This document shows positions 1 to 43,062 of a stretch of DNA of 43,062 nucleotides, piece after piece. The notes under the pieces were generated by a model. The model was not told where the DNA came from and did not search any database. It was given only the letters and a program-made list of their open reading frames with translations. Both the position numbers and the translations under genes were made by a program. Numbering within the stretch: position 1 is the stretch's first letter; every line of letters begins with the position of its first letter. Location: the IMG/VR virus record IMGVR_UViG_2663763326_000007. One strand, written 5' to 3'. The stretch is from a virus (taxonomy: Duplodnaviria > Heunggongvirae > Uroviricota > Caudoviricetes).

Positions 1-9432: not shown

Positions 9433-10304
9433 ATATGAGTGTGTCCGTTATACGTTGTGCGGACTTCAGTTATTGTGCCTTGTCGGTCCTGCACCTCTTG
9501 CCCTGCTAACACACTACCGCGAGTTGTGATATTACCTGTTCCACCGTTATCTCCAGTGACAGAAATATCGTTACGGAATGTCGCTAATTTATCTACTACT
9601 AATGTCTCGGTAATATGCGTTGGACCAGCTAGTGTTATACCACCCGGAGCCCACGCGCTGATTGTTTGAGCTGTCAGCGATATTCTGTTCGCAGCAGTAA
9701 CACTAACAGAACTCGTTGCTATAACGTTCACTAAATCAGCATGTGCGTTAATTGTATCTGTCGCTGTGACATTAATAATATCAGCGTCTGCGTTAATTAA
9801 TTTCCCACCATGGATATTAACTACATTTTCGCTATTAATAGTAACATCTGCGCGTCCAAATATTTCTATTTCAGACTCACCGAGTATTTTTACCACGCCG
9901 TCCGGTACGCCCTGCCATGTCAGAGTGTGATTTTTTGTGTTATACGTCATCGTAGCCCCGTCACAGTATGCAGTGACATGATCATGGGGGTCATTGCTTG
10001 GCGGAGCTTTGTCGTCAATGTGCAGCCCGAGCATAACTACACCGTTCCGCGTATCCCCACCCTCAGAAACAACAGTAACGGGATCGCCCACTGATGGTGC
10101 GCTCCAGTCGACGCGTTCTGAGGTGGCGTGAGTAAACCACTGCAGCCAGCCTGACTGGTGTTCGCCACCAAATGAGACTCGGCAGCGTGGAGGATTCATT
10201 TTAACTGCAGCTATCGTGCCGCGTTTAACTGCGTCACGCAGCCTGCGCGCGTTCTCCGCTGCAGCATATTCATCGTCCGATTGGGCCATAATAGTCGCCC
10301 TCAT
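9387..10304 (-). CDS. Baseplate spike protein V-like with extended beta-helical C-terminal region
   Basis: 305-aa ORF; repetitive V/T/N-rich middle segment and a C-terminal ..HTHICPDGE.. His-rich tip, as in gpV-type spikes. Confidence 0.65.
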   Translation of the reverse strand: MRATIMAQSDDEYAAAENARRLRDAVKRGTIAAVKMNPPRCRVSFGGEHQSGWLQWFTHATSERVDWSAPSVGDPVTVVSEGGDTRNGVVMLGLHIDDKAPPSNDPHDHVTAYCDGATMTYNTKNHTLTWQGVPDGVVKILGESEIEIFGRADVTINSENVVNIHGGKLINADADIINVTATDTINAHADLVNVIATSSVSVTAANRISLTAQTISAWAPGGITLAGPTHITETLVVDKLATFRNDISVTGDNGGTGNITTRGSVLAGQEVQDRQGTITEVRTTYNGHTHICPDGETQQPNQPMA

Positions 10305-10806
10305 GTTCTGCGCCGATATCTGGTGCTATTCCGACGTATATATTTTTCAGGGTCCCCTGTGAGGGATAATCGAAAATATCTGGACCAACGCCTACAACCT
10401 GCGTGAACGACACGCACTGAACTGAATGCGAACCGACTGACTGCCCGTTTTTAATCCAGTCGCACGGTTCCGCGTCGCTGAATTTTGCCGGTTTAGTTCC
10501 GGGACCGAACATTCGCCCATTGATCCAGCTCGTCATATAGAGCGCTGCATTCTGCGATTTCAGTCCGTACTGATCAGCTGCAAATTCACGCAGCAAATAC
10601 AAATTACACGACAGCTCGACTGACTGAATTGAGCCTGGAACCGATTCGTCACTCTGTGACCAGTTGCTGATTTCCAGGAACAGAGCTGGCGTTTCAAATC
10701 CAGCCGGAATTTCCGGATAAATTCCGAATGTTTTGATGAACGGTATTTGTAAAACCGCGCCTTTAACGCGATCAAGATATTCGTCAAATGCATCCAGTCC
10801 GCTCAT
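10270..10806 (-). CDS. Phage structural protein, putative tail completion/neck protein
   Basis: 178-aa ORF between the head-completion genes and baseplate gene V; no specific family recognised. Confidence 0.35.
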   Translation of the reverse strand: MSGLDAFDEYLDRVKGAVLQIPFIKTFGIYPEIPAGFETPALFLEISNWSQSDESVPGSIQSVELSCNLYLLREFAADQYGLKSQNAALYMTSWINGRMFGPGTKPAKFSDAEPCDWIKNGQSVGSHSVQCVSFTQVVGVGPDIFDYPSQGTLKNIYVGIAPDIGAEHEGDYYGPIGR

Positions 10807-11483
10807 AATCGTTTACCTGTTTTTGGGTCTACGTGGACATTACCTTTCACGCGACCGCGCAAATCTTTCTCAAAAAAGCCCATAAAAACAGGGCCAATGT
10901 TTTCAAAAATATAATCATCGATAGCATCCTCCAGCGCGTCGTGCACAGGTACGCGAGCCTCTTCGATTCCTCCGCGATCCAGTCGAATCCAGACACTTTT
11001 CGCACCGTAGCGTTTCGCTACGAATGAATCGGGCCAACTCATCATCGCCAGCCCTGCACTTTTGGGTGTAAAAGTTGCCCCTCTAGCGCCTTTTTTGGTT
11101 TTCAAAAACAGGCCGGTCTCAAGATCGCGAGGCTGTTTTTGCCTCCGTGGATTTTGTAATCGCCCCTTTAGCTCAGATACCCGGAAATCATTCAGACCGT
11201 ACCAGAGCTTGGCGCTGCTCAGGTCTCCTGCCCCTTCTTTTGTAAAATTACGGCGCTTAATGAACGGCTTGATTCGTTTATCTACGGCCTTATGATTTTT
11301 AGCTGCCAGTGCAGTCAAAATCATTCCTGCTGAAATTCGGTGCATATGTTTTGCAGTTCGGTTCAGCGCCCTGTTGTATACCATTAACATTTGATGTTGC
11401 GTCGCGCTGATTTCGACTCTGAGCTGCTCCAGCGCCGAAACATCGATATCGAACATCTGCGCGTTACTACGTAAATCGGCCAC
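10803..11483 (-). CDS. Putative virion morphogenesis / tail completion protein
   Basis: 226-aa ORF overlapping its neighbours by a few bases inside the late operon. Confidence 0.35.
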   Translation of the reverse strand: MADLRSNAQMFDIDVSALEQLRVEISATQHQMLMVYNRALNRTAKHMHRISAGMILTALAAKNHKAVDKRIKPFIKRRNFTKEGAGDLSSAKLWYGLNDFRVSELKGRLQNPRRQKQPRDLETGLFLKTKKGARGATFTPKSAGLAMMSWPDSFVAKRYGAKSVWIRLDRGGIEEARVPVHDALEDAIDDYIFENIGPVFMGFFEKDLRGRVKGNVHVDPKTGKRL

Positions 11484-11514
11484 GGTTCCCCCTTAAGTGG
11501 GACCGAGGTCCCAC

Positions 11515-11895
11515 TTAGTATTTTGAATACTCGCTGTTTTCGCTGGACGTGTGAGGCTCTAAAAAAATATTCGTGAGCCCTGTGCCATCAGGTTGAGGCT
11601 CTTTAACCACGTAATCGGTCCAGCCAGACCAGGTAACAGAGCCGTCAGGTTCGATGCTGCGCTGCTTTGGAACCTGGACGACGTCACGCGCAACAACGCC
11701 AGCGACGTCGTCCGAGAGCGCCGTCAGGCTCGTTACTGTACCGGTAATAAAACCAGCGTGAGGAACGTCAACGCGCGCGTAAGGCTCGTTGAAAATAGCG
11801 ATAATGGGGTCGGTTTTACCGCGTAATTTAACGGGCCGTCCCCACTCACGGATCATCTCCTCGTCGCCGGCCCGGAGGTCATCGTAGTAGCTCAT
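11515..11895 (-). CDS. Head-tail joining protein (lambda FII-like)
   Basis: 126-aa ORF directly after the FI-like gene in lambda head-gene order. Confidence 0.4.
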   Translation of the reverse strand: MSYYDDLRAGDEEMIREWGRPVKLRGKTDPIIAIFNEPYARVDVPHAGFITGTVTSLTALSDDVAGVVARDVVQVPKQRSIEPDGSVTWSGWTDYVVKEPQPDGTGLTNIFLEPHTSSENSEYSKY

Positions 11896-12311
11896 AGAGC
11901 GTAAACGTGATCAGCTGCGATAAGGTCTGCGACCTCCGGTGAATCAACAACAATTTCACGGCCTGCGGCAACAATCTCGCGAACGCGACGCCCGTTCACG
12001 TAGTGATAAACGTCCAGCGTGTTACGCAACTTGACGCGGCGCGTAGCCGGTGCGAGCTCCTGCTCTTGTGACTGTGAAACGATAGCGCTCGCGATTGATT
12101 GAGCGAGTTCATTATCGGTCCCGGACGCAGTATTCACTGTAATCTCGATGCCTCCCGCGTCACCGGATTGCTCGTTCAGAATATCGAGCTCTGACTCAGC
12201 GCCGGCAACGATTGATTCCAGTTCCGCAATAGTCCCGCTGCGCGGTAATTCGCGACCGAGCTGAGCGCTCAGATCGTCAATACGCGCCAGCAATTCTGTT
12301 TTTGTGCTCAT
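11892..12311 (-). CDS. DNA packaging protein (lambda FI-like)
   Basis: N-terminus MSTKTELLARIDDLSAQLGRELPRSGTIAELESIVAGAESELD parallels the lambda FI N-terminus; follows the capsid gene. Confidence 0.5.
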   Translation of the reverse strand: MSTKTELLARIDDLSAQLGRELPRSGTIAELESIVAGAESELDILNEQSGDAGGIEITVNTASGTDNELAQSIASAIVSQSQEQELAPATRRVKLRNTLDVYHYVNGRRVREIVAAGREIVVDSPEVADLIAADHVYAL

Positions 12312-12345
12312 GTTGATTCCTTAACAAAAAAGAGCCTTTCGACTC

Positions 12346-13380
12346 TTACGCGATTTTTACGACAACGAACGCGTCGGCGTCCGTGAGGACCATTGCTGGC
12401 GCGGATTGCGTCATTGTTTGCGTCACTGCCGGATCACCGGTAGTGGTCCAGACTTTTGGATAGCGCGTCGCTTCGGAAATACCCTCTTTCAGCGCGTCTT
12501 CGTCCTGAATTGCGCCATAAGTGCGGAGCCCGCGGTTTTTTGTGTTGCCAAGGATCATCGTGTTATCCGGCATATAACGCGTTTCAGTGTCTGTTACCGG
12601 GTCGAGGTATTGCCCTTTGTAGACAAACAGCGCAGTGTCGCCGTAGTAGCCTTTAAAGCTGACAACGTCGCCCAGGTTTTTCAGCGCGACCTCGAGCTGG
12701 CTGTTTGAGCCACGGCGCGTATCCAGTGCCGTCCAGAATTTTTTAAAACGCTTCAACTGCTTCCAGGCTTTACCATCCATGATGATCACGTTAACCGCAC
12801 CGGAGGCGAGGTCCGCGTAGGATTCAATATCGTCGCTCGGGTCATACGTTTCCGCGTCCTGAGTCGACCAGGCTGTCGAACCGGACTGAGTGACGTTATT
12901 CGTCGCGCTGCGGCTCATGTCGATCTCATAGGTCTCGATATTGCTGCCGGAAACAGTGTATTTACCGTACAGAACAGCCTGTACCGCCTGGAACTCTTCG
13001 AGCTGGCTGATGCTCAGTTCCTCATCAAGCAGGTTCTGCATGATGATTTTTGCACGACGTTCGACCGGCGTTTCCGGCTGGCCAATCTGCTCACCGGCTG
13101 CGCGCTTGATGCTCATATTCGGATTGATCGTGTGCTTGGGTTTCGTGTAACCCGGTTTGAAATGGTTCGTTGAATAGCCGCGAGTGCGGTCAACTTTGCC
13201 GGTGATCATCGGCGCGCAGTACACGGCCATGTTCACTTTTCCCGGGATTTTATCCAGAAAAACCTCTTCGCTCGTAAACGTGTAGGTCTCACGGAAAAAC
13301 AGCTTTAAAAACAACGGATTGAACTTAAATACCTGCTGTGTCGCGGTAATCAGTTCTGACGTAGTAAACGAATCGCTCAT
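12346..13380 (-). CDS. Major capsid protein (lambda gpE family)
   Basis: Extended similarity to lambda gpE from memory (..KFNPLFLKLFFRE.., ..LDTRRGSNS.., ..PDNTMILGNT..RGLRTYG.., C-terminal ..VKIA). Confidence 0.9.
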   Translation of the reverse strand: MSDSFTTSELITATQQVFKFNPLFLKLFFRETYTFTSEEVFLDKIPGKVNMAVYCAPMITGKVDRTRGYSTNHFKPGYTKPKHTINPNMSIKRAAGEQIGQPETPVERRAKIIMQNLLDEELSISQLEEFQAVQAVLYGKYTVSGSNIETYEIDMSRSATNNVTQSGSTAWSTQDAETYDPSDDIESYADLASGAVNVIIMDGKAWKQLKRFKKFWTALDTRRGSNSQLEVALKNLGDVVSFKGYYGDTALFVYKGQYLDPVTDTETRYMPDNTMILGNTKNRGLRTYGAIQDEDALKEGISEATRYPKVWTTTGDPAVTQTMTQSAPAMVLTDADAFVVVKIA

Positions 13381-13394
13381 TTATATATCCTGTT

Positions 13395-13422
13395 ATAAAA
13401 AAACCGCCCGGAGGCGGCTTGT
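13395..13422 (-). terminator. Intrinsic terminator-like hairpin between the decoration and major capsid genes
   Basis: CCGCC-CGGA-GGCGG stem-loop (13404..13417) flanked by an A7 run on one side and a T-rich run on the other; on the minus-strand RNA it is followed by UUUUUUU. Confidence 0.4.
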
Positions 13423-13438
13423 TTTGAGTTTTTTGCTA

Positions 13439-13768
13439 TCAGCCGACGCTGATCGGCGTACCCGCAAATGCTGATTTGCGTTTAGCTACGTCGGTAACCG
13501 TACCCCAGTTAATCGCCGTGTAACGGAACGAGCCTGATTTATAGTACGAGCAGTCTGCAGAACTGGAGCCAGTATTAACTGCGGTGGCAGTGAGGCCAAT
13601 AGCTTTACCGACTGAGCCGTCCCAAACCTTAAACGTCCCGACAGTAGCGTCGAGCATAATCGGTGTCAGCCGGGGTACGTTGATCCCGCCCTGAAAATGA
13701 CCGACGGTCGTGACAACAAGGTCAGGCCCAAGAATAAAATCGTCCGGGCTATACGTTTCTGTAGTCAT
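13439..13768 (-). CDS. Head decoration protein (lambda gpD family)
   Basis: 109 aa; ..TPIMLDATVGTFKVWDG.. and C-terminal ..KRKSAFAGTPISVG match lambda gpD. Confidence 0.85.
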   Translation of the reverse strand: MTTETYSPDDFILGPDLVVTTVGHFQGGINVPRLTPIMLDATVGTFKVWDGSVGKAIGLTATAVNTGSSSADCSYYKSGSFRYTAINWGTVTDVAKRKSAFAGTPISVG

Positions 13769-15075
13769 TATTCATCCCCTAAAATTGAACGCCCTGCAGC
13801 AACCAGCATCGAGACGTTTGCGGTTGTTCCTGTTGCCGTAGTACTGCCAGCATCCTGAATAGTCGCTGGTGATTCAGTGCTCATTAGTGTATCGAGCGCC
13901 GTTTCTGTCCGCGCCTGCGCCGTTTTAGGTGCTGCAGCGAGGACTACCTGCGCCTGCCCGACCGTCATCCCGGGGACGCCAGCGAGCGCTTTTGCCTGCG
14001 CCTCGCGCCCAACAGCTTCGGGACAATTGATGATGGCCATCACACGCGCCAGTTCGCTTGATGCGGCGTCCGCGCGAATCTGCTCCGTGTTAAACTCAAC
14101 CTGCGCGACAGTAGTCGTGGTCGCGGTTTGTTCTGTGGTCGTGGTCTCCGCCGTGGTTTCTGTACCAGACATAAAGCGCTCCATTTTTGGTTTCAGTGCG
14201 TCGGCCATCACTGCGATAGCGTCCGCGTAATTAACGAGTTGATCAGCGAGACCAGATTTAATCGCGTCCGCGCCGATAAATACTGCAGCTTCCGTGGCCA
14301 GCACCCTGGATTTTTTCAGCCCGGTATAATCCGAGACTTTTTGCGCGAACTGCTCGCGCGTGCTGTTAATACTCAGCTGGAATTCGTCGCGAACGTCGCC
14401 TGGCAGCTGGGAATACGGGTTCCCGTCAACTTTGTGCGCGCCGGCGTAAATCAGCGTCACGTCGACGCCAGCAATCTCCAGCGCTTTTTCGACGCAGCGG
14501 TGAGCCATCAGGACACCGATTGAACCAACTGTGCCTGTCTGCGTTATCAGCCGGCGCGAACACGCTGACGCCAGCAAATAGGCAGCGCTGCAGGCCGTAT
14601 CGCTGGCCAGCGCCCACACAGGTTTTTGCTCTCGCGCCCGGGCGATTAAATCAGCAGTATCAAACGCGCCGGCGACTTCACCGCCAGGGGAGTCAATATC
14701 AAGCAGGACCCCTCTTACATCGGGATCAGAAATCGCCTGCTGCAGGCGTTTTGCGATTCCGTTGTAACCGCTCATCCCGCTAACTGGGTTGATATAACCC
14801 AATTTATGAACCAGCGTCCCGGTAACCGGCAGAACGGCTATACCACGCTCCACGCGATACGATTTCTGGCGTGTTCGCTCGCTGCTGTCCCACCCCATCG
14901 CGAGCGCGTTCATTTCGTCGCTGTTCATTACCTCTCCAGACGCTGTATCAATCAGTCGCCCGGTACCGAACCGGTCGCTCAGCGCCGAAAAAAATACCCG
15001 CGCGTAGGTGGGCTCCAGCAAAAGCGGTTGATTGAACGCCCTGGCGGCGAGGTGCGGAAAATTGTTCCACGGCAT
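13768..15075 (-). CDS. Head maturation protease / scaffold (lambda gpC, S49 peptidase family)
   Basis: 435 aa with an SppA/ClpP-like core (..GVLLDIDSPGGEVAG..) and an Ala/Thr-rich scaffold-like C-terminal half. Confidence 0.8.
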   Translation of the reverse strand: MPWNNFPHLAARAFNQPLLLEPTYARVFFSALSDRFGTGRLIDTASGEVMNSDEMNALAMGWDSSERTRQKSYRVERGIAVLPVTGTLVHKLGYINPVSGMSGYNGIAKRLQQAISDPDVRGVLLDIDSPGGEVAGAFDTADLIARAREQKPVWALASDTACSAAYLLASACSRRLITQTGTVGSIGVLMAHRCVEKALEIAGVDVTLIYAGAHKVDGNPYSQLPGDVRDEFQLSINSTREQFAQKVSDYTGLKKSRVLATEAAVFIGADAIKSGLADQLVNYADAIAVMADALKPKMERFMSGTETTAETTTTEQTATTTTVAQVEFNTEQIRADAASSELARVMAIINCPEAVGREAQAKALAGVPGMTVGQAQVVLAAAPKTAQARTETALDTLMSTESPATIQDAGSTTATGTTANVSMLVAAGRSILGDE

Positions 15076-16649
15076 CAGTTACCTCCCCAGCCGTTATCGT
15101 TGGTATTTGAGGGGTGAGATACAGACCATGACGGTTCGCTCAGCCCCATTTCACGCCGGCGCTGAATTTCGTATTCCTGCTGCTCCATAACCTCCTCGTA
15201 ATCCTGTCCCTGCAGCGCCAGTTCGTTCTGATACGTGCTGAGGCCAGTTGTGATGCGCATGGCGCTCTCCTGAACCTCTTTCAGCCCATCAATCGCCATG
15301 CGACCAGCGCCGATCCAGAGCGCGTTCGTCCAGGAGTTCCGCGCCTCATAAAACGACCGGACAGCTGAGCGTGGCAGGGTGATAATTCCGCGTGCCAGCG
15401 CCTCTTCAAACCAGCAGCAGAACATCAGCGACGCCTGTCGCGCGGCGATAAAACGTCGACGCCCCATGAAAAATCGCCAGCTGACGTTAGCACTGGCCCG
15501 GGCGCTGGAGTAACTGACCTGGCTGTAGTCCCGGCTAAGTTCTTCGTATGACGCGCCAACGCCAGCTGCAACGTAACGCAGGAGTGATTTTTCCAGTGAA
15601 CTAAAACCAGCATCAGCATTCTGAGCGGTCTGTAAACTGAGTTTGTCGCCGGGATGCAGGTGGGGAACTTTCACACCACCGAGCTTGATATTTGCGCCGT
15701 TGTAGTACGTCACGTAACTCTGAATAAACGAATTCAGCGGGTTCGAGTCGATATCAGTACCCGCGCCGGCGATATATTCAAACGCCTGCTGGCTGTCGAG
15801 CTCTGATTCGATTGTCGCGGCATACATCGCCTTCACAATGGCGCTCTGCAGTTGTGTTTGCTGCAGTGTGTCGAGCATTTTCAGGCGCTCCATGACGCTG
15901 TAAAAAATATTGTCCCCGCGGGTCTGTCCGTCCTCGAGCGGCTCGAATATGTGGATGAATGCGTGTCTGCCGCTGCTGAGCTGTGCTGGGATACGCCGGC
16001 ATTTACCGACTCCGCCGAGAGGGTAAGTATCCTCGGCTATCCAGTACCCGACCGCGGCCCCGTTTTTATCGATATCAACACCGGCGCGGCGAAATTGAGT
16101 GTCAGCTGCGTAACCCGGATTTCGAATCCGTTTCGGTGAGACCATTTTGAATCGCGTCCGAAAAACGCTGCCGGCACTACTCTCCCAGACTGGTTGTACG
16201 CAGGTTTCACCGTTGAAAGCGTGAGTAGCCACGCCCTCGCGGATCATCATTGTGAACGTCCGTTTCCGCTCGATATCAATCGTGCAGTGAGGGTCCTCGG
16301 CGTATTCAGTCCACGCTACCTCGACGTCACGCGCCAGCGCCCTGGCGTCCTCGCGAGATATGCCGAGGTAACGCCAGTTAGGGCGATAACTCAACTTAAA
16401 CAGATTGCCGACGATATGATCCTGGTGCAGCTGCACGGCGTTCGACGCGACGCCGTTATTGCGAACGAGATCGTCTGCTCGCGCGTTACCGCGATAAAAA
16501 TTCGGCAACAGTGCTGCGTCGGCGCTCTGCTGTGGTGCGTTCCAGTCAATCAGCTGGCCACCGAAACCGGGACCGCCGCCGTTATACCCCGCGTAACGGC
16601 GTAGTGGCGTTTTACCGTCAGGCCCGAGCAGCTGCTGCGGAGCAGTCAT
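15075..16649 (-). CDS. Portal protein (lambda gpB family)
   Basis: 524-aa ORF between the gpW-like and protease genes; size and order match lambda B. Confidence 0.85.
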   Translation of the reverse strand: MTAPQQLLGPDGKTPLRRYAGYNGGGPGFGGQLIDWNAPQQSADAALLPNFYRGNARADDLVRNNGVASNAVQLHQDHIVGNLFKLSYRPNWRYLGISREDARALARDVEVAWTEYAEDPHCTIDIERKRTFTMMIREGVATHAFNGETCVQPVWESSAGSVFRTRFKMVSPKRIRNPGYAADTQFRRAGVDIDKNGAAVGYWIAEDTYPLGGVGKCRRIPAQLSSGRHAFIHIFEPLEDGQTRGDNIFYSVMERLKMLDTLQQTQLQSAIVKAMYAATIESELDSQQAFEYIAGAGTDIDSNPLNSFIQSYVTYYNGANIKLGGVKVPHLHPGDKLSLQTAQNADAGFSSLEKSLLRYVAAGVGASYEELSRDYSQVSYSSARASANVSWRFFMGRRRFIAARQASLMFCCWFEEALARGIITLPRSAVRSFYEARNSWTNALWIGAGRMAIDGLKEVQESAMRITTGLSTYQNELALQGQDYEEVMEQQEYEIQRRREMGLSEPSWSVSHPSNTNDNGWGGN

Positions 16650-16879
16650 AATCGAACTCCCACGGGCCGACGGCGTCCCGTACTCAGACCGAGCTGTGAT
16701 TTCAGCTCGATAATGTACGTTCGGAGCTGCTCAATACTCGCCTGCGAGTATTGATAGCTCCGGTTATTTCCTGCTGAATCGCCGTGAGACAGCGACACGG
16801 TCGATTTACCCGTTAATAATTTGTGCAGAGCGATTTCCGCTTCCAGCAGTCGTTCTGTTAAAACCTCGCGCGACGTCAT
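16646..16879 (-). CDS. Head-tail joining protein (lambda gpW family)
   Basis: 77 aa; MTSREVLTERLLEAEIALHKLLTGK..IEQLRTYIIELKSQ.. parallels lambda gpW. Confidence 0.75.
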   Translation of the reverse strand: MTSREVLTERLLEAEIALHKLLTGKSTVSLSHGDSAGNNRSYQYSQASIEQLRTYIIELKSQLGLSTGRRRPVGVRL

Positions 16880-18840
16880 TAGCTCCCTCCGAGCATTCTG
16901 GCCATCTCCTCGAGAGACAGTTTGTTTTGTGATTTTTTCCGTTGCTCAGCGAGCGTCTCGAGATTGAGCTGGAAACGAATTTTACTGATACGCAGCGCTG
17001 CCAGTCCGTACACCCAGCAGTCGAGCGCCTCATTTCGCCGGCCCTGGTTGTCCCAACGATAAACGACGCGACCGTTAATGAGTTTCGGGATCAGAACCTC
17101 GGAGACGAGCTGTTTTGCCTCTGTCGTGCTGAATATTTCGTCGTCGTTGGGAAAATGAATCGCACCTGGTGTCGCCGATTTGGAGTCGGGTTCCAGCTGC
17201 AGGCGCATTGCGAGCAGGTCTTTCGCTGTATCTGTCCCAATCAACGACAAATACACTTTATTCGCGTTACGGGTACGAGGCATATTTACGACCGGCTGGC
17301 CGTATGAGCTCGCGCCCTTGATTGGAATGACCCACAGCGGACCGAGTTTCAGCGAGCGGTTATAAACGACCTGCGCATCTATACCACCGGTATCCCACGC
17401 CCAGCGACTGACGCCGATTGTGGTCCCGTCGCTGCGCCGGTATTGTTTGCGAATCACTCCGTCGACGCGCTGCAGCGTGTCCTCCTCGTCGTAGCGACCG
17501 AGGACGATTGTTTTATCAATCAGCCAGCACTCCTCCTCGGCTCCCCAGCCCCACACATAACACTCGTAGCGCCCGGACGTCTGAGAGTCGATGCCGCCGG
17601 TTATATAAACAACACCGTCAGGAACCTGGCTGGCGTATTTTTCCCGGCGATTAACCAGAATATCGTGCTCCAGCTGCTCGCTGGCCACGTCGCTCCAGAG
17701 TTCGCCGAGCGTCGTGTTATGAAACGTCTTTTCCTTGAGCGGGTCGCCTTTCGCTTTCAGCCACTCGCTGACAATCTCGCCCCATCCATCGAGGTTTAGT
17801 GAATACAGGGCGTTTATCACGATCGCAGCGTGTTTCGGCGCGCGAACGACGCCACCGTCATGATCAAAAAAATGAATGCCGTCTCGGGTCCAGGTGCAGT
17901 CCTCGGCTATCCAGCGCCCCCCGAACTCCATTTTTTCGAGATCGCGATAGTAAAAATGTTCCGGGCAGTGGCAGCACTGGTAATACGCGGACGACGATTT
18001 CGCCTCATTGGTCTGCAGGCTGTTATCCCATTTGAGGCCGTATTCGATACCGTCGAAACCAAATACCAGGACCTGCTCCTCGCCACAATGCGGACATGTC
18101 AGGTAAAAACGAAACGTCAGATCGGCAGCGTCTTCGAGCATTTCGATATGACTTTTGCCGGTAACGGTCGGCGTCGAACCAAAAATCGCCTTCGGGTACG
18201 CTGCCCCTTTAATTCGAACGAGCGCCAGTTCGATGGGCGAGCCCTCGCCTTTGCCTTTTTTGGCAACTTCCAGCGGCCAGCCGTCAACTTCGTCACCCTC
18301 GACAACCTGTTTCGTTAGTCGCCGGAAATTTCCTGGTGCACTCGCGCCGCGAAAATCAAGAATCGCGCCGCTCATTTCTTTACGCTGGAGATTGTTACGC
18401 TCGTTGCTTTTATCCCAGTCGGGGAAAATTTTCTGAATCACTGGCATTTCGGCGATAGCGGGGTCAACCTCGTCGGCGACAAATCCATCCGATTCGTCAT
18501 CGATAGGCTGATAGACCACGGCACTACGTTTTTTGTGCTCAGCGAAATAGAGCAGCGCCGCGACGAGTATTTTTGTATAACCGAGACGAGCTGATTTGCG
18601 AACAGACACGATTTTTATCGCGTCGTTCGTCATCATATTGAGCATCACTACCTGGACCGGCTGAGTCGTCCAGTGCCCAGCGATGTGGCTGGAGCCCTCA
18701 GGGAGATAAAAATATTTATCAGCCCACTCAACACCCGTCATCGGTATCGTCACGCGCAAGGGATTCAACCCTGTCGAGATCGCGTTCGATATCGCTGACA
18801 TCGTAATCGCTGAAGTCGATTCGTATGTCTGACAACTCAT
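16879..18840 (-). CDS. Terminase large subunit (lambda gpA family)
   Basis: 653-aa ORF matching lambda gpA in size, with a Cys-rich ..CPHCGEEQ.. segment and a C-terminal nuclease-like region, immediately upstream of gpW and portal. Confidence 0.9.
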   Translation of the reverse strand: MSCQTYESTSAITMSAISNAISTGLNPLRVTIPMTGVEWADKYFYLPEGSSHIAGHWTTQPVQVVMLNMMTNDAIKIVSVRKSARLGYTKILVAALLYFAEHKKRSAVVYQPIDDESDGFVADEVDPAIAEMPVIQKIFPDWDKSNERNNLQRKEMSGAILDFRGASAPGNFRRLTKQVVEGDEVDGWPLEVAKKGKGEGSPIELALVRIKGAAYPKAIFGSTPTVTGKSHIEMLEDAADLTFRFYLTCPHCGEEQVLVFGFDGIEYGLKWDNSLQTNEAKSSSAYYQCCHCPEHFYYRDLEKMEFGGRWIAEDCTWTRDGIHFFDHDGGVVRAPKHAAIVINALYSLNLDGWGEIVSEWLKAKGDPLKEKTFHNTTLGELWSDVASEQLEHDILVNRREKYASQVPDGVVYITGGIDSQTSGRYECYVWGWGAEEECWLIDKTIVLGRYDEEDTLQRVDGVIRKQYRRSDGTTIGVSRWAWDTGGIDAQVVYNRSLKLGPLWVIPIKGASSYGQPVVNMPRTRNANKVYLSLIGTDTAKDLLAMRLQLEPDSKSATPGAIHFPNDDEIFSTTEAKQLVSEVLIPKLINGRVVYRWDNQGRRNEALDCWVYGLAALRISKIRFQLNLETLAEQRKKSQNKLSLEEMARMLGGS

Positions 18841-19294
18841 TTAAGGCTATCGCCAGCTCCTCTCGTAATACACTGCTCGCCTCTTGCGGCATCTCCGGCC
18901 AGACCTTTTTCAGGCGTGGTGGCCACGACTCGACGCGGGTACGTAATTCAACGGCGACGCGAGATACAGCGACGCTAATTAATTCAATTGGCGCGTAGCG
19001 TTTAGCGAGAATGCGGCGTTTTACTCGTGCCATCAGGATTCGCTCCTGTCGTTCCTCATTTTTCAGCCACTGCTCGCGATTTTTTTCGGGAGAATTGTCC
19101 CCCGCTTCCGGTTCGTCATTACTAGTTGTGTCGCGTCTATTGCTCCGGAGATAACGAATATAAAAATGGCGCCATGCGTCTAGCTCCCAATCACCACGTC
19201 CTTGTGGGACTGGTGCTCCCGGAAGTTTTGCGAGATCGCGCAGACGACGATCAGATAGCAGTAAATGTGCTGCAACCTCAGCCTGACTTGCCAT
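18728..19294 (-). CDS. Putative terminase small subunit
   Basis: 188-aa ORF directly upstream of and overlapping the large terminase gene; GGTGAGGA ribosome-binding sequence before the ATG. Confidence 0.55.
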   Translation of the reverse strand: MASQAEVAAHLLLSDRRLRDLAKLPGAPVPQGRGDWELDAWRHFYIRYLRSNRRDTTSNDEPEAGDNSPEKNREQWLKNEERQERILMARVKRRILAKRYAPIELISVAVSRVAVELRTRVESWPPRLKKVWPEMPQEASSVLREELAIALNELSDIRIDFSDYDVSDIERDLDRVESLARDDTDDGC

Positions 19295-19647
19295 TAAAAA
19301 TCCTCACCGGAACCGGAAATACCCAAAATGAAAAAATACTAAAAACGAGCGAGTTTTTGCGCGTCTACCGACCCTCGGTGTTTTGGATTTCGGAAAGGAC
19401 CCGCGACCAGGGGGCTATCTCCCTTTCAGGACAGGAATTAGGGGCTCGCATCAGGTTCATCAAACTCAACTGTAGCCTCGCGGCGTACTTGTTTGCATAC
19501 ATCAGCTTTGTGTATCTGATTATCAGCGTAAGCTTTCACTTTGGCAGCGAGCCATCCTTTTGTGCTGTATCGATAGACTACCGAACAAGTTTTCCATATA
19601 TGTATATATCTTGAACTTATTGATATCATTACAGAAAAACAACAACC

Positions 19648-19908
19648 ATGAGAACGCAAAAAATGAACAGAGAAAAAATTGAAGCCTTAATGAGCGTAAT
19701 ATTAAAAGAAGCTGACCCAAAAAAGTTTCCTGAGAAGTTATCAGAGGACGCCATCGTATCTTTTTATCGTGCGAACTCCTCTTATCTAAATTGTTCAACT
19801 TTAAGAGAATGGCTAAGCGGCGAAGCAGAGCCTTCAGATGAGATACTTCAGAAGATTATGGTTCAGAACAACTGGCGCGCAACAAAATGGTCAAATCAGT
19901 TACCTTAA
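19648..19908 (+). CDS. Hypothetical small acidic protein, antisense to the late operon (moron-like)
   Basis: 86-aa ORF on the opposite strand between the lysis cassette and the packaging genes. Confidence 0.4.
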   Translation: MRTQKMNREKIEALMSVILKEADPKKFPEKLSEDAIVSFYRANSSYLNCSTLREWLSGEAEPSDEILQKIMVQNNWRATKWSNQLP

Positions 19909-19922
19909 TCTGTTGAATGTGT

Positions 19923-19946
19923 GCCGCCTTAAAACAAAAAGGCGGC
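19923..19946. terminator. Hairpin between convergent genes (possible bidirectional terminator)
   Basis: GCCGCCTT-AAAACAAA-AAGGCGGC stem-loop between the stop at 19906..19908 (plus) and the stop at 19968..19970 (minus); flanks only moderately T-rich. Confidence 0.35.
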
Positions 19947-19967
19947 CTCTCGTTAAAGTAAATTACC

Positions 19968-20162
19968 CTATTTTCCACCAAGGCATGAAGCCTCTGCCCC
20001 GGTTGAATCAATACAACCACCGTTCGCAGTAGTAATCTTCGTACCCGGCGCGATCATCACGTGTTTAATACTGCTGCCGTCAGCGCGAGTCGCTTCGGTG
20101 TATGTCGAATGTGTGCAGCCTGCCAGCGTGAAGAACGCGACAGCTAAGAGAAGTTTTTTCAC
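19968..20162 (-). CDS. Small lipoprotein (signal peptide with LAGC lipobox), function unknown
   Basis: MKKLLLAVAFFTLAGC.. is a textbook lipoprotein signal; 64 aa, Thr/Gly/Ala-rich, not Pro-rich like Rz1, no C-terminal membrane helix. Confidence 0.65.
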   Translation of the reverse strand: MKKLLLAVAFFTLAGCTHSTYTEATRADGSSIKHVMIAPGTKITTANGGCIDSTGAEASCLGGK

Positions 20163-20285
20163 GTTTTACCTACGCTTCTGAGATAGATTTCTCAGCATTC
20201 ACCAATGGAAGTGATTGTGGAACATCCGTTTGACCTGCTGGCCAGCGGTAGCCTGTTACGCGGGAACGAGGAAAAGCTTTGATAT

Positions 20286-20648
20286 TTACTTCATCTGCCT
20301 GGTTGCCCCCAAAATCATTAAATCCCCGGCGGCATTTTTCCCGACAACAAAGCCGACGTGACCACCGCCAGACCGAGACAGAATAGCAATGCATCCATAG
20401 GCGGGTTCCTTCAGTTCATTACCCCAATCGAGATAAGAATTCGCAGACTCAAAACGCGTTGAGCGAATACCCGCACGTTCCAGCATTGCCCCGGTGAAAG
20501 CAGCGCACCACGGTGTTTCGTCATCCTTAATGCCGCCGCGTTTGATATCTTTCCAGTACTGCACAATTTCTGCAGCATGTTGCTTCCCTTTCATTTCCCG
20601 AATGCCGAGGTTTTTTCGAGCCTCGATTAGCCATTTAGGATCCGTCAT
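20286..20648 (-). CDS. Putative cell-wall hydrolase (NlpC/P60- or CHAP-like peptidase), candidate endolysin
   Basis: 120 aa with Cys in ..DETPWCAAFTG.. and His in ..GGGHVGFVVG.., a papain-like Cys-His arrangement; downstream of two membrane proteins. Confidence 0.55.
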   Translation of the reverse strand: MTDPKWLIEARKNLGIREMKGKQHAAEIVQYWKDIKRGGIKDDETPWCAAFTGAMLERAGIRSTRFESANSYLDWGNELKEPAYGCIAILSRSGGGHVGFVVGKNAAGDLMILGATRQMK

Positions 20649-20920
20649 TACCTGTCTCCTGTTATTTTTGAAATATTCCCTCGTGCCCGCCAGACAGCAA
20701 TACAGATGGTGAGGTTGAGAAAGAACTCTGCGGGATCAACCTGCGTATATTTCCCGTAAAAAATTCGTAGGGCTATCCACGCAGCAGACAGAATCGCGAG
20801 GTAAGCAGTTAGTGAGATGAAAAAACGATAGCGGCCTGTTTTTTGAAAAAACATCAACCGTAGTGCCAACATCAGACAAATAATTGCATTGGCATTGATG
20901 AGGACAGAGTGCAGGGTCAT
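20648..20920 (-). CDS. Small membrane protein (holin/antiholin-like)
   Basis: 90 aa with two to three hydrophobic helices; sits between the holin-like gene and the hydrolase. Confidence 0.45.
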   Translation of the reverse strand: MTLHSVLINANAIICLMLALRLMFFQKTGRYRFFISLTAYLAILSAAWIALRIFYGKYTQVDPAEFFLNLTICIAVWRARGNISKITGDR

Positions 20921-21303
20921 TATTTCATCCCCTTATCTGATTTCCATAAACGAGCTTGTGACATGATCCGCAACAGTGATGTAACGCTGATTACTGATGC
21001 AACCAGTGCACCAATGGCGGGAGAGACTTTTACTGTTACGGGAGGGTTCAGGTGACTCAGCACCGCGTTCAGAATACCGGTAATGATGGCTGACGCTGTC
21101 TCAGCGCAATACACACCGCCAACAAACGAAATGAGTGCGAAAATAACCTGCTTCCAGAATCGATGCTGCCCGGACGACAACACATAGAGAGCTGCGCCTG
21201 CCAGCGCACAGATCATCACTGCAGGTGTTGCCTCAGGAAATAACGCAGCAAACGTCACCCCCGCCGAGCCAGCAGCAACGCCAGCGGTTAGAGGTTCAGA
21301 CAT
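20920..21303 (-). CDS. Putative holin
   Basis: Start chosen at the internal ATG at 21301..21303 (MSEPLTAGVAAG..) preceded by AGGA; several hydrophobic helices; first gene after the late promoter. Confidence 0.5.
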   Translation of the reverse strand: MSEPLTAGVAAGSAGVTFAALFPEATPAVMICALAGAALYVLSSGQHRFWKQVIFALISFVGGVYCAETASAIITGILNAVLSHLNPPVTVKVSPAIGALVASVISVTSLLRIMSQARLWKSDKGMK

Positions 21304-21320
21304 GATTTTTCCTGATTCAG

Positions 21321-21347
21321 AAACGACAAAACCCCGCCGTGGCGAGG
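21321..21347 (-). terminator. tR'-like intrinsic terminator in the late-gene leader
   Basis: Minus-strand RNA folds as CCUCGC-CACG-GCGGGG (one G-U pair) followed by UUUUGUCGUUU, about 40 nt downstream of the promoter and just before the holin start. Confidence 0.5.
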
Positions 21348-21383
21348 TTCTTAGAAATTTGGCAACATACCAAATTAGCGTCA

Positions 21384-21411
21384 AATATGGCCTATTTTGT
21401 TCGTTTTTGCA
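21384..21411 (-). promoter_or_regulatory. pR'-like late promoter
   Basis: Minus strand: -35 TTGCAA (21406..21411), 16-17 bp spacer, -10 CATATT (21384..21389), immediately after the Q-like gene stop. Confidence 0.4.
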
Positions 21412-21415
21412 AGCA

Positions 21416-22087
21416 TTATACGCAAACGTCGTCTAAATGGTTCTGATAATGATGCAAAGTTGCAAGAAGTGCCACTTCATCAAGTGCTCTCACCGCCTCT
21501 TTCATTCCTACCCAGTGCAGGGAGTATGTTTCGCACCAGGTGGAACGAGAAACCGACAGCATTCCTGCTAGGGTAGATCCGGCCATCTCCTTAAAATCCT
21601 CGCGTTTATTTGCTGCTGCGACCGCCTGCACGGACAACCACACCAACGAAAGCAGGCGCTTAACTACTTTTCTCTGAGTTGACGCGGGGATGTTTCCTTT
21701 ATAGCGACTCCAGACAGCCTCACAAATAGCTGTTTGGTGTTTGAATGCCAGGTTACCACCGTAGCAATAACGCAACCACGCTTGCTGACTTGCATCCAGC
21801 GAGTTCACAGAACGCCGCCAGGATGAATCAGCAAATTCAAAATCACTCATCGGCGGCGCGGGGCGACGTCTGCTGAAACTTTCCAGAGCGTAAACTGGCG
21901 TAACCAGAGCATCAACGGTCCGGTCCTCCAGCTGCACACGGTGAATATGTTTGCGTGGGTATGCGTTTTTGTCTGCCGGTGGGTGCTCACACAATGCTTC
22001 CAGTTGCCCCTTAGAACCACCAGACAAATCCCGCAATGCAGCGCGCAGTTTTATGCGGGTATATTCCAATAAATACTCGTTACTCAT
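21416..22087 (-). CDS. Putative late-gene antiterminator (Q-like)
   Basis: 223-aa ORF immediately upstream of the promoter-terminator pair and lysis genes, the lambdoid Q position; family assignment tentative. Confidence 0.5.
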   Translation of the reverse strand: MSNEYLLEYTRIKLRAALRDLSGGSKGQLEALCEHPPADKNAYPRKHIHRVQLEDRTVDALVTPVYALESFSRRRPAPPMSDFEFADSSWRRSVNSLDASQQAWLRYCYGGNLAFKHQTAICEAVWSRYKGNIPASTQRKVVKRLLSLVWLSVQAVAAANKREDFKEMAGSTLAGMLSVSRSTWCETYSLHWVGMKEAVRALDEVALLATLHHYQNHLDDVCV

Positions 22088-22380
22088 CAGATAAACTCCT
22101 CATCGCGCCAGATAGCCAGTGTTCTGAAAACTCCCTCAGCGTGCATCAACAACAATGAGTCGTGCTCGTAATCCGTTTTTGTACGTCCGTCGATGGCATC
22201 GTGACACGCACTGCAGGCGATAGCGCCCTGCATATCGTGAGGTTTGATGGCTGTGCCGCACGTTCCGGCGAGACGATAATGAGCCAGTACGCTGGTTTCA
22301 GGATTGTGATTGCACACACCGGGGATACGCACAGTACAAGCGCGACTGCGTGCAGCTTTTCTCAGGTCGATTTTTTTCAT
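22087..22380 (-). CDS. Nin-region protein, Cys/His-rich (DUF1364 / YbcO-like putative nuclease)
   Basis: 97 aa with ..CTVRIPGVCNHNPETSVLAHYR..CSACHDAIDG..; sits just upstream of the Q-like gene as in DLP12-type prophages. Confidence 0.45.
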   Translation of the reverse strand: MKKIDLRKAARSRACTVRIPGVCNHNPETSVLAHYRLAGTCGTAIKPHDMQGAIACSACHDAIDGRTKTDYEHDSLLLMHAEGVFRTLAIWRDEEFI

Positions 22381-22973
22381 GATGTGTAATCCAGCAGCTG
22401 CGCGGCGGCATTTTCAGCGGCCTCCTGAGAGGCAAATGTGCGGAACAAAATATAATTCCACAGCACATCTAAAACGGCTGAATACAGTTGACCGAACTCA
22501 AGATCGTCCATCGCTGCAAACGAGATTGAACGAGGTACGCGCATCAAACTGCCGTCTGGCATCTGATGAACGTCATAAAACCCAGCTTCCATAATCGCCC
22601 ATGCGCGAAACGCCTCGAACGACTTCACCGCACTGATACTCCCCGCGCGCTTTTCCGACTCATCGAGAAGATACTGATCAGCCAGCTCTGCCATGACATC
22701 ACCGTGTCCACCGTAATACGCCAGTAACTTAACGTAGCCGTGAACCAGTTCGCGCTCCGCAGGAGAAATAGCCCCTCCGGACGGATGCCAGTAATCAAAG
22801 CCCAGGTTGAGAAGTGAGAAAAATTTACGATGAAACGCGGGATTACGCGCCTGTTTGAAATCTGCATACACAACAGCACCTGGTTTGACTCGTTCAGTCA
22901 ACCAGCGTTGCGTGTCTGGTGTCGCGGGTATTAGCGAACCGCCGGATACCCTGATAAATGAATGCTGCGCCAT
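22377..22973 (-). CDS. Conserved phage protein of the nin-like region
   Basis: 198-aa ORF overlapping the next gene by 4 bp (operon coupling). Confidence 0.4.
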   Translation of the reverse strand: MAQHSFIRVSGGSLIPATPDTQRWLTERVKPGAVVYADFKQARNPAFHRKFFSLLNLGFDYWHPSGGAISPAERELVHGYVKLLAYYGGHGDVMAELADQYLLDESEKRAGSISAVKSFEAFRAWAIMEAGFYDVHQMPDGSLMRVPRSISFAAMDDLEFGQLYSAVLDVLWNYILFRTFASQEAAENAAAQLLDYTS

Positions 22974-23050
22974 GGTTAACTCCAGGTGGCGCGGCAGTGT
23001 TCAGAAAATGATGCCGGGTGTTCAATCCAGCACCGATATTATACCGTGTT

Positions 23051-23230
23051 TTACGCGTCAGGGGGTGTAATAGTATATCCAGCTATTTCTGCCAACTCGA
23101 GAAACGCCATCAGGCTGGCAATCCGCTCATCATCGGTCAGAACACGCACACCAACGATGTGTCCGTCCTTACGCTTGATAACAGCCCGGCATGTTTCCGG
23201 TAGTTCGCCTATAGATTCTTGAATATTCAT
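23051..23230 (-). CDS. Small 59-aa protein behind a LexA-box promoter (candidate SOS-inducible antirepressor or induction factor)
   Basis: ATG at 23228..23230 (MNIQESIGELPETCRAVIKRKDGHIVGVRVLTDDERIASLMAFLELAEIAGYTITPPDA) preceded by GGGGGAAG; promoter and LexA box directly upstream. Confidence 0.5.
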   Translation of the reverse strand: MNIQESIGELPETCRAVIKRKDGHIVGVRVLTDDERIASLMAFLELAEIAGYTITPPDA

Positions 23231-23249
23231 GTCTTCCCCCAATGCCACA

Positions 23250-23269
23250 ACCTGTATATTTATACAGTA
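23250..23269 (-). promoter_or_regulatory. LexA (SOS) box overlapping the -10 of a sigma70-like promoter
   Basis: ACCTGTATATTTATACAGTA has the CTGT-N8-ACAG core with an AT-rich spacer, 3 mismatches to TACTGTATATATATACAGTA; minus strand has -35 ATGACA, 17 bp, -10 TATAAA inside the box, 22 bp before the ATG. Confidence 0.7.
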
Positions 23270-23343
23270 TTTTATGGCATTTGTCATAACGCCAAATACA
23301 ATGAGGGAATAATGAACAATTATATTCACGTCGTGAATTTTAT

Positions 23344-23374
23344 TAAACGGTTTTATAGGGGATTAAACCGTTTA
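23344..23374. repeat. Perfect 10-bp inverted repeat (hairpin) between the upstream gene and the LexA-controlled promoter
   Basis: TAAACGGTTT-(10 nt)-AAACCGTTTA starting 7 bp after the stop of the 23381..24022 gene. Confidence 0.35.
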
Positions 23375-23380
23375 TGGTCA

Positions 23381-24022
23381 TTATTTATCACTCCTGTAAA
23401 TTGGAATTAACCATTTTCTAATCGTCGACGCTGCAGGTGGGTCAGAGTATTTCGCCACAAAAATACCGGATATGTATTGCACGCCACGCGATAATGGCGC
23501 TGTCGGGTTTTCAGTAAAAAAACGATCAGCCAGTTCAATGGCTTCGCTTTTTAATCTGTGCTGTGGTCGTCCTCCGCCCTTTGTTCCCAGGTATCGCGCC
23601 AGTTGTTTGAAACGGTAGGCGATGATTAACGGTCGCATCATCATATTGAAAAAATCGCGGGCATCGTTGTCAGCGCCTTGCGCTATCAACAGTGCAAAAA
23701 ACAGATACGGGATTATGTACACTTCAGGAGATATACGAACCCGTTCACAAGTTGGTGGAGCCAACTCAATAAGTAAGTCAGCCAGCGGATTCCCCTTTTC
23801 TCCACGTTTGTAATAGCGATACAGCGGCCCGATATCAAGTTCACTCACGTCGATTTCAGGATGCCCGGCAACGACTGTACGTATCTCTTCTGCCAGAGCG
23901 TCAAATATTGCCCCGGTCCGTTCAAGATAGAGCCTCCGGGTCGAACCGCGATCATCCAACGCCCGTAACATATCTAACCGGCTAACGAAAGTTTCAGGCC
24001 AGTCCTCATAGAAGGTTTTCAT
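23381..24022 (-). CDS. Hypothetical protein (about 213 aa), accessory gene
   Basis: Start set at the internal ATG 24020..24022 (MKTFYEDWPETF..) preceded by GAGGT; no family recognised. Confidence 0.45.
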   Translation of the reverse strand: MKTFYEDWPETFVSRLDMLRALDDRGSTRRLYLERTGAIFDALAEEIRTVVAGHPEIDVSELDIGPLYRYYKRGEKGNPLADLLIELAPPTCERVRISPEVYIIPYLFFALLIAQGADNDARDFFNMMMRPLIIAYRFKQLARYLGTKGGGRPQHRLKSEAIELADRFFTENPTAPLSRGVQYISGIFVAKYSDPPAASTIRKWLIPIYRSDK

Positions 24023-24265
24023 AATTACCTCGAATAATAAAAACTGCACTATTTGCACAATTTATTATTCGTTTTCACGCCGCTGAGTTCTATAAAAAAG
24101 AAAAAACCTCCGAGGCAGGGTTTTGTTATGGCTCGTTAAATCATCATCCAACTTTTTAGACTGAACGGTGATACTTGCAAATATTTGAAAATATGGGCTG
24201 GAACCCTATCTTATGATGTGCCTGGTAATTTATATTGTTGGGTCTTTATATCATGAGGAATCACT

Positions 24266-24499
24266 ATGGGTACGTTAGGCAACCAGCCGTGCAGAAGTCG
24301 TTATGAGTTCGATGATTTTAATTTAGCCAATCGAGCTGCGGCTCTTACTAAGTTAGCAAAAGAAACTGGTGTATCGGTGGATACCTTAATCAAACTTGAA
24401 ATTGCTATGCAACTGAATCGGCTCAACTCCATCCTTATCGAAAACGGTGACAAGATGGACGAGAATCTGGCAGGTATTGGCGAGATACTGCAGAAGTGA
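24266..24499 (+). CDS. Hypothetical small protein (77 aa), possibly helix-turn-helix
   Basis: GAGGAA before the ATG; ..AALTKLAKETGVSVDTLIKLEIA.. looks like a helix-turn-helix; followed by a hairpin. Confidence 0.4.
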   Translation: MGTLGNQPCRSRYEFDDFNLANRAAALTKLAKETGVSVDTLIKLEIAMQLNRLNSILIENGDKMDENLAGIGEILQK

Positions 24500-24505
24500 G
24501 AGTAG

Positions 24506-24535
24506 CCCCTCTTCTGAGGGGTTGCACATTTAAAA
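24506..24535 (+). terminator. Putative intrinsic terminator
   Basis: CCCCTC-TTCT-GAGGGG stem-loop 7 bp after the stop codon, followed by TTGCACATTTAAAATATT. Confidence 0.4.
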
Positions 24536-24897
24536 TATTAAGGGCGGTCTTCTTCACGTACACAGTCACCTGGTCGAATCGTTCACGCATACTGAGTACA
24601 AAAAATCTCAACGATAAGATCAGGTTAGACCTGTATTTTCCAGAAACATATAGACGCCTAAAAAAACACTAAACTCATGATTATCATGTATGTTTTTACT
24701 GGAAACATTGAACCATCCACAATACAGCGTAAAAAGCAAGCAATTCACAAGATTTTAAAGTGATTTATCTGGAAGACTTTACTACTAACAGTTAATATCG
24801 TACCAGAAGTGCAGAATTTGCACTTTTACAGGAATGTGGTACGGAACATGCTGTCTATATTTCAACCAATAATCGTAATGCAGTAACTGGAGGAGCT

Positions 24898-25386
24898 ATG
24901 GCTACCAACCCAAGAGAGCACGCCCGGCGAGTGCTGGACACGTTCTGGTGCGGGCGTGGTTTCCCTGTTGATCCAGCGAAAATTGCTCACGACATGGGAT
25001 TAGATGTTTTTATTACCGATCTTCCTGGGAAAGTTTCTGGCGCACTGATTAAACAAAAAGATCAAGATCCAGCGATCTTTCTAAACAGTGATGACAACAA
25101 AGTTCGTCAACGTTTTTCATGTGGGCATGAGTTGGGGCATTACATCGCCCGGCAAGCATCGCATAGCGATGAATATGAGTACGTTGATTTACGTGGCGAA
25201 ACCGCAAGCGCCGGAACGCATCCTGATGAAATTTTTGCAAACAAGTTCGCAGCAGAACTTCTGATGCCGGTAGATGAGGTCAGAAAACTGCACGCTGACG
25301 GTCAACCAAGTTATATAATGGCGCATTATTTTGGCGTATCTGACGATGCGATGACTTATCGTTTAAAGAACTTGAGGTTGGGGTAA
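24898..25386 (+). CDS. ImmA/IrrE-family zinc metallopeptidase (M78-like), stand-alone peptidase domain
   Basis: HEXXH motif in ..FSCGHELGHYI.. and a downstream Glu in ..NKFAAELLMP..; GGAGGAG ribosome-binding sequence. Confidence 0.7.
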   Translation: MATNPREHARRVLDTFWCGRGFPVDPAKIAHDMGLDVFITDLPGKVSGALIKQKDQDPAIFLNSDDNKVRQRFSCGHELGHYIARQASHSDEYEYVDLRGETASAGTHPDEIFANKFAAELLMPVDEVRKLHADGQPSYIMAHYFGVSDDAMTYRLKNLRLG

Positions 25387-25395
25387 CGCTTTAAA

Positions 25396-26001
25396 ATGCC
25401 ATCGGATGACGATTTTAACAGCCGTTTCAAACAGGAAGTAGCACGCAGACTGAAGGATTCCCTCAACCTACACCGTCAGTTAGCAGAAGAGGTTGAGCCG
25501 GAGGACGATGAAACTCCGGTTCAGTCTCCTGACGAAGCTTCACCTCAGCCAAAGGTTTCGCACGCCCCCAAAAAAACGGCTGTCCGTATTCGCGGAATAG
25601 CCAGAAAAAGAGCTGCCGAAGCTCGCAAAATGGCTGTAGCTGCGTCTAGCAAAAGAATTCCAACTGCTACACCCTCTCAACAAGTCACCCGTACTGAGAG
25701 TAAAATCTTGACCGAGTTCACATCTGTGAAACAGGTGAATTCACTTGATACCGAGCATGAGCGCAAACAACTCAACAACAAAGATTTTGAAGCAGAAATC
25801 GCTCTAAAAAAACGATACGGGAAATGGTTCCTGATTATCCTTGCTTTCCAACTTCTGATAATGAATGGTGTATTTATTGCCGACGGCGCAGGTAAGCTGG
25901 AATTTGAGGATTTAACACTACAGTTGTACATGGGCGGTACTTTGACAGAGGTATTCGGCCTCGTGCTGGTCGTGACAAAATACCTTTTTAAACGCAAGTA
26001 A
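25396..26001 (+). CDS. Membrane protein with charged, low-complexity N-terminal region and two C-terminal transmembrane helices
   Basis: Starts 10 bp after the peptidase stop; hydrophobic segments ..WFLIILAFQLLIMNGVFIA.. and ..GGTLTEVFGLVLVVTKYLF.. Confidence 0.55.
   Translation: MPSDDDFNSRFKQEVARRLKDSLNLHRQLAEEVEPEDDETPVQSPDEASPQPKVSHAPKKTAVRIRGIARKRAAEARKMAVAASSKRIPTATPSQQVTRTESKILTEFTSVKQVNSLDTEHERKQLNNKDFEAEIALKKRYGKWFLIILAFQLLIMNGVFIADGAGKLEFEDLTLQLYMGGTLTEVFGLVLVVTKYLFKRK
25930..26001 (+). repeat. 72-bp direct repeat, copy 1 (3' end of the membrane-protein gene)
   Basis: ATGGGCGGTACTTTGACAGAGGTATTCGG..CGCAAGTAA recurs at 29352..29423 with about 6 mismatches. Confidence 0.85.
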
Positions 26002-26463
26002 CTCTCTCGGTCCAACAGTCTTTCGAAGGCCCTGATCAAAGGGCCTTGATAAATTAGCAGTGCGTTGAAAACAGATAGTTATTCCCATCAGTTCCAACGT
26101 AATACACATCAAAAAAATCACCATTCTTTTGCTCTAACGTCAACACCTACCCTTAAAAAAATAATTCTCCAAGAATGAGAAAGTTATTGTGTGTATTAGA
26201 TAAGATATGAGCTGACACATCTATGGCGTGGAGCCAAATTTAATATGACAGTCCGCTCTGTGCCATAAGCGGACTGTCAATAAACAGATTCACTTGTAAA
26301 TCTTGAAGCTATACATATTTACTTTCAATGATAAATAAAAGAACTATCCAAAAATCACTGAGAGCATATTTTAACTAACCCTCCGCTACTATTAACATAA
26401 ATTTCACCCAACCATAATTAAATTGATACATATAGCAACTTACCTTGATACGAATCATCTGGG

Positions 26464-27162
26464 TTATATTTTTCCATATTTTTTTCCGTCAAATCGAATC
26501 ATGCCAGGATCAAGAAAATTAATTAAATCGATTAACGCGTGCTGTATTCTGATTAGCCTTTCTTTATAAATTCCGATATCTCTTGTCATATTTATCACTT
26601 CATTGTTTAAATCTAAAAAAAATGGCTCATTGATAAAGCAATTTTCCTTTGTGAAACTGCCGTAACCTATGCAATCAAATCCAGTATCTGTTGATATCAG
26701 CATCTTTTCTGCAATAGCTCTCTGCTCTCCTATGAAAAACATAAAATACTGACCAAAGACGTCTGTTTGGATTAATGAGTTAATATTGTTCTGTAATCTA
26801 ATAAACTCCCTCATTTTTTTATTTTTTTCTAGGCTAAGGTATTGAATGTCTATGCGGGCAGCTTCTGTCCATGCAAAAAACTGGGAAAAAAGAAAAACAG
26901 TATTGTTGATAACATAATCTTGTTGGCGCTTATTCCCATTATGATAAAACTCTTCAATGAACCCCAATTCTAATATATTATAAATACGGCTTTGTAAGTC
27001 TGAAGCTGAGCGAATTAACGGTTCAATATAGTACTGATGTTTTCTCCTTACATCCAGTGATTCATTGAGCTTGTTTATTCTATTCTGATTATAAGTAGAT
27101 ATAGCAATAGAGATTATAGCTATTGCACCACTAATAAAGCTTGAAATTAATGCCGTACCCAT
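26464..27162 (-). CDS. Low-GC protein with N-terminal transmembrane helix (232 aa), function unknown
   Basis: ATG at 27160..27162 with AAGGA 7 nt upstream; N-terminal ..LISSFISGAIAIISIAISTY..; Asn/Ile/Lys-rich, far more AT-rich than the flanking phage genes. Confidence 0.5.
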   Translation of the reverse strand: MGTALISSFISGAIAIISIAISTYNQNRINKLNESLDVRRKHQYYIEPLIRSASDLQSRIYNILELGFIEEFYHNGNKRQQDYVINNTVFLFSQFFAWTEAARIDIQYLSLEKNKKMREFIRLQNNINSLIQTDVFGQYFMFFIGEQRAIAEKMLISTDTGFDCIGYGSFTKENCFINEPFFLDLNNEVINMTRDIGIYKERLIRIQHALIDLINFLDPGMIRFDGKKYGKI

Positions 27163-28349
27163 CTAAAAGTCCTTTGATTCTTGCTTGGTTAACAAAATGA
27201 CATAATTTTATTTAATGCCATAACAACTTAACAATATATCATAATATGATTATTATGGTGTAGCTTGTCGCATCTACGCTCCATTACAAACAGATGTAAG
27301 ATATAACCTATATGTTTTAGCCAGCAAATTCGAAAGCATTCAAAGTAGTCTCATCGAACTCTCGAAACCCTATGTCTTCGGGTATAAAATATTTAAATCC
27401 ATTTGCATAATATCGACTCATGTTTATTATATTCTCCCCATTCACCATTAAGATTTGACATTATTTTCAACAATCGGTTATTGCAAGATTGAAATATATT
27501 TTTACTTGACACAATATTCCATGTAGCCCAGCGATTCGACTTACCCCCAACTATACGGACAATCTAAATTAAATCGATGATTTTTTGATACATTCTCCTC
27601 TCTCCATTACTTTATGTTTTTGTTCCCCAAAAATACCTTGCTCTCTAAAAAATAATTGTTCTTTAAGTTCAAAATCGAGATCTACATGAGCGTTAGATAC
27701 AAAGCTAATATGTTGAAATGTCTTTCCCCCCCCATAACGGCATTGTTATCTAAACTATGTTACACAAATATAATATTACCCTTTCAACGTAATCCAAGAA
27801 TAAGATTAATGCCATTATATATATCATAAATATGATATTTTGTATATTTTTATCATTTAGCCTTGATTGTACTAGGTGTACTCTCAACGAAGTAGGGAAA
27901 GTCTGTTCCTCGCTCACAGCTGCCCTTCAGTAAGCGAAAAAATGCCTACTCGGTGCCATATACAGCCATTGTTATTAACAGCAGGGAATAATTCAAAACT
28001 GAAATTAAATATCTACCTTTTACAGTAGAAATAGTTCCTCCAGGACACTATCCATTGCCGGGCACAATCACTCGGGGTATAACGATATAAAATATGTTCA
28101 TGATAGTGCAGGTTCGTATATTAAGTTCAGCAGCGAAAACATGCCTTACAGGTTTCCGGTTTTGGGAGCGTCGTTACAGGATCCTGCGCATACCGTTCCC
28201 ATCTGTTGAATTAAAGGTTTCACAGCCTTTGCCGATATCACCTTTTACCTTACCTGTGATGCGTTCAGTGCTCAGCGTTGTTTACTGTAGCTCTCGGGAC
28301 TGATTACAGACCGCGTCTTAAAAACCAATCCTTACTCTAAAGGGAATTC

Positions 28350-29273
28350 ATGAGATTAAAATACTCAGTACTCTTACTCGCCATTGCCCTTACAGGCTGT
28401 GATAACAAAAAAGATGAGATCGGTTGTTCTTCGGAAATAACCCAGTCAGCTCTCATGGATTTATTAAAAAAATCTGCTTATGAAGGACTCTCTGAACAGG
28501 TCGATAAATACCCTGATGTCACTAATCAGACCAAACGAAGCACACTGGACAAGATCAAACTAGCCATCTCTGAGATCTCCACAACATCAAGTGACACGGG
28601 CAGCACAATGAAAACTTGTGAAGGGACCGTGACGATGACTCTATCTGCGAACGAGTACGTCCAGCTTTCAGATGCTTACAGAAAGAATTTTAATCGTAAT
28701 CTCGATAAGCAAATGGAAAGCCTGTTTTTGGAGAACAACGCAAACGCCTTTTCAAAACGTATCACCTACACCGTGCAGGCGACCGACGATCAGAAAAACG
28801 TTTTTGTAAAAACCTCTACTGATAATCCGATATCAGTGGGCGCCGCTTTACTGACATCGCTTTCCATTATCACCCCGATCGTTGAGCAGCAGAAAATCCA
28901 GCAGGCTAAGGATGCCCAACAGAGTCAAATTGAAGCGGAACAACAGGTGCAACTCAGGGCGCAAGAACAGGCTAAGTATGAGGCGGAGAAGCAAATAGAG
29001 AGACAGGCACAACTTCAGCCGCAAAAAGCTGACAACCTTGATCAGTCCCGAATGGCATTTGCGAATGCCGACTCTGATTTGAGTACCGTCTGGAGCAAGT
29101 TAACCCCGGCGAAGAAAAAAGATTTGCTGCCTTCTCAGCGTCAGTGGATCAAAACTAAGGATGCTATGTGCGGTAAAGTTTCAATGCAGGGAACAGATGC
29201 TGAAGTCAAGAAAATGGTCGACTGCCAGACGCAAATGACCCTTTCAAGAATCGCTTTCCTCAGAAACCAATAA
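28350..29273 (+). CDS. Lipoprotein with C-terminal DUF1311 (LprI-like) domain
   Basis: Signal peptide with LTGC lipobox; Gln-rich coiled linker; C-terminus ..LSTVWSKL..QRQWIKTKDAMCG..MVDCQTQMTLSRIAFL.. fits the remembered DUF1311 Cys/Trp pattern. Confidence 0.55.
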   Translation: MRLKYSVLLLAIALTGCDNKKDEIGCSSEITQSALMDLLKKSAYEGLSEQVDKYPDVTNQTKRSTLDKIKLAISEISTTSSDTGSTMKTCEGTVTMTLSANEYVQLSDAYRKNFNRNLDKQMESLFLENNANAFSKRITYTVQATDDQKNVFVKTSTDNPISVGAALLTSLSIITPIVEQQKIQQAKDAQQSQIEAEQQVQLRAQEQAKYEAEKQIERQAQLQPQKADNLDQSRMAFANADSDLSTVWSKLTPAKKKDLLPSQRQWIKTKDAMCGKVSMQGTDAEVKKMVDCQTQMTLSRIAFLRNQ

Positions 29274-29351
29274 CTGAAGTCTCCTTCAAGCTGGCGCCAG
29301 GTGTTAACCTGGTGCCAGCTTAGTCATCAAGTGCATATGTAACTGTTTTAT

Positions 29352-29423
29352 ATGGGCGGTACTTTGACAGAGGTATTCGGTCTCGTGCTGGTCGTGGTCA
29401 AATACCTTTTTAAGCGCAAATAG
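29352..29423 (+). repeat. 72-bp direct repeat, copy 2 (orphan gene-end remnant)
   Basis: Encodes MGGTLTEVFGLVLVVVKYLFKRK then a stop, with no upstream gene body; right boundary of the 3.35 kb insert. Confidence 0.85.
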
Positions 29424-29447
29424 AGTATTTCCGCCCCAAACAACCTG

Positions 29448-30266
29448 TCAAAATGCTGAATTAGCAACGGATATAGCCGACTTTTTCCCCATTACCATCA
29501 ATTTATCCAGTGTCATACTTCGCAGATTGTCGCTGTGGATCACCAGATACCCTGCCCGCTCAGCGATCTCTTTGAAAGCGTCAAAGGTCATCAGATGTTC
29601 GCCTTTGGCAACATGGCGCATCCCGGTCACTTTTCCATTTTTGATAGTGGTGATAAAAGAAAAATCTGGAATGGTTGGGTGATTTTCATCGAGTAGCAGG
29701 CAGTGGATGTATTCAATCGCCTCTAACATTTGCGTCTGTGACAGTTGTTCTATGTGAGAGACGGCGAAGCGTTGATGAATCATGGTGTAGGCATCGGGAT
29801 ACATCATGCCTTTCTTGCCGACCAGTATATTAACGGCATCACGCAAGGGAGTACGGTCATCGGTAGTTGTACTCCGCCTCTCTGGACGCTGGCTAAAATA
29901 ACAATCTTCCAGCTTTTCGAAAACTTCCCAGGCCTGTTCTGTTTCCAGCATTTTGGCATGGCGAGCTGCGCCGCGTTCTGTCCAGAGAATGAGGGATCGG
30001 GTATGTTTAGCAACTGACTGACTATCTGTCAGTCTGTTTTTGAAGTCGCGTAATTCATTACCTTCCAGCTTAAAAAAATGCTTTCCTACGACAAATCTGG
30101 CGATGTTGCGCTTGAAGTTTTGCTGGATACCATTTACTTCCGTGCCATACAAACTGGCAAGCAATTCAGTAGTGATGACGGGAAGTTGGTTATGATGTAG
30201 CGGAGAAAGGGATTCCGCAGATATTTGGACTGTCATCGCAGTGGCCTCACTTAGTGTTTTTTTCAT
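29448..30266 (-). CDS. Phage antirepressor / regulatory protein (Ant, ORF6N/Rha-like N-terminal domain)
   Basis: N-terminal ..PVITTELLASLYGTEVNGIQQNFKRNIARFVVGKHFFKLEGNELRDFKN.. resembles the antirepressor N-domain; start set at ATG 30264..30266. Confidence 0.55.
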   Translation of the reverse strand: MKKTLSEATAMTVQISAESLSPLHHNQLPVITTELLASLYGTEVNGIQQNFKRNIARFVVGKHFFKLEGNELRDFKNRLTDSQSVAKHTRSLILWTERGAARHAKMLETEQAWEVFEKLEDCYFSQRPERRSTTTDDRTPLRDAVNILVGKKGMMYPDAYTMIHQRFAVSHIEQLSQTQMLEAIEYIHCLLLDENHPTIPDFSFITTIKNGKVTGMRHVAKGEHLMTFDAFKEIAERAGYLVIHSDNLRSMTLDKLMVMGKKSAISVANSAF

Positions 30267-30508
30267 CACCACCAGCGACGCCAATCATCTGGTGGTGAGC
30301 TGTGCAGGGTTGGCGTAACCGGCTAAGTGAACCCGGCGCTTCCACAGAAGCCCCCACACAGCCCACCATAATGCGAATGTGGCCGTGCCTAACACATAAA
30401 AAAACCGCTAACGCGGCTATGCGTCACTTAGATATCCGGGACGCCAATCCCGGCAACCGATTTTGCGGCTGCGCGGAAACTATAGCCCCGGACTTTTTCT
30501 AAGTCAAT

Positions 30509-30730
30509 TCAATCAACTTCAAACCTCCGGTGTTCACATTCCATACACTCAACGGGAACATCATCGCGATGCAAGTCCACATATCCGACCCGCTTATACA
30601 ACTCAATAATGTCCGGTAACGTGACCAGATGTTTTTCCGGTTCCAACACCTCAGCCCGGGTTACTTTGTAATCTGAAATATAGAGCACTATCCGCCCGTT
30701 CCGTGGTAACTCCAGTTTATCGCCAAACAT
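30509..30730 (-). CDS. Hypothetical protein (73 aa)
   Basis: ORF in the leftward early operon; contains a CxxCEH motif. Confidence 0.35.
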   Translation of the reverse strand: MFGDKLELPRNGRIVLYISDYKVTRAEVLEPEKHLVTLPDIIELYKRVGYVDLHRDDVPVECMECEHRRFEVD

Positions 30731-30917
30731 GTCCTTTCCCTCCGGGAAACCAATGATATTGACGATATTACACCCACAACGATTCGTTTTACGTCACTCC
30801 GCAATCACCATACATCCGTACCAATCCGTACATTCCCACCACAAAAACGATATTTGACAGGCACTGGTAATAGATTTTTAACGCGTGCTATTGCCTTGCG
30901 ACGTATTTTCAATTCAC

Positions 30918-31142
30918 TCATACAGCCTCCCTGCTCTCAAACGGACGAATATTGGTTGGTTCTCCACACGGAATAGCCCAACCCAGCCAGGTAAATATTT
31001 TCAGGTCACACATCGCGTCATACCGTTCGCCAGGATTCACATCCACCATGCTGCAGGCAATTTCATATTGTTCACCATTATCAGTCAGTGCGATCTGGTC
31101 ATTAATAAACCGGGGCACAAATGCAAGAAAAAGTTCTTTCAT
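30918..31142 (-). CDS. Hypothetical protein (74 aa)
   Basis: ORF in the leftward early operon, 4-bp overlap with the upstream gene. Confidence 0.35.
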   Translation of the reverse strand: MKELFLAFVPRFINDQIALTDNGEQYEIACSMVDVNPGERYDAMCDLKIFTWLGWAIPCGEPTNIRPFESREAV

Positions 31143-31450
31143 GAAATTCTCCGCTCAAAATAAACAAACTGATTCACCGCTCCGATCGGCATTTCGAGTT
31201 TTTCTGCGATATCCTGGCGATTAATACCCGACTGATGTAATTCCCTTGCCAGCTCGATATCTTCCTGGAGGTATTTCACTGACTGGTGATAATTACCCCG
31301 CAGATACATACAGATTTTCAGCTCGCGCGCTTTTGTGCGTACCGCTGCACCGGTTCTGCCAATAAGCTGCCCTATACGTTCAACTGTCATGCTGCCCGCA
31401 CATTGTTTGATGATTACGACTTCCGCACGCACCCACCGTTTGTATTTCAT
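31139..31450 (-). CDS. Hypothetical DNA-binding protein (helix-turn-helix-like segments)
   Basis: 103 aa with ..MTVERIGQLIGRTGAAVRTKAREL.. and ..INRQDIAEKLEMPIGAV.. Confidence 0.35.
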   Translation of the reverse strand: MKYKRWVRAEVVIIKQCAGSMTVERIGQLIGRTGAAVRTKARELKICMYLRGNYHQSVKYLQEDIELARELHQSGINRQDIAEKLEMPIGAVNQFVYFERRIS

Positions 31451-31683
31451 TGTTCCATCACCCCTCTCCAGTAGTTCAGACGCTCTCTGAAAAATTCCCG
31501 GTACGTATCTGGCGTCATTCCGATTTGCTCAATCACGCTTCCCCTCGGAATACGTTTCTCAAAGAGTTGGCGGATCAGCGCCGCCGCTCGCATGTCGTAG
31601 TGCTCTTTAAGCTGGTATTCCTGGGGCCATTTGGCGCGGTTGTGTGGTAAGCCGGGCGGCAGGTAATCTGATTGCCCGGCCAT
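31447..31683 (-). CDS. Hypothetical protein (78 aa)
   Basis: Operon-coupled ORF with a 4-bp overlap. Confidence 0.35.
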   Translation of the reverse strand: MAGQSDYLPPGLPHNRAKWPQEYQLKEHYDMRAAALIRQLFEKRIPRGSVIEQIGMTPDTYREFFRERLNYWRGVMEQ

Positions 31684-31684
31684 A

Positions 31685-32095
31685 TCACGCCCCTTTCTTT
31701 GCTATCGGAGTGATGGAACTCAGCAGCAGGCGGCAGCGACCAGGCGCGCCAATGCGCTGCCCGGTTATCTTGTCGTAAGTTTCATGCGGTGAGGCACACC
31801 AGGTTGTCGCTGTTTCGTGGAGTTTCACTTGCCGCTCACCATTTCTGCGAATCGCGATCCCGGTGTGCGTTTTGCCCTTACGTTTCACTGCTGGCGCTGC
31901 GGCTACGGATGCCTGACGGGCAGGCTTAGCAGGGGTTGAAAAATTGCCTGCTTTAGGTCTTGGCACAAAAACCGCGCGAGTGCGCGCACGTGGCCCGACG
32001 TTCATATTCCACAAAATGACGTCGAGATAGTTTTTACCGTCGTCTATGTGTCCTTTGTCCGACGGGTACTCTAATTTGCCTGGAGTGGTGGTCAT
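31685..32095 (-). CDS. Hypothetical protein (136 aa)
   Basis: ORF directly downstream of the helicase gene. Confidence 0.4.
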   Translation of the reverse strand: MTTTPGKLEYPSDKGHIDDGKNYLDVILWNMNVGPRARTRAVFVPRPKAGNFSTPAKPARQASVAAAPAVKRKGKTHTGIAIRRNGERQVKLHETATTWCASPHETYDKITGQRIGAPGRCRLLLSSITPIAKKGA

Positions 32096-32133
32096 TGGTC
32101 TTTCCTCGGTTATTTCACGCTGGTCAGGCGTGG

Positions 32134-33576
32134 TTAAAATTCATTTGTGCGAGAATTATCGCTACGGGAATAACGTTTATTTTTTTCTGAGCGGTCGTTG
32201 GTAAGGCGATAAACCTCCTCATCGCTGATATCAATAACTGAGCCATTTTTCATCAGGGCATAGGCTGTTCCCGATGGTCCTTCGCGGTTCAGACGTAGCA
32301 ACATTTCCATGAGATTTGGGTCGGCATTTTCGTTATAAACAGCATCACGATAGAGGCCAATCCAGACATCGCAATCTTGTTCGATCTGCCCGGTATCTTT
32401 ACTGTCGCTCGGGTTAGGCCGCTTATCGGCACGTTCTTCAAGCTTTCGGTTGAGTTGCGTCAGCAGGACCACAACACAATCCAGCTCTTTTGCCAGGTTC
32501 TTCAAACCGGTTGTGATATCGCCATACGCAATATCCCTACGCTCTGCCGATTCGGTCTTCATCAGCGTCAAATAGTCAATTGCCACCAGGCCAACCGAGC
32601 CACGCATCCGTTTAACTTTTCGACATTCAGCGACAATATGCGCAAGGGTTACACCTGCCGTGCTGTCAATCATCATGTTGGATTCGGCAATCTCCCCCGC
32701 CTTTGCTATTGCGAGACTCAATTCAGATTCATCGTTAGGGCCAAGATAAAAAATCTCCGAATTGACCTTTGCTTCCTGCGCAACCATGCGTTCAATGAGA
32801 CTTCTGTCAGTCATTTCCAGGCTAAATACCAGCGTCGGCAAACGATGATTCAGAGCAAAATGCACCGCAATTTTATTAAACGCGGCTGTCTTGCCCATTT
32901 TTGGCCGGGCACCAATAACGACCAATGAACCTCTTAACGCCTGCTTTGGTGCCATTAAGCGATCAAGGCTTTCGATTCCGAGCGTTAGTCCGGCTGCATG
33001 TGCTGGATCATTGAAACGGCGCTCAAGGTCATCTATCCAGTCATCGACGACTTCACTTGCCGGACGCAAACCGCCCTTATGCCCGGTACGGGAATGTTCG
33101 GCCACCTGCCCAATCACTTGCTGAACGGCGGTGATCCTGTCAGTAGCAGTCATATCTGCAGGCTGGATCATAATCTCCAGACAAGAATTCAACTTTTCCA
33201 CGGCATAACGAAGAATGGCTTTTTCACGTACAATTTTCGCGTAGTTGACCATTGAGGCCGGAATCGCCGCCTTACTCATTTCAGCCAGGTATGCGAATCC
33301 CCCCACGCGCTCATACAGCCCCTTCGATTCCATCAGTTCGGTCAGTGTTATCAGGTCAGTTGGTTTATCAGCTTGAAATAATCCTTTGATCTCCCGGTAG
33401 ATAACCTGATGCGCATTGATATAAAACGTTTCCGGTTTCAGTAACGCAAATACCGCATTGGTTCTGTCGTGGTCGGTATTCAGCATCAGACAGCCCAGAA
33501 CAGCCTGTTCTGCGTCAACGCTGTACAGTGCAATCGCGTTATTTATCATTTGCGCGTTCTTCCTTGACCGAAACAT
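32134..33576 (-). CDS. Replicative DNA helicase (DnaB family)
   Basis: 480 aa; N-terminal ..AEQAVLGCLML.., Walker A ..GARPKMGKTAAF.., C-terminal RecA-like fold. Confidence 0.85.
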   Translation of the reverse strand: MFRSRKNAQMINNAIALYSVDAEQAVLGCLMLNTDHDRTNAVFALLKPETFYINAHQVIYREIKGLFQADKPTDLITLTELMESKGLYERVGGFAYLAEMSKAAIPASMVNYAKIVREKAILRYAVEKLNSCLEIMIQPADMTATDRITAVQQVIGQVAEHSRTGHKGGLRPASEVVDDWIDDLERRFNDPAHAAGLTLGIESLDRLMAPKQALRGSLVVIGARPKMGKTAAFNKIAVHFALNHRLPTLVFSLEMTDRSLIERMVAQEAKVNSEIFYLGPNDESELSLAIAKAGEIAESNMMIDSTAGVTLAHIVAECRKVKRMRGSVGLVAIDYLTLMKTESAERRDIAYGDITTGLKNLAKELDCVVVLLTQLNRKLEERADKRPNPSDSKDTGQIEQDCDVWIGLYRDAVYNENADPNLMEMLLRLNREGPSGTAYALMKNGSVIDISDEEVYRLTNDRSEKNKRYSRSDNSRTNEF

Positions 33577-34294
33577 AGCAGCGTTCGGTAATCAGATAAT
33601 CAAGATTTTTACGCCGCCAGAATCCTCCCCTGCCATTTGGCCTGTCCTCCAGCATCCAGCGACAATTGCCACCGATAAATTCCAGATAGGCCCGCCAACG
33701 GGACTCATTGAAATTGAATTTTTTCCAGAAAGTGCGAAGGTGTTTTTTTCTGCCGTCAGTGAGGATTTTCACTGGTGGCATCTCTGGCAAAATCTCGTGA
33801 TAGGTATCGAGTATCACCTGATAATTTATTCTCTGGTCGGCAGGTTGTTGGGTGTCGGCGTCAGCCGATTCACCATCAGTAATAATCTCTGTAGTATTCT
33901 CTGTAAGAATGTTTGTTGGTTTTCCACGTACAGGCCTGGTGGTTTTCCCCTCACCTGTATGTGGTTTTTCCGCATCCTTGTATGCGGACGTAAGTAGCTG
34001 GCACAACACATCATTATCGATTTTGTAGTACAGCCTGGCAGGCAAGCCCTGTTTACGTTCCAGCAAGACGCCGAGACCACGTAGTTTTTTGCGCGCGCCC
34101 TCCTGCTCGTATCGTGAAAGCCCTGTTTCCTCTTCCCACTCATCCTGGGTTTTATATACCCAGCCGTCGTCAGTTGTTCTGTTTGTCCAGTACGTCAACT
34201 GCGACAGAAACAATGCGGCAGTCACGCCCATTTCAAGACGGATAAAACTTCTCTGGAAGGCTATGGGTCTATCAAGTAACGGGAGGATGTTCAT
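33539..34294 (-). CDS. Replication initiation / replisome organiser protein (O-like)
   Basis: 251-aa ORF directly upstream of and overlapping the helicase gene; N-terminal winged-helix-like region. Confidence 0.55.
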   Translation of the reverse strand: MNILPLLDRPIAFQRSFIRLEMGVTAALFLSQLTYWTNRTTDDGWVYKTQDEWEEETGLSRYEQEGARKKLRGLGVLLERKQGLPARLYYKIDNDVLCQLLTSAYKDAEKPHTGEGKTTRPVRGKPTNILTENTTEIITDGESADADTQQPADQRINYQVILDTYHEILPEMPPVKILTDGRKKHLRTFWKKFNFNESRWRAYLEFIGGNCRWMLEDRPNGRGGFWRRKNLDYLITERCYVSVKEERANDK

Positions 34295-34515
34295 ATGCCC
34301 AAAGCCTCTGAGAGAACGCGACAGCCAGCCTCATAGGCAGCGCCAGAGAGATTTTGCTCACGCAGTTTCGCTTTTTCTTCTTCGTACTTTTCCCATACAG
34401 AACGTGCAGCTGCGACGCGGCCATCGAATATGGGGCGGATCTCTGCAACATGTGCCGGGCGTCCATTCAGGTGCCAGCCGTTACGCCAGGTAATGCGGTC
34501 AATATGTCTTAACAT
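34291..34515 (-). CDS. Hypothetical small protein (74 aa)
   Basis: ORF between the YdaT-like and replication genes; an alternative overlapping frame exists. Confidence 0.3.
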   Translation of the reverse strand: MLRHIDRITWRNGWHLNGRPAHVAEIRPIFDGRVAAARSVWEKYEEEKAKLREQNLSGAAYEAGCRVLSEALGI

Positions 34516-34554
34516 CGGTCTTTCCTCGGTATAAGTTAAACGCTGGTCAGGCGC

Positions 34555-35031
34555 TCATGCATGGTGGTCTTGCGCAGTGCGTATCACTGCTCCTCGCGTC
34601 GCTACCAGCGCCGCTATTGCTTCGTCAATTTCCTGAATAGTTAACTCTGGCGCGAAGTGGAGATGTACAGCGTTAATCGCTTCCACCCCTTCTTTTGCCG
34701 CCAGCGTTGCCAGCAAAACGGGATCGCCCGGCGACTCCAGACGTGCCCGCCGTTCTGCGGGTAGCACGGCTTTCATCACACTGGCCAGCACCTGAGTTTT
34801 TCGGCGCGCCGCCGTTGTCTCGCCACGTAACCAGCGAAAGATTTTCTGCCGATTGTTGTTGATGGCTCTCCAGTCCACGTTGCCGTCCGCGTCCTCAAAT
34901 TCATGTAGTCTCAACTCATCATTGCGTCCCTGACTGAACCAGGCCCGGCAGATTTCAATCGTGACGAGTTCCTGCCCTGCCCTTGCCGCCCAGGTCAAAA
35001 TCTCTTTTTGTAATTCCTCTTGGTTTTCCAT
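34555..35031 (-). CDS. YdaT-like protein (cII-position regulator)
   Basis: ..NNRQKIFRWLRGETTAARRK.. and ..VMKAVLPAERRARL.. parallel Rac prophage YdaT; directly downstream of the Cro-like gene. Confidence 0.6.
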   Translation of the reverse strand: MENQEELQKEILTWAARAGQELVTIEICRAWFSQGRNDELRLHEFEDADGNVDWRAINNNRQKIFRWLRGETTAARRKTQVLASVMKAVLPAERRARLESPGDPVLLATLAAKEGVEAINAVHLHFAPELTIQEIDEAIAALVATRGAVIRTAQDHHA

Positions 35032-35089
35032 AGCGTCTCCTGTCGCTAAAAATTGATTACGCTTAATCAGATTTGGGGCTCACCAACAG

Positions 35090-35320
35090 TTAAGCTGCTT
35101 CCGTTTTAGGCAAGCTGTCATCTGGGTTTGGGTAAAGATCCGGTCTAAGATCATGAGGGGTCACGCGCCATTCAAGAGCTTCAGATGTGCGCAAAACCTC
35201 TTCACCGGGAACCCGTCCTTTGAACCAGAGGCTTACCGTTTGTGGTTTTTTCCCTAATCGCCGCCCTAACTCGGATTGACTCATTACGGAAAGAATTTTG
35301 TCTTGCAGTTGTTTATCCAT
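35090..35320 (-). CDS. Cro-like / YdaS-like helix-turn-helix regulator
   Basis: Start at ATG 35318..35320 (MDKQLQDKILSVMSQSELGRRLGKKPQTVSLWFKG..) with AAGGAG 5 nt upstream; divergent from the repressor gene. Confidence 0.6.
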   Translation of the reverse strand: MDKQLQDKILSVMSQSELGRRLGKKPQTVSLWFKGRVPGEEVLRTSEALEWRVTPHDLRPDLYPNPDDSLPKTEAA

Positions 35321-35356
35321 ATGGACTCCTTGTGTCCGCGTCATCATTACAAACAA

Positions 35357-35418
35357 TAACTGTAATTACAAATTATATTTGCAATGCTCCCTACAATTAA
35401 ACCTTGTATCCTTACGGT
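35357..35418. promoter_or_regulatory. Divergent promoter/operator region (OR-like)
   Basis: Inverted repeats ATTACA-N8-TGTAAT and TTACAA-N7-TTGCAA between the divergent genes; a similar TTACAA-N7-TTGTAA repeat lies just past the repressor gene near 35965..35985. Confidence 0.4.
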
Positions 35419-35832
35419 ATGAACACAAAAACGAAAAACATGGCTTTTGCTAGCCGACTACAACGGATTCTAAAAGACTTAGGCTGGTCTCAATCTGAGT
35501 TAGCTCGCCATATTGGGGTTACGGCTCAATCAGTTCAGGCATGGTGTAATGGGGTAACTCCAAGAAAAGATAAATTAGACAAGCTAGCAAAAGTGACCGG
35601 ATACCCTGTTCATTTTTTCTTCATGAATGAAGGGGAATATTTGGATGAATCCACACTACACCCGGGTAATTACAATCAAGAACTAACCCCGCAAGAACAG
35701 GCTCTACTGCAACTATTCAGAGGACTGCCTGAGAGCGAAAAAAATAAATTAATCAATGAGCTAAAAGAAAAAAGAGAGCACTTCGATCTACTGCTAAAAG
35801 AACTACTTGAAGCCAAAAACCAGACAAAATAG
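35419..35832 (+). CDS. CI-like repressor (XRE-family helix-turn-helix), no LexA-like S24 peptidase domain
   Basis: ..LGWSQSELARHIGVTAQSVQAWCNG.. is a classic XRE helix-turn-helix; start uncertain (no ribosome-binding sequence, possibly leaderless). Confidence 0.65.
   Translation: MNTKTKNMAFASRLQRILKDLGWSQSELARHIGVTAQSVQAWCNGVTPRKDKLDKLAKVTGYPVHFFFMNEGEYLDESTLHPGNYNQELTPQEQALLQLFRGLPESEKNKLINELKEKREHFDLLLKELLEAKNQTK

Positions 35833-43062: not shown

Follow-up and report, generated by a model that had tools for sequence, protein, structure and literature searches.

Where does the terminase of this phage cut its DNA, and which bases direct it there? The question arises at positions 19295-19647 of the window, the whole stretch of 43,062 nucleotides analysed here, where the small terminase gene (TerS) and a divergent gene of 86 amino acids bound an interval with no supported gene inside. 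The first-pass annotation had proposed a cos packaging region across this interval, directly before the small terminase gene. That proposal holds for the part adjoining TerS but fails for the distal ~245 bp, about two thirds of the interval. Positions 19295-19402, read on the minus strand, are identified here as the cohesive-end packaging site of a prophage with a lambda-type head and a contractile tail, with a probability of about 0.85, together with a probable accessory element at 19105-19114. A lambda-type cos is an ordinary and expected feature of such a phage, and none of the results overturns the current understanding of lambda-type packaging. The sequence features support a cos of the lambda type with a compact cosB in the style of N15 and a different R-sequence specificity.

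The prophage and its terminase

A lambdoid prophage makes up the window; its head module is of the lambda type and its tail is contractile. On the minus strand, TerS (18728-19294, with its ATG at 19294) is followed by the large terminase gene (TerL, gpA type, 16879-18840), gpW (16646-16879) and the portal gene (15075-16649), with head and contractile-tail genes farther along toward lower coordinates; the lysis genes and the Q antiterminator (19968-22087) lie beyond cos, at higher coordinates. The divergent 86-aa gene (19648-19908, plus strand; phrog_5191, E 9.5e-62) lies between cos and the lysis genes and is transcribed against the late operon. It resembles a moron standing where lambda has bor, and a GC-rich hairpin lies downstream of it at ~19923-19950. 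Elsewhere in the window, a 738-aa ORF without a Pfam match (37194-39410, plus strand) has a Sipho_Gp157-family gene as its neighbour.

The call of a gpA-type terminase in the first pass is borne out by Pfam matches of TerL to GpA_ATPase (E 2.8e-46) and GpA_nuclease (E 5.9e-64). TerL shares 43% identity with lambda gpA (645 aligned positions), 42% with its N15 counterpart, 60% with that of Valp1 and 53% with that of phiARM81ld, and it is predicted to make the staggered nicks at cosN. The long TerL ORF, which opens at 18840, shares 113 nt with the 3' end of TerS but is read in a different frame. The first 33 residues encoded there are conserved with Valp1 TerL and similar to the N-terminus of lambda gpA, and hence the 620-aa TerL annotated in record ON470624 is probably truncated. 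TerS is a remote homologue of Nu1: it has no Pfam match and a sequence search of the PDB gave nothing useful, while its full length matches phrog_57 (E 3.2e-39), the PHROG that also holds lambda Nu1 and N15 gp1. In an hhalign comparison, its residues 3-157 align with residues 4-165 of Nu1, the N-terminal DNA-binding region included, at 92% probability (E 5.7e-7). A gpA-family TerL gene next to the site, a Nu1-family TerS gene directly downstream of it and the cosQ heptamer described below are all features of a lambda-like cos.

The module is widespread. The 126 bp adjoining TerS occur as a single copy per genome, always chromosomal, in 443 of 5426 complete E. coli genomes (at least 95% identity), i.e. 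in ~8% of them, ST131 strain JJ1886 included; no feature is annotated at the segment in these genomes, so that their cos is unannotated. In 409 genomes the segment is at least 99% identical and its subsites are without indels. Megablast against phage records found a single identical entry for the cos region, Escherichia phage vB_EcoM-705R4 (ON470624, 100% identity), which at 27 kb is evidently incomplete and whose record does not end at cos. When viral and metagenome contigs were scanned, none in the subfamily of the window was found to end at cosN.

These observations bear on whether the site is cos by descent only and no longer used, the prophage copy being defective. An IS3-family insertion in the early region (40492-41861, plus strand), consisting of an HTH orfA and an orfB with an rve integrase core, may have left this copy defective or not inducible, and the incompleteness of the only phage record with the module points the same way. 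However, every ORF among the head, tail, lysis and Q genes is intact, the identical module was deposited under a virion-type phage name, and the near-identity and indel-free subsites in E. coli genomes argue for a site that is still in use; disuse is accordingly given only a slender chance.

Anatomy of the site and register of the predicted nicks

Read on the minus strand toward TerS, the site opens with cosQ, the heptamer GGGTCCT at 19402-19396, which is the predicted packaging-termination signal. A 22-nt spacer, TTCCGAAATCCAAAACACCGAG (19395-19374), separates it from cosN, the predicted 12-bp cohesive end GGTCGGTAGACG (19373-19362). A further spacer of 42 nt, which begins CGCAAAAACTCGCTCG and continues in T tracts (19361-19320), leads to the R element TTTCCGGTTCCGG (19319-19307), and 12 nt then remain before the ATG of TerS at 19294. 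A comparison with lambda cos, proposed in the first pass as a check, finds cosQ, cosN and the R element collinear with those of lambda. The GC-rich and motif-bearing segments noticed at the outset are also real: a patch of 58-64% GC at 19375-19450 adjoins an AT-rich patch of 38-40% GC at 19300-19375, and the motif is TTTCCGGTTCCGG at 19319-19307. No cosN had been placed in that annotation, and by homology it falls at 19373-19362.

The cosQ heptamer matches, at seven of seven positions, the heptamer that stands 30 nt before the right end of both lambda and N15; cosQ has been described as a highly conserved 7-bp site (PMC4669245). On its own, GGGTCCT is found three times against 2.3 expected, which is not significant; significance attaches to a composite pattern and to its conservation. 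The 43-kb window matches the composite, cosQ-N22-GG-N8-C-N-CGCA, exactly at one place, and at two places when up to two mismatches are allowed, against 0.14 expected.

TerS relatives were gathered from phage records, IMG/VR and GTDB genomes, the scan of genome contigs contributing only six loci. In the relatives L019-L023 (TerS 84-87% identical), similarity to the window sets in at cosQ and everything farther upstream is unrelated; this onset is also seen in relatives from Enterobacter, Aeromonas, Vibrio, Photobacterium and Celerinatantimonas, and nearly all relatives have cosQ in this position. The functional unit was therefore taken to begin, on the left, at 19402. The contig L021 ends 4 nt into cosQ, possibly an assembly break where variants cease to be similar. 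Besides cosQ, the blocks conserved among relatives are a GG(G) where the 12-mer begins, C.CGCA where it ends, then C.CTC, the runs of T and TTTCCGGTT.C.G.

The genome ends recorded for relatives and reference phages fall in the same place. The N15 ends read ...ACGGGTCCTTTCCGGCAATCCGCCCTGTTACG/GGGCGGCGTCCG/CGCAGATTCTCGCT, with the first 12 bases annotated as a single-stranded sticky end, and in register N15 GGGCGGCGTCCG/CGCAGATTCTCGCT faces GGTCGGTAGACG/CGCAAAAACTCGCT in the window; the right end of lambda reads ...ACGGGTCCTTTCCGGTGATCCGACAGGTTACG, and the lambda left-end reference used was 100% identical to bases 1-244 of J02459. The Valp1 record (OR500391) carries the 12-mer GGGGCATGACCT at both ends, each copy abutting Illumina adapter sequence: one end reads ...CTCTTCCGATCT/GGGGCATGACCT CGCAG... 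and the other ...CCCCACG GGGGCATGACCT/AGATCGGAAGAGCACACG... Since the DNA came from DNase-treated, PEG-purified virions and the 12-mer stands at both physical ends, it is best read as the product of end-repair of 12-nt 5' overhangs. The adapter junctions correspond to L029 1-30 and L035 1-32, and the length of the deposited "complete genome", 42,988 bp, is slightly inflated. The PhAER-5 record, whose TerS is 46.8% identical to that of the window, has GGGCGTTAGACC at both ends, and the phiARM81ld record begins at a position that aligns with 19373 and stops, at its other end, 30 nt after the start of cosQ. Thus the record ends of Valp1, PhAER-5 and phiARM81ld and the sticky end of N15 all align with 19373-19362. 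The papers on Valp1 and HY01 do not discuss cos.

Two further records differ around this junction. In Aeromonas phage PCAh2 (PQ314494; L030 ~620-640), the cos junction reads CCCTTGCG/CGTTAGACC, fewer by GGG (3 nt) than in phiARM81ld and PhAER-5, which may reflect either genuine variation or an error in assembling the cohesive ends. In the LT-IIb toxin prophage SerU-LTIIb (KU052038 6511-6560; L004 3001-3050), a cosQ-cosN segment 84% identical to that of the window is joined to a lambda-like cosB, which suggests modular exchange at the cosN/cosB boundary; the segment is annotated within a 'NU1-like protein' CDS that is probably no gene.

The distal part of the interval has a different origin. 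Positions 19438-19546 on the minus strand hold the relic of an unrelated, non-Nu1 TerS gene (phrog_1206), which aligns over 28 aa with residues 47-74 of TerS from Klebsiella phage 2b LV-2017 (57% identity). Its presence suggests that the lambda-type packaging module took the place of an older one. The initial description of the spacer as non-coding is therefore right in that no gene is supported there, but it overlooked this relic. Beyond it, 19560-19647 is the AT-rich upstream region of the divergent 86-aa gene, and a weak promoter-like match lies at 19547-19519. If the whole interval were ordinary intergenic or regulatory DNA, with packaging by headful or from a cos elsewhere, then its distal two thirds, unrelated to packaging, and the promoter-like match would be as expected; the gpA-type terminase, the single exact composite match in the window and the relatives' genome ends at 19373-19362 would not, and such a reading is hardly credible.

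Granted a cos at this place, from the alignment of these ends we infer nicks between 19374 and 19373 on the minus strand and between 19362 and 19361 on the plus strand, which would leave 12-nt 5' overhangs. The right nick is predicted with high confidence and the left nick with moderate confidence, the latter uncertain by 1-2 nt because the cosQ-cosN spacer measures 22 rather than 23 nt and AG replaces CG at the left flank. Conserved CG dinucleotides are known to flank both nicks of cosN (PMC4669245), and the predicted cosN has CG on the right and AG on the left. The 22-nt spacer is shared by the window, L019-L023, the Enterobacter mori relative (L038) and SerU-LTIIb, with AG or GG as the left-flank dinucleotide, whereas the spacer is 23 nt in lambda, N15, phiARM81ld and Valp1. 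Measured to CGCA, cosQ is 41 nt away in the subfamily of the window against 42 nt in lambda, N15, phiARM81ld and L026.

The spacing one nucleotide shorter in the E. coli subfamily might go with an overhang of other than 12 nt, and the same site could then be nicked elsewhere: 30 nt from cosQ on the left, to give an 11-nt overhang, or as CG^AGGGTCGGTAGACG^CG, to give an overhang of 13-14 nt that would restore the missing CG flank. The symmetry of the site speaks against this. In the predicted 12-mer, the pairs 2/11, 3/10 and 4/9 are kept (GTC....GAC) about an axis between bases 6 and 7 when counted from 19373; L023 has GTCC..GGAC there, a compensated symmetry, and the E. mori relative has the perfect palindrome GTCTGCAGAC on the same twofold axis. 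In addition, the right boundary is identical to that of N15, only the 19373 register puts the R element at the distance of R3 in lambda, and the overhangs of Valp1 and PhAER-5, as recorded at their ends, and of N15, as annotated, are all of 12 nt. Nicks other than those at 19374/19373 and 19362/19361 are thus unlikely. A terminator-like hairpin on the plus strand (TACCGACCCTCGGTG, 19366-19380) extends across the predicted left nick; because L023 does not preserve the pairing, it was dismissed as incidental.

The R element and its inverted copy

With 19373 as cos position 1, TTTCCGGTTCCGG occupies positions 55-67 and the ATG of TerS is at position 80. Within it, TTTCCG at positions 55-60, preceded by GG at 51-52, has the identical placement in R3 of lambda, where, as in phage 21, bp 56 and 59 are the critical recognition contacts and the distance from cosN to R3 is critical (PMC4669245). 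The window contains no other exact copy of the element, and relatives whose TerS is as little as 35% identical still have it unchanged as TTTCCGGTT.C.G. On this conservation, TTTCCGGTTCCGG is predicted to be the R element of cosB, i.e. the binding site of TerS at the R3 position. The spacer that separates it from cosN (19361-19320) is analogous to I2 of lambda: it opens with a conserved CGCA and CTCGCT followed by T tracts, its A/T tracts lie at cos positions 16-20, 29-33, 38-43 and 46-49, and CGCA, C.CTC and the T runs are kept across the family.

The complex cosB of lambda is absent. Only 67 bp separate the 12-mer from the start codon of TerS, so that an R3-I1-R2-R1 array cannot fit; a single R element stands upstream of the gene, without R2 or R1, and the IHF consensus WATCARNNNNTTR has no match with up to one mismatch in 19295-19420. 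A different layout, the "simple" cosB, has been described for N15 and five prophages; in N15, R3 at bp 48-59 is its one critical R site, and rR2, which lies inverted within gene 1 at bp 249-260, is not essential (PMC4669245). Both of its marks are found here, a single R site at the R3 position near the start of TerS and a remote inverted element within the TerS gene.

The inverted copy of the R element, CTTCCGGTTC, is at 19105-19114 on the plus strand, cos positions 260-269 and 205 bp from the R element. By analogy, it is predicted to be an accessory TerS site like rR2, and a BLAST alignment of the two TerS proteins maps N15 rR2 to the same linker region. It encodes Pro62-Glu63, the sole invariant residues of an otherwise variable linker (alignment A1). 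A direct TTCCGG at gene offset 70, present in the E. coli group only, was not counted as a site.

Is the copy kept for the DNA or for the protein? If Pro-Glu is needed in the linker, CCGGAA could be retained for protein reasons and cosB would consist of the upstream R element alone. The invariance of the two residues is what this reading predicts, and it would sit well with the dispensability of rR2 in N15 (PMC4669245) and with two relatives, L073 and L094, that are without the in-gene copy. Synonymous positions, however, appear to be fixed as well: across distinct homologues, the Pro codon at the site is CCG in 32 of 34, compared with 21% for other Pro codons in the same genes, and the Glu codon is GAA in all 34, compared with a background of 60%, counts in which phylogenetic relatedness makes the observations less independent than their number implies. 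The flanking bases also prolong the match to the R element (YTTCCGGTTC).

A third argument against a purely protein-level constraint comes from the relative L100 (IMGVR_UViG_2872456414_000002), in which the upstream R is GGGATGTCCAGGTCCACCC (328-346) and the linker has GGGGTGGACATCCC (567-580; reverse complement GGGATGTCCACCCC) in place of Pro-Glu. Because the upstream R and the in-gene copy co-vary in this genome, a DNA-level site is favoured. L100, in which the predicted recognition helix has changed as well (DRHVTRL in place of ERQVRNL), is a candidate for a natural switch of packaging specificity. The absence of the copy from L073 and L094 fits an accessory role like that of rR2 in N15. 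Taken together, retention for the sake of the protein alone is doubtful, and the odds are put at about even that CCG GAA in the TerS linker is held mainly by a DNA-level need, as an accessory inverted terminase-binding site in the terminase's own gene.

If that were so, the arrangement would be old and widespread in lambda-head phages of Enterobacteriaceae, Aeromonas, Vibrio and Photobacterium, the in-gene site would switch specificity together with the upstream R element, as in L100, and 'simple cosB + rR2' would be a major cos architecture and not a curiosity. The comparison with relatives suggests that a compact cosB of the N15 type, complete with an inverted site inside the gene, occurs commonly. 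The TerS linker also offers a clean, testable case of a protein-coding sequence that doubles as a DNA signal.

Proposed mechanism and comparison with known systems

On the model of lambda and N15, the Nu1-family TerS would use its N-terminal DNA-binding domain to bind the single R element TTTCCGGTTCCGG, 42 bp from cosN on the TerS side, possibly assisted by looping to the inverted copy ~205 bp off in the linker-coding region. Bound TerS would position the gpA-type TerL, which would nick both strands 12 bp apart about a twofold axis between 19368 and 19367. Of the resulting 5' overhangs, the left, TerS-proximal one would read GGTCGGTAGACG, and the one at the end with the lysis genes would be its complement. 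Packaging would then proceed toward lower window coordinates, by way of TerS, TerL and the genes for head and tail, and its termination at the next cos of the concatemer would depend on cosQ (GGGTCCT), 22 bp upstream of the left nick. Knowledge of cos and of the packaging direction would help to predict genome ends, to orient assemblies and to judge what flanking DNA or satellites might be packageable.

The site shares with lambda cos the same cosQ heptamer, a partly symmetric cosN that retains G2 and C11 and runs into CGC, A/T-rich sequence beyond cosN, a TTTCCG R element at bp 55-60, and a Nu1-family TerS gene succeeded by a gpA-family TerL gene. It differs in that TerS starts at cos position 80 rather than 191, which leaves no room for I1, R2 and R1, and in the lack of an IHF consensus; moreover, the spacer is 22 rather than 23 nt, the cohesive end differs at 6 of 12 positions, TerL is just 43% identical and TerS is recognisable by profile methods only.

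The telomere phages Valp1 from Vibrio and phiARM81ld and PhAER-5 from Aeromonas have the same TerS/TerL family (TerL 53-60% and TerS 45-47% identical), the same R element, the in-gene inverted element and the same overall layout, and a 12-nt terminal duplication is visible in the records of Valp1 and PhAER-5. Unlike the present module, which in its 443 E. coli copies is found in the chromosome only, these are linear-plasmid prophages with a protelomerase; their cosQ-cosN spacer is 23 nt and their 12-mer sequences are different.

With N15, the site has in common one R site at the R3 position, a distance of ~80-90 bp between the end and the start of TerS (80 in this site and 89 in N15), an inverted copy ~200 bp farther on, where TerS encodes its linker (260-269 here, 249-260 in N15), and the identical placement of CGCGCA at positions 11-16 and of CTCGCT at 21-26. 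The R sequences themselves are unrelated, TTTCCGGTTCCGG here and GAGGTTGTTGTT at bp 48-59 of N15, so that a different packaging specificity is to be expected, and the TerS proteins are ~21% identical. These differences exclude the prophage from the N15 specificity group, but the architecture of the two sites is the same.

Follow-up and report, generated by a model that had tools for sequence, protein, structure and literature searches.

The window, the whole 43,062-nt stretch of tailed-phage DNA in IMG/VR record IMGVR_UViG_2663763326_000007, carries a gene for a 59-amino-acid protein that is preceded by a predicted LexA (SOS) box (Table 1). The segment around this gene (positions 22900 to 23500) is 99.8% identical to chromosomes of Escherichia coli ST131 (EC958, JJ1886, and others). 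It is present in 445 of 5,426 complete E. coli genomes (~8%), always on the chromosome and mostly in the pandemic ST131 lineage, and it occupies 25 extra places beyond one per genome. The segment also occurs in the phage record vB_EcoM-705R4; the only paper naming this phage is a study of CRISPR-Cas diversity.

In the RefSeq annotation of EC958, a lambdoid prophage lies at this site, with most of its genes on the minus strand of the window. Its order is integrase, insertion sequence (IS) element, immunity region (HTH repressor, Cro/YdaS-like protein, and YdaT), replication genes (DnaB), an accessory block, the 59-aa locus, DUF1367, DUF1364/YbcO, the antiterminator gene Q, lysis genes, head genes, and a P2-like baseplate. 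The IS element belongs to the IS3 family (HTH orfA and rve orfB) and sits just before the integrase gene. Directly upstream of the 59-aa locus, in the same orientation, is a gene for a 225-aa protein of phrog_5215 with no Pfam match; it is kept beside the locus in the E. coli relatives (loci L008 to L013) and is absent from the Enterobacter and Serratia versions.

The box, ACCTGTATATTTATACAGTA, has three mismatches to the consensus TACTGTATATATATACAGTA. The sequence-only reading of this DNA had described it as near consensus, and this held up: it is the window's sole match at three or fewer mismatches, and none of 100 dinucleotide-preserving shuffles gave any. The bare CTGT-N8-ACAG core is expected 0.34 times per window and was found in 25% of the shuffles, so the significance of the site rests on the whole 20-mer and not on the bare core. 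Scored with a LexA matrix that was made from 26 E. coli boxes and whose absolute values are indicative only, the box has a heterology index of 3.13; this falls in the range of strong SOS boxes and is the best in the window, the next site scoring 7.5. The window's second-ranking LexA-like site, AGCTGTATTTGTCTCCAGTA, lies inside the IS3-family orfB. It is identical to the box of E. coli K-12 dinS, and its heterology score is thus biased by the training list of the matrix.

The box overlaps the −10 element of a putative sigma-70 promoter in front of the 59-aa open reading frame (ORF), which has its own ribosome-binding site, as had been proposed from the sequence; the −10 falls within the box. 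The earlier placement of the box ahead of the ORF also stands, and only the distance, given then as 22 bp, was approximate: 19 nt separate the end of the box from the ATG. Across the E. coli loci L008 to L012, the −35 element and the box are invariant and the spacer and 5′ untranslated region vary, while the GGGGGA of the Shine-Dalgarno sequence is conserved in homologous loci. An automatic promoter scan missed this ATGACA-17-TATAAA element because its −10 lacks the final T. The next plus-strand gene is ~1 kb away, past a minus-strand ORF; the box can serve no plus-strand gene.

The scan did report a second promoter-like element farther upstream, TTAATA-16-TATAAT, which matches 10 of 12 consensus positions and is conserved in L008 to L012; promoter-like elements in this region are no more numerous than in shuffles. 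Transcripts starting there would have to cross the LexA box, and the element might give LexA-independent transcription. A hairpin at ~23333 to 23374 folds well (z = −4.3) but has no U tract. We considered it as an insulating terminator of the Gifsy kind and set this aside as unproven, since its arms appear in relatives as direct repeats of a palindromic 9-mer, AAACNGTTT. Two copies of this 9-mer, each followed by AAT, stand 20 nt apart just upstream of the promoter region, and the window has five such sites against 1.2 expected; they are kept as repeats in L008 to L012. We considered the 9-mer as a phage repressor operator, which it probably is not, as the immunity region contains no copy.

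Downstream, the next gene in the same orientation encodes a DUF1367 protein that is 56% identical to Gifsy-2 STM1020, followed by YbcO and Q. The start and stop codons of these three genes overlap, and scans for terminators gave no strong candidate from the LexA promoter through the end of Q, so SOS induction might raise Q as well. No dinI homolog was detected anywhere in the window (best tblastn E value, 0.3).

Table 1. Features of the window that bear on the 59-aa locus and on prophage induction
Feature	Coordinates	Strand	Basis or remark
Rem/GfoA/FsoA-family gene, 59 aa	23051-23230	−	ATG at 23230, stop at 23051; RefSeq WP_001025459.1, "hypothetical protein"
Shine-Dalgarno sequence GGGGGAAG	23233-23240	−	2 nt before ATG; read from sequence
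Predicted LexA (SOS) box	23250-23269	−	minus-strand letters TACTGTATAAATATACAGGT; given in the window as ACCTGTATATTTATACAGTA
Putative sigma-70 promoter	23259-23287	−	−35 ATGACA (23287-23282), 17-nt spacer, −10 TATAAA (23264-23259); read from sequence
Second promoter-like element	23319-23346	−	TTAATA-16-TATAAT; automatic promoter scan
Palindromic 9-mer, two copies	23345-23353 and 23365-23373		
225-aa protein gene	23381-24058	−	phrog_5215
DUF1367 gene, Gifsy irsA homolog	22377-22973	−	Pfam DUF1367, E = 6e-78
YbcO/DUF1364 gene	22087-22380	−	Pfam
Antiterminator Q gene	21416-22087	−	Pfam
Strong intrinsic terminator, tR′-like	21328-21351	−	just after Q; 10-bp stem, then T run
ImmA/IrrE block	24266-26001	+	M78 metallopeptidase gene at 24898-25386
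ORF6N-domain protein gene, 278 aa	29448-30284	−	
Prophage repressor, short GfoR/GftR/DicA type	35404-35832	+	Pfam HTH_3 only
IS3-family insertion sequence	40492-41861		
Second-best LexA-like site	41422-41441		

The 59-aa protein and its family

The sequence-only reading saw no resemblance between the 59-aa protein and anything familiar and suggested that it might represent an undescribed class. This is not so. Although no Pfam domain was found in it, the protein matches phrog_340 of the PHROGs collection (E = 1.6e-20), and the same family takes in a GfoA-like protein (7.6e-21), FsoA (1.1e-26), and Rem of E. coli K-12 (4.4e-21). BLASTP aligned it with the GfoA-like protein at an E value of 6e-10 and with FsoA at 3e-8, identity to GfoA/FsoA being ~33 to 41%, and in a six-frame translation of the window the GfoA-like query matches this ORF only. 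Pairwise alignment with K-12 Rem detected no similarity; hhalign comparison of the family profile (A1) gave 97.3% probability against GfoA (E = 2e-11) and 89% against Rem (E = 2e-6). In a precomputed Pfam field, PF27490 (Rem) is absent for the protein's cluster and for relatives that are 75% identical, and it is marked only "weak" or "faint" in relatives at ~40% identity.

We identified the FsoA and GfoA sequences through the tagging and cloning primers listed in Table S1 of Lemire 2011 (PMC3121763). A tblastn search gave weak matches to STM0898.2n, an ORF of Fels-1, and to ORFs of the phages SEN34 and mEp237. Translation of the fsoA primers yields MNSQQMM... and ...EAGIRFEEISNVG, the exact ends of STM0898.2n; the gfoA primers encode MSNSALQK... 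and ...RRLGYRVTPPSDI, and the 3′ primer is a 97% match to SEN34 gp55 and mEp237 gp49. These primer ends establish the weak matches as FsoA and near-identical copies of GfoA. Exhaustive searches returned a family of ~60- to 85-aa proteins from enterobacterial prophages with the common core LP..GRVV....NG.V...R.L.DDEHIA.L..F.ELA..AGY. By sequence comparison, the 59-aa protein is a member of this known family of small antirepressors, GfoA/FsoA/Rem; WP_001025459 is mentioned in no paper of the literature that we searched. We also considered GftA as a direct relative and rejected it, its similarity being marginal: it belongs to phrog_4847 rather than phrog_340, and hhalign against the window family gave an E value of 0.005 and a probability of 7%.

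An AlphaFold model (36-sequence alignment; pLDDT, 89.4) predicts a compact fold of a helix (residues 3 to 8), a beta-hairpin (15 to 31), and a second helix (40 to 49), the C-terminal AGYTITPP tail being extended. A profile search of PDB sequences returned chance matches only (e.g., RNF4), and a Foldseek search of the PDB with the model returned nothing at an E value below 0.8, so that no solved relative of the fold was found in that database.

The repressor and the box in related prophages

The repressor of this prophage had been described as lacking an S24 autocleavage domain, and the Pfam search confirmed this, HTH_3 being its sole Pfam domain. Over its full length, it is 33% identical to GftR (E = 6e-23), the identical repressor of LT2 Gifsy-1 and Gifsy-2, and 32% identical to DicA (E = 1e-17). 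It is the presumed and most likely target of the 59-aa protein, being the repressor of the same prophage; this assignment is uncertain in that antirepressors of this family can act on noncognate repressors, as FsoA does on GftR.

The C termini of the window repressor (approximately residues 93 to 135), GftR, DicA, and the repressor of locus L020 share a motif, E..LL.LF..LPE.E/K, followed by a helical stretch. Repressors with this motif lie at 6864 to 7280 of locus L004, 6935 to 7342 of L018, and 240 to 605 of L020, in addition to the one in the window. The motif is shared even where the HTH parts differ (L020 matches at E = 3e-8 through the C terminus only) and is a candidate dimerization or antirepressor-docking surface.

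Among 79 IMG/VR loci that encode relatives of the 59-aa protein, 51 have an exact CTGT-N8-ACAG box in the 400 nt preceding the gene. Two occur in the other 204.7 kb of these loci, a density that predicts ~0.3 for the upstream regions. The half-sites are kept and the 8-nt spacers differ between lineages, which is the pattern expected of a selected LexA site. In the E. coli, Enterobacter, Serratia, and other contigs examined, the genes for relatives with identities of 76%, 58%, 40%, and 36% all have a box upstream, either 17 to 20 nt or 128 to 147 nt from the start codon. Boxes are likewise found upstream in Enterobacter, Serratia, and Edaphovirga contigs; in the Enterobacter loci, the upstream flank is unrelated and contains a canonical terminator.

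LexA control is, as far as these sequences indicate, not universal in the family. A LexA box was looked for upstream of rem in the Qin prophage of K-12, and none was found. Loci that lack a box group into separate sub-branches, and the gene there is often ~590 nt from the end of its contig, which parallels the location of FsoA in a left operon. In one such sub-branch, with members of ~60 aa (MIPIENLIKLLPSDG...; L038 to L044, L050, L052 to L069, and L089), the 400 nt ahead of the gene contain no box, which points to a version of the antirepressor under different regulation, possibly one of the left operon. In an E. coli contig (DBKRDK010000007.1; L009, approximately positions 2461 to 2480), the TA run of the box is 2 bp shorter through a deletion, which leaves CTGT-N6-ACAG. 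This variant should lose LexA binding, and constitutive antirepressor expression or residence in a defective prophage would be predicted for it. In Fels-1 (L002), a good LexA box (TACTGTAAATAAATACAGTG) occurs at positions 1329 to 1348, inside the annotated coding region of a CI-type repressor (1117 to 1812 of the locus).

A predicted SOS input to the prophage switch

The closest models for this arrangement are the Salmonella prophages, in which GfoA, GfhA, GftA, and FsoA induce by binding the prophage repressors, and in Gifsy-2 the antirepressor gene alone suffices for induction (PMC3121763). The Gifsy antirepressor-repressor complex behaves as A2B2. The proteins act across prophages: GfoA on the Gifsy-3 repressor and Fels-1 FsoA on the Gifsy-2 repressor (PMC3121763). 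The dinI operons of the Gifsy phages are induced 4.5- to 23-fold by nalidixic acid, and their boxes have heterology indices of 3.9 to 5.3 (PMC8072944). In Gifsy-1, -2, and -3, the box of dinI also lies 19 bp before the start. Gifsy-2 has the order terminator, LexA box, dinI, gftA, irsA homolog (STM1020), ninG, and Q; SEN34 and mEp237 share this gene order, with a gfoA-like gene as the antirepressor. In the window, the corresponding order is LexA box, 59-aa gene, DUF1367, YbcO, and Q.

The window protein resembles GfoA, GfhA, and FsoA in being a small single-domain phrog_340 protein whose partner is a short HTH repressor without an S24 domain and whose gene lies between the replication genes and irsA/DUF1367 plus Q. 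The distance of 19 nt from the end of the box to the first ATG of the operon is also that of GfoA. Unlike in the Gifsy phages, the antirepressor gene comes first after the LexA promoter, with no dinI in front; the protein has 59 residues where GfoA and FsoA have ~80, lacking their N-terminal ~20; and the host is E. coli ST131 rather than Salmonella. FsoA differs further in that its gene belongs to the left operon and has no dedicated LexA promoter. GftA is similar in operon position, LexA control, and kind of target, its repressor being the GftR compared above, and differs in its own protein family. Rem shares phrog_340, and its partner DicA resembles the window repressor, whereas the two antirepressors show no pairwise similarity and no LexA box precedes rem; for the window protein, the predicted signal is SOS. 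Rem relieves DicA repression 165-fold, and its inducing signal in Qin has been reported as unknown (PMC10448788).

The sequence-only reading had cited the Gifsy prophages and Tum of phage 186 as precedents. The Gifsy parallel holds, and Tum is a functional analog and not a relative. Tum and AntC of N15 are LexA-repressed antirepressors that inactivate a noncleavable repressor by binding it, and we detected no sequence relationship of the 59-aa protein to either one. The C-terminal half of Tum, a 146-aa protein, is DinI-like (PMC3121763); no such domain occurs in the 59-aa protein, nor any DinI similarity in the window. Large Ant-type proteins (P22 Ant and proteins with ORF6N/KilA-N and ANT domains) also work by binding repressors, while the 59-aa protein consists of the Rem-like domain alone, with no ORF6N, KilA-N, or ANT domain.

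We propose, with a probability of roughly 0.8, that the locus is the SOS input module of this ST131 lambdoid prophage, in which a LexA-repressed antirepressor would inactivate an uncleavable repressor of the DicA/GfoR type. In the undamaged cell, LexA would occupy the box over the −10 and start region of the promoter and keep the 59-aa gene silent. After DNA damage, activated RecA would bring about self-cleavage of LexA and the promoter would fire; the 59-aa protein would then accumulate and bind the DicA/GfoR-type repressor, the prophage's own and possibly related repressors of coresident prophages as well. The repressor would leave its operators uncleaved, opening the early promoters to lytic growth. 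We infer LexA binding, SOS inducibility, repressor binding, and the choice of target from homology. The proposal draws support from a box that is unique in the window, stronger than chance, placed over the −10, and spaced 19 nt from the ATG as in Gifsy; from the Gifsy-like synteny of a LexA promoter followed by a small antirepressor gene, irsA/DUF1367, and Q; from the recurrence of such boxes among relatives; and from a repressor homologous to both GftR and DicA, which are inactivated by antirepressors of this sort (PMC3121763, PMC10448788). The idea of a LexA-repressed antirepressor serving an uncleavable repressor, first drawn from the DNA alone, is in this way supported by homology, synteny, partner repressor, and box conservation.

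A variant of the proposal keeps the mechanism and makes it mainly trans-acting, the true target being a DicA/GfoR-type repressor of another prophage in the cell. The action of GfoA and FsoA on other prophages' repressors (PMC3121763) speaks for it, as do the several prophages per ST131 genome and the 25 extra places that the segment occupies; we consider it rather unlikely, because the prophage's own repressor is of exactly the type acted on, no other induction route for that repressor is evident, and a Rem-like gene and a short repressor co-occur in related loci (L020). The lack of a strong terminator up to the end of Q and the overlapping codons of DUF1367, YbcO, and Q would also fit a LexA promoter that mainly drives the nin/Q genes, so that SOS turns on the late antiterminator directly and the small ORF is accessory. 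This is improbable, given that the antirepressor gene alone is enough in Gifsy-2 (PMC3121763), that the box tracks the small gene even when the downstream genes differ (L019 has no DUF1367), and that Q without replication and early functions would not yield productive induction.

Induction might instead depend on the ORF6N Ant-like protein or on cleavage of the repressor by the ImmA/IrrE peptidase, with the 59-aa protein redundant or inactive. The ORF6N protein has matches among the PHROG antirepressor families and a Rem-like C terminus. For the peptidase, ICEBs1 and Deinococcus offer precedents of HTH repressors cleaved by ImmA/IrrE proteases. Neither gene has a LexA box, however, and the 59-aa gene is intact and conserved with its box retained; the peptidase gene, moreover, belongs to a moron-like block with no adjoining ImmR-like gene, 10 kb away from the repressor and on the opposite strand. 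We judge both routes improbable as replacements for the antirepressor, although either protein could also feed into induction beside it. The possibility of an SOS-controlled toxin, raised in the sequence-only reading, found no support. Small size combined with a LexA box recalls SOS-induced toxins or growth inhibitors such as TisB and HokE, which are small hydrophobic membrane peptides; the 59-aa protein is acidic (pI 4.7), has no hydrophobic segment (highest 19-residue hydropathy, 1.36), is predicted to form a soluble helix-hairpin-helix fold, and is homologous to proven antirepressors, all of which makes a toxin very improbable. That the box is a chance or relic sequence without function is hardly credible either: its bare core does appear in 25% of shuffled windows, but the full 20-mer appears in 0 of 100, and distant relatives have boxes with other spacers at the same position (51 of 79 loci, against 2 boxes in the other 205 kb).

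The antirepressor reading gives a likely function to a "hypothetical protein" of ~8% of complete E. coli genomes (445 of 5,426), mostly ST131, and predicts how the prophage senses DNA damage despite its uncleavable repressor. For the Rem family, in which the signal for Qin has been missing, the sequence points to SOS here and in many enterobacterial relatives. SOS-inducing antibiotics would be expected to induce the prophage and possibly coresident prophages with related repressors. The principle goes back to work on the Gifsy phages in 2011 (PMC3121763), and Rem, described in 2023 (PMC10448788), is a further known case of this kind of system. The type of switch is already understood and would not surprise a specialist; its identification here is useful for annotation and for predicting antibiotic-triggered induction. 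The departures from the described cases are the minimal 59-aa form, the E. coli ST131 host, and the co-occurrence of an Ant-like protein with the same domain.

This Ant-like protein is the 278-aa ORF6N-domain protein, which matches several PHROG antirepressor families and has no LexA box near its gene. Its residues ~213 to 254 are homologous to the 59-aa protein (phrog_340, E = 4.6e-12; BLASTP, E = 5e-7), and it is the best match in the window for K-12 Rem. The Rem-like module thus occurs twice in the prophage, once free and once fused. One could speculate that this fold of ~45 residues is a portable repressor-binding module, used free under LexA control and fused to ORF6N under another control, so that two signals would converge on one DicA-type repressor, with read-on from the LexA promoter into Q as an SOS feed-forward to the late genes and the ExxLLxLFxxLPExE C terminus of the repressor as the docking site; we hold this joint reading as tentative and doubtful as a whole.

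The ImmA/IrrE-family M78 metallopeptidase is flanked by conserved proteins of 77 and 201 aa. The block is transcribed against the phage early genes and adjoins no HTH repressor; it could be a defense or moron cassette, or another induction input.

What the first reader, a model, noticed from the sequence alone, without database searches (positions are those of the whole stretch)
24898..26001. Two-gene operon: stand-alone ImmA/IrrE-type zinc peptidase plus a membrane protein (candidate toxin-antitoxin or abortive-infection module)
The HEXXH peptidase gene is followed 10 bp later by a protein with a long charged N-terminal region and two C-terminal transmembrane helices. ImmA/IrrE-type peptidases recur in anti-phage modules (for example the peptidase-domain antitoxin of RosmerTA and the CapP regulator of CBASS) and as repressor proteases in mobile elements. 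No helix-turn-helix is fused here. The pair sits on the strand opposite the phage early operon, in a cargo position. Either a peptidase-gated membrane effector or a remote protease acting on the prophage repressor is plausible; neither can be settled from sequence.
Basis: partly seen in the sequence, partly recalled or inferred. Interest (0 to 1): 0.68.

Follow-up and report, generated by a model that had tools for sequence, protein, structure and literature searches.

The report
Zinc peptidase antidote with membrane toxin
A prophage of pandemic E. coli ST131 carries a small, widely travelling two-gene cassette, a minimal ImmA/IrrE-type zinc peptidase plus a conserved two-helix membrane protein. 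Public transposon data show it behaves like an antidote-poison pair, a partnership not described before for this peptidase family.

Summary
24898-25386 encodes a 162-aa stand-alone M78 (ImmA/IrrE/CapP-type) zinc peptidase with intact catalytic residues. Nine nt later, 25396-26001 encodes a 201-aa protein with a cytoplasmic N-terminal helix, a disordered linker and two C-terminal transmembrane helices.

The pair is a strictly conserved, self-contained module. The membrane protein belongs to an unannotated family (no Pfam; 1622 50%-identity clusters). In 29 of 29 genomic loci from several phyla, and in a Gordonia phage, the peptidase gene sits immediately upstream on the same strand. No third gene recurs. 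Locations include prophage cargo spots, a Tn7-like element and isolated islets between housekeeping genes.

The decisive evidence is published but unremarked. In two independent TraDIS libraries of ST131 strains carrying this exact prophage, the peptidase gene (EC958_2158) scores as essential, although only at the threshold. The membrane gene (EC958_2159) tolerates insertions.

The best reading is a toxin-antitoxin-like module in which the peptidase neutralises its membrane partner. Proteolysis as the mechanism and a role in phage defence are inferred, not shown. It is not RosmerTA and not CapH/CapP. The idea of a remote repressor protease is disfavoured.

The parts
24770..24798 (+). Promoter-like element of the cassette: TGGAAG, 17 nt, TAATAT
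   Evidence: Read from the sequence. The two hexamers and the 17-nt spacing are kept in the Salmonella (L014) and E. coli (L011) versions of the cassette although the surrounding genome differs. The generic promoter scan did not flag it. This is inferred, not shown.
24806..24826 (+). Short hairpin at the predicted 5' end of the transcript
   Evidence: 8-bp stem. The Salmonella version has a hairpin of different sequence at the same place. The energy is not significant against shuffles (z = -1.65), so this is weak.
24889..24894 (+). Shine-Dalgarno GGAGGA of the peptidase gene
   Evidence: The stretch GGAGGAGCTATG is invariant in all five aligned Enterobacterales upstream regions.
24898..25386 (+). 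Stand-alone M78 (ImmA/IrrE/CapP-type) zinc metallopeptidase, 162 aa; the putative antidote
   Evidence: Pfam PF06114 7.7e-18; PADLOC capP 2.4e-25, covering only profile positions 3-151 of 242; AF2 pLDDT 90 and Foldseek CapP 7T5T TMq 0.73. It corresponds to EC958_2158, called essential in TraDIS.
25126..25140 (+). Codons for HELGH (H77 E78 H81), the zinc-binding and catalytic motif
   Evidence: H77, E78 and H81 are invariant in 30 homologues down to 34% identity.
25228..25230 (+). Codon for E111, the presumed third zinc ligand, at the start of the motif E-x-x-A-N-x-F-A-x-x-L-L-M-P
   Evidence: E111, A114, N115, F117, A119, L121, L122, M123 and P124 are invariant. The assignment as a ligand is by analogy with IrrE/CapP (own knowledge).
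25396..26001 (+). Membrane protein, 201 aa; the putative toxic effector. Member of an unannotated family (phrog_5346)
   Evidence: phrog_5346 at 5.3e-141 over its full length, function unknown. No Pfam, NCBIfam or PADLOC family. 1622 cluster representatives at E<=1e-3. It corresponds to EC958_2159, insertion-tolerant in TraDIS.
25405..25491 (+). Conserved cytoplasmic amphipathic N-terminal helix (aa 4-32)
   Evidence: AF2 helix 4-32 with pLDDT 72-89. L19, L23 and R27 are invariant in 43 Enterobacterales members. Hydrophobic moment 1.3-1.5.
25492..25749 (+). Variable, predicted disordered linker (aa 33-118)
   Evidence: pLDDT about 50. The length upstream of the conserved core ranges from about 20 to about 175 residues across the family.
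25750..25992 (+). Conserved core: juxtamembrane basic helix, TM1, short acidic loop, TM2 (aa 119-199)
   Evidence: Across proteobacterial and unclassified members, Q152 in TM1 and G181, T182, E185, V186, F187, G188, L197 and F198 in and after TM2 are invariant, and N157 in TM1 is nearly invariant. Flank charges of +2 (N side), -2 (loop) and +4 (C tail) indicate an N-in/C-in topology.
26027..26048 (+). 8-bp GC-rich hairpin after the stop codon (AAGGCCCT, 6 nt, AGGGCCTT), with no U-tract
   Evidence: Read from the sequence. Not called by the terminator scan. Its role as a terminator is uncertain.
29342..29422 (+). 81-nt relic of the 3' end of a second, diverged membrane-protein gene
   Evidence: 89% identical to 25920-26000. 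It encodes LFYMGGTLTEVFGLVLVVVKYLFKRK* and is preceded by unrelated sequence.

Best explanation
This is a self-contained, horizontally mobile two-gene module that behaves like a toxin-antitoxin pair. The downstream gene makes a small inner-membrane protein. It has a cytoplasmic N-terminal helix, a variable disordered linker and a highly conserved two-helix hairpin with buried polar residues (Gln, Asn, Thr, Glu). This protein is harmful when unchecked, most likely because it oligomerises and compromises the membrane.

The upstream, translationally linked gene makes a minimal cytoplasmic M78 zinc peptidase that keeps the membrane protein harmless. The most likely mechanism is cleavage of the cytoplasmic part of its partner, because every characterised M78 peptidase (ImmA, IrrE, CapP) cleaves the product of the neighbouring gene.

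Carried as prophage cargo and expressed from its own promoter, the module would stabilise its carrier. It would probably also abort infection by other phages whenever peptidase supply or activity falls.

Shown: the two-gene unit, its mobility, the intact active site, and the asymmetry in transposon tolerance.

Inferred: proteolysis of the partner, membrane damage, and anti-phage function.
For: 1. Strict synteny. 29/29 loci found with the membrane-protein profile have the peptidase ORF immediately upstream on the same strand, with a gap of -23 to +15 nt (mostly -4 to +2). They come from Gamma- and Betaproteobacteria, Nitrospirota, Desulfobacteraceae and a Bacillota MAG. The same holds for divergent Enterobacterales, Pectobacterium and Pseudoalteromonas versions, for a distant metagenomic member and for Gordonia phage Polly gp29/gp30.

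2. No third partner. Among 117 flanking ORFs from 23 loci, no Pfam family occurs more than twice. Flanks include lon-ppiD and opp, rpoD, and alkaline phosphatase and GH43. The module therefore moves alone, as TA modules do.

3. Active enzyme. H77, E78, H81, E111 and the ANxFAxxLLMP motif are invariant. The model is confident.

4. Experimental data, first library. EC958 carries the identical proteins. In the EC958 TraDIS library (502,068 insertion sites, one per 9.92 bp), EC958_2158 (COG2856/DUF955) is one of 24 strain-specific essential genes. The others include R-M methylases and prophage repressors. EC958_2159 is among the non-essential genes.

5. Experimental data, second library. A bias-corrected re-analysis that adds an independent ST131 library gives essentiality scores where <=0 means essential. 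The peptidase scores -0.08 and -0.07. The membrane gene scores 2.72 and 3.71. That is about 7-fold and 14-fold fewer insertions in the peptidase gene. The same paper notes that variably present essential genes are typically antitoxins and phage repressors.

6. Gene order and topology. The order and the strong Shine-Dalgarno on the first gene fit an antitoxin-first operon. The N-in topology puts the conserved helix and linker within reach of a cytoplasmic peptidase.
Against: No toxicity, cleavage or phage assay exists for this family.

The peptidase scores sit at the essentiality threshold, not far below it, so some insertions are tolerated. Tn5 insertions can be polar or can drive downstream expression. 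The lethality could therefore reflect overexpression of the membrane gene rather than loss of the peptidase as such.

No protease antitoxin acting on a membrane toxin has been described, so the mechanism has no precedent.

Known defence genes are adjacent in only about 5-6 of 23 loci, and one of those hits (BrxL) is really Lon.

No natural knock-outs could be found to corroborate the model.
Confidence: 0.6

Rival explanations
1. The pair is a non-toxic accessory function, for example a superinfection-exclusion or injection-blocking membrane protein that the peptidase processes or turns over. The TraDIS signal would then be an artefact of polarity, read-through or a local insertion cold spot.
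For: Small prophage membrane proteins expressed in lysogens often act as exclusion factors (own knowledge). The peptidase scores are only at threshold. The neighbouring gene EC958_2160 gives inconsistent calls between the two libraries (-0.60 against 1.73), which shows that local noise exists.
Against: Two independent libraries give nearly the same value for the peptidase, with the adjacent membrane gene 7-14-fold more permissive, after G+C and position correction. The peptidase gene is 47% G+C, like the window as a whole. Many copies sit in genomes with no phage nearby.
Confidence: 0.15
2. The peptidase is needed to keep this particular prophage quiet, for example by degrading an antirepressor or a lytic protein. 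Its loss would then kill through prophage induction rather than through the membrane partner.
For: The prophage repressor (35404-35832) is a short XRE-type HTH protein without an S24 autocleavage domain, so non-LexA-type control is expected. An ORF6N-domain protein lies nearby. The repressor EC958_2173 is also essential.
Against: The peptidase is always paired with the membrane protein. It occurs in a Tn7-like element and between housekeeping genes with no phage present. It sits at different positions in different prophages.
Confidence: 0.08
3. Activation by cleavage, gasdermin-like: a trigger-activated peptidase removes an inhibitory N-terminal part and unleashes the membrane hairpin as an abortive-infection effector.
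For: Characterised M78 peptidases are signal-activated and cleave the neighbouring gene's product. The conserved N-terminal helix plus a variable linker would suit an inhibitory pro-domain.
Against: Losing an activator should be harmless, yet the peptidase gene is the insertion-intolerant one. The peptidase also lacks the GAF sensor domain of CapP and IrrE.
Confidence: 0.08
4. Either the peptidase is the toxin or effector (Lit-like, cleaving a host target) and the membrane protein is its inhibitor or sensor; or the peptidase is a remote ImmA-type inducer that cleaves the prophage repressor.
For: COG2856 proteins were once predicted to be toxins, and one database entry names a homologue 'toxin'. 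The repressor has the size and type of known M78 substrates.
Against: Both versions predict that the peptidase gene tolerates insertions. The first also predicts that the membrane gene does not. The data show the opposite. No HTH gene travels with the cassette.
Confidence: 0.04

Closest known systems
ImmA/ImmR (ICEBs1, phage phi105), IrrE(PprI)/DdrO (Deinococcus), CapP/CapH (CBASS regulators)
   Same: The peptidase family and fold are the same (Pfam PF06114; Foldseek CapP 7T5T TMq 0.73, IrrE 3DTE). The catalytic motif is the same. So is the genetic logic of a peptidase encoded next to the protein it acts on.
   Different: The neighbouring gene encodes a two-TM membrane protein, not an XRE helix-turn-helix repressor. 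There is no GAF-like C-terminal domain: the protein is 162 aa against 240-290, and the capP profile is covered only over positions 3-151 of 242. The known pairs are dispensable regulators, whereas this peptidase gene is insertion-intolerant.
RosmerTA (RmrT/RmrA), the spr1629-type repressor/antitoxins and PD-lambda-2
   Same: These are conflict modules on mobile elements in which the protein carrying an M78 domain is the antitoxin-side component. PADLOC RmrA profiles match at 5.8e-12 and weaker. An example sits at the equivalent prophage position in E. coli phage Tritos.
   Different: RmrA, spr1629 and PD-lambda-2B are proteins of about 360-400 aa with an HTH fused to the peptidase. Only their peptidase part aligns (profile positions about 145-294). 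NCBIfam spr1629 scores 25 bits against a cut-off of 335. Gene order is reversed, with their toxin upstream. The membrane protein matches no RmrT or other PADLOC model.
Toxin-antitoxin systems with a small membrane toxin and an enzymatic antitoxin (for example GhoT/GhoS type V; type VII enzyme antitoxins), from own knowledge
   Same: A two-gene mobile module with a small hydrophobic two-TM toxin, where the antidote is an enzyme rather than a simple binding protein. The antidote gene is the one scoring as essential.
   Different: There is no sequence relationship. The proposed neutralisation by a dedicated zinc peptidase acting on the toxin protein has no described precedent.
Bacterial gasdermin plus adjacent protease; Lit protease of prophage e14 (own knowledge)
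   Same: A protease genetically coupled to cell-killing outcomes in prophage or defence contexts.
   Different: In those systems the protease triggers death. Here the genetics indicate that it prevents death. There is no gasdermin or U49 homology.

Membership tests
Peptidase_M78 / ImmA-IrrE / COG2856 metallopeptidases | Profile match above the curated threshold over the whole domain | tested here: met
   PF06114 at 64.9 bits against a cut-off of 22, covering profile positions 3-123 of 123.
Peptidase_M78 / ImmA-IrrE / COG2856 metallopeptidases | HEXXH plus a downstream Glu ligand and the ANxFAxxLLxP motif | tested here: met
   H77, E78, H81, E111 and A114-P124 are invariant in 30 homologues.
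Peptidase_M78 / ImmA-IrrE / COG2856 metallopeptidases | The fold | tested here: met
   AF2 pLDDT 90 and pTM 0.87. Foldseek CapP 7T5T at E=9e-7 and IrrE/PprI at E<=4e-4.
CapH/CapP, ImmR/ImmA, DdrO/IrrE regulator pairs | An adjacent XRE-type HTH repressor that is the substrate | tested here: not met
   The adjacent gene encodes a two-TM protein with no HTH. No recurrent HTH family appears among 117 flanking ORFs.
CapH/CapP, ImmR/ImmA, DdrO/IrrE regulator pairs | A C-terminal GAF-like sensor domain (CapP, IrrE) | tested here: not met
   The protein is 162 aa. The capP profile is matched only over positions 3-151 of 242. Target-normalised TM-score is 0.39-0.45.
CapH/CapP, ImmR/ImmA, DdrO/IrrE regulator pairs | Activation by DNA damage or ssDNA, and de-repression of a target operon | not testable with these tools
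   Needs biochemistry and reporter assays.
RosmerTA (RmrT/RmrA) | RmrA is an N-terminal HTH fused to an M78 domain (about 360-400 aa) | tested here: not met
   Only the peptidase part of the RmrA profiles aligns, and there is no HTH. NCBIfam spr1629 family scores 25.4 bits against a cut-off of 335.
RosmerTA (RmrT/RmrA) | A cognate RmrT toxin encoded upstream | tested here: not met
   The partner is downstream and matches no PADLOC model. The only hit is JetC at E=0.051, which is noise.
Toxin-antitoxin module (generic) | A compact two-gene operon that moves as a unit between replicons and taxa | tested here: met
   29/29 synteny. Heterogeneous flanks. Presence in prophages, a Tn7-like element and a phage remnant.
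Toxin-antitoxin module (generic) | The antidote gene cannot be inactivated while the toxin gene can | tested here: met
   From published TraDIS data. EC958_2158 is essential and EC958_2159 is not. Scores are -0.08/-0.07 against 2.72/3.71 in two libraries. Caveat: the scores are at threshold and polarity is not excluded.
Toxin-antitoxin module (generic) | The toxin alone arrests growth and co-expressed antitoxin rescues it | not testable with these tools
   Needs expression assays.
Anti-phage defence system (PADLOC/DefenseFinder catalogue) | A match of the whole system to a catalogued system | tested here: not met
   Only domain-level hits for the peptidase (capP, RmrA, PDC-M69B) and none for the partner.
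Anti-phage defence system (PADLOC/DefenseFinder catalogue) | Protection against phage infection | not testable with these tools
   Indirect only: cargo positions in prophages, and known defence genes next to about 5 of 23 loci.
phrog_5346 (membrane partner) | A full-length profile match | tested here: met
   E=5.3e-141 over positions 1-201 of 201. The family has no known function.

The most novel reading that the evidence does not exclude
This is a new type of toxin-antitoxin / abortive-infection system, widespread in bacteria and their phages (at least 1600 50%-identity clusters). A dedicated, sensor-less M78 zinc peptidase continuously neutralises a conserved two-TM membrane toxin by cleaving its cytoplasmic N-terminal region. 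Infection by another phage, or loss of the element, lets the toxin accumulate and depolarise the cell. It would be the first M78 peptidase whose cognate substrate is a membrane effector rather than a DNA-binding repressor, and the first protease-type antitoxin.
Probability: 0.35. Interest if true: 0.8.

Novelty: new variant of a known kind. Interest (0 to 1): 0.66.

Why it matters
M78 (ImmA/IrrE/CapP) peptidases are currently understood as switches that cleave helix-turn-helix repressors. This cassette shows a large, conserved branch of the family wired to a membrane protein instead, and the genetics point to an antidote-poison relationship.

If confirmed, it adds a new neutralisation principle to toxin-antitoxin biology: proteolysis of a membrane toxin. 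It also assigns a function to an unannotated protein family found from Enterobacterales to actinobacteriophages.

It would explain why a prophage gene of unknown function scores as essential in the pandemic ST131 lineage. The cassette is present in 449 of 5426 complete E. coli genomes. That bears on prophage stability and on resistance to therapeutic phages.

The hypothesis is directly testable with a handful of plasmids.

Tried and rejected
1. LF82 prophage Tritos. It lists an 'ImmA/IrrE + hypothetical' moron pair expressed in lysogens. On inspection it is a 381-aa XRE-ImmA fusion with an upstream 204-aa gene, Rosmer-like, and not this cassette. I therefore did not use it as expression evidence.

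2. Fold search of the membrane-protein model against the PDB found nothing meaningful, with best E=2.5. Pfam scans of 22 family members gave no consistent family. tblastn of the membrane protein against 50,697 phage records gave no hit, although PHROGs holds the family.

3. A peptidase-membrane protein complex model was not possible.

4. Natural knock-outs. The IS1 insertions in four ST131 genomes lie downstream of both genes. The 'truncated' peptidases P0125 and P0168 come from assemblies with homopolymer indels, that is, sequencing errors. None is informative.

5. The 5'-UTR hairpin is not significant against shuffles.

6. The 77-aa upstream ORF (24266-24499) looks HTH-like by eye. It gives only a sub-threshold MerR hit at E=0.13 and does not travel with the cassette elsewhere, so it is not part of the module.

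7. The P2/P4 hotspot papers and the E. coli functional-selection paper do not describe this pair. Searches for the accessions and locus tags found no main-text mention.

8. The 'BrxL' neighbour hit is the housekeeping Lon protease.
Full report
**What is there**

The first runs 24898-25386 on the + strand and is 162 aa. The second runs 25396-26001 on the + strand and is 201 aa. Nine nucleotides lie between them.

The first is a complete, stand-alone Peptidase_M78 domain: Pfam PF06114 at E=7.7e-18, covering the whole profile. It carries HELGH at residues 77-81.

In an alignment of 30 homologues reaching down to 34% identity, H77, E78, H81, E111 and the motif ANxFAxxLLMP are invariant. The enzyme is therefore under selection to stay active.

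An AlphaFold model built on 51 sequences is confident (pLDDT 90, pTM 0.87). Its best matches among solved structures are CapP (7T5T, query TM-score 0.73), IrrE/PprI, and the COG2856 domain of a mycobacterial regulator. Those targets are 240-330 residues long. The PADLOC capP profile is matched only over positions 3-151 of 242. This protein is thus the bare peptidase domain, without the GAF-like sensor domain of CapP and IrrE and without any helix-turn-helix.

The second protein has no Pfam, NCBIfam or PADLOC family. It matches one PHROG of unknown function over its full length (phrog_5346, E=5e-141).

Hydropathy analysis and AlphaFold agree on its layout:
- an amphipathic helix at residues 4-32;
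- a low-confidence, Pro/Ser/Thr/Ala-rich charged stretch at 33-118;
- a long helix at 119-164 comprising a basic juxtamembrane part and TM1;
- a ten-residue acidic loop;
- TM2 at 174-199, ending in KYLFKRK.

The charge distribution is +2 before TM1, -2 in the loop and +4 at the C-terminus. This indicates that both ends are cytoplasmic, so the long N-terminal part is accessible to a cytoplasmic enzyme.

**Where it sits**

The window is a prophage of E. coli integrated at the tRNA Leu-Cys-Gly cluster next to pgsA-uvrC. It has lambdoid-style regulation and P2-like tail genes.

Its genes for replication, DUF1367/DUF1364, the Q antiterminator, lysis and morphogenesis are all on the - strand. The cassette lies on the + strand in a low-G+C cargo stretch between the replication genes and the DUF1367/Q block.

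The cassette DNA is present in 449 of 5426 complete E. coli genomes. In 419 of them it is at least 99% identical, and most of the listed strains are ST131.

**The pair is a conserved unit**

A first search with the membrane protein found 48 clusters, all from Enterobacterales. They share a conserved N-terminal helix, a linker of very variable length and a nearly invariant C-terminal core.

Looking up divergent members in Klebsiella, E. coli and Salmonella showed a 162-aa M78 gene 9-11 nt upstream in every case. There, however, the pair sits at the extreme edge of a prophage beside the integrase. In Salmonella it sits beside an integrase remnant next to pipA/pipB2/sopB.

Peptidase homologues at about 55% identity from other genomes are each followed, 0-7 nt later, by a 111-125-aa protein with the same core motif:
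- Pectobacterium;
- a Pseudoalteromonas Tn7-like element next to tufA;
- a Salmonella prophage, between tail-fibre genes and lom.

The shared core motif is D..AD..LKK.YA.WFI.ILIGQL..MN..F...G...L.F...LNLYMGGTLAEVFGVVLVITKYLF.

A profile search of 1.84 billion cluster representatives found 1622 members at E<=1e-3 and 340 at E<=1e-10. All the listed hits are small (49-236 aa), with the domain at or near the C-terminus.

A scan of one genome per species returned 29 loci from Gamma- and Betaproteobacteria, Nitrospirota, Desulfobacteraceae and a Bacillota MAG. In 29 of 29, an ORF matching the peptidase profile (E of 1e-43 to 1e-80) lies immediately upstream on the same strand, overlapping by up to 23 nt or separated by up to 15 nt (mostly -4 to +2). 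A distant metagenomic member shows the same arrangement.

So does Gordonia phage Polly. Its gp29 'metalloprotease' is 44% identical to the window protein. Its gp30 'membrane protein' matches the family profile at E=1e-6 in the small local search.

More distant stand-alone M78 genes are each followed by a small protein that is unrelated in sequence but has the same layout, a charged N-terminus and two transmembrane helices. These occur in:
- a P2 variant and a Salmonella P2-like phage, after the replication gene and close to one end of the linear record;
- Burkholderia phage Carl1, next to cosL;
- a Helicobacter prophage.

**No third component, and TA-like mobility**

I pooled 117 ORFs flanking 23 non-redundant loci and scanned them against Pfam. 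No family occurs more than twice.

Individual loci show the cassette wedged between housekeeping genes:
- lon-ppiD and an opp-type ABC transporter;
- next to rpoD;
- alkaline phosphatase and a GH43 glycosidase.

A minority of loci have known defence genes as neighbours: MADS mad3/mad8 in two, and DRT UG29, MzaA and DolB in one each. One 'BrxL' hit is in fact Lon. The module therefore travels alone and lands anywhere, including cargo spots of mobile elements. This is how toxin-antitoxin modules behave.

**Experimental evidence already in the literature**

Strain EC958 (ST131) carries this prophage with identical proteins, WP_000224749.1 and WP_001138663.1.

Counting genes from the peptidase to the XRE repressor and to pgsA reproduces the old locus tags exactly:
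- EC958_2158: the peptidase, annotated COG2856/DUF955 in the paper's table;
- EC958_2159: the membrane protein;
- EC958_2160: the 232-aa neighbour;
- EC958_2173: the XRE repressor;
- EC958_2179: by gene count, pgsA. The tag appears in the essential-gene table and is about 100% conserved across the 50 genomes.

The first dataset is the EC958 TraDIS study (PMC3789825). It has 502,068 insertion sites, one per 9.92 bp, and calls a gene essential at an insertion index of 0.0158 or less. EC958_2158 is one of only 24 essential genes that have no K-12 homologue. That list otherwise contains restriction-modification methylases, prophage repressors, a reverse transcriptase and O-antigen genes. EC958_2159 appears in the table of non-essential genes analysed for serum fitness.

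The second dataset is a later re-analysis that corrects for G+C and position and adds an independent ST131 library, NCTC 13441 (PMC11481867, Table S2). Its score is log2 of the insertion index over the cut-off, and values of 0 or less mean essential:

| Gene | EC958 | NCTC 13441 |
|---|---|---|
| Peptidase (EC958_2158) | -0.08 | -0.07 |
| Membrane gene (EC958_2159) | 2.72 | 3.71 |

Ordinary non-essential genes in the rows I read score about 2-4. The peptidase gene thus has roughly 7-fold and 14-fold fewer insertions than its downstream partner.

The same paper states that variably present essential genes are typically antitoxins and phage repressors. Neither paper comments on this gene in its main text.

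**Interpretation**

The asymmetry has four consequences.
- It is the genetic signature of an antidote (the peptidase) and a poison (the membrane protein).
- It contradicts models in which the peptidase is the toxin.
- It contradicts models in which the peptidase is a trigger that activates the membrane protein.
- It contradicts the model of an ImmA-type inducer of the prophage. In all three of those cases, losing the peptidase would be harmless.

The repressor-protease idea did have one point in its favour. The prophage repressor at 35404-35832 is a short XRE-type protein without an S24 autocleavage domain, the kind of substrate M78 enzymes cleave. However, the cassette's presence in phage-free contexts argues against this as its function.

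How the peptidase neutralises its partner is inferred. In every studied case (ImmA/ImmR, IrrE/DdrO, CapP/CapH) the M78 enzyme cleaves the product of the neighbouring gene, within a helix needed for oligomerisation. Here the neighbouring product offers a conserved cytoplasmic helix and a linker. I therefore favour proteolysis of that region.

The invariant or nearly invariant polar residues inside the two TM helices (Q152, N157, T182, E185) suggest an oligomeric, ion-conducting or membrane-perturbing assembly. That too is inference.

An anti-phage, abortive-infection role is plausible from the cargo positions in prophages and some defence-gene neighbours, but it is untested.

**Caveats**

The TraDIS scores sit at the threshold rather than far below it. 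Tn5 insertions can be polar or can drive downstream transcription, so lethality might reflect overexpression of the membrane gene. The neighbouring gene EC958_2160 gives discordant calls in the two libraries. I found no informative natural knock-outs.

**Comparison with known systems**

The peptidase is a bona fide member of the M78/ImmA-IrrE family.

The module is not a CapH/CapP-, ImmR/ImmA- or DdrO/IrrE-type regulator pair, because it has no HTH partner and no GAF domain.

It is not RosmerTA, for four reasons:
- RmrA, spr1629 and PD-lambda-2B are HTH-peptidase fusions of 360-400 aa.
- Only the peptidase part of those proteins aligns with the window protein.
- The NCBIfam score is 25 bits against a cut-off of 335.
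- The partner matches no RmrT model.

It works most like a toxin-antitoxin system with a small membrane toxin and an enzymatic antidote. Neutralisation by a dedicated zinc peptidase would be new. I rate it a new variant of a known kind.

**Side observations**

- Two E. coli type I-E CRISPR arrays contain 32-nt spacers identical to the peptidase gene (24961-24992) and the membrane gene (25952-25983), flanked by ATG and AAG PAMs.
- An 81-nt relic of a second membrane-protein gene lies at 29342-29422. This suggests cargo exchange by recombination at the conserved 3' end of the gene.

Noticed in passing
window 24961-24992 and 25952-25983; L060:1501-1532; L061:1501-1532: Two E. coli type I-E CRISPR arrays (next to queE) each hold a 32-nt spacer identical to the cassette. 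One matches the peptidase gene and one the membrane gene. The protospacers are flanked by CAT and CTT on the + strand, which are ATG and AAG PAMs on the other strand. E. coli has therefore acquired spacers from elements carrying this cassette.
   Followed up: yes
window 29342-29422: An 81-nt relic, 89% identical to 25920-26000, encodes the last 26 codons (LFYMGGTLTEVFGLVLVVVKYLFKRK*) of a second, diverged membrane-protein gene. It lies between the LprI-like gene and the ORF6N gene and is preceded by unrelated sequence. This suggests that the 3.4-kb stretch between the two copies was swapped in by recombination at this conserved gene end.
   Followed up: partly
window 26464-27162 (- strand): This 232-aa protein with an N-terminal TM segment weakly matches the PADLOC model RTasTM, a membrane protein associated with defence reverse transcriptases (E=1.8e-5). 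It corresponds to EC958_2160, a 'putative lysogenic protein' 80% identical to one of phage P2-EC58. It was called essential in the EC958 TraDIS library (score -0.60) but not in NCTC 13441 (1.73).
   Followed up: partly
window 35404-35832 (+), 35090-35356 (-), 34555-35031 (-): The immunity region is of the Rac type. It has a short XRE HTH repressor without an S24 autocleavage domain, a YdaS-like Cro and a YdaT-like protein. How this prophage is induced is not evident. The repressor (EC958_2173) is essential in TraDIS, as expected.
   Followed up: partly
window 29448-30284 (- strand): An ORF6N-domain protein (Pfam 1e-21) also matches the PADLOC candidate defence family PDC-S05 (1.3e-9). It is a possible antirepressor-like or defence-linked cargo gene.
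   Followed up: no
window 28350-29273 (+ strand): A 307-aa predicted lipoprotein with a C-terminal LprI (lysozyme inhibitor) domain (Pfam 4e-7) and a Gln/Glu-rich coiled middle part. It is another moron in the same cargo stretch.
   Followed up: no
window 24266-24499 (+ strand): A 77-aa ORF annotated in RefSeq as hypothetical (WP_000536919.1), with a stretch that looks helix-turn-helix-like (LAKETGVSVDTLIKLE). It gives only a sub-threshold MerR hit (E=0.13). It does not accompany the cassette in other genomes.
   Followed up: partly
window 24770-24826: A promoter-like TGGAAG-17 nt-TAATAT, followed by a small hairpin, travels with the cassette into Salmonella and other E. coli contexts. The hairpin sequence differs there but a hairpin persists. 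It is not statistically significant.
   Followed up: partly
L026 (phage Tritos OV696610) 36334-38090: At the equivalent position of another E. coli prophage, between the replication genes and Q, sits a different M78 module: a 204-aa gene followed by a 381-aa XRE-ImmA fusion (Rosmer-like). The original authors reported it as expressed in the lysogen.
   Followed up: partly
L059 (E. coli S9) 2865-3562: In a few ST131 genomes an IS1 element has inserted about 60 nt downstream of the membrane gene, leaving both cassette genes intact.
   Followed up: yes
L021, L056, L057, L058: More distant stand-alone M78 genes are each followed by a non-homologous small protein with a charged N-terminus and two TM helices. 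They occur in a P2 variant and a Salmonella P2-like phage (after the replication gene, close to one end of the linear record), in Burkholderia phage Carl1 (next to cosL) and in a Helicobacter prophage. This suggests a broader 'M78 plus two-TM' theme.
   Followed up: partly

Follow-up and report, generated by a model that had tools for sequence, protein, structure and literature searches.

The DNA between the membrane-protein gene geneX and the ORF6N antirepressor gene of this prophage is very probably accessory cargo that lies in two layers in a hypervariable slot and is exchanged among related (pro)phages through homologous recombination. The interval consists of two nested units that the original prediction overlooked: an LprI module, which is old, and within it a low-GC cassette, the latter being the part that is actually swapped. 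The genomes compared show directly how the interval is built and varies, where its hybrid joints lie and which defence genes the sister cassettes contain.

The window, i.e. the whole stretch of 43,062 nucleotides that was analyzed, is a prophage that adjoins tRNA-Leu/pgsA and is carried by about 400 complete E. coli genomes, for example EC958 and JJ1886. It is fixed in 402-403 complete genomes, and the cargo of the window is 100% conserved there. The phage is temperate and is integrated there in the E. coli ST131 clone; its head is lambda-like, its tail contractile, and its C4/antirepressor control resembles that of P1. The C4 antisense RNA gene stands directly upstream of the antirepressor gene, as in P1 immI-type control, and the prophage integrase, located 13 kb from the slot, serves the tRNA-Leu site. 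The ImmA-geneX operon borders the slot on the left and the antirepressor gene on the right (Table 1). The metalloprotease gene is the first gene of a two-gene unit, of which the second, geneX, supplies the repeat.

Table 1. Features of the slot and its flanks, with positions in the window.
Feature	Position	Strand	Evidence or remark
ImmA/IrrE-type metalloprotease gene	24898..25386	+	Pfam Peptidase_M78 7.7e-18; PADLOC capP 2.4e-25; RefSeq annotation
geneX, membrane-protein gene, 201 aa	25396..26001	+	ORF; phrog_5346
Left repeat copy, functional geneX 3' end	25920..26000	+	Repeat search of window
Conserved boundary segment 3' of geneX	26002..26278		>97% identity with variant D and L015/L018
Inner low-GC cassette	26279..27906		Differs between otherwise identical prophages; breakpoints and GC
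Cargo gene 1, 232 aa	26464..27162	-	ORF; N-terminal membrane helix, all-helical body
AT-rich region upstream of cargo gene 1, first part of ORF-free stretch	27163..27823	-	DNA homology to L030
LprI leader, second part of ORF-free stretch	27907..28349	+	Accompanies LprI in all variants, 93-100% identical
Cargo gene 2, 307-aa predicted lipoprotein	28350..29273	+	Pfam LprI; phrog_5094; RefSeq 'lysozyme inhibitor LprI family protein'
Hairpin 3' of LprI gene, AGCTGGCGCCAGG-TGTTAA-CCTGGTGCCAGCT	29289..29320	+	Read from sequence
Right repeat copy, orphan geneX tail	29342..29422	+	Repeat search of window
ORF6N-domain antirepressor gene	29448..30236	-	Pfam ORF6N 8.9e-22; phrog_4792 anti-repressor; conserved right flank of slot
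C4 antisense RNA gene	30288..30373	-	Rfam RF01695, 75.2 bits (gathering score 45), E 5.9e-14

The geneX product combines a variable N-terminal part with a conserved C-terminal two-helix membrane domain, and most of its 299 representative homologues align to residues ~110-201. Six homologues of about 50-67% identity were read, and their C-terminus ...LTLQLYMGGTLTEVFGLVLVVTKYLFKRK is virtually invariant; more distant ones have a few substitutions in it. At the DNA level, the last 80 of the 81 nt of the left copy are identical in all intact geneX alleles examined. These include the alleles of L012/L018, in which the 45 nt just upstream of the tail contain 16 mismatches and the stretch from 25921 to the stop codon contains none, the first base of the tail (25920) being its sole difference. 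Direct repeats of 72 bp with about six mismatches had been described here; their coordinates hold, and the 72-nt ORF part contains seven mismatches and belongs to a repeat that reaches about 10 nt further to the left. The homology of the two copies stands on exact alignment, with 72/81 nt identical (11% diverged), a longest exact block of 29 nt and a chance expectation for such a pair in the window of ~1e-24. The right copy contains, as predicted, an orphan tail of 24 codons, namely an ORF at 29352-29423 with 23 codons plus stop, MGGTLTEVFGLVLVVVKYLFKRK*, which differs from the real geneX tail by one residue. The Val of this copy is otherwise found only in the hybrid (GPEC172-type) allele, and in the variants compared the right copy is always linked to the LprI gene.

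The two layers differ in composition. Everything between the repeats had been considered far more AT-rich than the flanking DNA, but a GC content of 31.3% is confined to the 1.6 kb of 26279-27906, and the rest ranges from 40% (26002-26278) over 43.1% (27907-28349) to 44.8% (LprI gene), with 43.9% in the left flank, 49% in the right flank and a window mean of 48%. The LprI half has the same GC content as the left flank and lies only slightly below the right flank and the window mean. The gene content was described correctly, as the two genes lie on opposite strands, 26464-27162 (-) and 28350-29273 (+), and are separated by 1187 nt without a credible ORF. The breakpoints of the inner cassette are 26278/27907 relative to OZ038590 and 26023/27949 relative to RM9387, and within E. 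coli the cassette is seen in this context only, in 403 genomes. Positions 26251-27823 share 74% DNA identity with the unrelated island L030. The AT-rich segment 27163-27823 upstream of the cargo gene was inherited together with it and retains one or two small ORFs in decayed form: tblastn with the 63- and 61-aa ORFs of L030 yielded broken frames, and three-frame translation revealed a lost start and frame changes, the homologues being only 50-74 aa long. No family was found in an Rfam search of the ORF-free stretch. A promoter-like site is located at 27234-27205; the scan that gave it found 13 sites where 12.7 are expected, and is thus at chance level.

The boundary segment to the left of the cassette comprises a hairpin at ~26044-26061 and an ~85-nt element at 26190-26278, and it is found after the right tail copy in Escherichia whittamii. 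Related copies of the segment occur in ~300 other E. coli genomes in prophage or island contexts. A 13-bp hairpin at 26246-26279 reads as a minus-strand terminator for the leftward cargo gene (terminator scan; fold z = -5.2). To the right of the cassette, five cargo variants have their right-hand breakpoint in common at the left edge of the LprI leader, with breakpoints clustering at ~27900-27940; a Pfam search with the 69-aa ORF of this leader gave no hit. Between the hairpin behind the LprI gene and the orphan tail there are always the same 21 nt, a junction that is kept in every right-hand copy. The LprI gene and the orphan tail, with the same left junction, are common to prophages with only 86.5% identity in the antirepressor gene and to E. 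whittamii, and the duplication is therefore older than the divergence of these lineages. Together with the 11% divergence of the repeats, this speaks against the original view that their near-identity suggests a recent event.

A precise empty site, in which geneX directly abuts the ORF6N antirepressor gene, is present in E. coli GPEC172, and thereby an arrangement exists that had been proposed as a check of the insertion. The prophage of this strain is 99.94-99.97% identical over 37 kb, and its geneX tail is a hybrid with the 5' bases of the left copy and the 3' bases of the right copy. Among the complete genomes carrying the junction, 1/446 is empty, and the hybrid protein allele occurs on 23 contigs, compared to at least 1000 for the normal allele. 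As the 5 kb of chromosomal flank are 100% identical to EC958, as only 3-4 prophage SNPs lie outside the tail and as the empty state is so rare, the GPEC172 site most likely represents a secondary deletion within the ST131 lineage and not the ancestral state, a judgement from near-identity and rarity rather than from a phylogeny. HCP5S3_I2 and JNE151685 form a second, independent pair of occupied and empty sites in a geneX-less background. In total, at least seven cargo states and an empty state are found between the same conserved flanks, with at least six cargo sets besides that of the window. PADLOC matches in the sister cargo include HEC-08 (1e-173), PD-T4-3 (6e-138 and 2e-137), PDC-M25A/B (8.5e-157 and 4e-96), an NsnA-like DUF262 protein (4.6e-41) and SMEK. 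The slot thus has the features of a hotspot, with unrelated content between conserved phage genes and recognised anti-phage systems, the latter in sister cassettes and not in the cargo of the window. The hybrid tail of GPEC172 and the relatives with different cargo support the prediction that recombination within a gene end inserted cargo or exchanged a cassette.

The crossovers in the tail map to repeat positions 11-39 in GPEC172, 58-73 in the right copy of E. whittamii and ~70-85 in JNE151685, the evidence being these three recombinant tails, a small number. There is no recombinase ORF in 26002-29341, and no terminal inverted repeats are present between the repeats. The three different crossover intervals and the lack of a recombinase or of terminal inverted repeats argue for homologous and not site-specific recombination, and the geneX tail would be suited as homology arm because it encodes the near-invariant C-terminal membrane helix. 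The old LprI module (27907-29341, with leader, lipoprotein gene and hairpin) is trailed by an orphan copy of the last 81 nt of geneX, which accounts for the direct repeats. Inside lies the 1.6-kb AT-rich cassette, in which the stand-alone 232-aa gene has an upstream region and a terminator of its own. In the proposed mechanism, three short conserved blocks at the borders of the slot, namely the geneX tail, the terminator-bearing segment 3' of it and the LprI leader, would provide the homology arms, and intragenomic recombination between the two tail copies would lead to the loss of everything between them, as in GPEC172. Both cargo genes would be expressed from the prophage to the benefit of the lysogen. 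An insertion sequence or transposon was rejected, as there is no transposase, as there are no inverted repeats at the ends and as an imperfect duplication of 81 nt is far too long. An integron-like cassette array was also rejected, since no genome has more than two copies of the tail and an integron integrase is absent.

It could alternatively be assumed that a site-specific recombinase inserted a small integrative element with its own replacement end into the 3' end of geneX, which would make the 81-nt repeats attL and attR. Indeed, the target gene's 3' end is part of the repeats, its frame is restored, the homology ends at the stop codon on the antirepressor side, the empty site joins the left part of the left copy to the right part of the right copy in an attB-like manner, and the sister cargo of OZ038590 contains an ORF with a Phage_integrase domain. 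We nonetheless think that this is very unlikely, since that ORF has only 200 aa and no recombinase gene lies between the repeats of the window, since the crossovers in three different tail intervals do not share a single fixed core position, since the repeated block extends ~180-280 nt beyond the tail in other variants, since the tail is confined to at most two copies per genome in this prophage family only, and since the inner cassette is exchanged at other breakpoints. The sharp left edge of the tail, which is common to several contexts, could also be compatible with a defined recombination site. The original prediction implied another order of events, in which a GPEC172-type empty site is ancestral and the whole 3.4-kb unit was newly acquired in the ST131 prophage. 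The identical flanks of empty and filled sites make the event young in either direction, and a hybrid tail pattern is equally expected of an unoccupied site. This order is unlikely in view of the single empty site among 446 complete genomes, the identity of its chromosomal flank to that of EC958, the LprI and tail arrangement in diverged prophages and another species, and the absence of the Val-containing tail from all other intact family members examined.

Two further proposals concern parts of the interval. The right copy might be functional, as a membrane peptide of 23 residues, as a 3' structure on the transcripts of LprI or of the antirepressor gene or as source of an antisense RNA against geneX. 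It has an intact ATG-started frame in the window, 5/7 differences from the left copy fall on third codon positions (p ~0.045 under neutrality), and a promoter-like site on the minus strand (29451-29424) points into it. However, a 1-nt deletion shifts its frame in RM9387, L017 and E. whittamii, L018 has lost it and has nothing in its place, reading of the sequence upstream of it reveals no Shine-Dalgarno sequence, and the promoter scan is the one at chance level; such a function is hardly probable, and the right copy is very probably a non-functional relic. For the low-GC cassette, the PADLOC model RTasTM (DRT) matches the 232-aa protein weakly (1.8e-5), and this protein could be seen as the membrane partner in a DRT remnant, with the neighbouring 1.2 kb without ORF as a dead RT gene or ncRNA. 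No RT-like reading frame exists in any frame of 27163-28349, the decayed ORFs match proteins of 50-74 aa and not an RT, no RT occurs in the six homologue neighbourhoods, and there is no Rfam hit; the proposal is largely refuted and the least credible of all.

The cargo of the window itself is not a recognised defence system. The 232-aa protein belongs to a family named 'lysogenic protein' by NCBI and has 290 homologues across Proteobacteria. In the six homologue neighbourhoods examined, the homologues stand alone, among other places in the variable region of a P2-type prophage, beside SIR2-HerA and beside an ORC/CDC6-like ATPase, and they often have defence systems as neighbours. The AlphaFold2 model of the protein has a pLDDT of 87; fold and sequence searches gave no informative match, and the weak RTasTM hit is the only one to a PADLOC family. 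From its location, a role at the membrane in excluding phages or in abortive defence is likely, as is expression of the protein from the prophage. We tentatively suggest, at less than even odds, that the family represents an undescribed single-gene anti-phage or superinfection-exclusion system, or else that the geneX tail and the terminator segment form a dedicated docking module for cassette exchange, the anti-phage system being the likelier of the two. The idea of a docking module is based on the nucleotide-sharp left edge of the tail and its repeated use as joint. The signal peptide of the second cargo protein ends with LTGC, a lipobox read from the translation, and residues 225-304 match LprI/DUF1311 (PF07007; 4.1e-7, 30.8 bits, cut-off 22). 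This lipoprotein may protect the envelope by lysozyme inhibition or may exclude phages.

Several known systems resemble the slot. The lambdoid 'morons' of Hendrix and colleagues are independent promoter-gene-terminator units of deviant composition between core genes. The 232-aa gene resembles them in having its own upstream region, a terminator hairpin, 31% GC as compared to 48% and an orientation opposite to its neighbours, but morons were described as single insertions, whereas here a multi-layer slot with a duplicated gene end is found and the promoter is a chance-level consensus match. In T4-type phages, PeSL mobile regulatory cassettes reportedly flank shuffled genes, as Arbiol and colleagues are said to have described in 2010. 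In both cases short border repeats provide the homology for modular shuffling, but PeSL are promoter-stem-loops with many copies in virulent phages, whereas here the end of a coding gene is repeated, no more than two copies occur per genome, and the phage is temperate. The defence hotspots of P2-like phages and P4-like satellites also are fixed slots between conserved phage genes, in which numerous unrelated cargo sets are found that are often AT-rich and are enriched in anti-phage systems, and for which homologous recombination at conserved flanks was only speculated (Rousset et al. 2022, PMC9122126). The present slot lies in another phage family, between the ImmA-membrane-protein operon and the C4-controlled antirepressor gene, and its joints are directly legible in hybrid tails, an orphan gene end and two pairs of occupied and empty sites. 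SGI1 is an integrase-driven island at the 3' end of trmE that restores the gene (10.1101/2021.06.18.448947). Direct repeats with the 3' end of the target gene bracket an insert and leave the gene intact in both cases, whereas the insert here contains no integrase, has variable crossovers and exchanges its inner cassette at other breakpoints. BstA (PMC8585504) and SieA of P22 (PMC10883804) are single-gene defence proteins encoded by prophages and may serve as models for the 232-aa gene, i.e. one prophage protein that blocks other phages, in the case of SieA at the membrane; no sequence or fold relationship of either to the 232-aa protein was found, the function of which is suggested by its location.

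The locus is familiar in kind, a prophage accessory and defence hotspot that is well documented here and does not introduce a new kind of mechanism. Its value lies in the unusual clarity with which the gain and loss of cargo can be followed, in hybrid repeat copies, an orphaned gene end, two independent pairs of filled and empty sites and no fewer than seven cargo sets, all in a prophage that is fixed in pandemic ST131. The slot could be mined for new defence genes, and the two uncharacterised ST131-wide genes, for the 232-aa membrane protein and the LprI-like lipoprotein, are candidates for phage resistance or envelope protection that are relevant to phage therapy against ST131. If the suggestion made for the 232-aa family is true, essentially every ST131 isolate would carry a single-gene anti-phage system.

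The direct repeat that had been noticed at the ends of the insert was recovered as an 81-nt block, which lies at 25920-26000 and again at 29342-29422 with 72 identical positions, and about 1e-24 such pairs would be expected by chance in the window. The 72-nt repeat first described is therein confirmed, with 7 mismatches instead of about 6. Both 72-nt copies are open frames; of the five codons that differ, four encode the same residue, and the other has Val in place of Thr. The left copy forms the 3' end of a gene for a 201-aa membrane protein (here geneX), and the right copy is an orphan tail without its gene. As had been described, the DNA in between carries two genes on opposite strands, separated by 1,187 nt in which no ORF is credible. 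The low GC content ascribed to the entire insert applies to 26279-27906 (31.3%), but not to 27907-28349 (43.1%) or to the gene of the LprI-like lipoprotein (44.8%). Compared with the left flank (43.9%) and the window mean (48%), the LprI half equals the former and is near the latter.

The original prediction interpreted the insert as cargo that is exchanged by recombination, which is borne out by an empty site in one relative and by different cargo in others. In E. coli GPEC172, geneX directly abuts the antirepressor gene, and exactly the inter-repeat DNA is missing. This prophage is 99.94-99.97% identical to the window across 37 kb, and near the joint the differences are almost all diagnostic repeat positions. 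Its single tail is a hybrid, in which the three 5' diagnostic sites have the bases of the left copy and all 3' sites those of the right copy, so that the crossover must have occurred within a 29-nt identical block (repeat positions 11-39). OZ038590 equals the window as far as 26278 and again from 27907, with 4.2 kb of other genes in between, while RM9387 and S42 match it over 24636-26023 and 27949-31142 and carry another gene set between these segments. Further slot states are found in HCP5S3_I2, JNE151685, L26, ECO20, one Escherichia whittamii genome and several IMG/VR contigs. In five variants, the breakpoints on the right side fall within about 40 nt, at 27900-27940, and the variant breakpoints thus divide the insert into two units, an LprI module with the orphan tail and an inner cassette.

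Features of the insert and its flanks (window coordinates)
Feature	Coordinates	Strand	Remark
ImmA/IrrE protease gene	24898-25386	+	First of a two-gene unit with geneX, left of the insert
geneX, 201-aa membrane protein	25396-26001	+	Second gene of the two-gene unit, left of the insert
Inner AT-rich cassette	26279-27906		Portion that gets swapped
LprI module	27907-29341		Orphan tail adjoins on the right
Conserved leader of the LprI module	27907-28349		Right-hand portion of the ORF-free stretch
Cargo gene 2, 307-aa predicted lipoprotein	28350-29273	+	C-terminal LprI/DUF1311 domain
ORF6N antirepressor gene	29448-30236	-	Right flank of the insert
C4 antisense RNA gene	30288-30373	-	Rfam RF01695, 75 bits; directly upstream of the ORF6N gene

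In some relatives (the loci of ECO20, HCP5S3_I2 and JNE151685, i.e. L010, L019/L009 and L020), two leftward genes (226 and 182 aa) stand in place of the ImmA-geneX operon, and the variable region therefore reaches further left than the insert. An 83-nt relic of the geneX tail persists without the gene in these same loci.

Such an arrangement could be produced by a site-specific or mobile element, or by homologous recombination that uses short conserved blocks, and it is the latter that the compared sequences fit, an att-type site being disfavoured. The three recombinant tails had their crossovers in three different intervals: besides that of GPEC172, the right copy of E. whittamii switches, from left to right, from RM9387-like to left-copy-like sequence within positions 58-73, and JNE151685, the single-tail counterpart of HCP5S3_I2, recombined near positions 70-85. 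HCP5S3_I2 and JNE151685 provide an independent second case of a filled site with its empty counterpart, and in their background geneX itself has been replaced. ORF and repeat scans of the window revealed no terminal inverted repeats and, in the inter-repeat DNA, no ORF for a recombinase or a transposase. The geneX tail is confined to this prophage family with at most two copies per genome, and in some variants the repeated block continues for another 180-280 nt after the stop codon, reaching into a segment that bears a terminator. It is for these reasons that homologous recombination is favoured; readings as an att site, a transposon or an integron were rejected on tests of class membership. 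Among 299 representative homologues of geneX, the match is mostly limited to the C-terminal two-helix domain, the N-terminal two-thirds are hypervariable, and the last ~29 residues are essentially invariant even at 50-67% overall identity, which identifies the tail as a conserved block of this protein family. At the DNA level, E. whittamii and L018, a related locus, differ from the window at 16 positions in the 45 nt before the tail and at none from 25921 to the stop codon.

The near-identity of the repeats had also been taken as a sign of recent insertion, and this does not hold. The copies have diverged by 11%, and all right-hand tail copies reach the LprI hairpin via the same 21 nt, indicating that the LprI-tail linkage arose once. 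This linkage is shared by E. whittamii and by prophages with an antirepressor gene just 86.5% identical to that of the window, and the duplication must therefore be old; in three of the prophages sharing it, the orphan tail carries a 1-nt deletion. The young event is the loss in GPEC172. Its empty site most likely represents a deletion via recombination between the repeats, as it occurs in only one of the 446 complete genomes in which the junction sequences are present, and as the 5-kb chromosomal flank is 100% identical to that of EC958. Moreover, the hybrid geneX protein allele (...LVLVVVKYLFKRK) was found in 23 contigs, compared with 1,000 or more that have the normal allele, and its Val is seen in no other intact family member among those examined. 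A good promoter-like match at 29451-29424 (-) (TTGACA-16-AATACT, 10/12, from a scan that was overall at chance level) coincides with the stop codon of the antirepressor gene and is directed leftward, towards the orphan tail; where the site is empty, it would yield RNA antisense to the geneX 3' end.

In sister slots, the cargo gave matches to models for anti-phage systems, either known or candidate: HEC-08 (1e-173), PD-T4-3 (6e-138 and 2e-137), PDC-M25A/B (8.5e-157 and 4e-96) and an NsnA-like DUF262/GmrSD-N protein (4.6e-41), in addition to SMEK-domain proteins and a T5orf172/GIY-YIG-type protein. The slot is thus comparable to the defence hotspots of P2-like phages and P4-like satellites, for which the exchange mechanism was left open (PMC9122126). 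For the LprI module, no match was found in the phage-isolate collection.

Cargo gene 1 of the window (26464-27162, -) encodes a 232-aa protein with 290 detected homologues and the NCBI family label "lysogenic protein". It is a stand-alone gene in the six neighbourhoods inspected; homologues reside in the variable region of a P2-type Providencia prophage, in an AlpA-type island and between housekeeping genes, and others have SIR2-HerA (a Xanthomonadaceae genome) or an ORC/CDC6-like ATPase (Serratia) as their neighbour. The AlphaFold2 model (pLDDT 87) shows a membrane helix at the N terminus together with a long helical bundle, and neither structure nor sequence searches returned an informative relative. 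A weak match (1.8e-5) to the PADLOC model RTasTM, a reverse transcriptase-associated membrane protein, raised the possibility of a DRT system, which was rejected because there is no reverse transcriptase here or near any homologue inspected. Literature searches for "RTasTM" and "lysogenic protein" found nothing relevant.

The ORF-free 1.2 kb has two origins, the LprI leader and 27163-27823, which goes with the 232-aa gene. The latter segment has 74% DNA identity to an unrelated island (L030) and contains broken remains of small ORFs. One of them (27560-27740, -), upstream of the 232-aa gene, has lost its start codon and changes frame in the window but is intact in relatives (63-74 aa), and in that island the region is split into two ORFs; a search for an intact parent returned only 50-74-aa proteins. 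An Rfam scan of 25300-30400 (E<=1) gave no match in the ORF-free stretch, the C4 RNA outside it being the only one. For the leftward 232-aa gene, the hairpin at 26246-26279 has the appearance of a terminator. An element of ~85 nt (26190-26278), without an Rfam family, closes with a 13-bp hairpin (fold z = -5.2), and its end coincides with the cassette breakpoint relative to OZ038590. Copies with 78-92% identity lie in unannotated intergenic stretches of other prophages or islands, in an estimated ~300 further E. coli genomes; the copy in S88 adjoins yfdQRS-type genes and an integrase gene.

Over the 7.5 kb surrounding the insert, there is 100% identity to a prophage in the chromosome of E. coli O25b:H4-ST131 (EC958, JJ1886 and many more), and at least 80% of this region is found in 402 of 5,426 complete E. 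coli genomes. In EC958, the prophage adjoins tRNA-Leu/Cys/Gly and pgsA and encodes lambda-like heads, a contractile tail with baseplate, a Q antiterminator, a replication module and a tyrosine integrase. The published EC958 papers cover other prophages (Phi4, located at 1.44-1.49 Mb) and do not treat the insert locus. C4 RNA and the ORF6N antirepressor resemble the immI control of P1/P7, yet this phage has lambda-like heads and a cI/cro-type region. The ImmA/IrrE protease gene, 9 nt from geneX, matches the CBASS-associated CapP model (2.4e-25), and the pair could be a membrane effector module triggered by damage or phage. An IS3-family element of 1.44 kb (40447-41885; a 173-aa HTH ORF and a 283-aa rve-domain ORF) immediately precedes the integrase gene; it is missing in GPEC172 and apparently also in EC958, where by annotation the integrase gene follows directly on a DUF4224 gene, so that the window would not derive from EC958 itself. 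Type I-E CRISPR arrays of other E. coli strains contain spacers that match the locus at 32/32 positions, at 25955-25986 and 28350-28381. The spacer of strain 23CRST031 matches the left tail copy, its protospacer lying on the - strand and preceded by AAG, and a spacer against the 5'-terminal 32 nt of the LprI gene, with ATG before the protospacer, is present in an estimated ~140 genomes (e.g. DA33137). Among the matches listed there is also a perfect 35-nt CRISPR-annotated match to the ImmA gene (25104-25138).

The original observation is essentially right, its interpretation is correct as to cargo exchange but wrong as to recency, and the insert is a well-resolved instance of a known phenomenon and ordinary in kind. 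From their position and families, we infer that both cargo genes may be expressed in the lysogen and would serve phage exclusion or envelope protection. The value of the locus is that of a documented recombination record, and it points to two uncharacterised genes that are present in nearly all ST131 strains.

Follow-up and report, generated by a model that had tools for sequence, protein, structure and literature searches.

The gene at positions 26464-27162 of the window (the whole stretch of 43,062 nucleotides that was analysed) encodes a membrane-anchored protein of 232 amino acids, the soluble domain of which is related, remotely but with significance in profile-profile alignment, to the 1TM protein of E. 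coli E101. The E101 'RT-nitrilase + 1TM' system has been validated as anti-phage (Rousset 2022, PMC9122126). The window protein belongs to a large, hitherto unnamed superfamily, and the 1TM proteins that partner the RT-nitrilase (UG5-large, a class 3 DRT) are one small enterobacterial branch of it. We tentatively read the gene as a stand-alone, membrane-acting anti-phage gene of the abortive-infection type, and hold this reading with somewhat less than even confidence.

The window matches, with 100% identity, a lambdoid prophage found in E. coli ST131 (EC958, JJ1886 and other strains). In EC958 the gene (WP_000536231.1, RefSeq label 'hypothetical protein') is bounded by an LprI-family gene and, at the opposite end, by an ImmA/IrrE peptidase gene with its neighbour, a gene for a 201-aa protein. 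A literature search returned no paper on WP_000536231. The coding sequence, its local signals and the parts of its product are as follows.

26464-27162, minus strand: coding sequence of the 232-aa membrane-anchored protein (open reading frame list, RefSeq, PHROG 5606, dN/dS 0.10-0.25)
27091-27156, minus strand: single N-terminal transmembrane helix, residues 3-24 (Kyte-Doolittle scan, AlphaFold2 helix 3-65, hydrophobic N terminus in all aligned relatives)
26503-27036, minus strand: conserved helical domain, predicted to be cytoplasmic, residues ~43-220 (47-sequence alignment; AlphaFold2 pLDDT mostly >90; the region aligned to the E101 1TM protein)
27170-27175, minus strand: ribosome-binding site AAAGGA, 7 nt 5' of the ATG (also the annotated ribosome-binding site in the homologous P2-EC58 record AJ512683.1)
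27205-27234, minus strand: candidate sigma-70 promoter TTGTTA-18-TAAAAT (9 of 12 matches, by consensus only in a pattern scan)
26246-26279, minus strand: terminator-like stem-loop of 13 bp with 7 G-C pairs (scan and P2-EC58 alignment)

The reading frame starts with ATG and is a real gene. The first-pass annotation had credited it with a strong ribosome-binding sequence and a composition foreign to its surroundings, and both descriptions hold: AAAGGA is found 7 nt before the ATG, and the GC content of the coding sequence is 0.32, against 0.48 for the whole window. The depression is regional, with values of 0.31-0.35 over 26000-28000 and 0.45-0.55 on either side. No open reading frame of at least 60 aa is present on either strand in the ~1.2 kb upstream, from the start codon to the next gene, and the downstream neighbour is convergent. 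The terminator-like stem-loop lies 185 nt 3' of the stop codon and is conserved in P2-EC58. In the pattern scan, sigma-70-like sites in the region were no more numerous than in shuffled sequence. In the ST131 strain 736 (locus L107), a 1-nt deletion in a T7 tract at window position 26479, at the 3' end of the coding sequence, alters the C terminus, and the annotated product is a 'lysogenic protein' of 247 aa.

The protein has exactly one hydrophobic segment. In a Kyte-Doolittle scan the 19-residue mean exceeded 1.6 only for segments starting at residues 1-6, and the first helix of the AlphaFold2 model begins at the same place, in agreement with the single N-terminal transmembrane helix proposed at first pass. 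Residues 24-45, just past the helix, contain five K/R and two D/E. By the positive-inside rule this balance suggests that the large domain faces the cytoplasm. The alignment of 47 sequences revealed 22 invariant residues, mostly polar, which follow a linker of variable length (P48, L49, D55, L56, Q57, S58, R59, N62, Y83, Q94, W98, E100, R103, G145, E146, Q147, R148, A149, Q207, L217, D218 and P219). In the AlphaFold2 model computed from this alignment (pLDDT 86, pTM 0.78), helix 3-65 leads into a bundle of helices, in which residues 155-164 form a short beta-hairpin by the conserved Cys164. Structure prediction, proposed as a check in the first-pass annotation, thus gave a helical domain after the N-terminal helix. 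The same annotation had called the domain rich in Asn, Ile and Lys; Ile (14.2%) and Asn (8.2%) are indeed enriched, but Lys accounts for only 5.2%. A HEPN domain, considered because of weak HepT matches and an R-x5-H motif at residues 202-208, was ruled out, as the His is replaced by Asn in several relatives.

The protein matched the profile of PHROG 5606, a family without known function, over its full length (residues 1-232 of 232, E 7.1e-163). A word-indexed search yielded 290 relatives, the best name among which was 'lysogenic protein'; our literature search found no paper characterising a protein of that name. An exhaustive profile search of 1.84 billion representatives yielded 1,954 clusters (50% identity) at E <=0.001, 435 of them at <=1e-30. 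The relatives are ~230-270 aa long and retain the N-terminal hydrophobic helix. In a pattern scan of one genome per species, 268 of 185,579 species genomes carried the family, among them Enterobacterales, Acidobacteriota, Cyanobacteria, Actinomycetota, Bacteroidota and Nitrospirota. Among phage records it was present in one of 50,697, and among plasmids in two records. Fusions are rare. Two relatives (P0129 and P0130) have a C-terminal trypsin-like serine protease, with weak NAL1_N matches and, in P0130, a GDSGS motif, and one (P0204) has a C-terminal GerE/LuxR helix-turn-helix. These fusions suggest that the conserved domain can serve as an input module for different outputs.

No housekeeping or known non-defence family was matched. 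Pfam and NCBIfam gave no family, only a chance match of the transmembrane helix to CNNM (E 0.057). The profile search of PDB sequences gave nothing below E 0.5, and Foldseek searches of PDB and BFVD gave nothing at E <=0.001. Among the known Sie, Abi and PD/PDC single-gene systems in PADLOC, Pfam and PHROGs, nothing matched apart from RTasTM and a chance match to Cas3 (E 0.012).

RTasTM is the PADLOC name for the reverse transcriptase (RT)-associated transmembrane protein of DRT systems. The window protein matched its model PDLC03799 with an E value of 1.8e-5; all 47 relatives matched the same model (best 9.8e-11), and 36 of the 47 also matched PDLC03013. We took the E101 1TM sequence from Table S2A of Rousset 2022. 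It is the type protein of RTasTM and matches both models end to end, with E values of 2e-163 and 2e-122. The family profile was aligned to this sequence with a probability of 95.9% (E 5e-9), and hhalign comparison of the family profile with a profile of 18 E101-type sequences gave 96.5% probability and E 7e-10 over 145 co-linear columns. The first-pass annotation could not assign the soluble domain and proposed a remote-homology search; the profile-profile comparison now places it with the E101 1TM protein.

The positions in common are Y83, T88, Q94, W98, R103, E146-Q147, I150-G151, C164, Y167 and F170, and they form the motifs Y-x4-T-x5-Q-x3-W-x4-R, EQ-x2-IG and C-x2-Y-x2-F. The two proteins also resemble each other in build. 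The E101 1TM protein (UG5-large, class 3 DRT; PDLC03013/PDLC03799, clusters 85/1858) likewise has ~230 aa, an N-terminal transmembrane helix, a stalk helix, a helical domain and a hairpin at the conserved Cys, and its AlphaFold2 model (pLDDT 87) has the same order of elements, hairpin included. Both are AT-rich cargo of mobile-element hotspots. However, the E101 protein is only ~20% identical to the window protein, and the window family has invariant motifs of its own that are absent from the RT-linked branch, EPL..A..DLQSR..N towards the N terminus and LQHALIDL..FLDP towards the C terminus. True RTasTM members score E 1e-122 or better against these models, and the window protein 1.8e-5, so the relation is homology at the level of the superfamily and not orthology.

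The arrangement of the genes differs as well. Genes of the E101 type overlap the RT gene, starting 4-8 nt inside the 3' end of the gene for a ~960-aa RVT_1 protein, whereas the window family has neither an RT nor any other conserved neighbour. Thus the window gene shares with RTasTM the family profile match and the build of ~230 aa, one N-terminal transmembrane helix and a helical domain, but it is not directly downstream of, and overlapping, an RT-nitrilase gene. On these sequence features it is best filed as an RT-less, stand-alone variant of the DRT-associated 1TM family, and not as a member of a DRT system. The E101-type branch comprises 29 clusters at 90% identity; by cluster counts the stand-alone branch is far larger.

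A transmembrane protein, of clusters 85 and 1858, is frequently found with the RT-nitrilases of UG1 and UG5-large (Mestre 2022, PMC9226505). The E101 system of E. coli requires this protein for defence (PMC9226505), and it has been described as an effector (PMC9122126, PMC9226505). In DRT1 and DRT11 the RT-nitrilase defends without a transmembrane protein (PMC13275509, PMC13436386), and the RT and transmembrane parts are therefore separable. A channel-like role of the transmembrane partner has been raised by the DRT1 authors as speculation only (PMC13275509). Next to ~18% of DRT1 (UG1) genes the transmembrane protein is Drt1b, which resembles the 1TM protein in being a small membrane protein found with a class 3 RT-nitrilase and is optional for RT activity (PMC13275509). 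The Drt1b model of PADLOC was matched by a single one of the 47 relatives (E 0.005), and the two families show no demonstrable homology.

The gene is part of a low-GC cassette carried in a variable position of the prophage.

26024-27948, no strand: variable cargo slot of the lambdoid backbone (comparison with the prophage of E. coli S42)
26205-27925, no strand: low-GC cassette, ~87% identical to the Z region of P2-EC58 (megablast and alignment; GC 0.324)

The sister prophage of E. coli S42 is 97-98% identical to the window up to position 26023, and identity resumes at 27949. Between these points S42 (L105, 8125-10229) has a gene for a GIY-YIG nuclease and two small hypothetical open reading frames. 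As the flanks match and the genes between them differ, 26024-27948 constitutes a variable slot in which cargo is exchanged. The first-pass annotation had placed the gene in a repeat-flanked insert; the S42 comparison supports an insert, but no direct or inverted repeats bracket it in the window. The inverted repeats annotated in P2-EC58 reduce to one perfect match of 12 nt, the right arm of which is not kept in the window.

The counterpart of the cassette is GenBank AJ512683, 'Bacteriophage P2-EC58 proviral Z-region, ORF1, putative lysogenic protein'. Strain GDAR2-2 has a copy of the P2-EC58 type at the Z/fun position of a P2-like prophage, flanked by gene G (tail-fibre assembly) and gene FI (tail sheath); the slot of the window copy, in a lambdoid prophage, is a different one. 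A third copy, 85% identical, lies in an AlpA-containing island. In its location at Z/fun, its AT-richness and its independent transcription unit, the P2-EC58 copy resembles the lysogenic-conversion morons of P2 (fun/Z, tin, old), but no sequence relationship to anything annotated was detected, and the name 'lysogenic protein' given to ORF1 of P2-EC58 is a guess that has spread through annotation. The cassette was found in 413 of 5,426 complete E. coli genomes (about 8%), essentially in ST131, and 409 of the 413 copies are at least 99% identical to that of the window. Comparison with four orthologues in other contexts gave dN/dS values of 0.10-0.25; the gene is thus under purifying selection, which maintains it in each setting. 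It is a functional, horizontally mobile, single-gene cargo. In some ST131 strains (S9, R10, R13, WP4-S17-ESBL-03 and 1162T7) an IS1 is inserted within 25900-28400, and matches to the cassette are split around the IS1 transposase gene; these insertions indicate that the cassette is dispensable.

To look for partner genes, we clustered 1,025 neighbouring open reading frames from 80 genome loci all against all. The query family was the only one present everywhere. The next-largest cluster, a histidine kinase ~4 kb away, occurred at 10 loci, and none of the families among the 148 immediate neighbours occurred at more than four. The gene therefore stands alone, as had been proposed at first pass. 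Defence families were not enriched among the immediate neighbours in 74+ diverse genomes. At many loci, including those of most environmental genomes and notably in Acidobacteriaceae and Heliomicrobium, the gene sits singly amid housekeeping genes. Its neighbours in Heliomicrobium are a methylcrotonyl-CoA carboxylase operon; those in Acidobacteriaceae are ALAD, acyl-CoA dehydrogenase and YchF. Among Enterobacterales and in a few other taxa, it is found in mobile DNA or in surroundings of the defence type. In Providencia the gene is in a P2-like prophage and adjoins the tail-fibre assembly gene, and in Lonsdalea it lies at the end of a P2-like prophage, adjoining an AAA_15 + DUF4435 pair, the domain pair of PARIS (PMC9122126). 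In a Lysobacteraceae metagenome-assembled genome (MAG) it adjoins SIR2 + HerA, in Serratia an ORC/Cdc6-like ATPase, and in several MAGs HsdR, nSTAND-CHASE2, CHAT-NACHT-TPR or helicase-nuclease genes. It also occurs as cargo of an integrative and conjugative element (ICE) and in an islet with an integrase fragment and RelE.

Both kinds of setting bear on function. The 1TM homology, taken together with the accessory and defence slots (Z/fun, the GIY-YIG slot, and the PARIS-like and SIR2-HerA neighbours), favours a role in defence, and within defence abortive infection over exclusion at entry. The first-pass annotation had left these two open, naming either an abortive-infection or a superinfection-exclusion factor; its defence part is strengthened and the exclusion part is weakened.

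Housekeeping neighbours, with lineage-specific synteny, at most of the 80 loci are what would be expected of a membrane-tethered sensor or regulator outside defence. Its domain would report on the state of the membrane or of metabolism by binding a ligand or partner in the cell, and prophages and islands would carry it as a lysogenic-conversion or fitness gene. The relative with a C-terminal GerE/LuxR helix-turn-helix has the form of a membrane-tethered transcription factor, and phage and plasmid records hardly ever contain the family. Several points count against the defence reading: the neighbours are mostly housekeeping genes, phage and plasmid records nearly lack the family, the resemblance to the DRT partner is remote (~20% identity), the GerE fusions suit signalling no less than killing, structural similarity to known pore formers stays at the level of generic helical bundles, and the IS1 insertions show that the cassette is dispensable. 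A sensor of this kind is nevertheless hard to reconcile with the sparse and patchy distribution over species genomes and with the tie of the Enterobacterales copies to prophages, ICEs and islands. Nor does it account for the homology to a component of a defence system, and the fusion of other relatives to a trypsin-like protease points to an effector-type output. We regard the sensor or regulator as the main rival of the defence reading, and as somewhat less likely than it.

The absence of a linked RT raises the question of an orphaned accessory subunit, which would need an unlinked partner, an RT or a nitrilase elsewhere, and would otherwise be inert. The only characterised homologue does work with an RT-nitrilase (PMC9122126), and in the P2-EC58-type prophage of GDAR2-2 the other hotspot is occupied by a retron and by an RT like that of Abi-P2; orf544 of P2-EC58 has been noted previously (PMC9508834). 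However, the annotation of the 42.5-kb EC958 locus that matches the prophage of the window includes no RT, none was found among the ten largest neighbouring open reading frames tested, and none recurs among the 148 immediate neighbours. Purifying selection acts and some 2,000 clusters are maintained although no partner is linked to them, and the arrangement differs from that of true RT-linked members, whose genes overlap the RT gene at its 3' end. An orphaned subunit is therefore improbable.

Classical superinfection exclusion, in which the entry of incoming phage DNA is blocked at the inner membrane as by P22 SieA, T4 Imm or HK97 gp15, would suit a predicted inner-membrane protein encoded by a prophage in its own cassette, and the Z/fun locus of P2 carries a gene for exclusion of T5. 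But nearly all of the conserved mass is predicted to be cytoplasmic, and no Sie family was matched in PHROG, Pfam or PADLOC. Sie proteins, moreover, are narrow and phage-specific, whereas this family reaches from Acidobacteriota and Cyanobacteria to Actinomycetota and Bacteroidota and is for the most part not carried by prophages. This explanation is very improbable.

If the gene does act in abortive infection, its product could work as follows. The N terminus, of three residues, would be outside, followed by one transmembrane helix, a long stalk helix and an all-helical cytoplasmic domain of ~180 residues with a small beta-hairpin. The conserved polar surface of this domain would recognise a cue of infection, and binding of the cue would change the oligomeric state. 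The transmembrane helices might then disturb the inner membrane, by depolarisation or leak, so that phage development stops and the infection is aborted. The role in defence and all of the trigger and membrane steps are inferred. In its proposed logic, a triggered membrane protein that halts the infected cell, the protein would resemble the transmembrane effectors of abortive infection (the 2TM effector of retron Ec48, the transmembrane effectors of CBASS and Pycsar, and HalA of Hailong). The likeness is limited to this logic; those effectors are triggered by a separately encoded sensor or signal synthase, and none of the retron Ec48, CBASS, Pycsar and HalA effectors matched the window protein in sequence or fold. 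Solved structures gave no match, in sequence or fold, that would make the window protein a DNA-gated channel of the Hailong HalA type, and comparison with the alpha-helical pore-forming toxins ClyA, NheA and Cry6A gave no significant fold similarity, nothing rising above the level of generic helical bundles.

Upstream of the gene the cassette contains a long leader.

27163-27925, minus strand: 5' leader of ~760 nt that accompanies the gene in three contexts (alignments, six-frame translations, RNA fold)
27726-27733, minus strand: homopolymer tract, read as C8 along the plus strand and as G8 along the gene strand (length comparison among ST131 genomes)

The leader is 81% identical to that of P2-EC58 and 66% identical to that of the island copy at locus L102, for which the dS of the coding sequences is 0.16 and 0.53, respectively. 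Leader divergence is thus similar to the synonymous divergence of the coding sequence. Six-frame comparison showed no intact open reading frame conserved in all three copies. The leader gave no Rfam match as a structured RNA, its fold z-score was -0.38, and three sequences are too few for covariation. We regard it as probably mostly unconstrained. A hidden upstream gene was ruled out, since every copy contains stops or frameshifts; the best small open reading frame has three relatives among 5.8 billion proteins.

This small frame is the one affected by the G8 tract, which runs directly into an ATG. Of the 409 ST131 copies that are nearly identical to the window, 185 have a tract of the length found there and 224 a tract of a different length; the copies sampled from the latter group all have G9, and one further genome has G10. 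G9 opens a reading frame of 55 aa at ~27569-27735 on the minus strand, which is 66% identical to a frame of 63 aa at the same place upstream of the homologous gene in the island copy (pS 0.48 and pN 0.18 over 50 codons). The 55-aa frame has no obvious Shine-Dalgarno sequence in the window and is dead in P2-EC58. The variation between G8 and G9 could be functional phase variation, or it could be homopolymer instability or assembly error.

A broader proposal, which we put forward as doubtful, is that the family constitutes a common immune module of one gene, combining the sensing of infection with an action on the membrane, that autonomy is its ancestral state and class 3 DRT systems recruited one branch of it as their membrane effector, and that the ST131 cassette may be switched by a phase-variable G8/G9 tract. 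The literature that we searched contains no description of the transmembrane protein acting alone. Should the stand-alone protein protect, a common one-gene system would be added to the defence catalogue, carried by about 8% of complete E. coli genomes and essentially by the pandemic ST131. It would also provide a handle on the membrane partner of the RT-nitrilase (DRT1/UG5) systems that can be studied without the reverse transcriptase, and DRT systems would appear to be assembled from modules able to act alone, as the RT-nitrilase is already known to do. Should it have no role in defence, annotation as RTasTM, of the PADLOC type, would need a caveat, as the majority of superfamily members have no RT linked to them.

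Several features of the surrounding DNA were recorded in the course of the analysis. In GDAR2-2, the other hotspot of the P2-like prophage (L098, 839-4828) carries an Abi-P2-like RT and retron Ec48, the latter with its RT and effector membrane protein; the prophage thus has three membrane or RT cargos of defence type. In the window, the ImmA/IrrE metallopeptidase is encoded at 24898-25386 on the plus strand and matches PADLOC capP with an E value of 2.4e-25. The gene for the 201-aa protein (25396-26001, plus strand) starts 10 nt after it, and its product has hydrophobic C-terminal helices and no family match. The two may form a second regulated membrane-protein module adjoining the cargo slot. 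On the other side of the slot, 28350-29273 on the plus strand encodes a predicted lipoprotein of 307 aa with a lipobox-like motif (LLAIALTGC), a Gln/Glu-rich coiled segment and a C-terminal LprI lysozyme-inhibitor domain; it is likely to be another lysogenic-conversion gene. CRISPR-annotated features of two E. coli genomes match the prophage at ~24961-24993 and 25104-25990, in NZ_CM170158 with 100% identity over 33 nt and in NZ_CP166879 with 97% identity in two pieces, which suggests that they are spacers acquired against this phage family.

Follow-up and report, generated by a model that had tools for sequence, protein, structure and literature searches.

What, if anything, is encoded in a 1187-bp stretch of prophage DNA in which no gene has been annotated? 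We examined this question for positions 27163–28349 of a Caudoviricetes virus genome (IMG/VR record IMGVR_UViG_2663763326_000007); hereafter, the window denotes the whole 43,062-nt stretch of DNA that was analyzed. The window is a lambdoid prophage of Escherichia coli ST131, identical to that of strain EC958: positions 26400–29300 showed 100% identity to many ST131 chromosomes, including EC958 and JJ1886, and this region was found in 565 of 5426 complete E. coli genomes. In EC958, the prophage neighbors tRNA-Leu/Cys/Gly, pgsA, and uvrC, and the RefSeq gap is bounded by a 232-aa "hypothetical protein" (26464–27162, minus strand) and a "lysozyme inhibitor LprI family protein" (28350–29273, plus strand), with zero features annotated within 27163–28349 in all RefSeq genomes listed. 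The first-pass annotation, which was made from the sequence alone, had treated the stretch as a single element that could hold small RNA or peptide genes, decayed gene remnants, or an H-NS-silenced promoter island, and had regarded its run of eight C as a possible slipped-strand switch. Here, we report that the gene-remnant option was the right one for 27317–27735 (tblastn E = 5e-17, together with lesions) and that the stretch is probably ordinary, a product of gene decay plus a neutral hypermutable tract, with no function as a unit.

The basic description of the stretch largely held. It is AT-rich, with a GC content of 0.356 over the whole 1187 bp (0.32 at 27163–27930 and 0.42 at 27931–28349) versus 0.48 in the full window, and the run of eight C is present at 27726–27733. 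The statement that no open reading frame (ORF) of 60 aa or more occurs needs one exception, a 69-aa ATG-initiated ORF on the plus strand (28094–28303). The short minus-strand ORF that had been pointed out does exist, but its coordinates were off by 2: it spans 27317–27448 and encodes 43 aa from its first ATG, the 34-aa version beginning at an internal ATG (27421). The scarcity of ORFs lies within chance: simulation of 1000 sequences with this base composition yielded a longest ORF of 67 ± 18 aa, close to the 69 aa observed. A G/C run of 8 or more was present in 34% of the simulated windows.

Composite structure of the stretch

The boundaries of the stretch became apparent from a related prophage of E. 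coli O43 RM10042, which has the same flanks (left up to window position ~26008, right from 27949) and different cargo between them, namely, a GIY-YIG nuclease gene and two hypothetical genes. This comparison defines 26009–27948, between a 201-aa gene ending at 26001 and the backbone starting at 27949, as a variable cargo slot, and 27949–28349 as backbone. The latter, 98% identical in RM10042, lies between genes, upstream of the plus-strand LprI-family gene. Placement of the stretch inside cargo, as originally suggested, is thus borne out for 27163–27948.

Within the slot, a 1.7-kb cassette (26207–27930, minus strand) is also present in phage P2-EC58, as the moron of its Z region (AJ512683), with approximately 86–87% identity to P2-EC58, strain GDAR2-2, and a viral contig. 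Homology to P2-EC58 stops at ~27930 and homology to RM10042 begins at 27949, which leaves a cassette/backbone junction of 18 nt (27931–27948). The left 768 bp of the stretch travels with the 232-aa gene, whereas the right 401 bp does not. In other words, 27163–28349 is a composite of two unrelated pieces joined at approximately 27931–27948, and the single 1.2-kb element initially described does not exist as such.

The shared cassette corresponds in P2-EC58 to part of the left inverted repeat, ORF1, 760 bp of DNA upstream of it, and ~20 nt at the start of the right inverted repeat. In the AJ512683 record, annotation is limited to ORF1 ("putative lysogenic protein"), a predicted promoter, and the two flanking inverted repeats; no pseudogene is mentioned. 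The location of the cassette also differs: it lies in a lambdoid cargo slot in the window, whereas the P2-EC58 type lies between the tail-fiber and tail-sheath genes of a P2-like phage, and strain GDAR2-2 likewise carries it in a P2-like prophage, between tail-fiber assembly and tail-sheath genes. A third cassette lineage, L024, showed 74% identity over window positions 27823–26251, plus a separate 67-nt match at 27909–27843. Scans of viral contigs revealed no cassette lineages beyond those already known, and a scan of genome contigs with a 19-mer from a conserved block (see below) returned only chance matches in unrelated taxa.

Rousset et al. (2022; PMC9122126) described hotspots at the tin/old side of P2 and at psu-int of P4. 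The slot in the window resembles these prophage and satellite defense hotspots in being variable, in having conserved flanks, and in carrying different small cargo in related prophages. However, neither this lambdoid slot nor the ~150-aa nuclease-like family described below appears in that report, and any anti-phage activity of the two cassette genes is putative.

Taken as a sequence of events, the left 768 bp would derive from a cassette that moved horizontally and used to hold a pair of genes pointing the same way, one for a ~150-aa nuclease-like protein and one for the 232-aa membrane protein. What remains upstream of the latter would be its short promoter region, a pseudogene, and the old 5' flank of that pseudogene, and the right 401 bp would be backbone DNA that precedes the LprI-family lipoprotein gene. 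The 69-aa ORF lies in this backbone part; it had no homolog but itself among 1.84 billion representative proteins and no Pfam, PADLOC, or PHROG match, and was rejected as a gene on the former ground.

The pseudogene and its intact relatives

Positions 27317–27735 (minus strand), previously unannotated, are a heavily decayed pseudogene of a ~150-aa family with a predicted restriction-endonuclease-like (PD-(D/E)xK) fold, as judged from tblastn similarity, lesions, and lost catalytic residues. The route to this identity began with a relative of the 232-aa product (85% protein identity), which led to the L024 lineage. Two genes, of 63 and 61 aa, are called in L024 upstream of its 232-aa gene, and both align in frame with ORF fragments of the window. 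That these two small "genes" are halves of one ~150-aa gene emerged from a metagenomic relative (L027), together with a translation of L024 in three frames. The L024 and L027 copies are each split by a single frameshift in an A run (A6 in L024; A7 in L027, at a canonical A_AAA_AAA site). We had considered the L024 genes as parts of a three-gene operon, but L027 and the homologs, at least 789 in number, show the halves of one gene.

When two intact homologs (P0127 and P0126) were searched by tblastn against the whole window, they matched this segment with E = 4.7e-17 and 6.2e-15, residues 3–152 aligning to window positions 27727–27320 on the minus strand. At the DNA level, the pseudogene is 76% identical to a Yersinia gene and 69% identical to a gene of E. 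coli TA054. Compared with the intact Yersinia gene, it has six frame-breaking deletions (2, 11, 26, 1, 2, and 1 nt), and four stops interrupt the tblastn-aligned frame. The catalytic FDLG and VECK have become FNLD and VGGK, respectively, so that three residues invariant in the family are changed (D56 to N, E67 to G, and C68 to G). The ancestral AAGGAG ribosome-binding site, its spacer, and the start codon are also gone from the window copy. The 34/43-aa ORF that had been flagged (27317–27448) is the C-terminal remnant of this pseudogene.

All six deletions of the window copy are also present in the P2-EC58 lineage, which has four further deletions of its own. As the six are shared, the nuclease-like gene would have died, through loss of its start, frame, and catalytic D and E, before the two E. 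coli cassette lineages split. The segment has since changed freely: 27291–27700 is 76% identical to P2-EC58 (89 mismatches and 9 gap columns over 411 columns), with non-triplet indels, and its Jukes–Cantor-corrected distance (~0.26, hand-computed from these counts) compares with a dS of 0.163 in the adjacent gene. By these values, the pseudogene segment changes no more slowly than synonymous sites do, which is close to the neutral expectation. In addition, an IS1 is inserted within the segment in strain 1162T7. Scans of the ORFs of the stretch against Pfam, PADLOC, PHROGs, and NCBIfam returned nothing except phrog_7353, for an ORF of 55 aa that is open at one length of the C tract (see below). 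Both this ORF and the 34/43-aa ORF are broken by stops and frameshifts in the P2-EC58 lineage, and were rejected as genes. The unannotated 1.2-kb gap in a prophage of hundreds of sequenced ST131 genomes would thus be explained as mostly a dead gene, and is better annotated as a pseudogene than searched for new small genes.

Unlike the window copy, the family itself is largely intact. A search with the reconstructed protein found at least 789 homologs, almost all of them intact and 150–160 aa long, from E. coli TA054, Yersinia, Dickeya, Pectobacterium, Vibrio, Nitrosomonas, and many metagenomes. No Pfam domain was found in any of these homologs, and neither Pfam, NCBIfam, and PADLOC models nor PDB sequences matched the family, for which the sequence searches turned up no characterized member. 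In an alignment of 39 homologs, D56, E67, C68, and K69 were invariant (FDLG...VECK), and the family thereby has the D...(D/E)xK catalytic motif of the PD-(D/E)xK superfamily. An AlphaFold2 model (pLDDT 88, pTM 0.83) has an alpha-beta-beta-beta-alpha-beta core. The closest solved fold was XisH-like 2okf (score, 10.3), followed by AF1548 (8.8), a CdiA-CT nuclease toxin (8.4), SfsA (8.1), NgoMIV (7.8), and HindIII and NucC (7.1–7.2); Foldseek E-values for the model were weak. The ancestral gene is predicted to have encoded a protein of the PD-(D/E)xK (restriction-endonuclease-like) fold, with putative nuclease activity. It differs from established PD-(D/E)xK nucleases in having no sequence-level family membership, and the window copy differs further in being dead (D to N, E to G, and frameshifts).

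Intact members occur singly in defense-island-like settings, beside a Cap4 nuclease, a Shedu SduA_C protein, a Gp49/HTH_37 toxin–antitoxin pair, or transfer genes of conjugative elements. We dropped the idea of a conserved pairing between the two cassette genes, as intact nuclease-like members never adjoin homologs of the 232-aa protein in the loci examined. A tblastn search of the intact family against a phage collection gave no match. As a by-product of the analysis, this large, uncharacterized family of putative restriction-endonuclease-like proteins in defense islands may merit testing.

The retained gene and its upstream DNA

The other cassette gene survives. The intact 232-aa gene (26464–27162, minus strand) encodes an N-terminally hydrophobic "lysogenic protein", and comparison of the window with P2-EC58 gave a dN of 0.040 versus a dS of 0.163, which indicates that this membrane-protein gene has been kept by purifying selection. 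The protein has 290 homologs, often found alone in prophages with short upstream regions, and matches phrog_5606. It also showed a weak PADLOC match to an RT-associated TM protein (E = 1.8e-5), which prompted us to consider a decayed reverse transcriptase next to it; the remnant proved to be the 150-aa nuclease-like gene. Immediately upstream, 27163–27316 (minus strand) contains an AAGGA ribosome-binding site and a candidate promoter found by consensus scan only (TTGTTA-18-TAAAAT at 27234–27205), and is 84% identical to P2-EC58. We infer that this 5' region serves as the promoter region of the 232-aa gene.

On the far side of the pseudogene lies what is probably the ancestral 5' flank of the nuclease-like gene (27736–27930, minus strand), recognized from the identity profile and from partial similarity to upstream regions. 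Within it, a block at 27808–27907 showed 95% identity between the two E. coli cassette lineages (window and P2-EC58) and 73% identity in L024. The block may be an old promoter or operator of the nuclease-like gene, the evidence for constraint being modest. Palindromes at ~27237–27252 and ~27822–27839 were also considered and set aside, as they are not conserved across lineages.

Could such a promoter or operator still be at work? It might drive transcription of a long leader that crosses the pseudogene and enters the 232-aa gene, or else of a divergent RNA heading for the LprI-family gene, with the pseudogene retained as a leader or as a source of small RNA. The identity of the block (95% versus 76% in the pseudogene) is consistent with this idea, as are the parts of the flank that recur upstream of other family members (in L024, Yersinia, and E. 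coli TA054), the common direction of the pseudogene and the 232-aa gene, and the lack of any terminator-like site from the block to the 232-aa gene. However, the identity of the block drops to 73% in L024, so that mosaicism from recombination, instead of constraint, could account for the high value between the window and P2-EC58, and the minus strand of the block carries no strong promoter consensus. Homologs of the 232-aa gene manage elsewhere with short upstream regions, and in strain 1162T7 the IS1 separates the block from the gene.

Nor did we detect an RNA signal. Rfam gave no match within 27163–28349, either at the gathering score or at E ≤ 5, and fold stability relative to shuffled sequence was not unusual in any of four segments (z = −0.39 and +0.17 in the flank at 27736–27930; +0.59 and −0.72 in the other two). 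These results speak against the leader or small-RNA source as well as against the small RNA genes proposed at the outset. On balance, we consider a regulatory role of the block unlikely, and prefer to see in the flank and the pseudogene the remains of a decayed gene.

The C tract and the remaining alternatives

The C8 tract (27726–27733), which is G8 on the coding strand of the pseudogene, occupies the site of the former ribosome-binding site and start codon. There, the coding strand of the near-intact L024 copy reads AAGGAG, 9 nt, and ATGGGAAAG (start ATGGGA), that of P2-EC58 reads GGGGAGATGAAAAAC, and that of the window reads GGGGGGGGAAAGAC. The P2-EC58, GDAR2-2, and L013 copies have CATCTCCCC at the position of the tract, the P2-EC58 lineage showing GGGGAGATG in place of the G8 run, and L024 is without any run; the tract is absent from both of the other cassette lineages. 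It would have originated through point changes in the ribosome-binding-site/start region of the dead gene (GGGGAGATG to GGGGGGGG).

The length of the tract varies between isolates from C7 to C10, and the invariant tract that the first-pass annotation had named as evidence against a switch was not what we found. Among 409 complete genomes, C8 was present in 185 and C9 in 196, and the remaining ~28 had other lengths (C7 or C10), as counted with short exact queries. When four near-identical genomes were aligned, the tract was the sole difference (C7, C8, C9, and C10), and the rest of the 1187 bp was identical in most of the genomes counted. Isolates that are apparently related, as judged by name, also differed: JJ1886 has C8 and JJ1887 has C7; 4/1-1 has C8 and 4/4 has C9; 1162T7 has C8 and 1162C has C9; and Esc9 has C7 and other Esc isolates have C8. 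Assembly errors may lie behind some of these lengths. Nevertheless, a general homopolymer artifact is argued against by controls that were ~99% invariant: an A8 and T8 pair in the same prophage was unchanged in 425 of 431 genomes, and an A8 run in the 232-aa gene in 408 of 409.

In E. coli, indel rates grow exponentially as runs lengthen, and G:C runs of 8 bp are known hot spots (PMC8510543). A G:C run of 8–9 bp would slip during replication and give rise to the C7–C10 polymorphism without a selected role; given these known hot spots, neutral slippage suffices to account for it. Most probably, the tract is a neutral side effect of gene decay, a site that mutates often but does no harm.

The alternative is that the tract acts as a switch. 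In Neisseria, Haemophilus, and Campylobacter, phase-variable genes carry contingency loci in the form of poly-G/C tracts at their 5' end; E. coli is not known for homopolymeric contingency switches. The tract resembles such loci in that a G:C run follows right after an ATG, as in classical contingency genes, close relatives differ in its length by 1–2 nt, and a reading frame is opened at one of the lengths. In C9 genomes, a minus-strand ATG at 27735–27733 opens an ORF of 55 aa, whereas C7, C8, and C10 give only 9–17 aa. This ORF is the whole of phrog_7353 (a full-length match), and has been called as a gene by phage annotators. One could then suppose that C9 makes a 55-aa peptide and that the peptide, or polarity on the downstream 232-aa gene, generates two states in ST131 populations, with which the near 1:1 split between C8 and C9 and the polymorphism between apparently related isolates would agree.

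The 55-aa ORF, however, corresponds to the N-terminal third of the old nuclease. It lacks the D...ExK catalytic part, has no Shine–Dalgarno sequence before its ATG, the ancestral AAGGAG and spacer having been lost, and its C-terminus is frame-shifted relative to intact homologs. The "gene" behind the tract is thus a remnant, unlike those of known contingency loci, and the tract is specific to one lineage and has no known phenotype. A contingency tract would be expected within an ORF or core promoter of a functional gene and in all lineages that carry the locus; the tract lies instead in a destroyed pseudogene start, and is missing from the other lineages. Nor does it sit in a recognizable promoter spacer, as the nearest plus-strand promoter-like array (TTGAAA, 14 nt, CATAAC; by eye) has the wrong spacing, lacks the final T, and was unreported by the scan. 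The breakage of the 55-aa ORF in the P2-EC58 lineage, the neutral evolution of the neighboring DNA, and the tolerance of an IS1 downstream of the tract in 1162T7 also run counter to a switch, and a G:C run of 8–9 bp would slip anyway (PMC8510543). We therefore regard a two-state system built on the C9 peptide as very unlikely, and nothing observed shows the tract to act as the switch initially envisaged.

A more elaborate version is, in our estimation, highly improbable: the tract would be a working ST131 contingency switch in which C9 translates the 55-aa remnant and modulates the 232-aa protein, through the peptide or through translation-dependent protection of the leader from Rho, so that clonal populations would be mixed for a prophage-encoded exclusion or defense trait. 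A related idea is that the frameshifts which all cassettes show at A or G runs of the nuclease-like gene mark a frameshift-controlled toxic nuclease rather than decay.

H-NS prefers AT-rich, horizontally acquired DNA, and the cassette part of the stretch (GC 0.32 versus 0.48 in the window) is both; still, an H-NS-silenced island that serves mainly for xenogeneic silencing of the cargo is barely credible. Promoter-like sites are no denser than composition predicts (10 versus 10.0 ± 3.1 in dinucleotide-preserving shuffles), which also speaks against the promoter island, and a scan for the nucleation motif, in itself uninformative, showed no enrichment (70 matches across the window, against 57.6 ± 8 after shuffling; the stretch contributes only two matches at 2 mismatches). 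Furthermore, H-NS binding is a chromatin state rather than an identity of the DNA, and is compatible with gene decay as the main explanation.

If the tract is read as a neutral hot spot in a dead gene, the 55-aa "protein" family phrog_7353 would be an annotation of the remnant, open only in C9 genomes. The tract itself is a real and common length polymorphism, a source of spurious assembly differences, and could be a fast-evolving marker within ST131.

Nuclease-like genes outside and within the cassette

Outside the window, the intact relatives of the pseudogene (27317-27735, minus strand) belong to a large uncharacterised family with members of about 150 aa (proteins P0126-P0243 and loci L028-L034; at least 789 matches). 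The D...ECK motif is invariant in this family, and a fold of the restriction-endonuclease type is predicted for it; none of the Pfam, NCBIfam and PADLOC models was matched by its members. These occur as lone genes in surroundings that resemble defence islands: beside a Cap4 nuclease, Shedu SduA_C or a Gp49/HTH_37 toxin-antitoxin pair, or within a conjugative element. The family is a candidate orphan nuclease or single-gene defence system.

Among the cassette-type copies of the nuclease-like gene, the two least decayed are carried by L024, the third cassette lineage, and L027, a metagenomic relative. A single frameshift disrupts each of them, within an A6 run in L024 (L024:2560-2580) and within an A7 run in L027 (L027:313-335); the A7 run forms a slippery site of the canonical A_AAA_AAA type. 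For either copy, a -1 shift would restore the full-length protein, and programmed frameshifting at these runs is possible. Because the frameshift sites differ, however, the two copies were probably inactivated independently at mutable runs.

An IS1 element was also found within the pseudogene, at the equivalent of about 27585, in one clinical ST131 isolate (E. coli 1162T7; L035), where it lies between the upstream flank and the 232-aa gene.

The 232-aa gene and the left flank of the cargo slot

The 232-aa "lysogenic protein" (26464-27162, minus strand) has a hydrophobic N-terminus and is a member of phrog_5606, and its gene is under purifying selection. It is a widespread lone gene of prophage hotspots, found in P2-like prophage regions or beside integrases. 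Its match to PADLOC's model of the RT-associated TM protein from DRT systems is weak (E = 1.8e-5). A plausible guess is that it acts as an effector of superinfection exclusion or defence.

Directly left of the cargo slot, at 24898-26001 (plus strand), lie an ImmA/IrrE metallopeptidase gene, which matches the PADLOC capP model (E = 2.4e-25), and its 201-aa partner (phrog_5346). Both are kept in the related prophage of E. coli O43 strain RM10042.

Cassette ends

The cassette's left end carries a hairpin with a perfect 12-bp stem (TGACAGTCCGCT ... AGCGGACTGTCA; 26246-26279), which falls within the left inverted repeat as named in the P2-EC58 record. Its loop, CTCTGTGCCATA, is similar to CTCGGTGCCATA, the 12 nt with which the backbone begins at the right junction (27949-27960). 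This resemblance may reflect the recombination event by which the cassette was put in place, or it may be due to chance.

Other features of the window

On the minus strand at 30288-30485, Rfam matches to C4 antisense RNA, the a1/b1 targets of C4 and isrK are positioned upstream of an ORF6N-domain gene (29448-30284). The arrangement resembles a c4/anti-repressor immunity module of the P1 type, located in the lambdoid prophage.

Finally, an unlisted 44-aa ORF (about 1293-1427, plus strand) lies in an intergenic gap containing A8 and T8 runs. A good ribosome-binding site (AAAGGA) precedes it, and its product, strongly hydrophobic in the C-terminal half, may be a small membrane peptide; the ORF is identical in 425 of the 431 genomes.

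Follow-up and report, generated by a model that had tools for sequence, protein, structure and literature searches.

Genomic context of the gene

The window, that is, the whole stretch of 43,062 nucleotides analysed here, is a lambdoid-type prophage, which in strain SK1144 is integrated beside tRNA-Leu/Cys/Gly and pgsA. From 8003 to 40446 the window was found to be collinear with SK1144, with an identity of 99.98%. Compared with that strain, it carries a 1.44-kb IS3-family insertion (40447-41885) inside a DUF4224 gene, just upstream of the integrase gene. The gene under study and the elements that surround it are the following:

26464..27162, minus strand: 232-aa gene in an AT-rich stretch, one flank of the cassette described below
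28350..29273, plus strand: ORF of 307 aa with ATG start, coding for an LprI-family lipoprotein, the same as RefSeq WP_001237642.1
29342..29422, plus strand: 81-nt direct repeat, 89% identical to 25920-26000, a 3' fragment of a paralogue of a 201-aa ORF
29448..30284, minus strand: ORF6N/antirepressor-like gene, the other flank of the cassette

The gene is antisense to the flanking phage genes and is located between the replication and late-regulation modules, in the region from the replication genes to antiterminator Q. Lambdoid phages often hold accessory genes at this place. The location inside a lambdoid-type prophage, on the strand opposite to its phage neighbours, is in good agreement with the original prediction, which had described the gene as prophage cargo. 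The AT-rich flank includes 956 bp that carry no annotated feature, and the same accessory stretch contains a gene for an ImmA/IrrE peptidase and a gene weakly matching a defence-system model. The direct repeats at 25920-26000 and 29342-29422 bracket a 3.4-kb segment comprising the 232-aa gene, the 956-bp AT-rich spacer and the cassette. The cassette is also present in a related prophage of Escherichia whittamii, where the order was found to be rearranged exactly at the direct-repeat joints.

The RefSeq (PGAP) name for WP_001237642.1 is 'lysozyme inhibitor LprI family protein'. Many complete E. coli chromosomes contain a region of 1.5 kb around the ORF with 100% identity, and the gene is present in approximately 440 of 5,426 complete E. 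coli genomes, several of the carriers bearing the label O25b:H4-ST131. The prophage gene for a DUF1311 lipoprotein is real, and it was known and annotated before this analysis.

Architecture of the encoded protein

The AlphaFold model of the 307-aa protein had a mean pLDDT of 83.7 and displayed three distinct regions, which follow the signal peptide:

28350..28400, plus strand: lipoprotein signal peptide, read from the sequence, with lipobox LTG/C (Cys17) and then Asp18 at position +2
28401..28829, plus strand: alpha/beta N-domain, residues 18-160, model pLDDT >90 over most of the domain
28827..29012, plus strand: single long helix, residues 160-221, from the AlphaFold model and the alignment
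29022..29261, plus strand: DUF1311/LprI domain, residues 225-304, a three-helix bundle with invariant W248, W266, C274 and C292

The N-terminus, MRLKYSVLLLAIALTG followed by C, fits the lipobox [LVI][ASTVI][GAS]C, with the sequence L-T-G-C at Cys17. The lipoprotein signal peptide that had been predicted is thereby found in place, and the mature protein starts with C-D-N. As judged by pattern match only, a lipobox occurs in 76 of 82 distinct family sequences, the +2 residue being Asp in 29 and Gly in 25 of them (54/76). The Asp at +2 is kept in the copies from E. coli, Citrobacter, Enterobacter, Yersinia, Klebsiella and in most of those from Pantoea, the others having Asn or Gly. According to the +2 rule of E. 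coli, an Asp after the lipidated cysteine leads to retention in the inner membrane through Lol avoidance. The mature protein would be lipid-anchored in the periplasm, and its stay in the inner membrane is probable in E. coli because of the Asp at +2.

The linker, previously described as Gln-rich, is helical in the model over residues 160-221, its second half being rich in Gln, Glu, Lys and Ala. The length of this helical linker differs among orthologues, with insertions of up to approximately 30 residues.

For the C-terminal domain, which had been assigned to DUF1311 in the original prediction, the Pfam check was run and PF07007 (LprI, formerly DUF1311) was matched above its curated cut-off (30.8 bits versus a gathering cut-off of 22, E 4.1e-7). 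The match covers residues 225-304, corresponding to profile positions 10-106 of 106. The expected Trp/Cys pattern was recovered as W248, W266, C274 and C292, all of them invariant in 22 aligned homologues, and the same holds for C26 and C90 of the N-terminal half. The helical-bundle fold of the domain matches the solved structure 3GI7 (AlphaFold model, Foldseek), and the QRAW...DC...C...R pattern aligns with the same protein. The four invariant cysteines fall into two intradomain pairs, one per folded domain, an arrangement that fits what would be expected in an oxidising compartment. The analysis shows a three-part lipoprotein precursor, consisting of the alpha/beta N-domain, a helix of approximately 60 residues and the DUF1311/LprI three-helix domain.

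The N-domain family

The N-domain contains the invariant pair C26/C90 and the motifs S-T-T-S-x-D-x-x-S-x-x-K-x-C and Q-A/P-T-D-D. No match to it was found in Pfam, NCBIfam or the PDB sequences. When the PDB sequences were searched with the single protein and with a 61-member profile, no N-domain homologue was retrieved, and 3GI7 was matched, weakly, for the C-domain only. Foldseek gave weak NTF2-like, VirB8-like or PBP2a-N-terminal matches for the N-domain (E 0.1-1).

In a search of 1.84 billion representative proteins with a profile of the N-domain only, 222 clusters were obtained at E<=0.001 and 66 at E<=1e-10. Almost all members of the family have approximately 250-400 aa and match the profile at residues ~20-185; a profile search of a named protein database returned the close family only. 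Among 61 diverse members, T78, C90 and D146 are invariant, while C26, D82, S85, Q143, P144, T145 and D147 are at least 90% conserved, the consensus being RT-x-K-x-DPNSTK-x-FC ... NAN-x-F ... Y-x-VQPTDDGK. The Pfam scan of these 61 proteins covered the N-domain by no family in any of them. Their C-terminal modules were LprI (28 members), bacterial SH3 (4), TPR (2) and a T2SS pseudopilin domain (1). Bacterial SH3 and TPR modules are usually seen as cell-wall- or protein-binding.

Since the C-terminal partners differ while the N-domain stays, the domain order suggests a conserved base next to the membrane, a helical spacer whose length varies and a binding head that can be exchanged, with the N-domain probably being the functional core. 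The N-domain family, with approximately 222 representative clusters that are mostly lipoproteins and without a Pfam model, is new here.

A 1.2-kb cassette

The gene is part of a segment of approximately 1.2 kb that is shared with other genomes and extends from ~28119-28121 to ~29320-29322. It includes ~230 bp 5' of the ATG, the ORF and 48 bp 3' of it, and it ends in a perfect hairpin. In other genera the segment has near-identical ends and a DNA identity of 83-90%, and the homology with other genomes stops at ~29322. The gene, the leader of ~230 bp and the hairpin are a discrete 1.2-kb cassette, described here for the first time. Its non-coding elements are:

28119..28349, plus strand: conserved non-coding leader, taken as the regulatory region and co-transferred with the ORF
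28297..28323, plus strand: sigma-E-like motif GGACTG-N16-TAAAA, ~27 nt upstream of the ATG
28337..28344, plus strand: Shine-Dalgarno region TAAAGGGAA, invariant in all aligned leaders, Pantoea included
29289..29320, plus strand: 14-bp perfect hairpin at the 3' end of the cassette

The leader shares 83-87% identity with its counterparts in Citrobacter, Yersinia, Pseudescherichia and Leclercia, and its conservation exceeds that of synonymous sites. It is non-coding, because indels of 7 nt in Yersinia and 1 nt in Pseudescherichia break any reading frame; a coding role was thus ruled out. The leader was also considered as a known RNA family, and Rfam returned no match.

The pattern GGACTG-N16-TAAAA/TCAAA, which was picked after viewing the sequence, has a single match in the window versus 0.01 expected. 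Conservation of its GGACTG and AAA blocks extends over 10 leaders. The motif resembles the sigma-E consensus, and a sigma-E-type promoter at this place may be regarded as a lead only. The hairpin has a folding energy of -32.8 kcal/mol (z = -7.65 versus shuffles).

With respect to the features of a moron, the inter-module position and the antisense orientation are present. The hairpin is not followed by a U-tract, and no sigma-70 promoter was found in the consensus scan of the leader. The cassette would represent a self-contained accessory unit of this kind, made of the leader, one ORF and the terminal hairpin.

Distribution and mobility

The cassette was found in chromosomes of Citrobacter, Yersinia rohdei and Pseudescherichia, the Citrobacter site being flanked by an iron-uptake operon on one side and an MFS transporter gene on the other. 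It was also detected in an integrase/methylase/relaxase island of Leclercia. Isolate BS0013 and the Enterobacter cloacae complex have it in lambdoid prophages, where its place among the modules is equivalent. In addition, it is carried by Klebsiella replicons of ~110 kb with genes of their own for DnaE, primase, helicase, a tail fibre and a giant tail protein; these replicons are phage-plasmids. Beyond the cassette, the loci that carry it have nothing else in common, and no homology was found between the gene downstream of it in the Enterobacter prophages and the 201-aa ORF.

Approximately 12 genomic contexts were compared (E. coli, Citrobacter, Morganella, Enterobacter, Pantoea, Yersinia, Leclercia, Pseudescherichia, Klebsiella, Kluyvera and the P0112 and P0120 clades). 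The gene was monocistronic with unrelated neighbours, it never adjoined a T6SS effector or peptidoglycan hydrolase gene, and the conserved-neighbour approach yielded no recurrent partner gene. One exception to the unrelated neighbours is Morganella, where the copy directly follows the genes for alpha2-macroglobulin and PBP1C. These two were rejected as conserved partners, the adjacency being absent from all other clades examined.

Against seven orthologues, dN/dS was 0.1-0.3 in both folded domains, and the purifying selection was of equal strength in phage-borne and chromosomal copies. Such uniform purifying conservation is not what the sequence signature of an arms-race inhibitor would be expected to look like. 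A dS value of only ~0.2 separates the E. coli prophage copy from the copy on the Yersinia chromosome. This is far below the expectation for vertically inherited genes of these two genera. The low dS, the dN/dS range and the occurrence of the cassette at unrelated loci point to horizontal mobility under purifying selection. Judged by these comparisons, the gene was not devised by a phage but is an enterobacterial one that moves horizontally, stays under purifying selection and was taken up by temperate elements on repeated occasions.

The equal selection on both kinds of copies and the lack of conserved partner genes would also suit a housekeeping or stress lipoprotein of the envelope (e.g. a scaffold or chaperone) that gives no protection against foreign enzymes and of which the prophage copy is a passenger acquired by illegitimate recombination. 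The possible sigma-E-type promoter would be adequate for an envelope-stress gene as well. Furthermore, some E. coli copies are interrupted or shortened, an IS1 lying inside the matched stretch in one carrier (H1) and a 259-aa form of the protein comprising 166 member sequences, which indicates that the gene is dispensable. The E. coli K-12 DUF1311 protein YecT, activated by BglJ-RcsB and of no known function, offers a parallel (PMC3950696). On the other hand, several unrelated temperate elements and an island acquired the cassette independently of one another, with leader and hairpin still in place, which is difficult to account for unless the carrier benefits. A close relative of the protein was found in only 9 of 185,579 species-representative genomes, a patchy distribution unlike that of a core envelope factor. 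A housekeeping envelope protein whose prophage copy is a passenger is considered possible, if on the unlikely side.

A dedicated role in superinfection exclusion was also evaluated, in which the protein would block phage DNA entry in the periplasm, either by inhibition of a tail lysin or by masking an inner-membrane component. The gene is a putative antisense moron in at least three kinds of temperate elements, namely prophages of E. coli and E. whittamii, the Enterobacter and BS0013 lambdoid prophages and the Klebsiella phage-plasmid, and in the window it shares the accessory stretch with the ImmA/IrrE peptidase gene and the weak defence-model match. Temperate-phage exclusion proteins are, as a matter of general knowledge, often lipoproteins. 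The phage T4 protein Sp (spackle) protects by inhibiting the tail lysozyme, and Sp and the prophage exclusion lipoproteins Cor and Llp are comparable to the window protein in concept only, namely in the protection of the envelope from a second phage. No similarity to Sp, Cor or Llp was found when the window protein was compared with PHROG and PADLOC profiles, and a functional resemblance to them is speculation.

Against a dedicated exclusion role, the gene stands alone on the chromosome, outside any prophage, in Citrobacter (hundreds of contigs), Pantoea, Yersinia and Morganella, and for this reason its function is not intrinsically phage-specific. None of the PADLOC defence models matched the protein (0 families), its PHROG match was phrog_5094, labelled 'unknown function', and tblastn against 50,697 deposited phage genomes gave no match. 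The prophages that host the cassette carry endolysins of the TIGR02594 type, the GH19 type or the T4-lysozyme type, so that the gene is not tied to any single lysis system. A tie to the phage's own endolysin was rejected in view of these three types, which make a role in the phage's own lysis unlikely. Overall, it seems improbable that superinfection exclusion is the dedicated function of the gene.

CRISPR spacers directed to the gene

Two perfect matches between the gene and type I-E spacers of E. coli are reported here as a new observation:

28350..28381, no strand assigned: protospacer A, perfect 32-nt match to a type I-E spacer present in ~120 other E. coli genomes
28823..28854, no strand assigned: protospacer B, perfect 32-nt match to a type I-E spacer present in ~15 other E. 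coli genomes

Spacer A, whose target is the first 32 nt from the ATG, belongs to the array next to iap/cas2e, and spacer B to the array next to queE. Both protospacers are flanked by 'cat' on the plus strand, which corresponds to an ATG PAM on the other strand. Two matching places were detected in at most one genome per spacer, so that gene and spacer almost never co-occur. This exclusion could be caused by clade structure, e.g. by a carrier lineage without type I-E arrays.

The lysozyme inhibitor label

The original prediction had linked the domain to lysozyme inhibition, a link that the tests made here did not support. In the Pfam scan at E<=1, no MliC/PliC (PF09864), Ivy (PF08816), PliG or other known inhibitor domain was found; the other matches at this threshold were FliP and DUF7516, both sub-threshold chance hits, and the NCBIfam scan gave nothing relevant. 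In Mycobacterium tuberculosis LprI, the protein that gave its name to PF07007, a separate MliC domain is sufficient for lysozyme resistance, and there is no experimental evidence for lysozyme inhibition by PF07007 itself (PMC7933661). Salmonella ScwA, the one LprI-domain protein of enterobacteria that has been tested, is non-protective, since deletion of scwA left the lysozyme/EDTA sensitivity unchanged. ScwA instead raises the level of the lytic transglycosylase MltD by positive control, and its prolonged overproduction leads to lysis (PMC7933661). Based on the missing MliC domain, the lack of experimental evidence for PF07007 and the non-protective ScwA, the label 'lysozyme inhibitor' appears poorly founded and is doubtful.

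These results bear on whether the protein is an inhibitor of animal or host c-type lysozyme that, like MliC, PliC and Ivy, guards the lysogen when its outer membrane is damaged. The family name used by Pfam and RefSeq speaks for it, as does the presence of a gene for an Ivy-domain protein (PF08816) in one Enterobacter prophage with the cassette, an example of a true lysozyme inhibitor in a temperate phage of this type; the known membrane-bound lysozyme inhibitors are periplasmic lipoproteins too (PMC7933661). The absence of any such domain at E<=1, the MliC-dependent inhibition by LprI and the phenotype of the scwA deletion stand against it, and this function is judged very unlikely. An annotation warning can be derived from the case, the name 'lysozyme inhibitor LprI family protein' having been spread to thousands of proteins without MliC domain.

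Comparison with related proteins

The window protein was compared with LprI-domain proteins described previously. ScwA of Salmonella Typhimurium (SL1344_0490) is likewise an enterobacterial, horizontally acquired envelope protein (275 versus 307 aa). Neither has an MliC domain, and both have a C-terminal PF07007 domain and four conserved cysteines, two of them N-terminal and two within LprI (PMC7933661). The likeness concerns the architecture only, that is, the C-terminal LprI domain, the 2+2 Cys pattern and the similar spacing. ScwA is a periplasmic substrate of DsbA. Unlike the window protein, it is soluble, with a Sec signal peptide and no lipid anchor, and it is chromosomal instead of phage-borne. 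ScwA has experimental phenotypes in MltD levels, in lysis on overproduction and in virulence (PMC7933661).

M. tuberculosis LprI (Rv1541c) is also a lipoprotein with a PF07007 domain. It combines PF07007 with an MliC domain (PF09864), to which its lysozyme inhibition is attributed (PMC7933661), while the window protein has no MliC domain and, unlike LprI, carries PF07007 at the C-terminus, joined to a different N-domain. PP0307 from Pseudomonas putida (PDB 3GI7) and YecT from E. coli K-12 are small secreted proteins with a single domain (~100-160 aa), which, unlike the window protein, have neither lipid anchor nor N-domain nor long helix.

The predicted LprI-domain immunity proteins of T6SS (Pantoea hcp island; S. 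Dublin SED_RS06230) and TsiV3 of V. cholerae have ~90-150 aa and adjoin their effector. The window gene, in contrast, has no effector or T6SS neighbour in the ~12 contexts, and there is no sequence similarity between TsiV3 and the window protein. An 'orphan immunity' role of the protein is possible.

Proposed function

We tentatively favour a periplasmic role of the protein in binding or regulating peptidoglycan glycosidases of the lysozyme fold, at a confidence that stays short of even. The N-domain would be located near the membrane, from which the helix would keep the DUF1311 domain ~6-9 nm apart, towards the peptidoglycan. Judged by analogy, the DUF1311 domain may there bind a lysozyme-fold peptidoglycan glycosidase, neutralising or regulating the enzyme. 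As target, a lytic transglycosylase or a muramidase is proposed, which may belong to the cell itself or be brought into the periplasm by the T6SS of a rival or by the tail of an incoming phage, and the cell wall of the lysogen would be stabilised as a result. According to this mechanism, the protein would not be an MliC/PliC-type inhibitor of animal c-type lysozyme. The replacement of DUF1311 by SH3 or TPR modules in other members of the family fits a swappable binding head on a conserved base.

A more far-reaching version of the proposal, which is considered unlikely, would see the protein as the founding phage-borne member of a periplasmic 'portable cell-wall guard' family. Such proteins would have an inner-membrane anchor, the conserved N-domain, a rigid single-helix stalk and an exchangeable head, and they would capture muramidases or lytic transglycosylases injected by the T6SS of rival bacteria or by superinfecting phage tails. 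This would explain the repeated capture of the gene by lambdoid prophages and phage-plasmids, and the E. coli CRISPR spacers directed to it.

The analysis brings to notice a conserved lipoprotein N-domain without profile model or structure, which is paired with several C-terminal modules. Should the protein neutralise muramidases in the periplasm, the prophage, which is common in E. coli isolates, would carry in it a factor of lysogenic conversion, with a possible effect on gut competition or on phage-therapy resistance.

Occurrence of the LprI cassette and its homologues

The LprI cassette, comprising the leader, the lipoprotein gene and the terminal hairpin, was found with the same ends and 86% identity on Klebsiella replicons of about 110 kb.

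NZ_AP024574.1, 110,870 bp: Klebsiella pneumoniae plasmid P3 (loci L031 and L032)

These replicons were typed as IncFIB and 'non-mobilizable'. They carry genes for DnaE, PhoH, a primase, a DnaB-like helicase, a tail fibre and a tail protein longer than 4,000 aa, a gene content that identifies them as phage-plasmids. Genes for AbiH and for the toxin YafO were additionally present.

The cassette is also borne by an Enterobacter prophage, in which a further gene was located near the Q/terminase region.

L009 5178-5591: Ivy-domain gene (PF08816)

The Ivy domain is a bona fide lysozyme inhibitor family, showing that true lysozyme-inhibitor morons, i.e. autonomous prophage accessory genes, do occur in these phages.

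The lipoprotein family is defined by its N-domain (P0112-P0259, alignment A3), for which there is no Pfam model. The C-terminal modules vary across the family and include DUF1311, SH3_3, TPR and the T2SS pseudopilin G domain, and the canonical full-length LprI motif (FDC.KA.T..E..IC…) was present in some members. Weaker matches, below 60% identity, were obtained on plasmids of Sphingobium, Novosphingobium and Polaromonas. The P0120 clade of Citrobacter braakii and Yersinia enterocolitica (L036-L039) forms a paralogous subfamily of 356 aa with 36% identity; its gene lies within an integrase-bounded island and adjoins a cluster of TerD/TerY/VWA, PP2C phosphatase and Ser/Thr kinase genes. In Morganella morganii (L006-L008, 1-9002), a homologue with 46% identity is situated 300 bp downstream of alpha2-macroglobulin (YfhM-like) and PBP1C genes, in the vicinity of rpoD/dnaG. 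Proximity to rpoD/dnaG is shared by the Y. rohdei copy; the alpha2-macroglobulin adjacency was not seen again in other clades.

Disrupted copies and matching CRISPR spacers in E. coli

In some E. coli carriers (genome matches H1-H3), IS1 or ISEc52 was detected inside or beside the LprI gene. A 259-aa form of the protein (P0071, 84% coverage, 166 member sequences), annotated as hypothetical protein, was also found. Together, the insertions and the shortened form indicate that the gene is dispensable in at least some lineages.

Two distinct type I-E CRISPR spacers from other E. coli genomes matched the ORF perfectly over 32 nt.

28350-28381: protospacer of spacer A
28823-28854: protospacer of spacer B
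L018 599-630 and L019 601-632: spacer-bearing loci

Spacer A resides in an array adjoining iap/cas2e (about 120 E. coli genomes) and spacer B in an array adjoining queE (about 15). Each protospacer is followed by 'cat', corresponding to an ATG PAM on the opposite strand. For each spacer, two matching places were present in at most one genome (raw genome counts, ignoring clade structure), so that, counted in this way, gene and spacer almost never occur together.

Genomic neighbourhood of the cassette

Other accessory genes were located alongside the cassette.

24898-26001, + strand: ImmA/IrrE (Peptidase_M78) gene, then a 201-aa ORF
26464-27162, - strand: gene for a protein of 232 aa; DNA strongly AT-rich (32% GC)

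The 201-aa product has a hydrophobic segment at its C-terminal end and matched no Pfam family. For the 232-aa protein, PADLOC gave only a weak match (E 1.7e-5), to 'RTasTM' of DRT systems. The neighbourhood may represent a small hotspot of defence or accessory genes. The following 956 bp (27163-28118) contain short ORFs only, at 32-39% GC, and no annotated feature. The stretch was conserved at ≥99% identity in essentially all E. coli genomes bearing this prophage and was absent elsewhere in the genome collection; in some strains (H2 and H3), IS elements were inserted near it.

A direct repeat of 81 nt with 89% identity (25920-26000 and 29342-29422) brackets a 3.4-kb segment that includes the LprI cassette together with the 232-aa gene and the AT-rich spacer. 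The second copy represents a 3' fragment (…LFYMGGTLTEVFGLVLVVVKYLFKRK*) derived from a paralogue of the 201-aa ORF (25396..26001). The repeat pair looks like the scar of a module exchange, and a prophage of Escherichia whittamii (L022) displayed a rearrangement at the same joints.

Insertion near the integrase gene

An IS3-family element was identified close to the integrase gene (42016..43062).

40447-41885: IS3-family insertion sequence
40492..41013: orfA, HTH domains
41010..41861: orfB, rve integrase core

The prophage of E. coli SK1144, otherwise 99.98% identical, lacks this insertion, which disrupts a DUF4224 gene lying just upstream of the one for the integrase. Judging from its position, the DUF4224 gene may encode an excisionase. 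If so, its interruption could impair excision of the prophage.

Follow-up and report, generated by a model that had tools for sequence, protein, structure and literature searches.

A probable lambdoid immunity region of the Gifsy/Qin (DicA) class, with a Rem-family protein behind a LexA box as its proposed inducer

Coliphage 186 and N15 encode LexA-controlled antirepressors, Tum and AntC respectively, which act on non-cleavable repressors. The same logic is described for phages closer to the one analyzed here: the repressors GfoR, GtgR and GfhR of the Salmonella phages Gifsy-1, -2 and -3 remain uncleaved during induction and are inactivated by the LexA-controlled proteins GfoA, GftA and GfhA (Lemire, Figueroa-Bossi & Bossi 2011, PMC3121763). 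In the cryptic Qin prophage of Escherichia coli K-12, Rem is a validated antirepressor that relieves DicA repression 165-fold (Ragunathan & Vanderpool 2023, PMC10448788). We analyzed a stretch of 43,062 nucleotides from a tailed phage (IMG/VR record IMGVR_UViG_2663763326_000007), hereafter the window, and propose with a probability of roughly 0.7 that it holds a lambdoid immunity region of the Gifsy/Qin (DicA) class, in which a LexA-controlled 59-aa Rem-family protein serves as inducer. It would share the logic of 186 Tum and N15 AntC, with seemingly unrelated proteins and phage types. As a class the switch has been published since 2011, for the Gifsy phages, and this prophage is a well-documented but ordinary example of it. 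An earlier reading of the locus, made without database searches (the sequence-only reading), did not mention the published class.

The lysogeny repressor is encoded within an open reading frame at 35404..35832 (+) with two candidate starts, ATG 35419 (35419..35832, 137 aa) and ATG 35440, the RefSeq call (130 aa). The upstream start is favored, since in the alignment with DicA the TKN residues ahead of the RefSeq start pair with the DicA N-terminus. In the protein an N-terminal HTH is joined by a linker to a helical C-terminal region carrying the motif LTPQEQALLQLFRGLPESEK. Among Pfam families, HTH ones alone match (HTH_3, residues 14-65, E = 1.7e-12); a peptidase domain is lacking, and with it an S24 domain and its Ser-Lys dyad, which bears out the sequence-only description of a CI-like repressor lacking a peptidase; an Ala-Gly dipeptide is likewise found nowhere in the repressor sequence. 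Full-length homologs include GtgR of Gifsy-2 (33% identity over residues 10-137, E = 5e-23) and DicA of K-12 (31% identity, E = 6e-14), the latter sharing the LPESE motif within a common C-terminal LxPxExxLLxLFxxLPESE. Its size and single N-terminal Cro/CI-type HTH fit the repressors of the Gifsy/DicA/RacR class (~130-160 aa), and by the measure of its sequence it is a member of this class of non-cleavable CI-like repressors. A longer isoform with an S24 domain, which would have changed this picture, is excluded: none of the seven ORFs in the ~1 kb 3' of the repressor stop has any Pfam match, and the short gene is intact wherever annotation was shown among 474 genomes that carry the region. 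Lacking an S24 domain, the repressor should have no response to RecA of its own; lacking both this domain and an Ala-Gly site, in contrast to lambda CI and LexA-type repressors, it cannot be induced by RecA-stimulated autocleavage. The expectation that induction requires a trans-acting factor fits the experiments on homologs in Gifsy (PMC3121763) and with Qin DicA and Rem (PMC10448788), and by analogy the repressor is most likely inactivated by a small, DNA-damage-induced antirepressor.

Around the repressor gene, four 19-bp palindromes of the form TTACAA-N7-TTGTAA are confined to two control regions, three of them between repressor and cro and one beyond the repressor gene. With at most one mismatch, the pattern occurs three times in 43 kb (35347-65, 35366-84 and 35958-76) against 0.12 expected, and none of 100 shuffled sequences contained three copies; the count is far above chance, so the repeats are real. 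The copy at 35958-76 matches the pattern perfectly, the third intergenic palindrome (35391-35409) has two mismatches, and a weak fifth copy lies at 35925-44. The three tandem intergenic palindromes are the predicted operators of an OR region (35347..35409), namely O1 (35347-65, TTACAAACAATAACTGTAA), O2 (35366-84, TTACAAATTATATTTGCAA) and O3 (35391-409, CTACAATTAAACCTTGTAT). OR appears to overlap divergent promoters: by eye, the PR -10 would be TATAAT (reverse complement of 35372-77), within O2, and a possible leaderless PRM would have its -10, TATCCT, at 35407-12. Past the other end of the gene, the perfect copy, OL1 (35958-35976), sits exactly between the two hexamers in a PL-like promoter, TTGACC-17-TAAAGT (35951..35979, +). 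Operator-like repeats on both sides of the repressor gene had been noted in the sequence-only reading and they stand, but this placement recasts the downstream one, earlier taken simply to follow the gene, as the OL/PL of an early-left operon, unrelated to the end of the repressor gene. The promoter probably drives that operon, comprising a leader, with a terminator at 36425-36455, and then the genes from 36843 to int. The control regions are thus arranged in the classical OR/OL layout, and share with lambda CI the divergent repressor and cro genes, three OR operators, an OL/PL beyond the repressor gene and possibly a leaderless mRNA.

Two relatives help in reading these sites. ETEC1738 encodes an identical repressor protein, and in its O1 the differences are confined to the spacer; its leader is 99% identical and therefore of no use for structure or conservation analysis, for which the heteroimmune but syntenic BUCT708 (71%) was used instead. 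At the PL position BUCT708 has a promoter with an operator peculiar to that phage, and from about +1 onward its sequence is again homologous to the window. At OR and PL alike the operators vary together with the repressor, both sites in BUCT708 having GTTAGA-N4-TCTAAC. In ST16-OXA48phi5.1, a Klebsiella phage with a repressor of 43% identity, ACAAG-N5-CTTGT flanks the repressor gene on both sides. A tRNA-like element at 36321-36401 gave no tRNA by ARAGORN and Rfam matches below threshold; it is absent from BUCT708 and for that reason is not counted as a gene.

Divergent from the repressor, as the sequence-only reading had it, are a Cro/YdaS gene and then a YdaT gene, both assignments now confirmed by Pfam. 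The Cro analog is a 76-aa protein of the YdaS family (35090..35320, -; YdaS_toxin, E = 7.7e-09, and HTH_3; phrog_35), and the CII analog is YdaT (34555..35031, -; 158 aa; YdaT_toxin, E = 2e-15; phrog_163 'CII-like', E = 7e-42). In the gap from the stop codon of cro to the start of ydaT lies a predicted YdaT operator, TTGATTACGCTTAATCAG (35053..35070), the sole such site in the window, which agrees at 11 of 12 positions with the footprinted YdaT site of CP-933P, TTGATT-N6-AATCAA (PMC9986795), and is kept at the equivalent place in BUCT708. A YdaS-YdaT pair divergent from a short repressor, with an operator of this form between ydaS and ydaT, is also found in Rac (RacR/YdaS/YdaT) and CP-933P (PaaR2/YdaS/YdaT) (PMC8630535, PMC9986795). 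Those elements, however, are cryptic; the repressor of the present phage is nearer to DicA and GtgR and is followed by no toxin-antitoxin cargo.

The best inducer candidate among the three proteins considered is encoded away from the immunity region: the gene of the 59-aa Rem-family protein (23051..23230, -), a proposed small antirepressor acting as SOS inducer, lies between an accessory island and the Q region. The sole CTGT-N8-ACAG in the window is a near-consensus LexA box, CTGTATAAATATACAG (23252..23267, read on the - strand), which overlaps the -10 of the promoter ATGACA-17-TATAAA 34 nt 5' of the ATG of this gene; the repressor gene is 12 kb away. Farther 5' than the LexA-controlled promoter, a second promoter-like site (23319-23346), with a palindrome of its own, could allow LexA-independent expression. 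Next in the unit is a DUF1367 gene (22377..22973, -; Pfam DUF1367), whose product is a homolog of Gifsy-2 STM1020, the 'irsA homologue' (56% identity, E = 5e-82). The 59-aa gene therefore occupies the slot of gftA, which in the Gifsy-2 map is directly 5' of STM1020. The protein and Rem fall into one PHROG, phrog_340, with E values near 1e-20 for each (1.6e-20 and 4.4e-21). In hhalign comparisons with a profile of the 61-sequence family, Rem is matched at 93.7% probability, the C-terminus of AnrP at 69% and GftA at 75% (E = 2.5e-5, in the same register), GftA itself belonging to phrog_4847 and not to phrog_340. Pairwise similarity to GftA or to Rem is not detected when the 59-aa protein is compared with them by BLASTP, so that these links are made at profile level and the one to GftA is moderate. 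An AF2 model of the protein has a pLDDT of 91.6, and in the PDB the small Rem-like domain has no sequence match and no fold match (best Foldseek E 0.87). The 59-aa protein, with its Rem-family membership, its gene in the place of gftA and its LexA box, is the strongest of the candidates; of the other two that the sequence-only reading had named, the Ant-like protein is a plausible auxiliary and the ImmA-like peptidase is poorly supported.

Shared with Gifsy-1, -2 and -3 are a short (~135 aa) non-cleavable HTH repressor with full-length homology; a lambdoid layout with cro- and CII-analog genes divergent from it; and an antirepressor gene outside the immunity region, with a LexA box, directly 5' of an STM1020/irsA homolog and the Q region. 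The phage differs from them in that its SOS unit lacks dinI, with which the Gifsy SOS operon begins, its CII analog is YdaT, it has two extra Rem-like paralogs, and its antirepressor belongs to the Rem branch, related to GftA at profile level. In comparison with Qin, rem has no evident LexA box, whereas the box here is near-consensus.

In the lysogen, the short HTH repressor would bind the 19-bp palindromes, with their core ACAA-N7-TTGT, at the three OR sites and at the strong OL copy in PL, and so shut the early operons: the early-right operon of cro/ydaS, ydaT, an O-like gene, dnaB and onward, and likewise the early-left operon. Host LexA would meanwhile repress the 59-aa gene 12 kb away. 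Upon DNA damage, cleavage of LexA would permit synthesis of the Rem-family protein, which is proposed to bind the repressor and take it off its operators, so that PR and PL fire. YdaS and YdaT could then act as Cro and CII analogs, YdaT having its own predicted operator between the two genes. Further input may come, as positive feedback, from a 73-aa protein whose gene closes the PR operon, and from the Rem-like C-terminal domain of Ant, the translation of which would be gated by a P1-type C4/IsrK RNA.

A homology search with the 59-aa protein gave seven close relatives; it was extended by an exhaustive profile search, and related loci were sought with a 10-sequence alignment. Stand-alone Rem-like genes of IMG/VR and of further phages fall into 22 clusters. 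A strict LexA box is present at most 220 nt upstream in 9 of the 22 clusters (~0.008 expected per stretch of that size), 7 of these 9 having DUF1367 downstream, and is missing in the other 13. No obvious LexA box lies upstream of K-12 rem, so not every family member is under LexA control. Short DicA/GtgR-like repressors were found in 13 of the 22 clusters, within the DNA examined. In at least nine phage lineages, then, canonical LexA boxes accompany genes of the little-studied Rem family. The small-gene unit of the present phage is kept in both relatives: BUCT708 retains LexA box, small gene and DUF1367 together, and ETEC1738 retains the small gene and DUF1367 with a LexA box 2 bp short.

The window encodes two further members of the family. 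One, the 73-aa protein, unannotated in RefSeq (30509..30730, -; phrog_340, E = 3.5e-21), is encoded where the early-right (PR) operon ends, and neither a promoter nor a strong terminator was found upstream of it. The other is the C-terminal domain of Ant. The three paralogs are 26-33% identical to one another, against a median of 31% for random family pairs, which does not support recent duplication with one common target; being no more alike than random pairs, some or all of them may be directed at repressors of co-resident prophages and not at the one of this phage. This opens the rather improbable alternative that Rem-like proteins act mainly in trans on other resident prophages, with the phage's own repressor relieved otherwise or not SOS-inducible at all. 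Antirepressors of Gifsy and Fels do hit non-cognate repressors, and FsoA does not seem to contribute to the induction of the phage that encodes it (PMC3121763); together with the divergence of the three paralogs, which is that of random family members, and the Rem-like gene that Stx phages with long CI repressors carry in their early-left operon, this speaks for crosstalk. A non-cleavable repressor needs at least one inducer, however, most stand-alone Rem-like loci have short DicA/GtgR-like repressors, and in BUCT708 the repressor (29% identity) and the small protein (40% identity) have both diverged within the same architecture.

Ant (29448..30236, -; 262 aa; Pfam ORF6N; phrog_4792 'anti-repressor') is a candidate second antirepressor. 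Its N-terminal 137 residues, with the ORF6N domain, are 66% identical to AnrP/STM2616 of Gifsy-1, and its residues 197-238 match phrog_340 (E = 4.2e-12), forming a Rem-like C-terminal domain related to the 59-aa protein by BLASTP (E = 4e-07). Upstream lies a P1 immI-like RNA module (30288..30507, -) with a promoter, TTGACT-17-TATAGT, at 30507..30479, followed by a1/b1 targets with IsrK (30485..30398, -; Rfam isrK 80.4 bits against a gathering threshold of 50, c4-a1b1 52.9 against 46.7) and a C4 antisense RNA (30373..30288, -; Rfam C4 75.2 bits, gathering threshold 45). Before ant, where P1 and Gifsy-1 have icd and orf45, the sequence shows only a 13-codon ORF (30288..30247) and alternative in-frame starts, with no clear equivalent of either. 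C4, a1/b1 and IsrK stand 5' of ant here as in the immI region of P1/P7 (c4 RNA-icd-ant) and in isrK-orf45-anrP of Gifsy-1 (PMC4825925); the difference is that the C-terminal half of Ant is Rem-like and that the module follows the replication genes, not Q. Were C4/IsrK-gated Ant the principal inducer, the 59-aa protein would serve another SOS role, and in favor of this reading Ant falls into PHROG 'anti-repressor' families, has a Rem-like C-terminus, is preceded by complete C4, a1b1 and isrK RNAs, and shares an N-terminus with AnrP, the expression of which induces Gifsy-1 (PMC4825925). Yet the LexA box and the gftA position belong to the 59-aa gene and not to Ant, and Ant and C4 are absent from BUCT708 and from ETEC1738, with its identical repressor protein, both of which keep the small-gene unit. 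C4-type control moreover holds ant off in the lysogen; in P1/P7 it acts mainly on superinfection, and we know of no tie between such control and DNA damage. Ant as principal inducer is therefore quite improbable, while an auxiliary inducing input gated by C4/IsrK RNA is plausible.

Also encoded in the window is an ImmA/IrrE-family metallopeptidase (24898..25386, on the strand opposite to the phage operons) with a Peptidase_M78 domain (Pfam, E = 7.7e-18), a HELGH motif and capP as best PADLOC match (E = 2.4e-25); its kind of substrate, ImmR or CapH, typically has an HTH-linker-helical-domain layout, which the repressor resembles. Cleavage of the repressor linker by this enzyme upon DNA damage, as in ImmA-ImmR and CapP-CapH, is all the same highly improbable and the peptidase an unlikely inducer, the gene being 10 kb from the repressor gene on that opposite strand, inside a low-GC island (GC 0.32-0.43 vs about 0.5), paired with a 201-aa predicted membrane protein, with neighbors (77 aa, 201 aa) that lack an HTH, and absent from both ETEC1738 (identical repressor) and BUCT708, and the homologous Gifsy repressors being uncleaved during induction (PMC3121763).

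With the LexA-controlled 59-aa protein as the preferred inducer, the presence of three Rem-like copies in one phage invites a broader and tentative reading, which we think somewhat doubtful. The ~50-residue Rem-like fold (a beta-hairpin and a helix) could be a general, exchangeable repressor-binding 'warhead', placed here on three converging inputs: LexA as the SOS input, the PR operon as positive feedback and the C4/IsrK RNA gate as a superinfection or stress input. Under such an arrangement, feedback from the PR operon would turn a reversible antirepressor switch irreversible, and some copies may also reach the repressors of co-resident prophages. The Rem-like domain, which has neither a Pfam model nor a solved structure, occurs free-standing or at the C-terminus of Ant proteins with five types of N-domain (Rha, Bro-N, P22_AR_N, ORF6N and KilA-N), all of them typical of antirepressors. 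The tie between the Rem family and the C-terminal domains found in many 'Ant' proteins suggests a hypothesis on which part of Ant recognizes the repressor.

Induction through LexA and a small antirepressor would predict mobilization of the prophage by DNA-damaging antibiotics. By megablast the immunity region has no match among INPHARED phages. Of 5426 complete E. coli genomes, 474 carry the immunity stretch, in 415 cases at 99% identity or more. The 59-aa gene occurs in 444 and the ImmA gene in 452 E. coli genomes, co-occurrence counts that are uninformative because nearly all copies are at least 99% identical. The prophage, a common one in E. coli, is found in about 9% of the complete RefSeq genomes of this species; among the strains listed, several are named ST131.

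The immunity system belongs to a type of antirepressor-induced switch described in 2011, the Gifsy/DicA class. Its repressor gene, which ends at 35832 (+), encodes 137 residues from the ATG at 35419 or 130 from the ATG at 35440, the RefSeq annotation; the longer form is favoured because the residues TKN, which precede the RefSeq start, can be aligned with the beginning of DicA, the repressor of the K-12 Qin prophage. Pfam recognizes Cro/CI-type helix-turn-helix families alone (residues ~10-70). A hidden isoform with an S24 domain can be dismissed, since seven ORFs in the next 1 kb all lack a Pfam domain and Ala-Gly is absent from the repressor sequence. The repressor is homologous over its full length to GtgR of Gifsy-2 (33% identity, E 5e-23; tblastn and BLASTP) and to DicA (31% identity, E 6e-14), the latter alignment taking in a C-terminal motif, L(T/S)PxExxLLxLFxxLPESE. 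Lemire et al. ruled out cleavage of Gifsy repressors on induction, and most E. coli genomes hold gfoR/gtgR homologues, DicA and RacR among them (PMC3121763). DicA repression is relieved 165-fold by the 83-aa antirepressor Rem (Ragunathan and Vanderpool, PMC10448788). The sequence-only reading, which proposed a peptidase-less CI-like repressor and reasoned that induction must run through an antirepressor or protease, had found something real, and the Gifsy and DicA homologues make its reasoning sound.

As that reading also described, the repressor gene diverges from genes for a YdaS-family Cro analogue (76 aa, 35320..35090) and a YdaT protein (158 aa, 35031..34555). After these come a 74-aa gene, an O-like initiator and DnaB. 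A YdaT operator, TTGATT-N6-AATCAA, was footprinted between ydaS and ydaT of CP-933P (PMC9986795); a site matching it at 11/12 positions lies at 35053-70, in the gap separating cro from ydaT, and is present also in the syntenic, heteroimmune phage vB_SmeS_BUCT708 (BUCT708). A repeat search grouped four 20-nt copies of the operator-like repeat. When up to one mismatch is allowed, the 43-kb window contains three TTACAA-N7-TTGTAA sites (35347-65, 35366-84 and a perfect copy at 35958-76) against an expectation of 0.12, a count reached in 0/100 shuffles, and a third intergenic copy with two mismatches lies at 35391-409. The copy just 3' of the repressor gene sits exactly between the hexamers of a promoter, TTGACC-17-TAAAGT (35951-35979, +), directed away from the repressor gene towards the early-left operon, whose last genes are xis and int. 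Operator-like inverted repeats do flank the gene on both sides, as had been claimed, in the classical OR/OL-PL layout.

Comparative data show these palindromic repeats behaving as operators would. BUCT708, whose repressor is only 29% identical, has a different palindrome, GTTAGA-N4-TCTAAC, at both the OR and PL places, and its homology to the window resumes right at the PL start. In Klebsiella phage ST16-OXA48phi5.1 (repressor 43% identical), ACAAG-N5-CTTGT flanks the repressor gene on both sides, with the core ACAA-N7-TTGT as in the window. The ETEC1738 prophage encodes an identical repressor protein, and changes in its counterpart of the 35347-65 copy are confined to the spacer. By reading of the sequence, a perfect TATAAT inside the 35366-84 copy is the candidate -10 of PR, and a possible leaderless PRM would have its -10, TATCCT, ending 7 nt before the ATG at 35419.

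The first candidate inducer is a 59-aa protein (23230..23051, -). The sole CTGT-N8-ACAG in the window, TACTGTATAAATATACAGG, lies 34 nt before the start codon of this gene and across the -10 of ATGACA-17-TATAAA; the start codon has a good Shine-Dalgarno sequence. The protein has no match in Pfam, and pairwise BLASTP against Rem or the Gifsy-2 antirepressor GftA returned nothing; it falls into phrog_340 (E 1.6e-20), the PHROG that also contains K-12 Rem (E 4.4e-21). With an alignment of 61 small Rem-like family members, hhalign gave probabilities of 93.7% for Rem, 75% for GftA and 69% for the C-terminus of Gifsy-1 AnrP, in identical register throughout. A confident AlphaFold2 model built with this alignment (pLDDT 91.6) comprises a short helix, a beta-hairpin and a helix, and neither a sequence relative nor a fold relative was found in the PDB. 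Because the gene directly downstream encodes a DUF1367 protein that shares 56% identity with STM1020 of Gifsy-2 (the 'irsA homologue' next after gftA), followed by DUF1364 and Q, the 59-aa gene occupies the gftA slot; the order is that of the Gifsy-2 SOS unit, with only dinI missing. In BUCT708 a perfect LexA box, CTGTTTTTATATACAG, precedes a homologue with 40% identity, and DUF1367 comes next.

In ETEC1738 the LexA box of the 59-aa homologue, CTGTATATATACAG (16215-16228 of locus L005), is 2 bp short (N6, not N8), either through a TA-slippage mutation or through an assembly error. This prophage is degraded, with a split terminase and an IS3 insertion, and intact IMG/VR relatives of the variant have a perfect box, CTGTATATATATACAG. 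A second, strong promoter-like site, TTAATA-16-TATAAT (23319-23346, -), lies ~50 nt upstream of the LexA-controlled promoter. Between its hexamers is a palindrome, ATTCACGaCGTGAAT, whose half-sites are kept in ETEC1738 (ATTCACgcgGTGAAT) and which might serve a different regulator as its operator or act as a weak terminator.

We consider the most likely mechanism, at a probability of about 0.7, to be one in which LexA cleavage would allow the 59-aa Rem-family antirepressor to be made and to inactivate the repressor stoichiometrically, whereupon PR and PL would fire and Cro/YdaS and YdaT would take over. An exhaustive profile search with the Rem-like family yielded 127 representative clusters, and a locus survey of 74 IMG/VR loci, fetched phages and the window gave 22 clusters of stand-alone Rem-like genes at 80% identity. 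A strict LexA box lies within 220 nt upstream in 9/22 of these, the background rate being 0.038 per kb, or about 0.008 per 220-nt upstream stretch; DUF1367 is directly downstream in seven of the nine, and a short full-length DicA/GtgR-like repressor was found in 13/22, within the DNA examined. Across the family the Rem-like domain forms the C-terminus of proteins with Phage_pRha, Bro-N, P22_AR_N, ORF6N or KilA-N N-domains. Modestly new here are the LexA boxes on Rem-family genes in many phage lineages, the gftA position held by the 59-aa gene, the Rem-like domain as C-terminus of Ant-type proteins, and three divergent Rem-like copies under three different controls in one prophage.

The second of these copies is in Ant (30236..29448, -). 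Over its N-terminal 137 residues (ORF6N) it shares 66% identity with STM2616 (AnrP) of Gifsy-1, whereas its C-terminal half differs from that of AnrP and, at residues ~197-238, matches phrog_340 (E 4.2e-12) and the 59-aa protein directly (E 4e-07). Directly upstream, Rfam detects a complete P1 immI-type module (a1/b1 targets, IsrK and C4 antisense RNA, each scoring above its gathering threshold), preceded by a promoter, TTGACT-17-TATAGT. IsrK switches on AnrP translation, and AnrP expression induces Gifsy-1 (PMC4825925). Since a C-terminal Rem-like domain is found family-wide in proteins with such N-domains, Ant is a credible second antirepressor, predicted to be under RNA control. An essential role as the SOS link is unlikely: Ant and its RNA module are missing from both ETEC1738, with the identical repressor, and BUCT708, which keep the small-gene unit. 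A 13-codon ORF (30247-30288, -) lies between the C4 end and the ant start, and ant has a further ATG upstream, in frame, at 30266; one or the other might provide the coupling that icd and orf45 are known to give in P1 and Gifsy-1.

The ImmA-like protein (24898..25386, +), a genuine M78/IrrE-type peptidase with an HELGH motif, is an unlikely inducer, as no HTH gene adjoins it in the manner of protease-substrate pairs and the homologous Gifsy repressors stay uncleaved on induction. ETEC1738 and BUCT708 both lack it, its best defence-database match is CapP, and it is followed by a predicted membrane protein of 201 aa that has hydrophobic segments towards its C-terminus. The gene lies on the strand opposite the phage operons in a low-GC accessory island (GC 0.32-0.43 vs about 0.5), and we consider it an unrelated moron or defence module. 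In most carrier genomes the ImmA query matched two places per genome. The island (24000-29300, between the SOS unit and ant) also holds a 77-aa gene, a 232-aa protein weakly matching a DRT-associated TM protein (E 1.8e-05) and a 307-aa LprI-domain protein, and looks like defence or moron cargo.

A third Rem-like paralogue is a 73-aa ORF (30730..30509, -; phrog_340 E 3.5e-21) with a strong Shine-Dalgarno sequence, unannotated in the one RefSeq copy looked at (SK1144), where there is no CDS between Ant and the next 74-aa gene. Neither a promoter nor a convincing terminator lies between the last early-right genes and this ORF, and its protein is probably made from PR after the switch flips. Fels-1 FsoA is a precedent for a repressor-controlled antirepressor (PMC3121763). 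A further precedent, resembling FsoA, comes from Stx2a phage Stx2_EH2246 and relatives, whose early-left operon includes a 60-aa Rem-like gene (4477-4659 of locus L003; phrog_340 E 3.6e-22), ~1.2 kb beyond the CI gene. The annotated CI of these Stx-converting phages is longer (229 aa), and the 60-aa protein could act on other prophages. The three paralogues of the window are mutually 26-33% identical, no closer than random family pairs (median 31%), and may share one target or serve prophage crosstalk.

The window is apparently a complete lambdoid prophage of E. coli. Positions 34500-36900 recur in 474/5426 complete RefSeq E. coli genomes, 415 of them with ≥99% identity and the other 59 with less, several of the listed strains being named ST131; megablast of the immunity region against the INPHARED phage collection gave no close match. 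In SK1144 the prophage adjoins the tRNA-Leu/Cys/Gly cluster by pgsA-uvrC.

The early-left operon opens with an ~850-nt leader (35986-36842, +) without a Pfam-positive ORF, which is 71% conserved over its full length, from the PL start, in BUCT708 (10815-11596 of locus L008). Conserved within it are six GG(G/A)AAGAC(C) motifs, three copies of GCCTGACCAGC, and a long hairpin (36265-36335; fold z = -3.8) with a variable loop; compensatory changes maintain an intrinsic terminator at 36425-36455 (+), and the stretch from PL to this terminator contains no N-like ORF. Unannotated DNA of SPN1S, Tyrion, mEp390 and further phages is 70-74% alike to positions 36100-36271; in SPC32H, the single phage looked at, it is found just upstream of a tRNA-Arg gene. 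The stretch at 36321-36401, missing in BUCT708, is tRNA-like and includes a T-arm, CCCGGTTCGATTCCGGG; ARAGORN does not call it as a tRNA, its Rfam scores are below threshold (tRNA-Sec 19 bits, RprA 37 bits), and it is possibly a decayed tRNA cassette.
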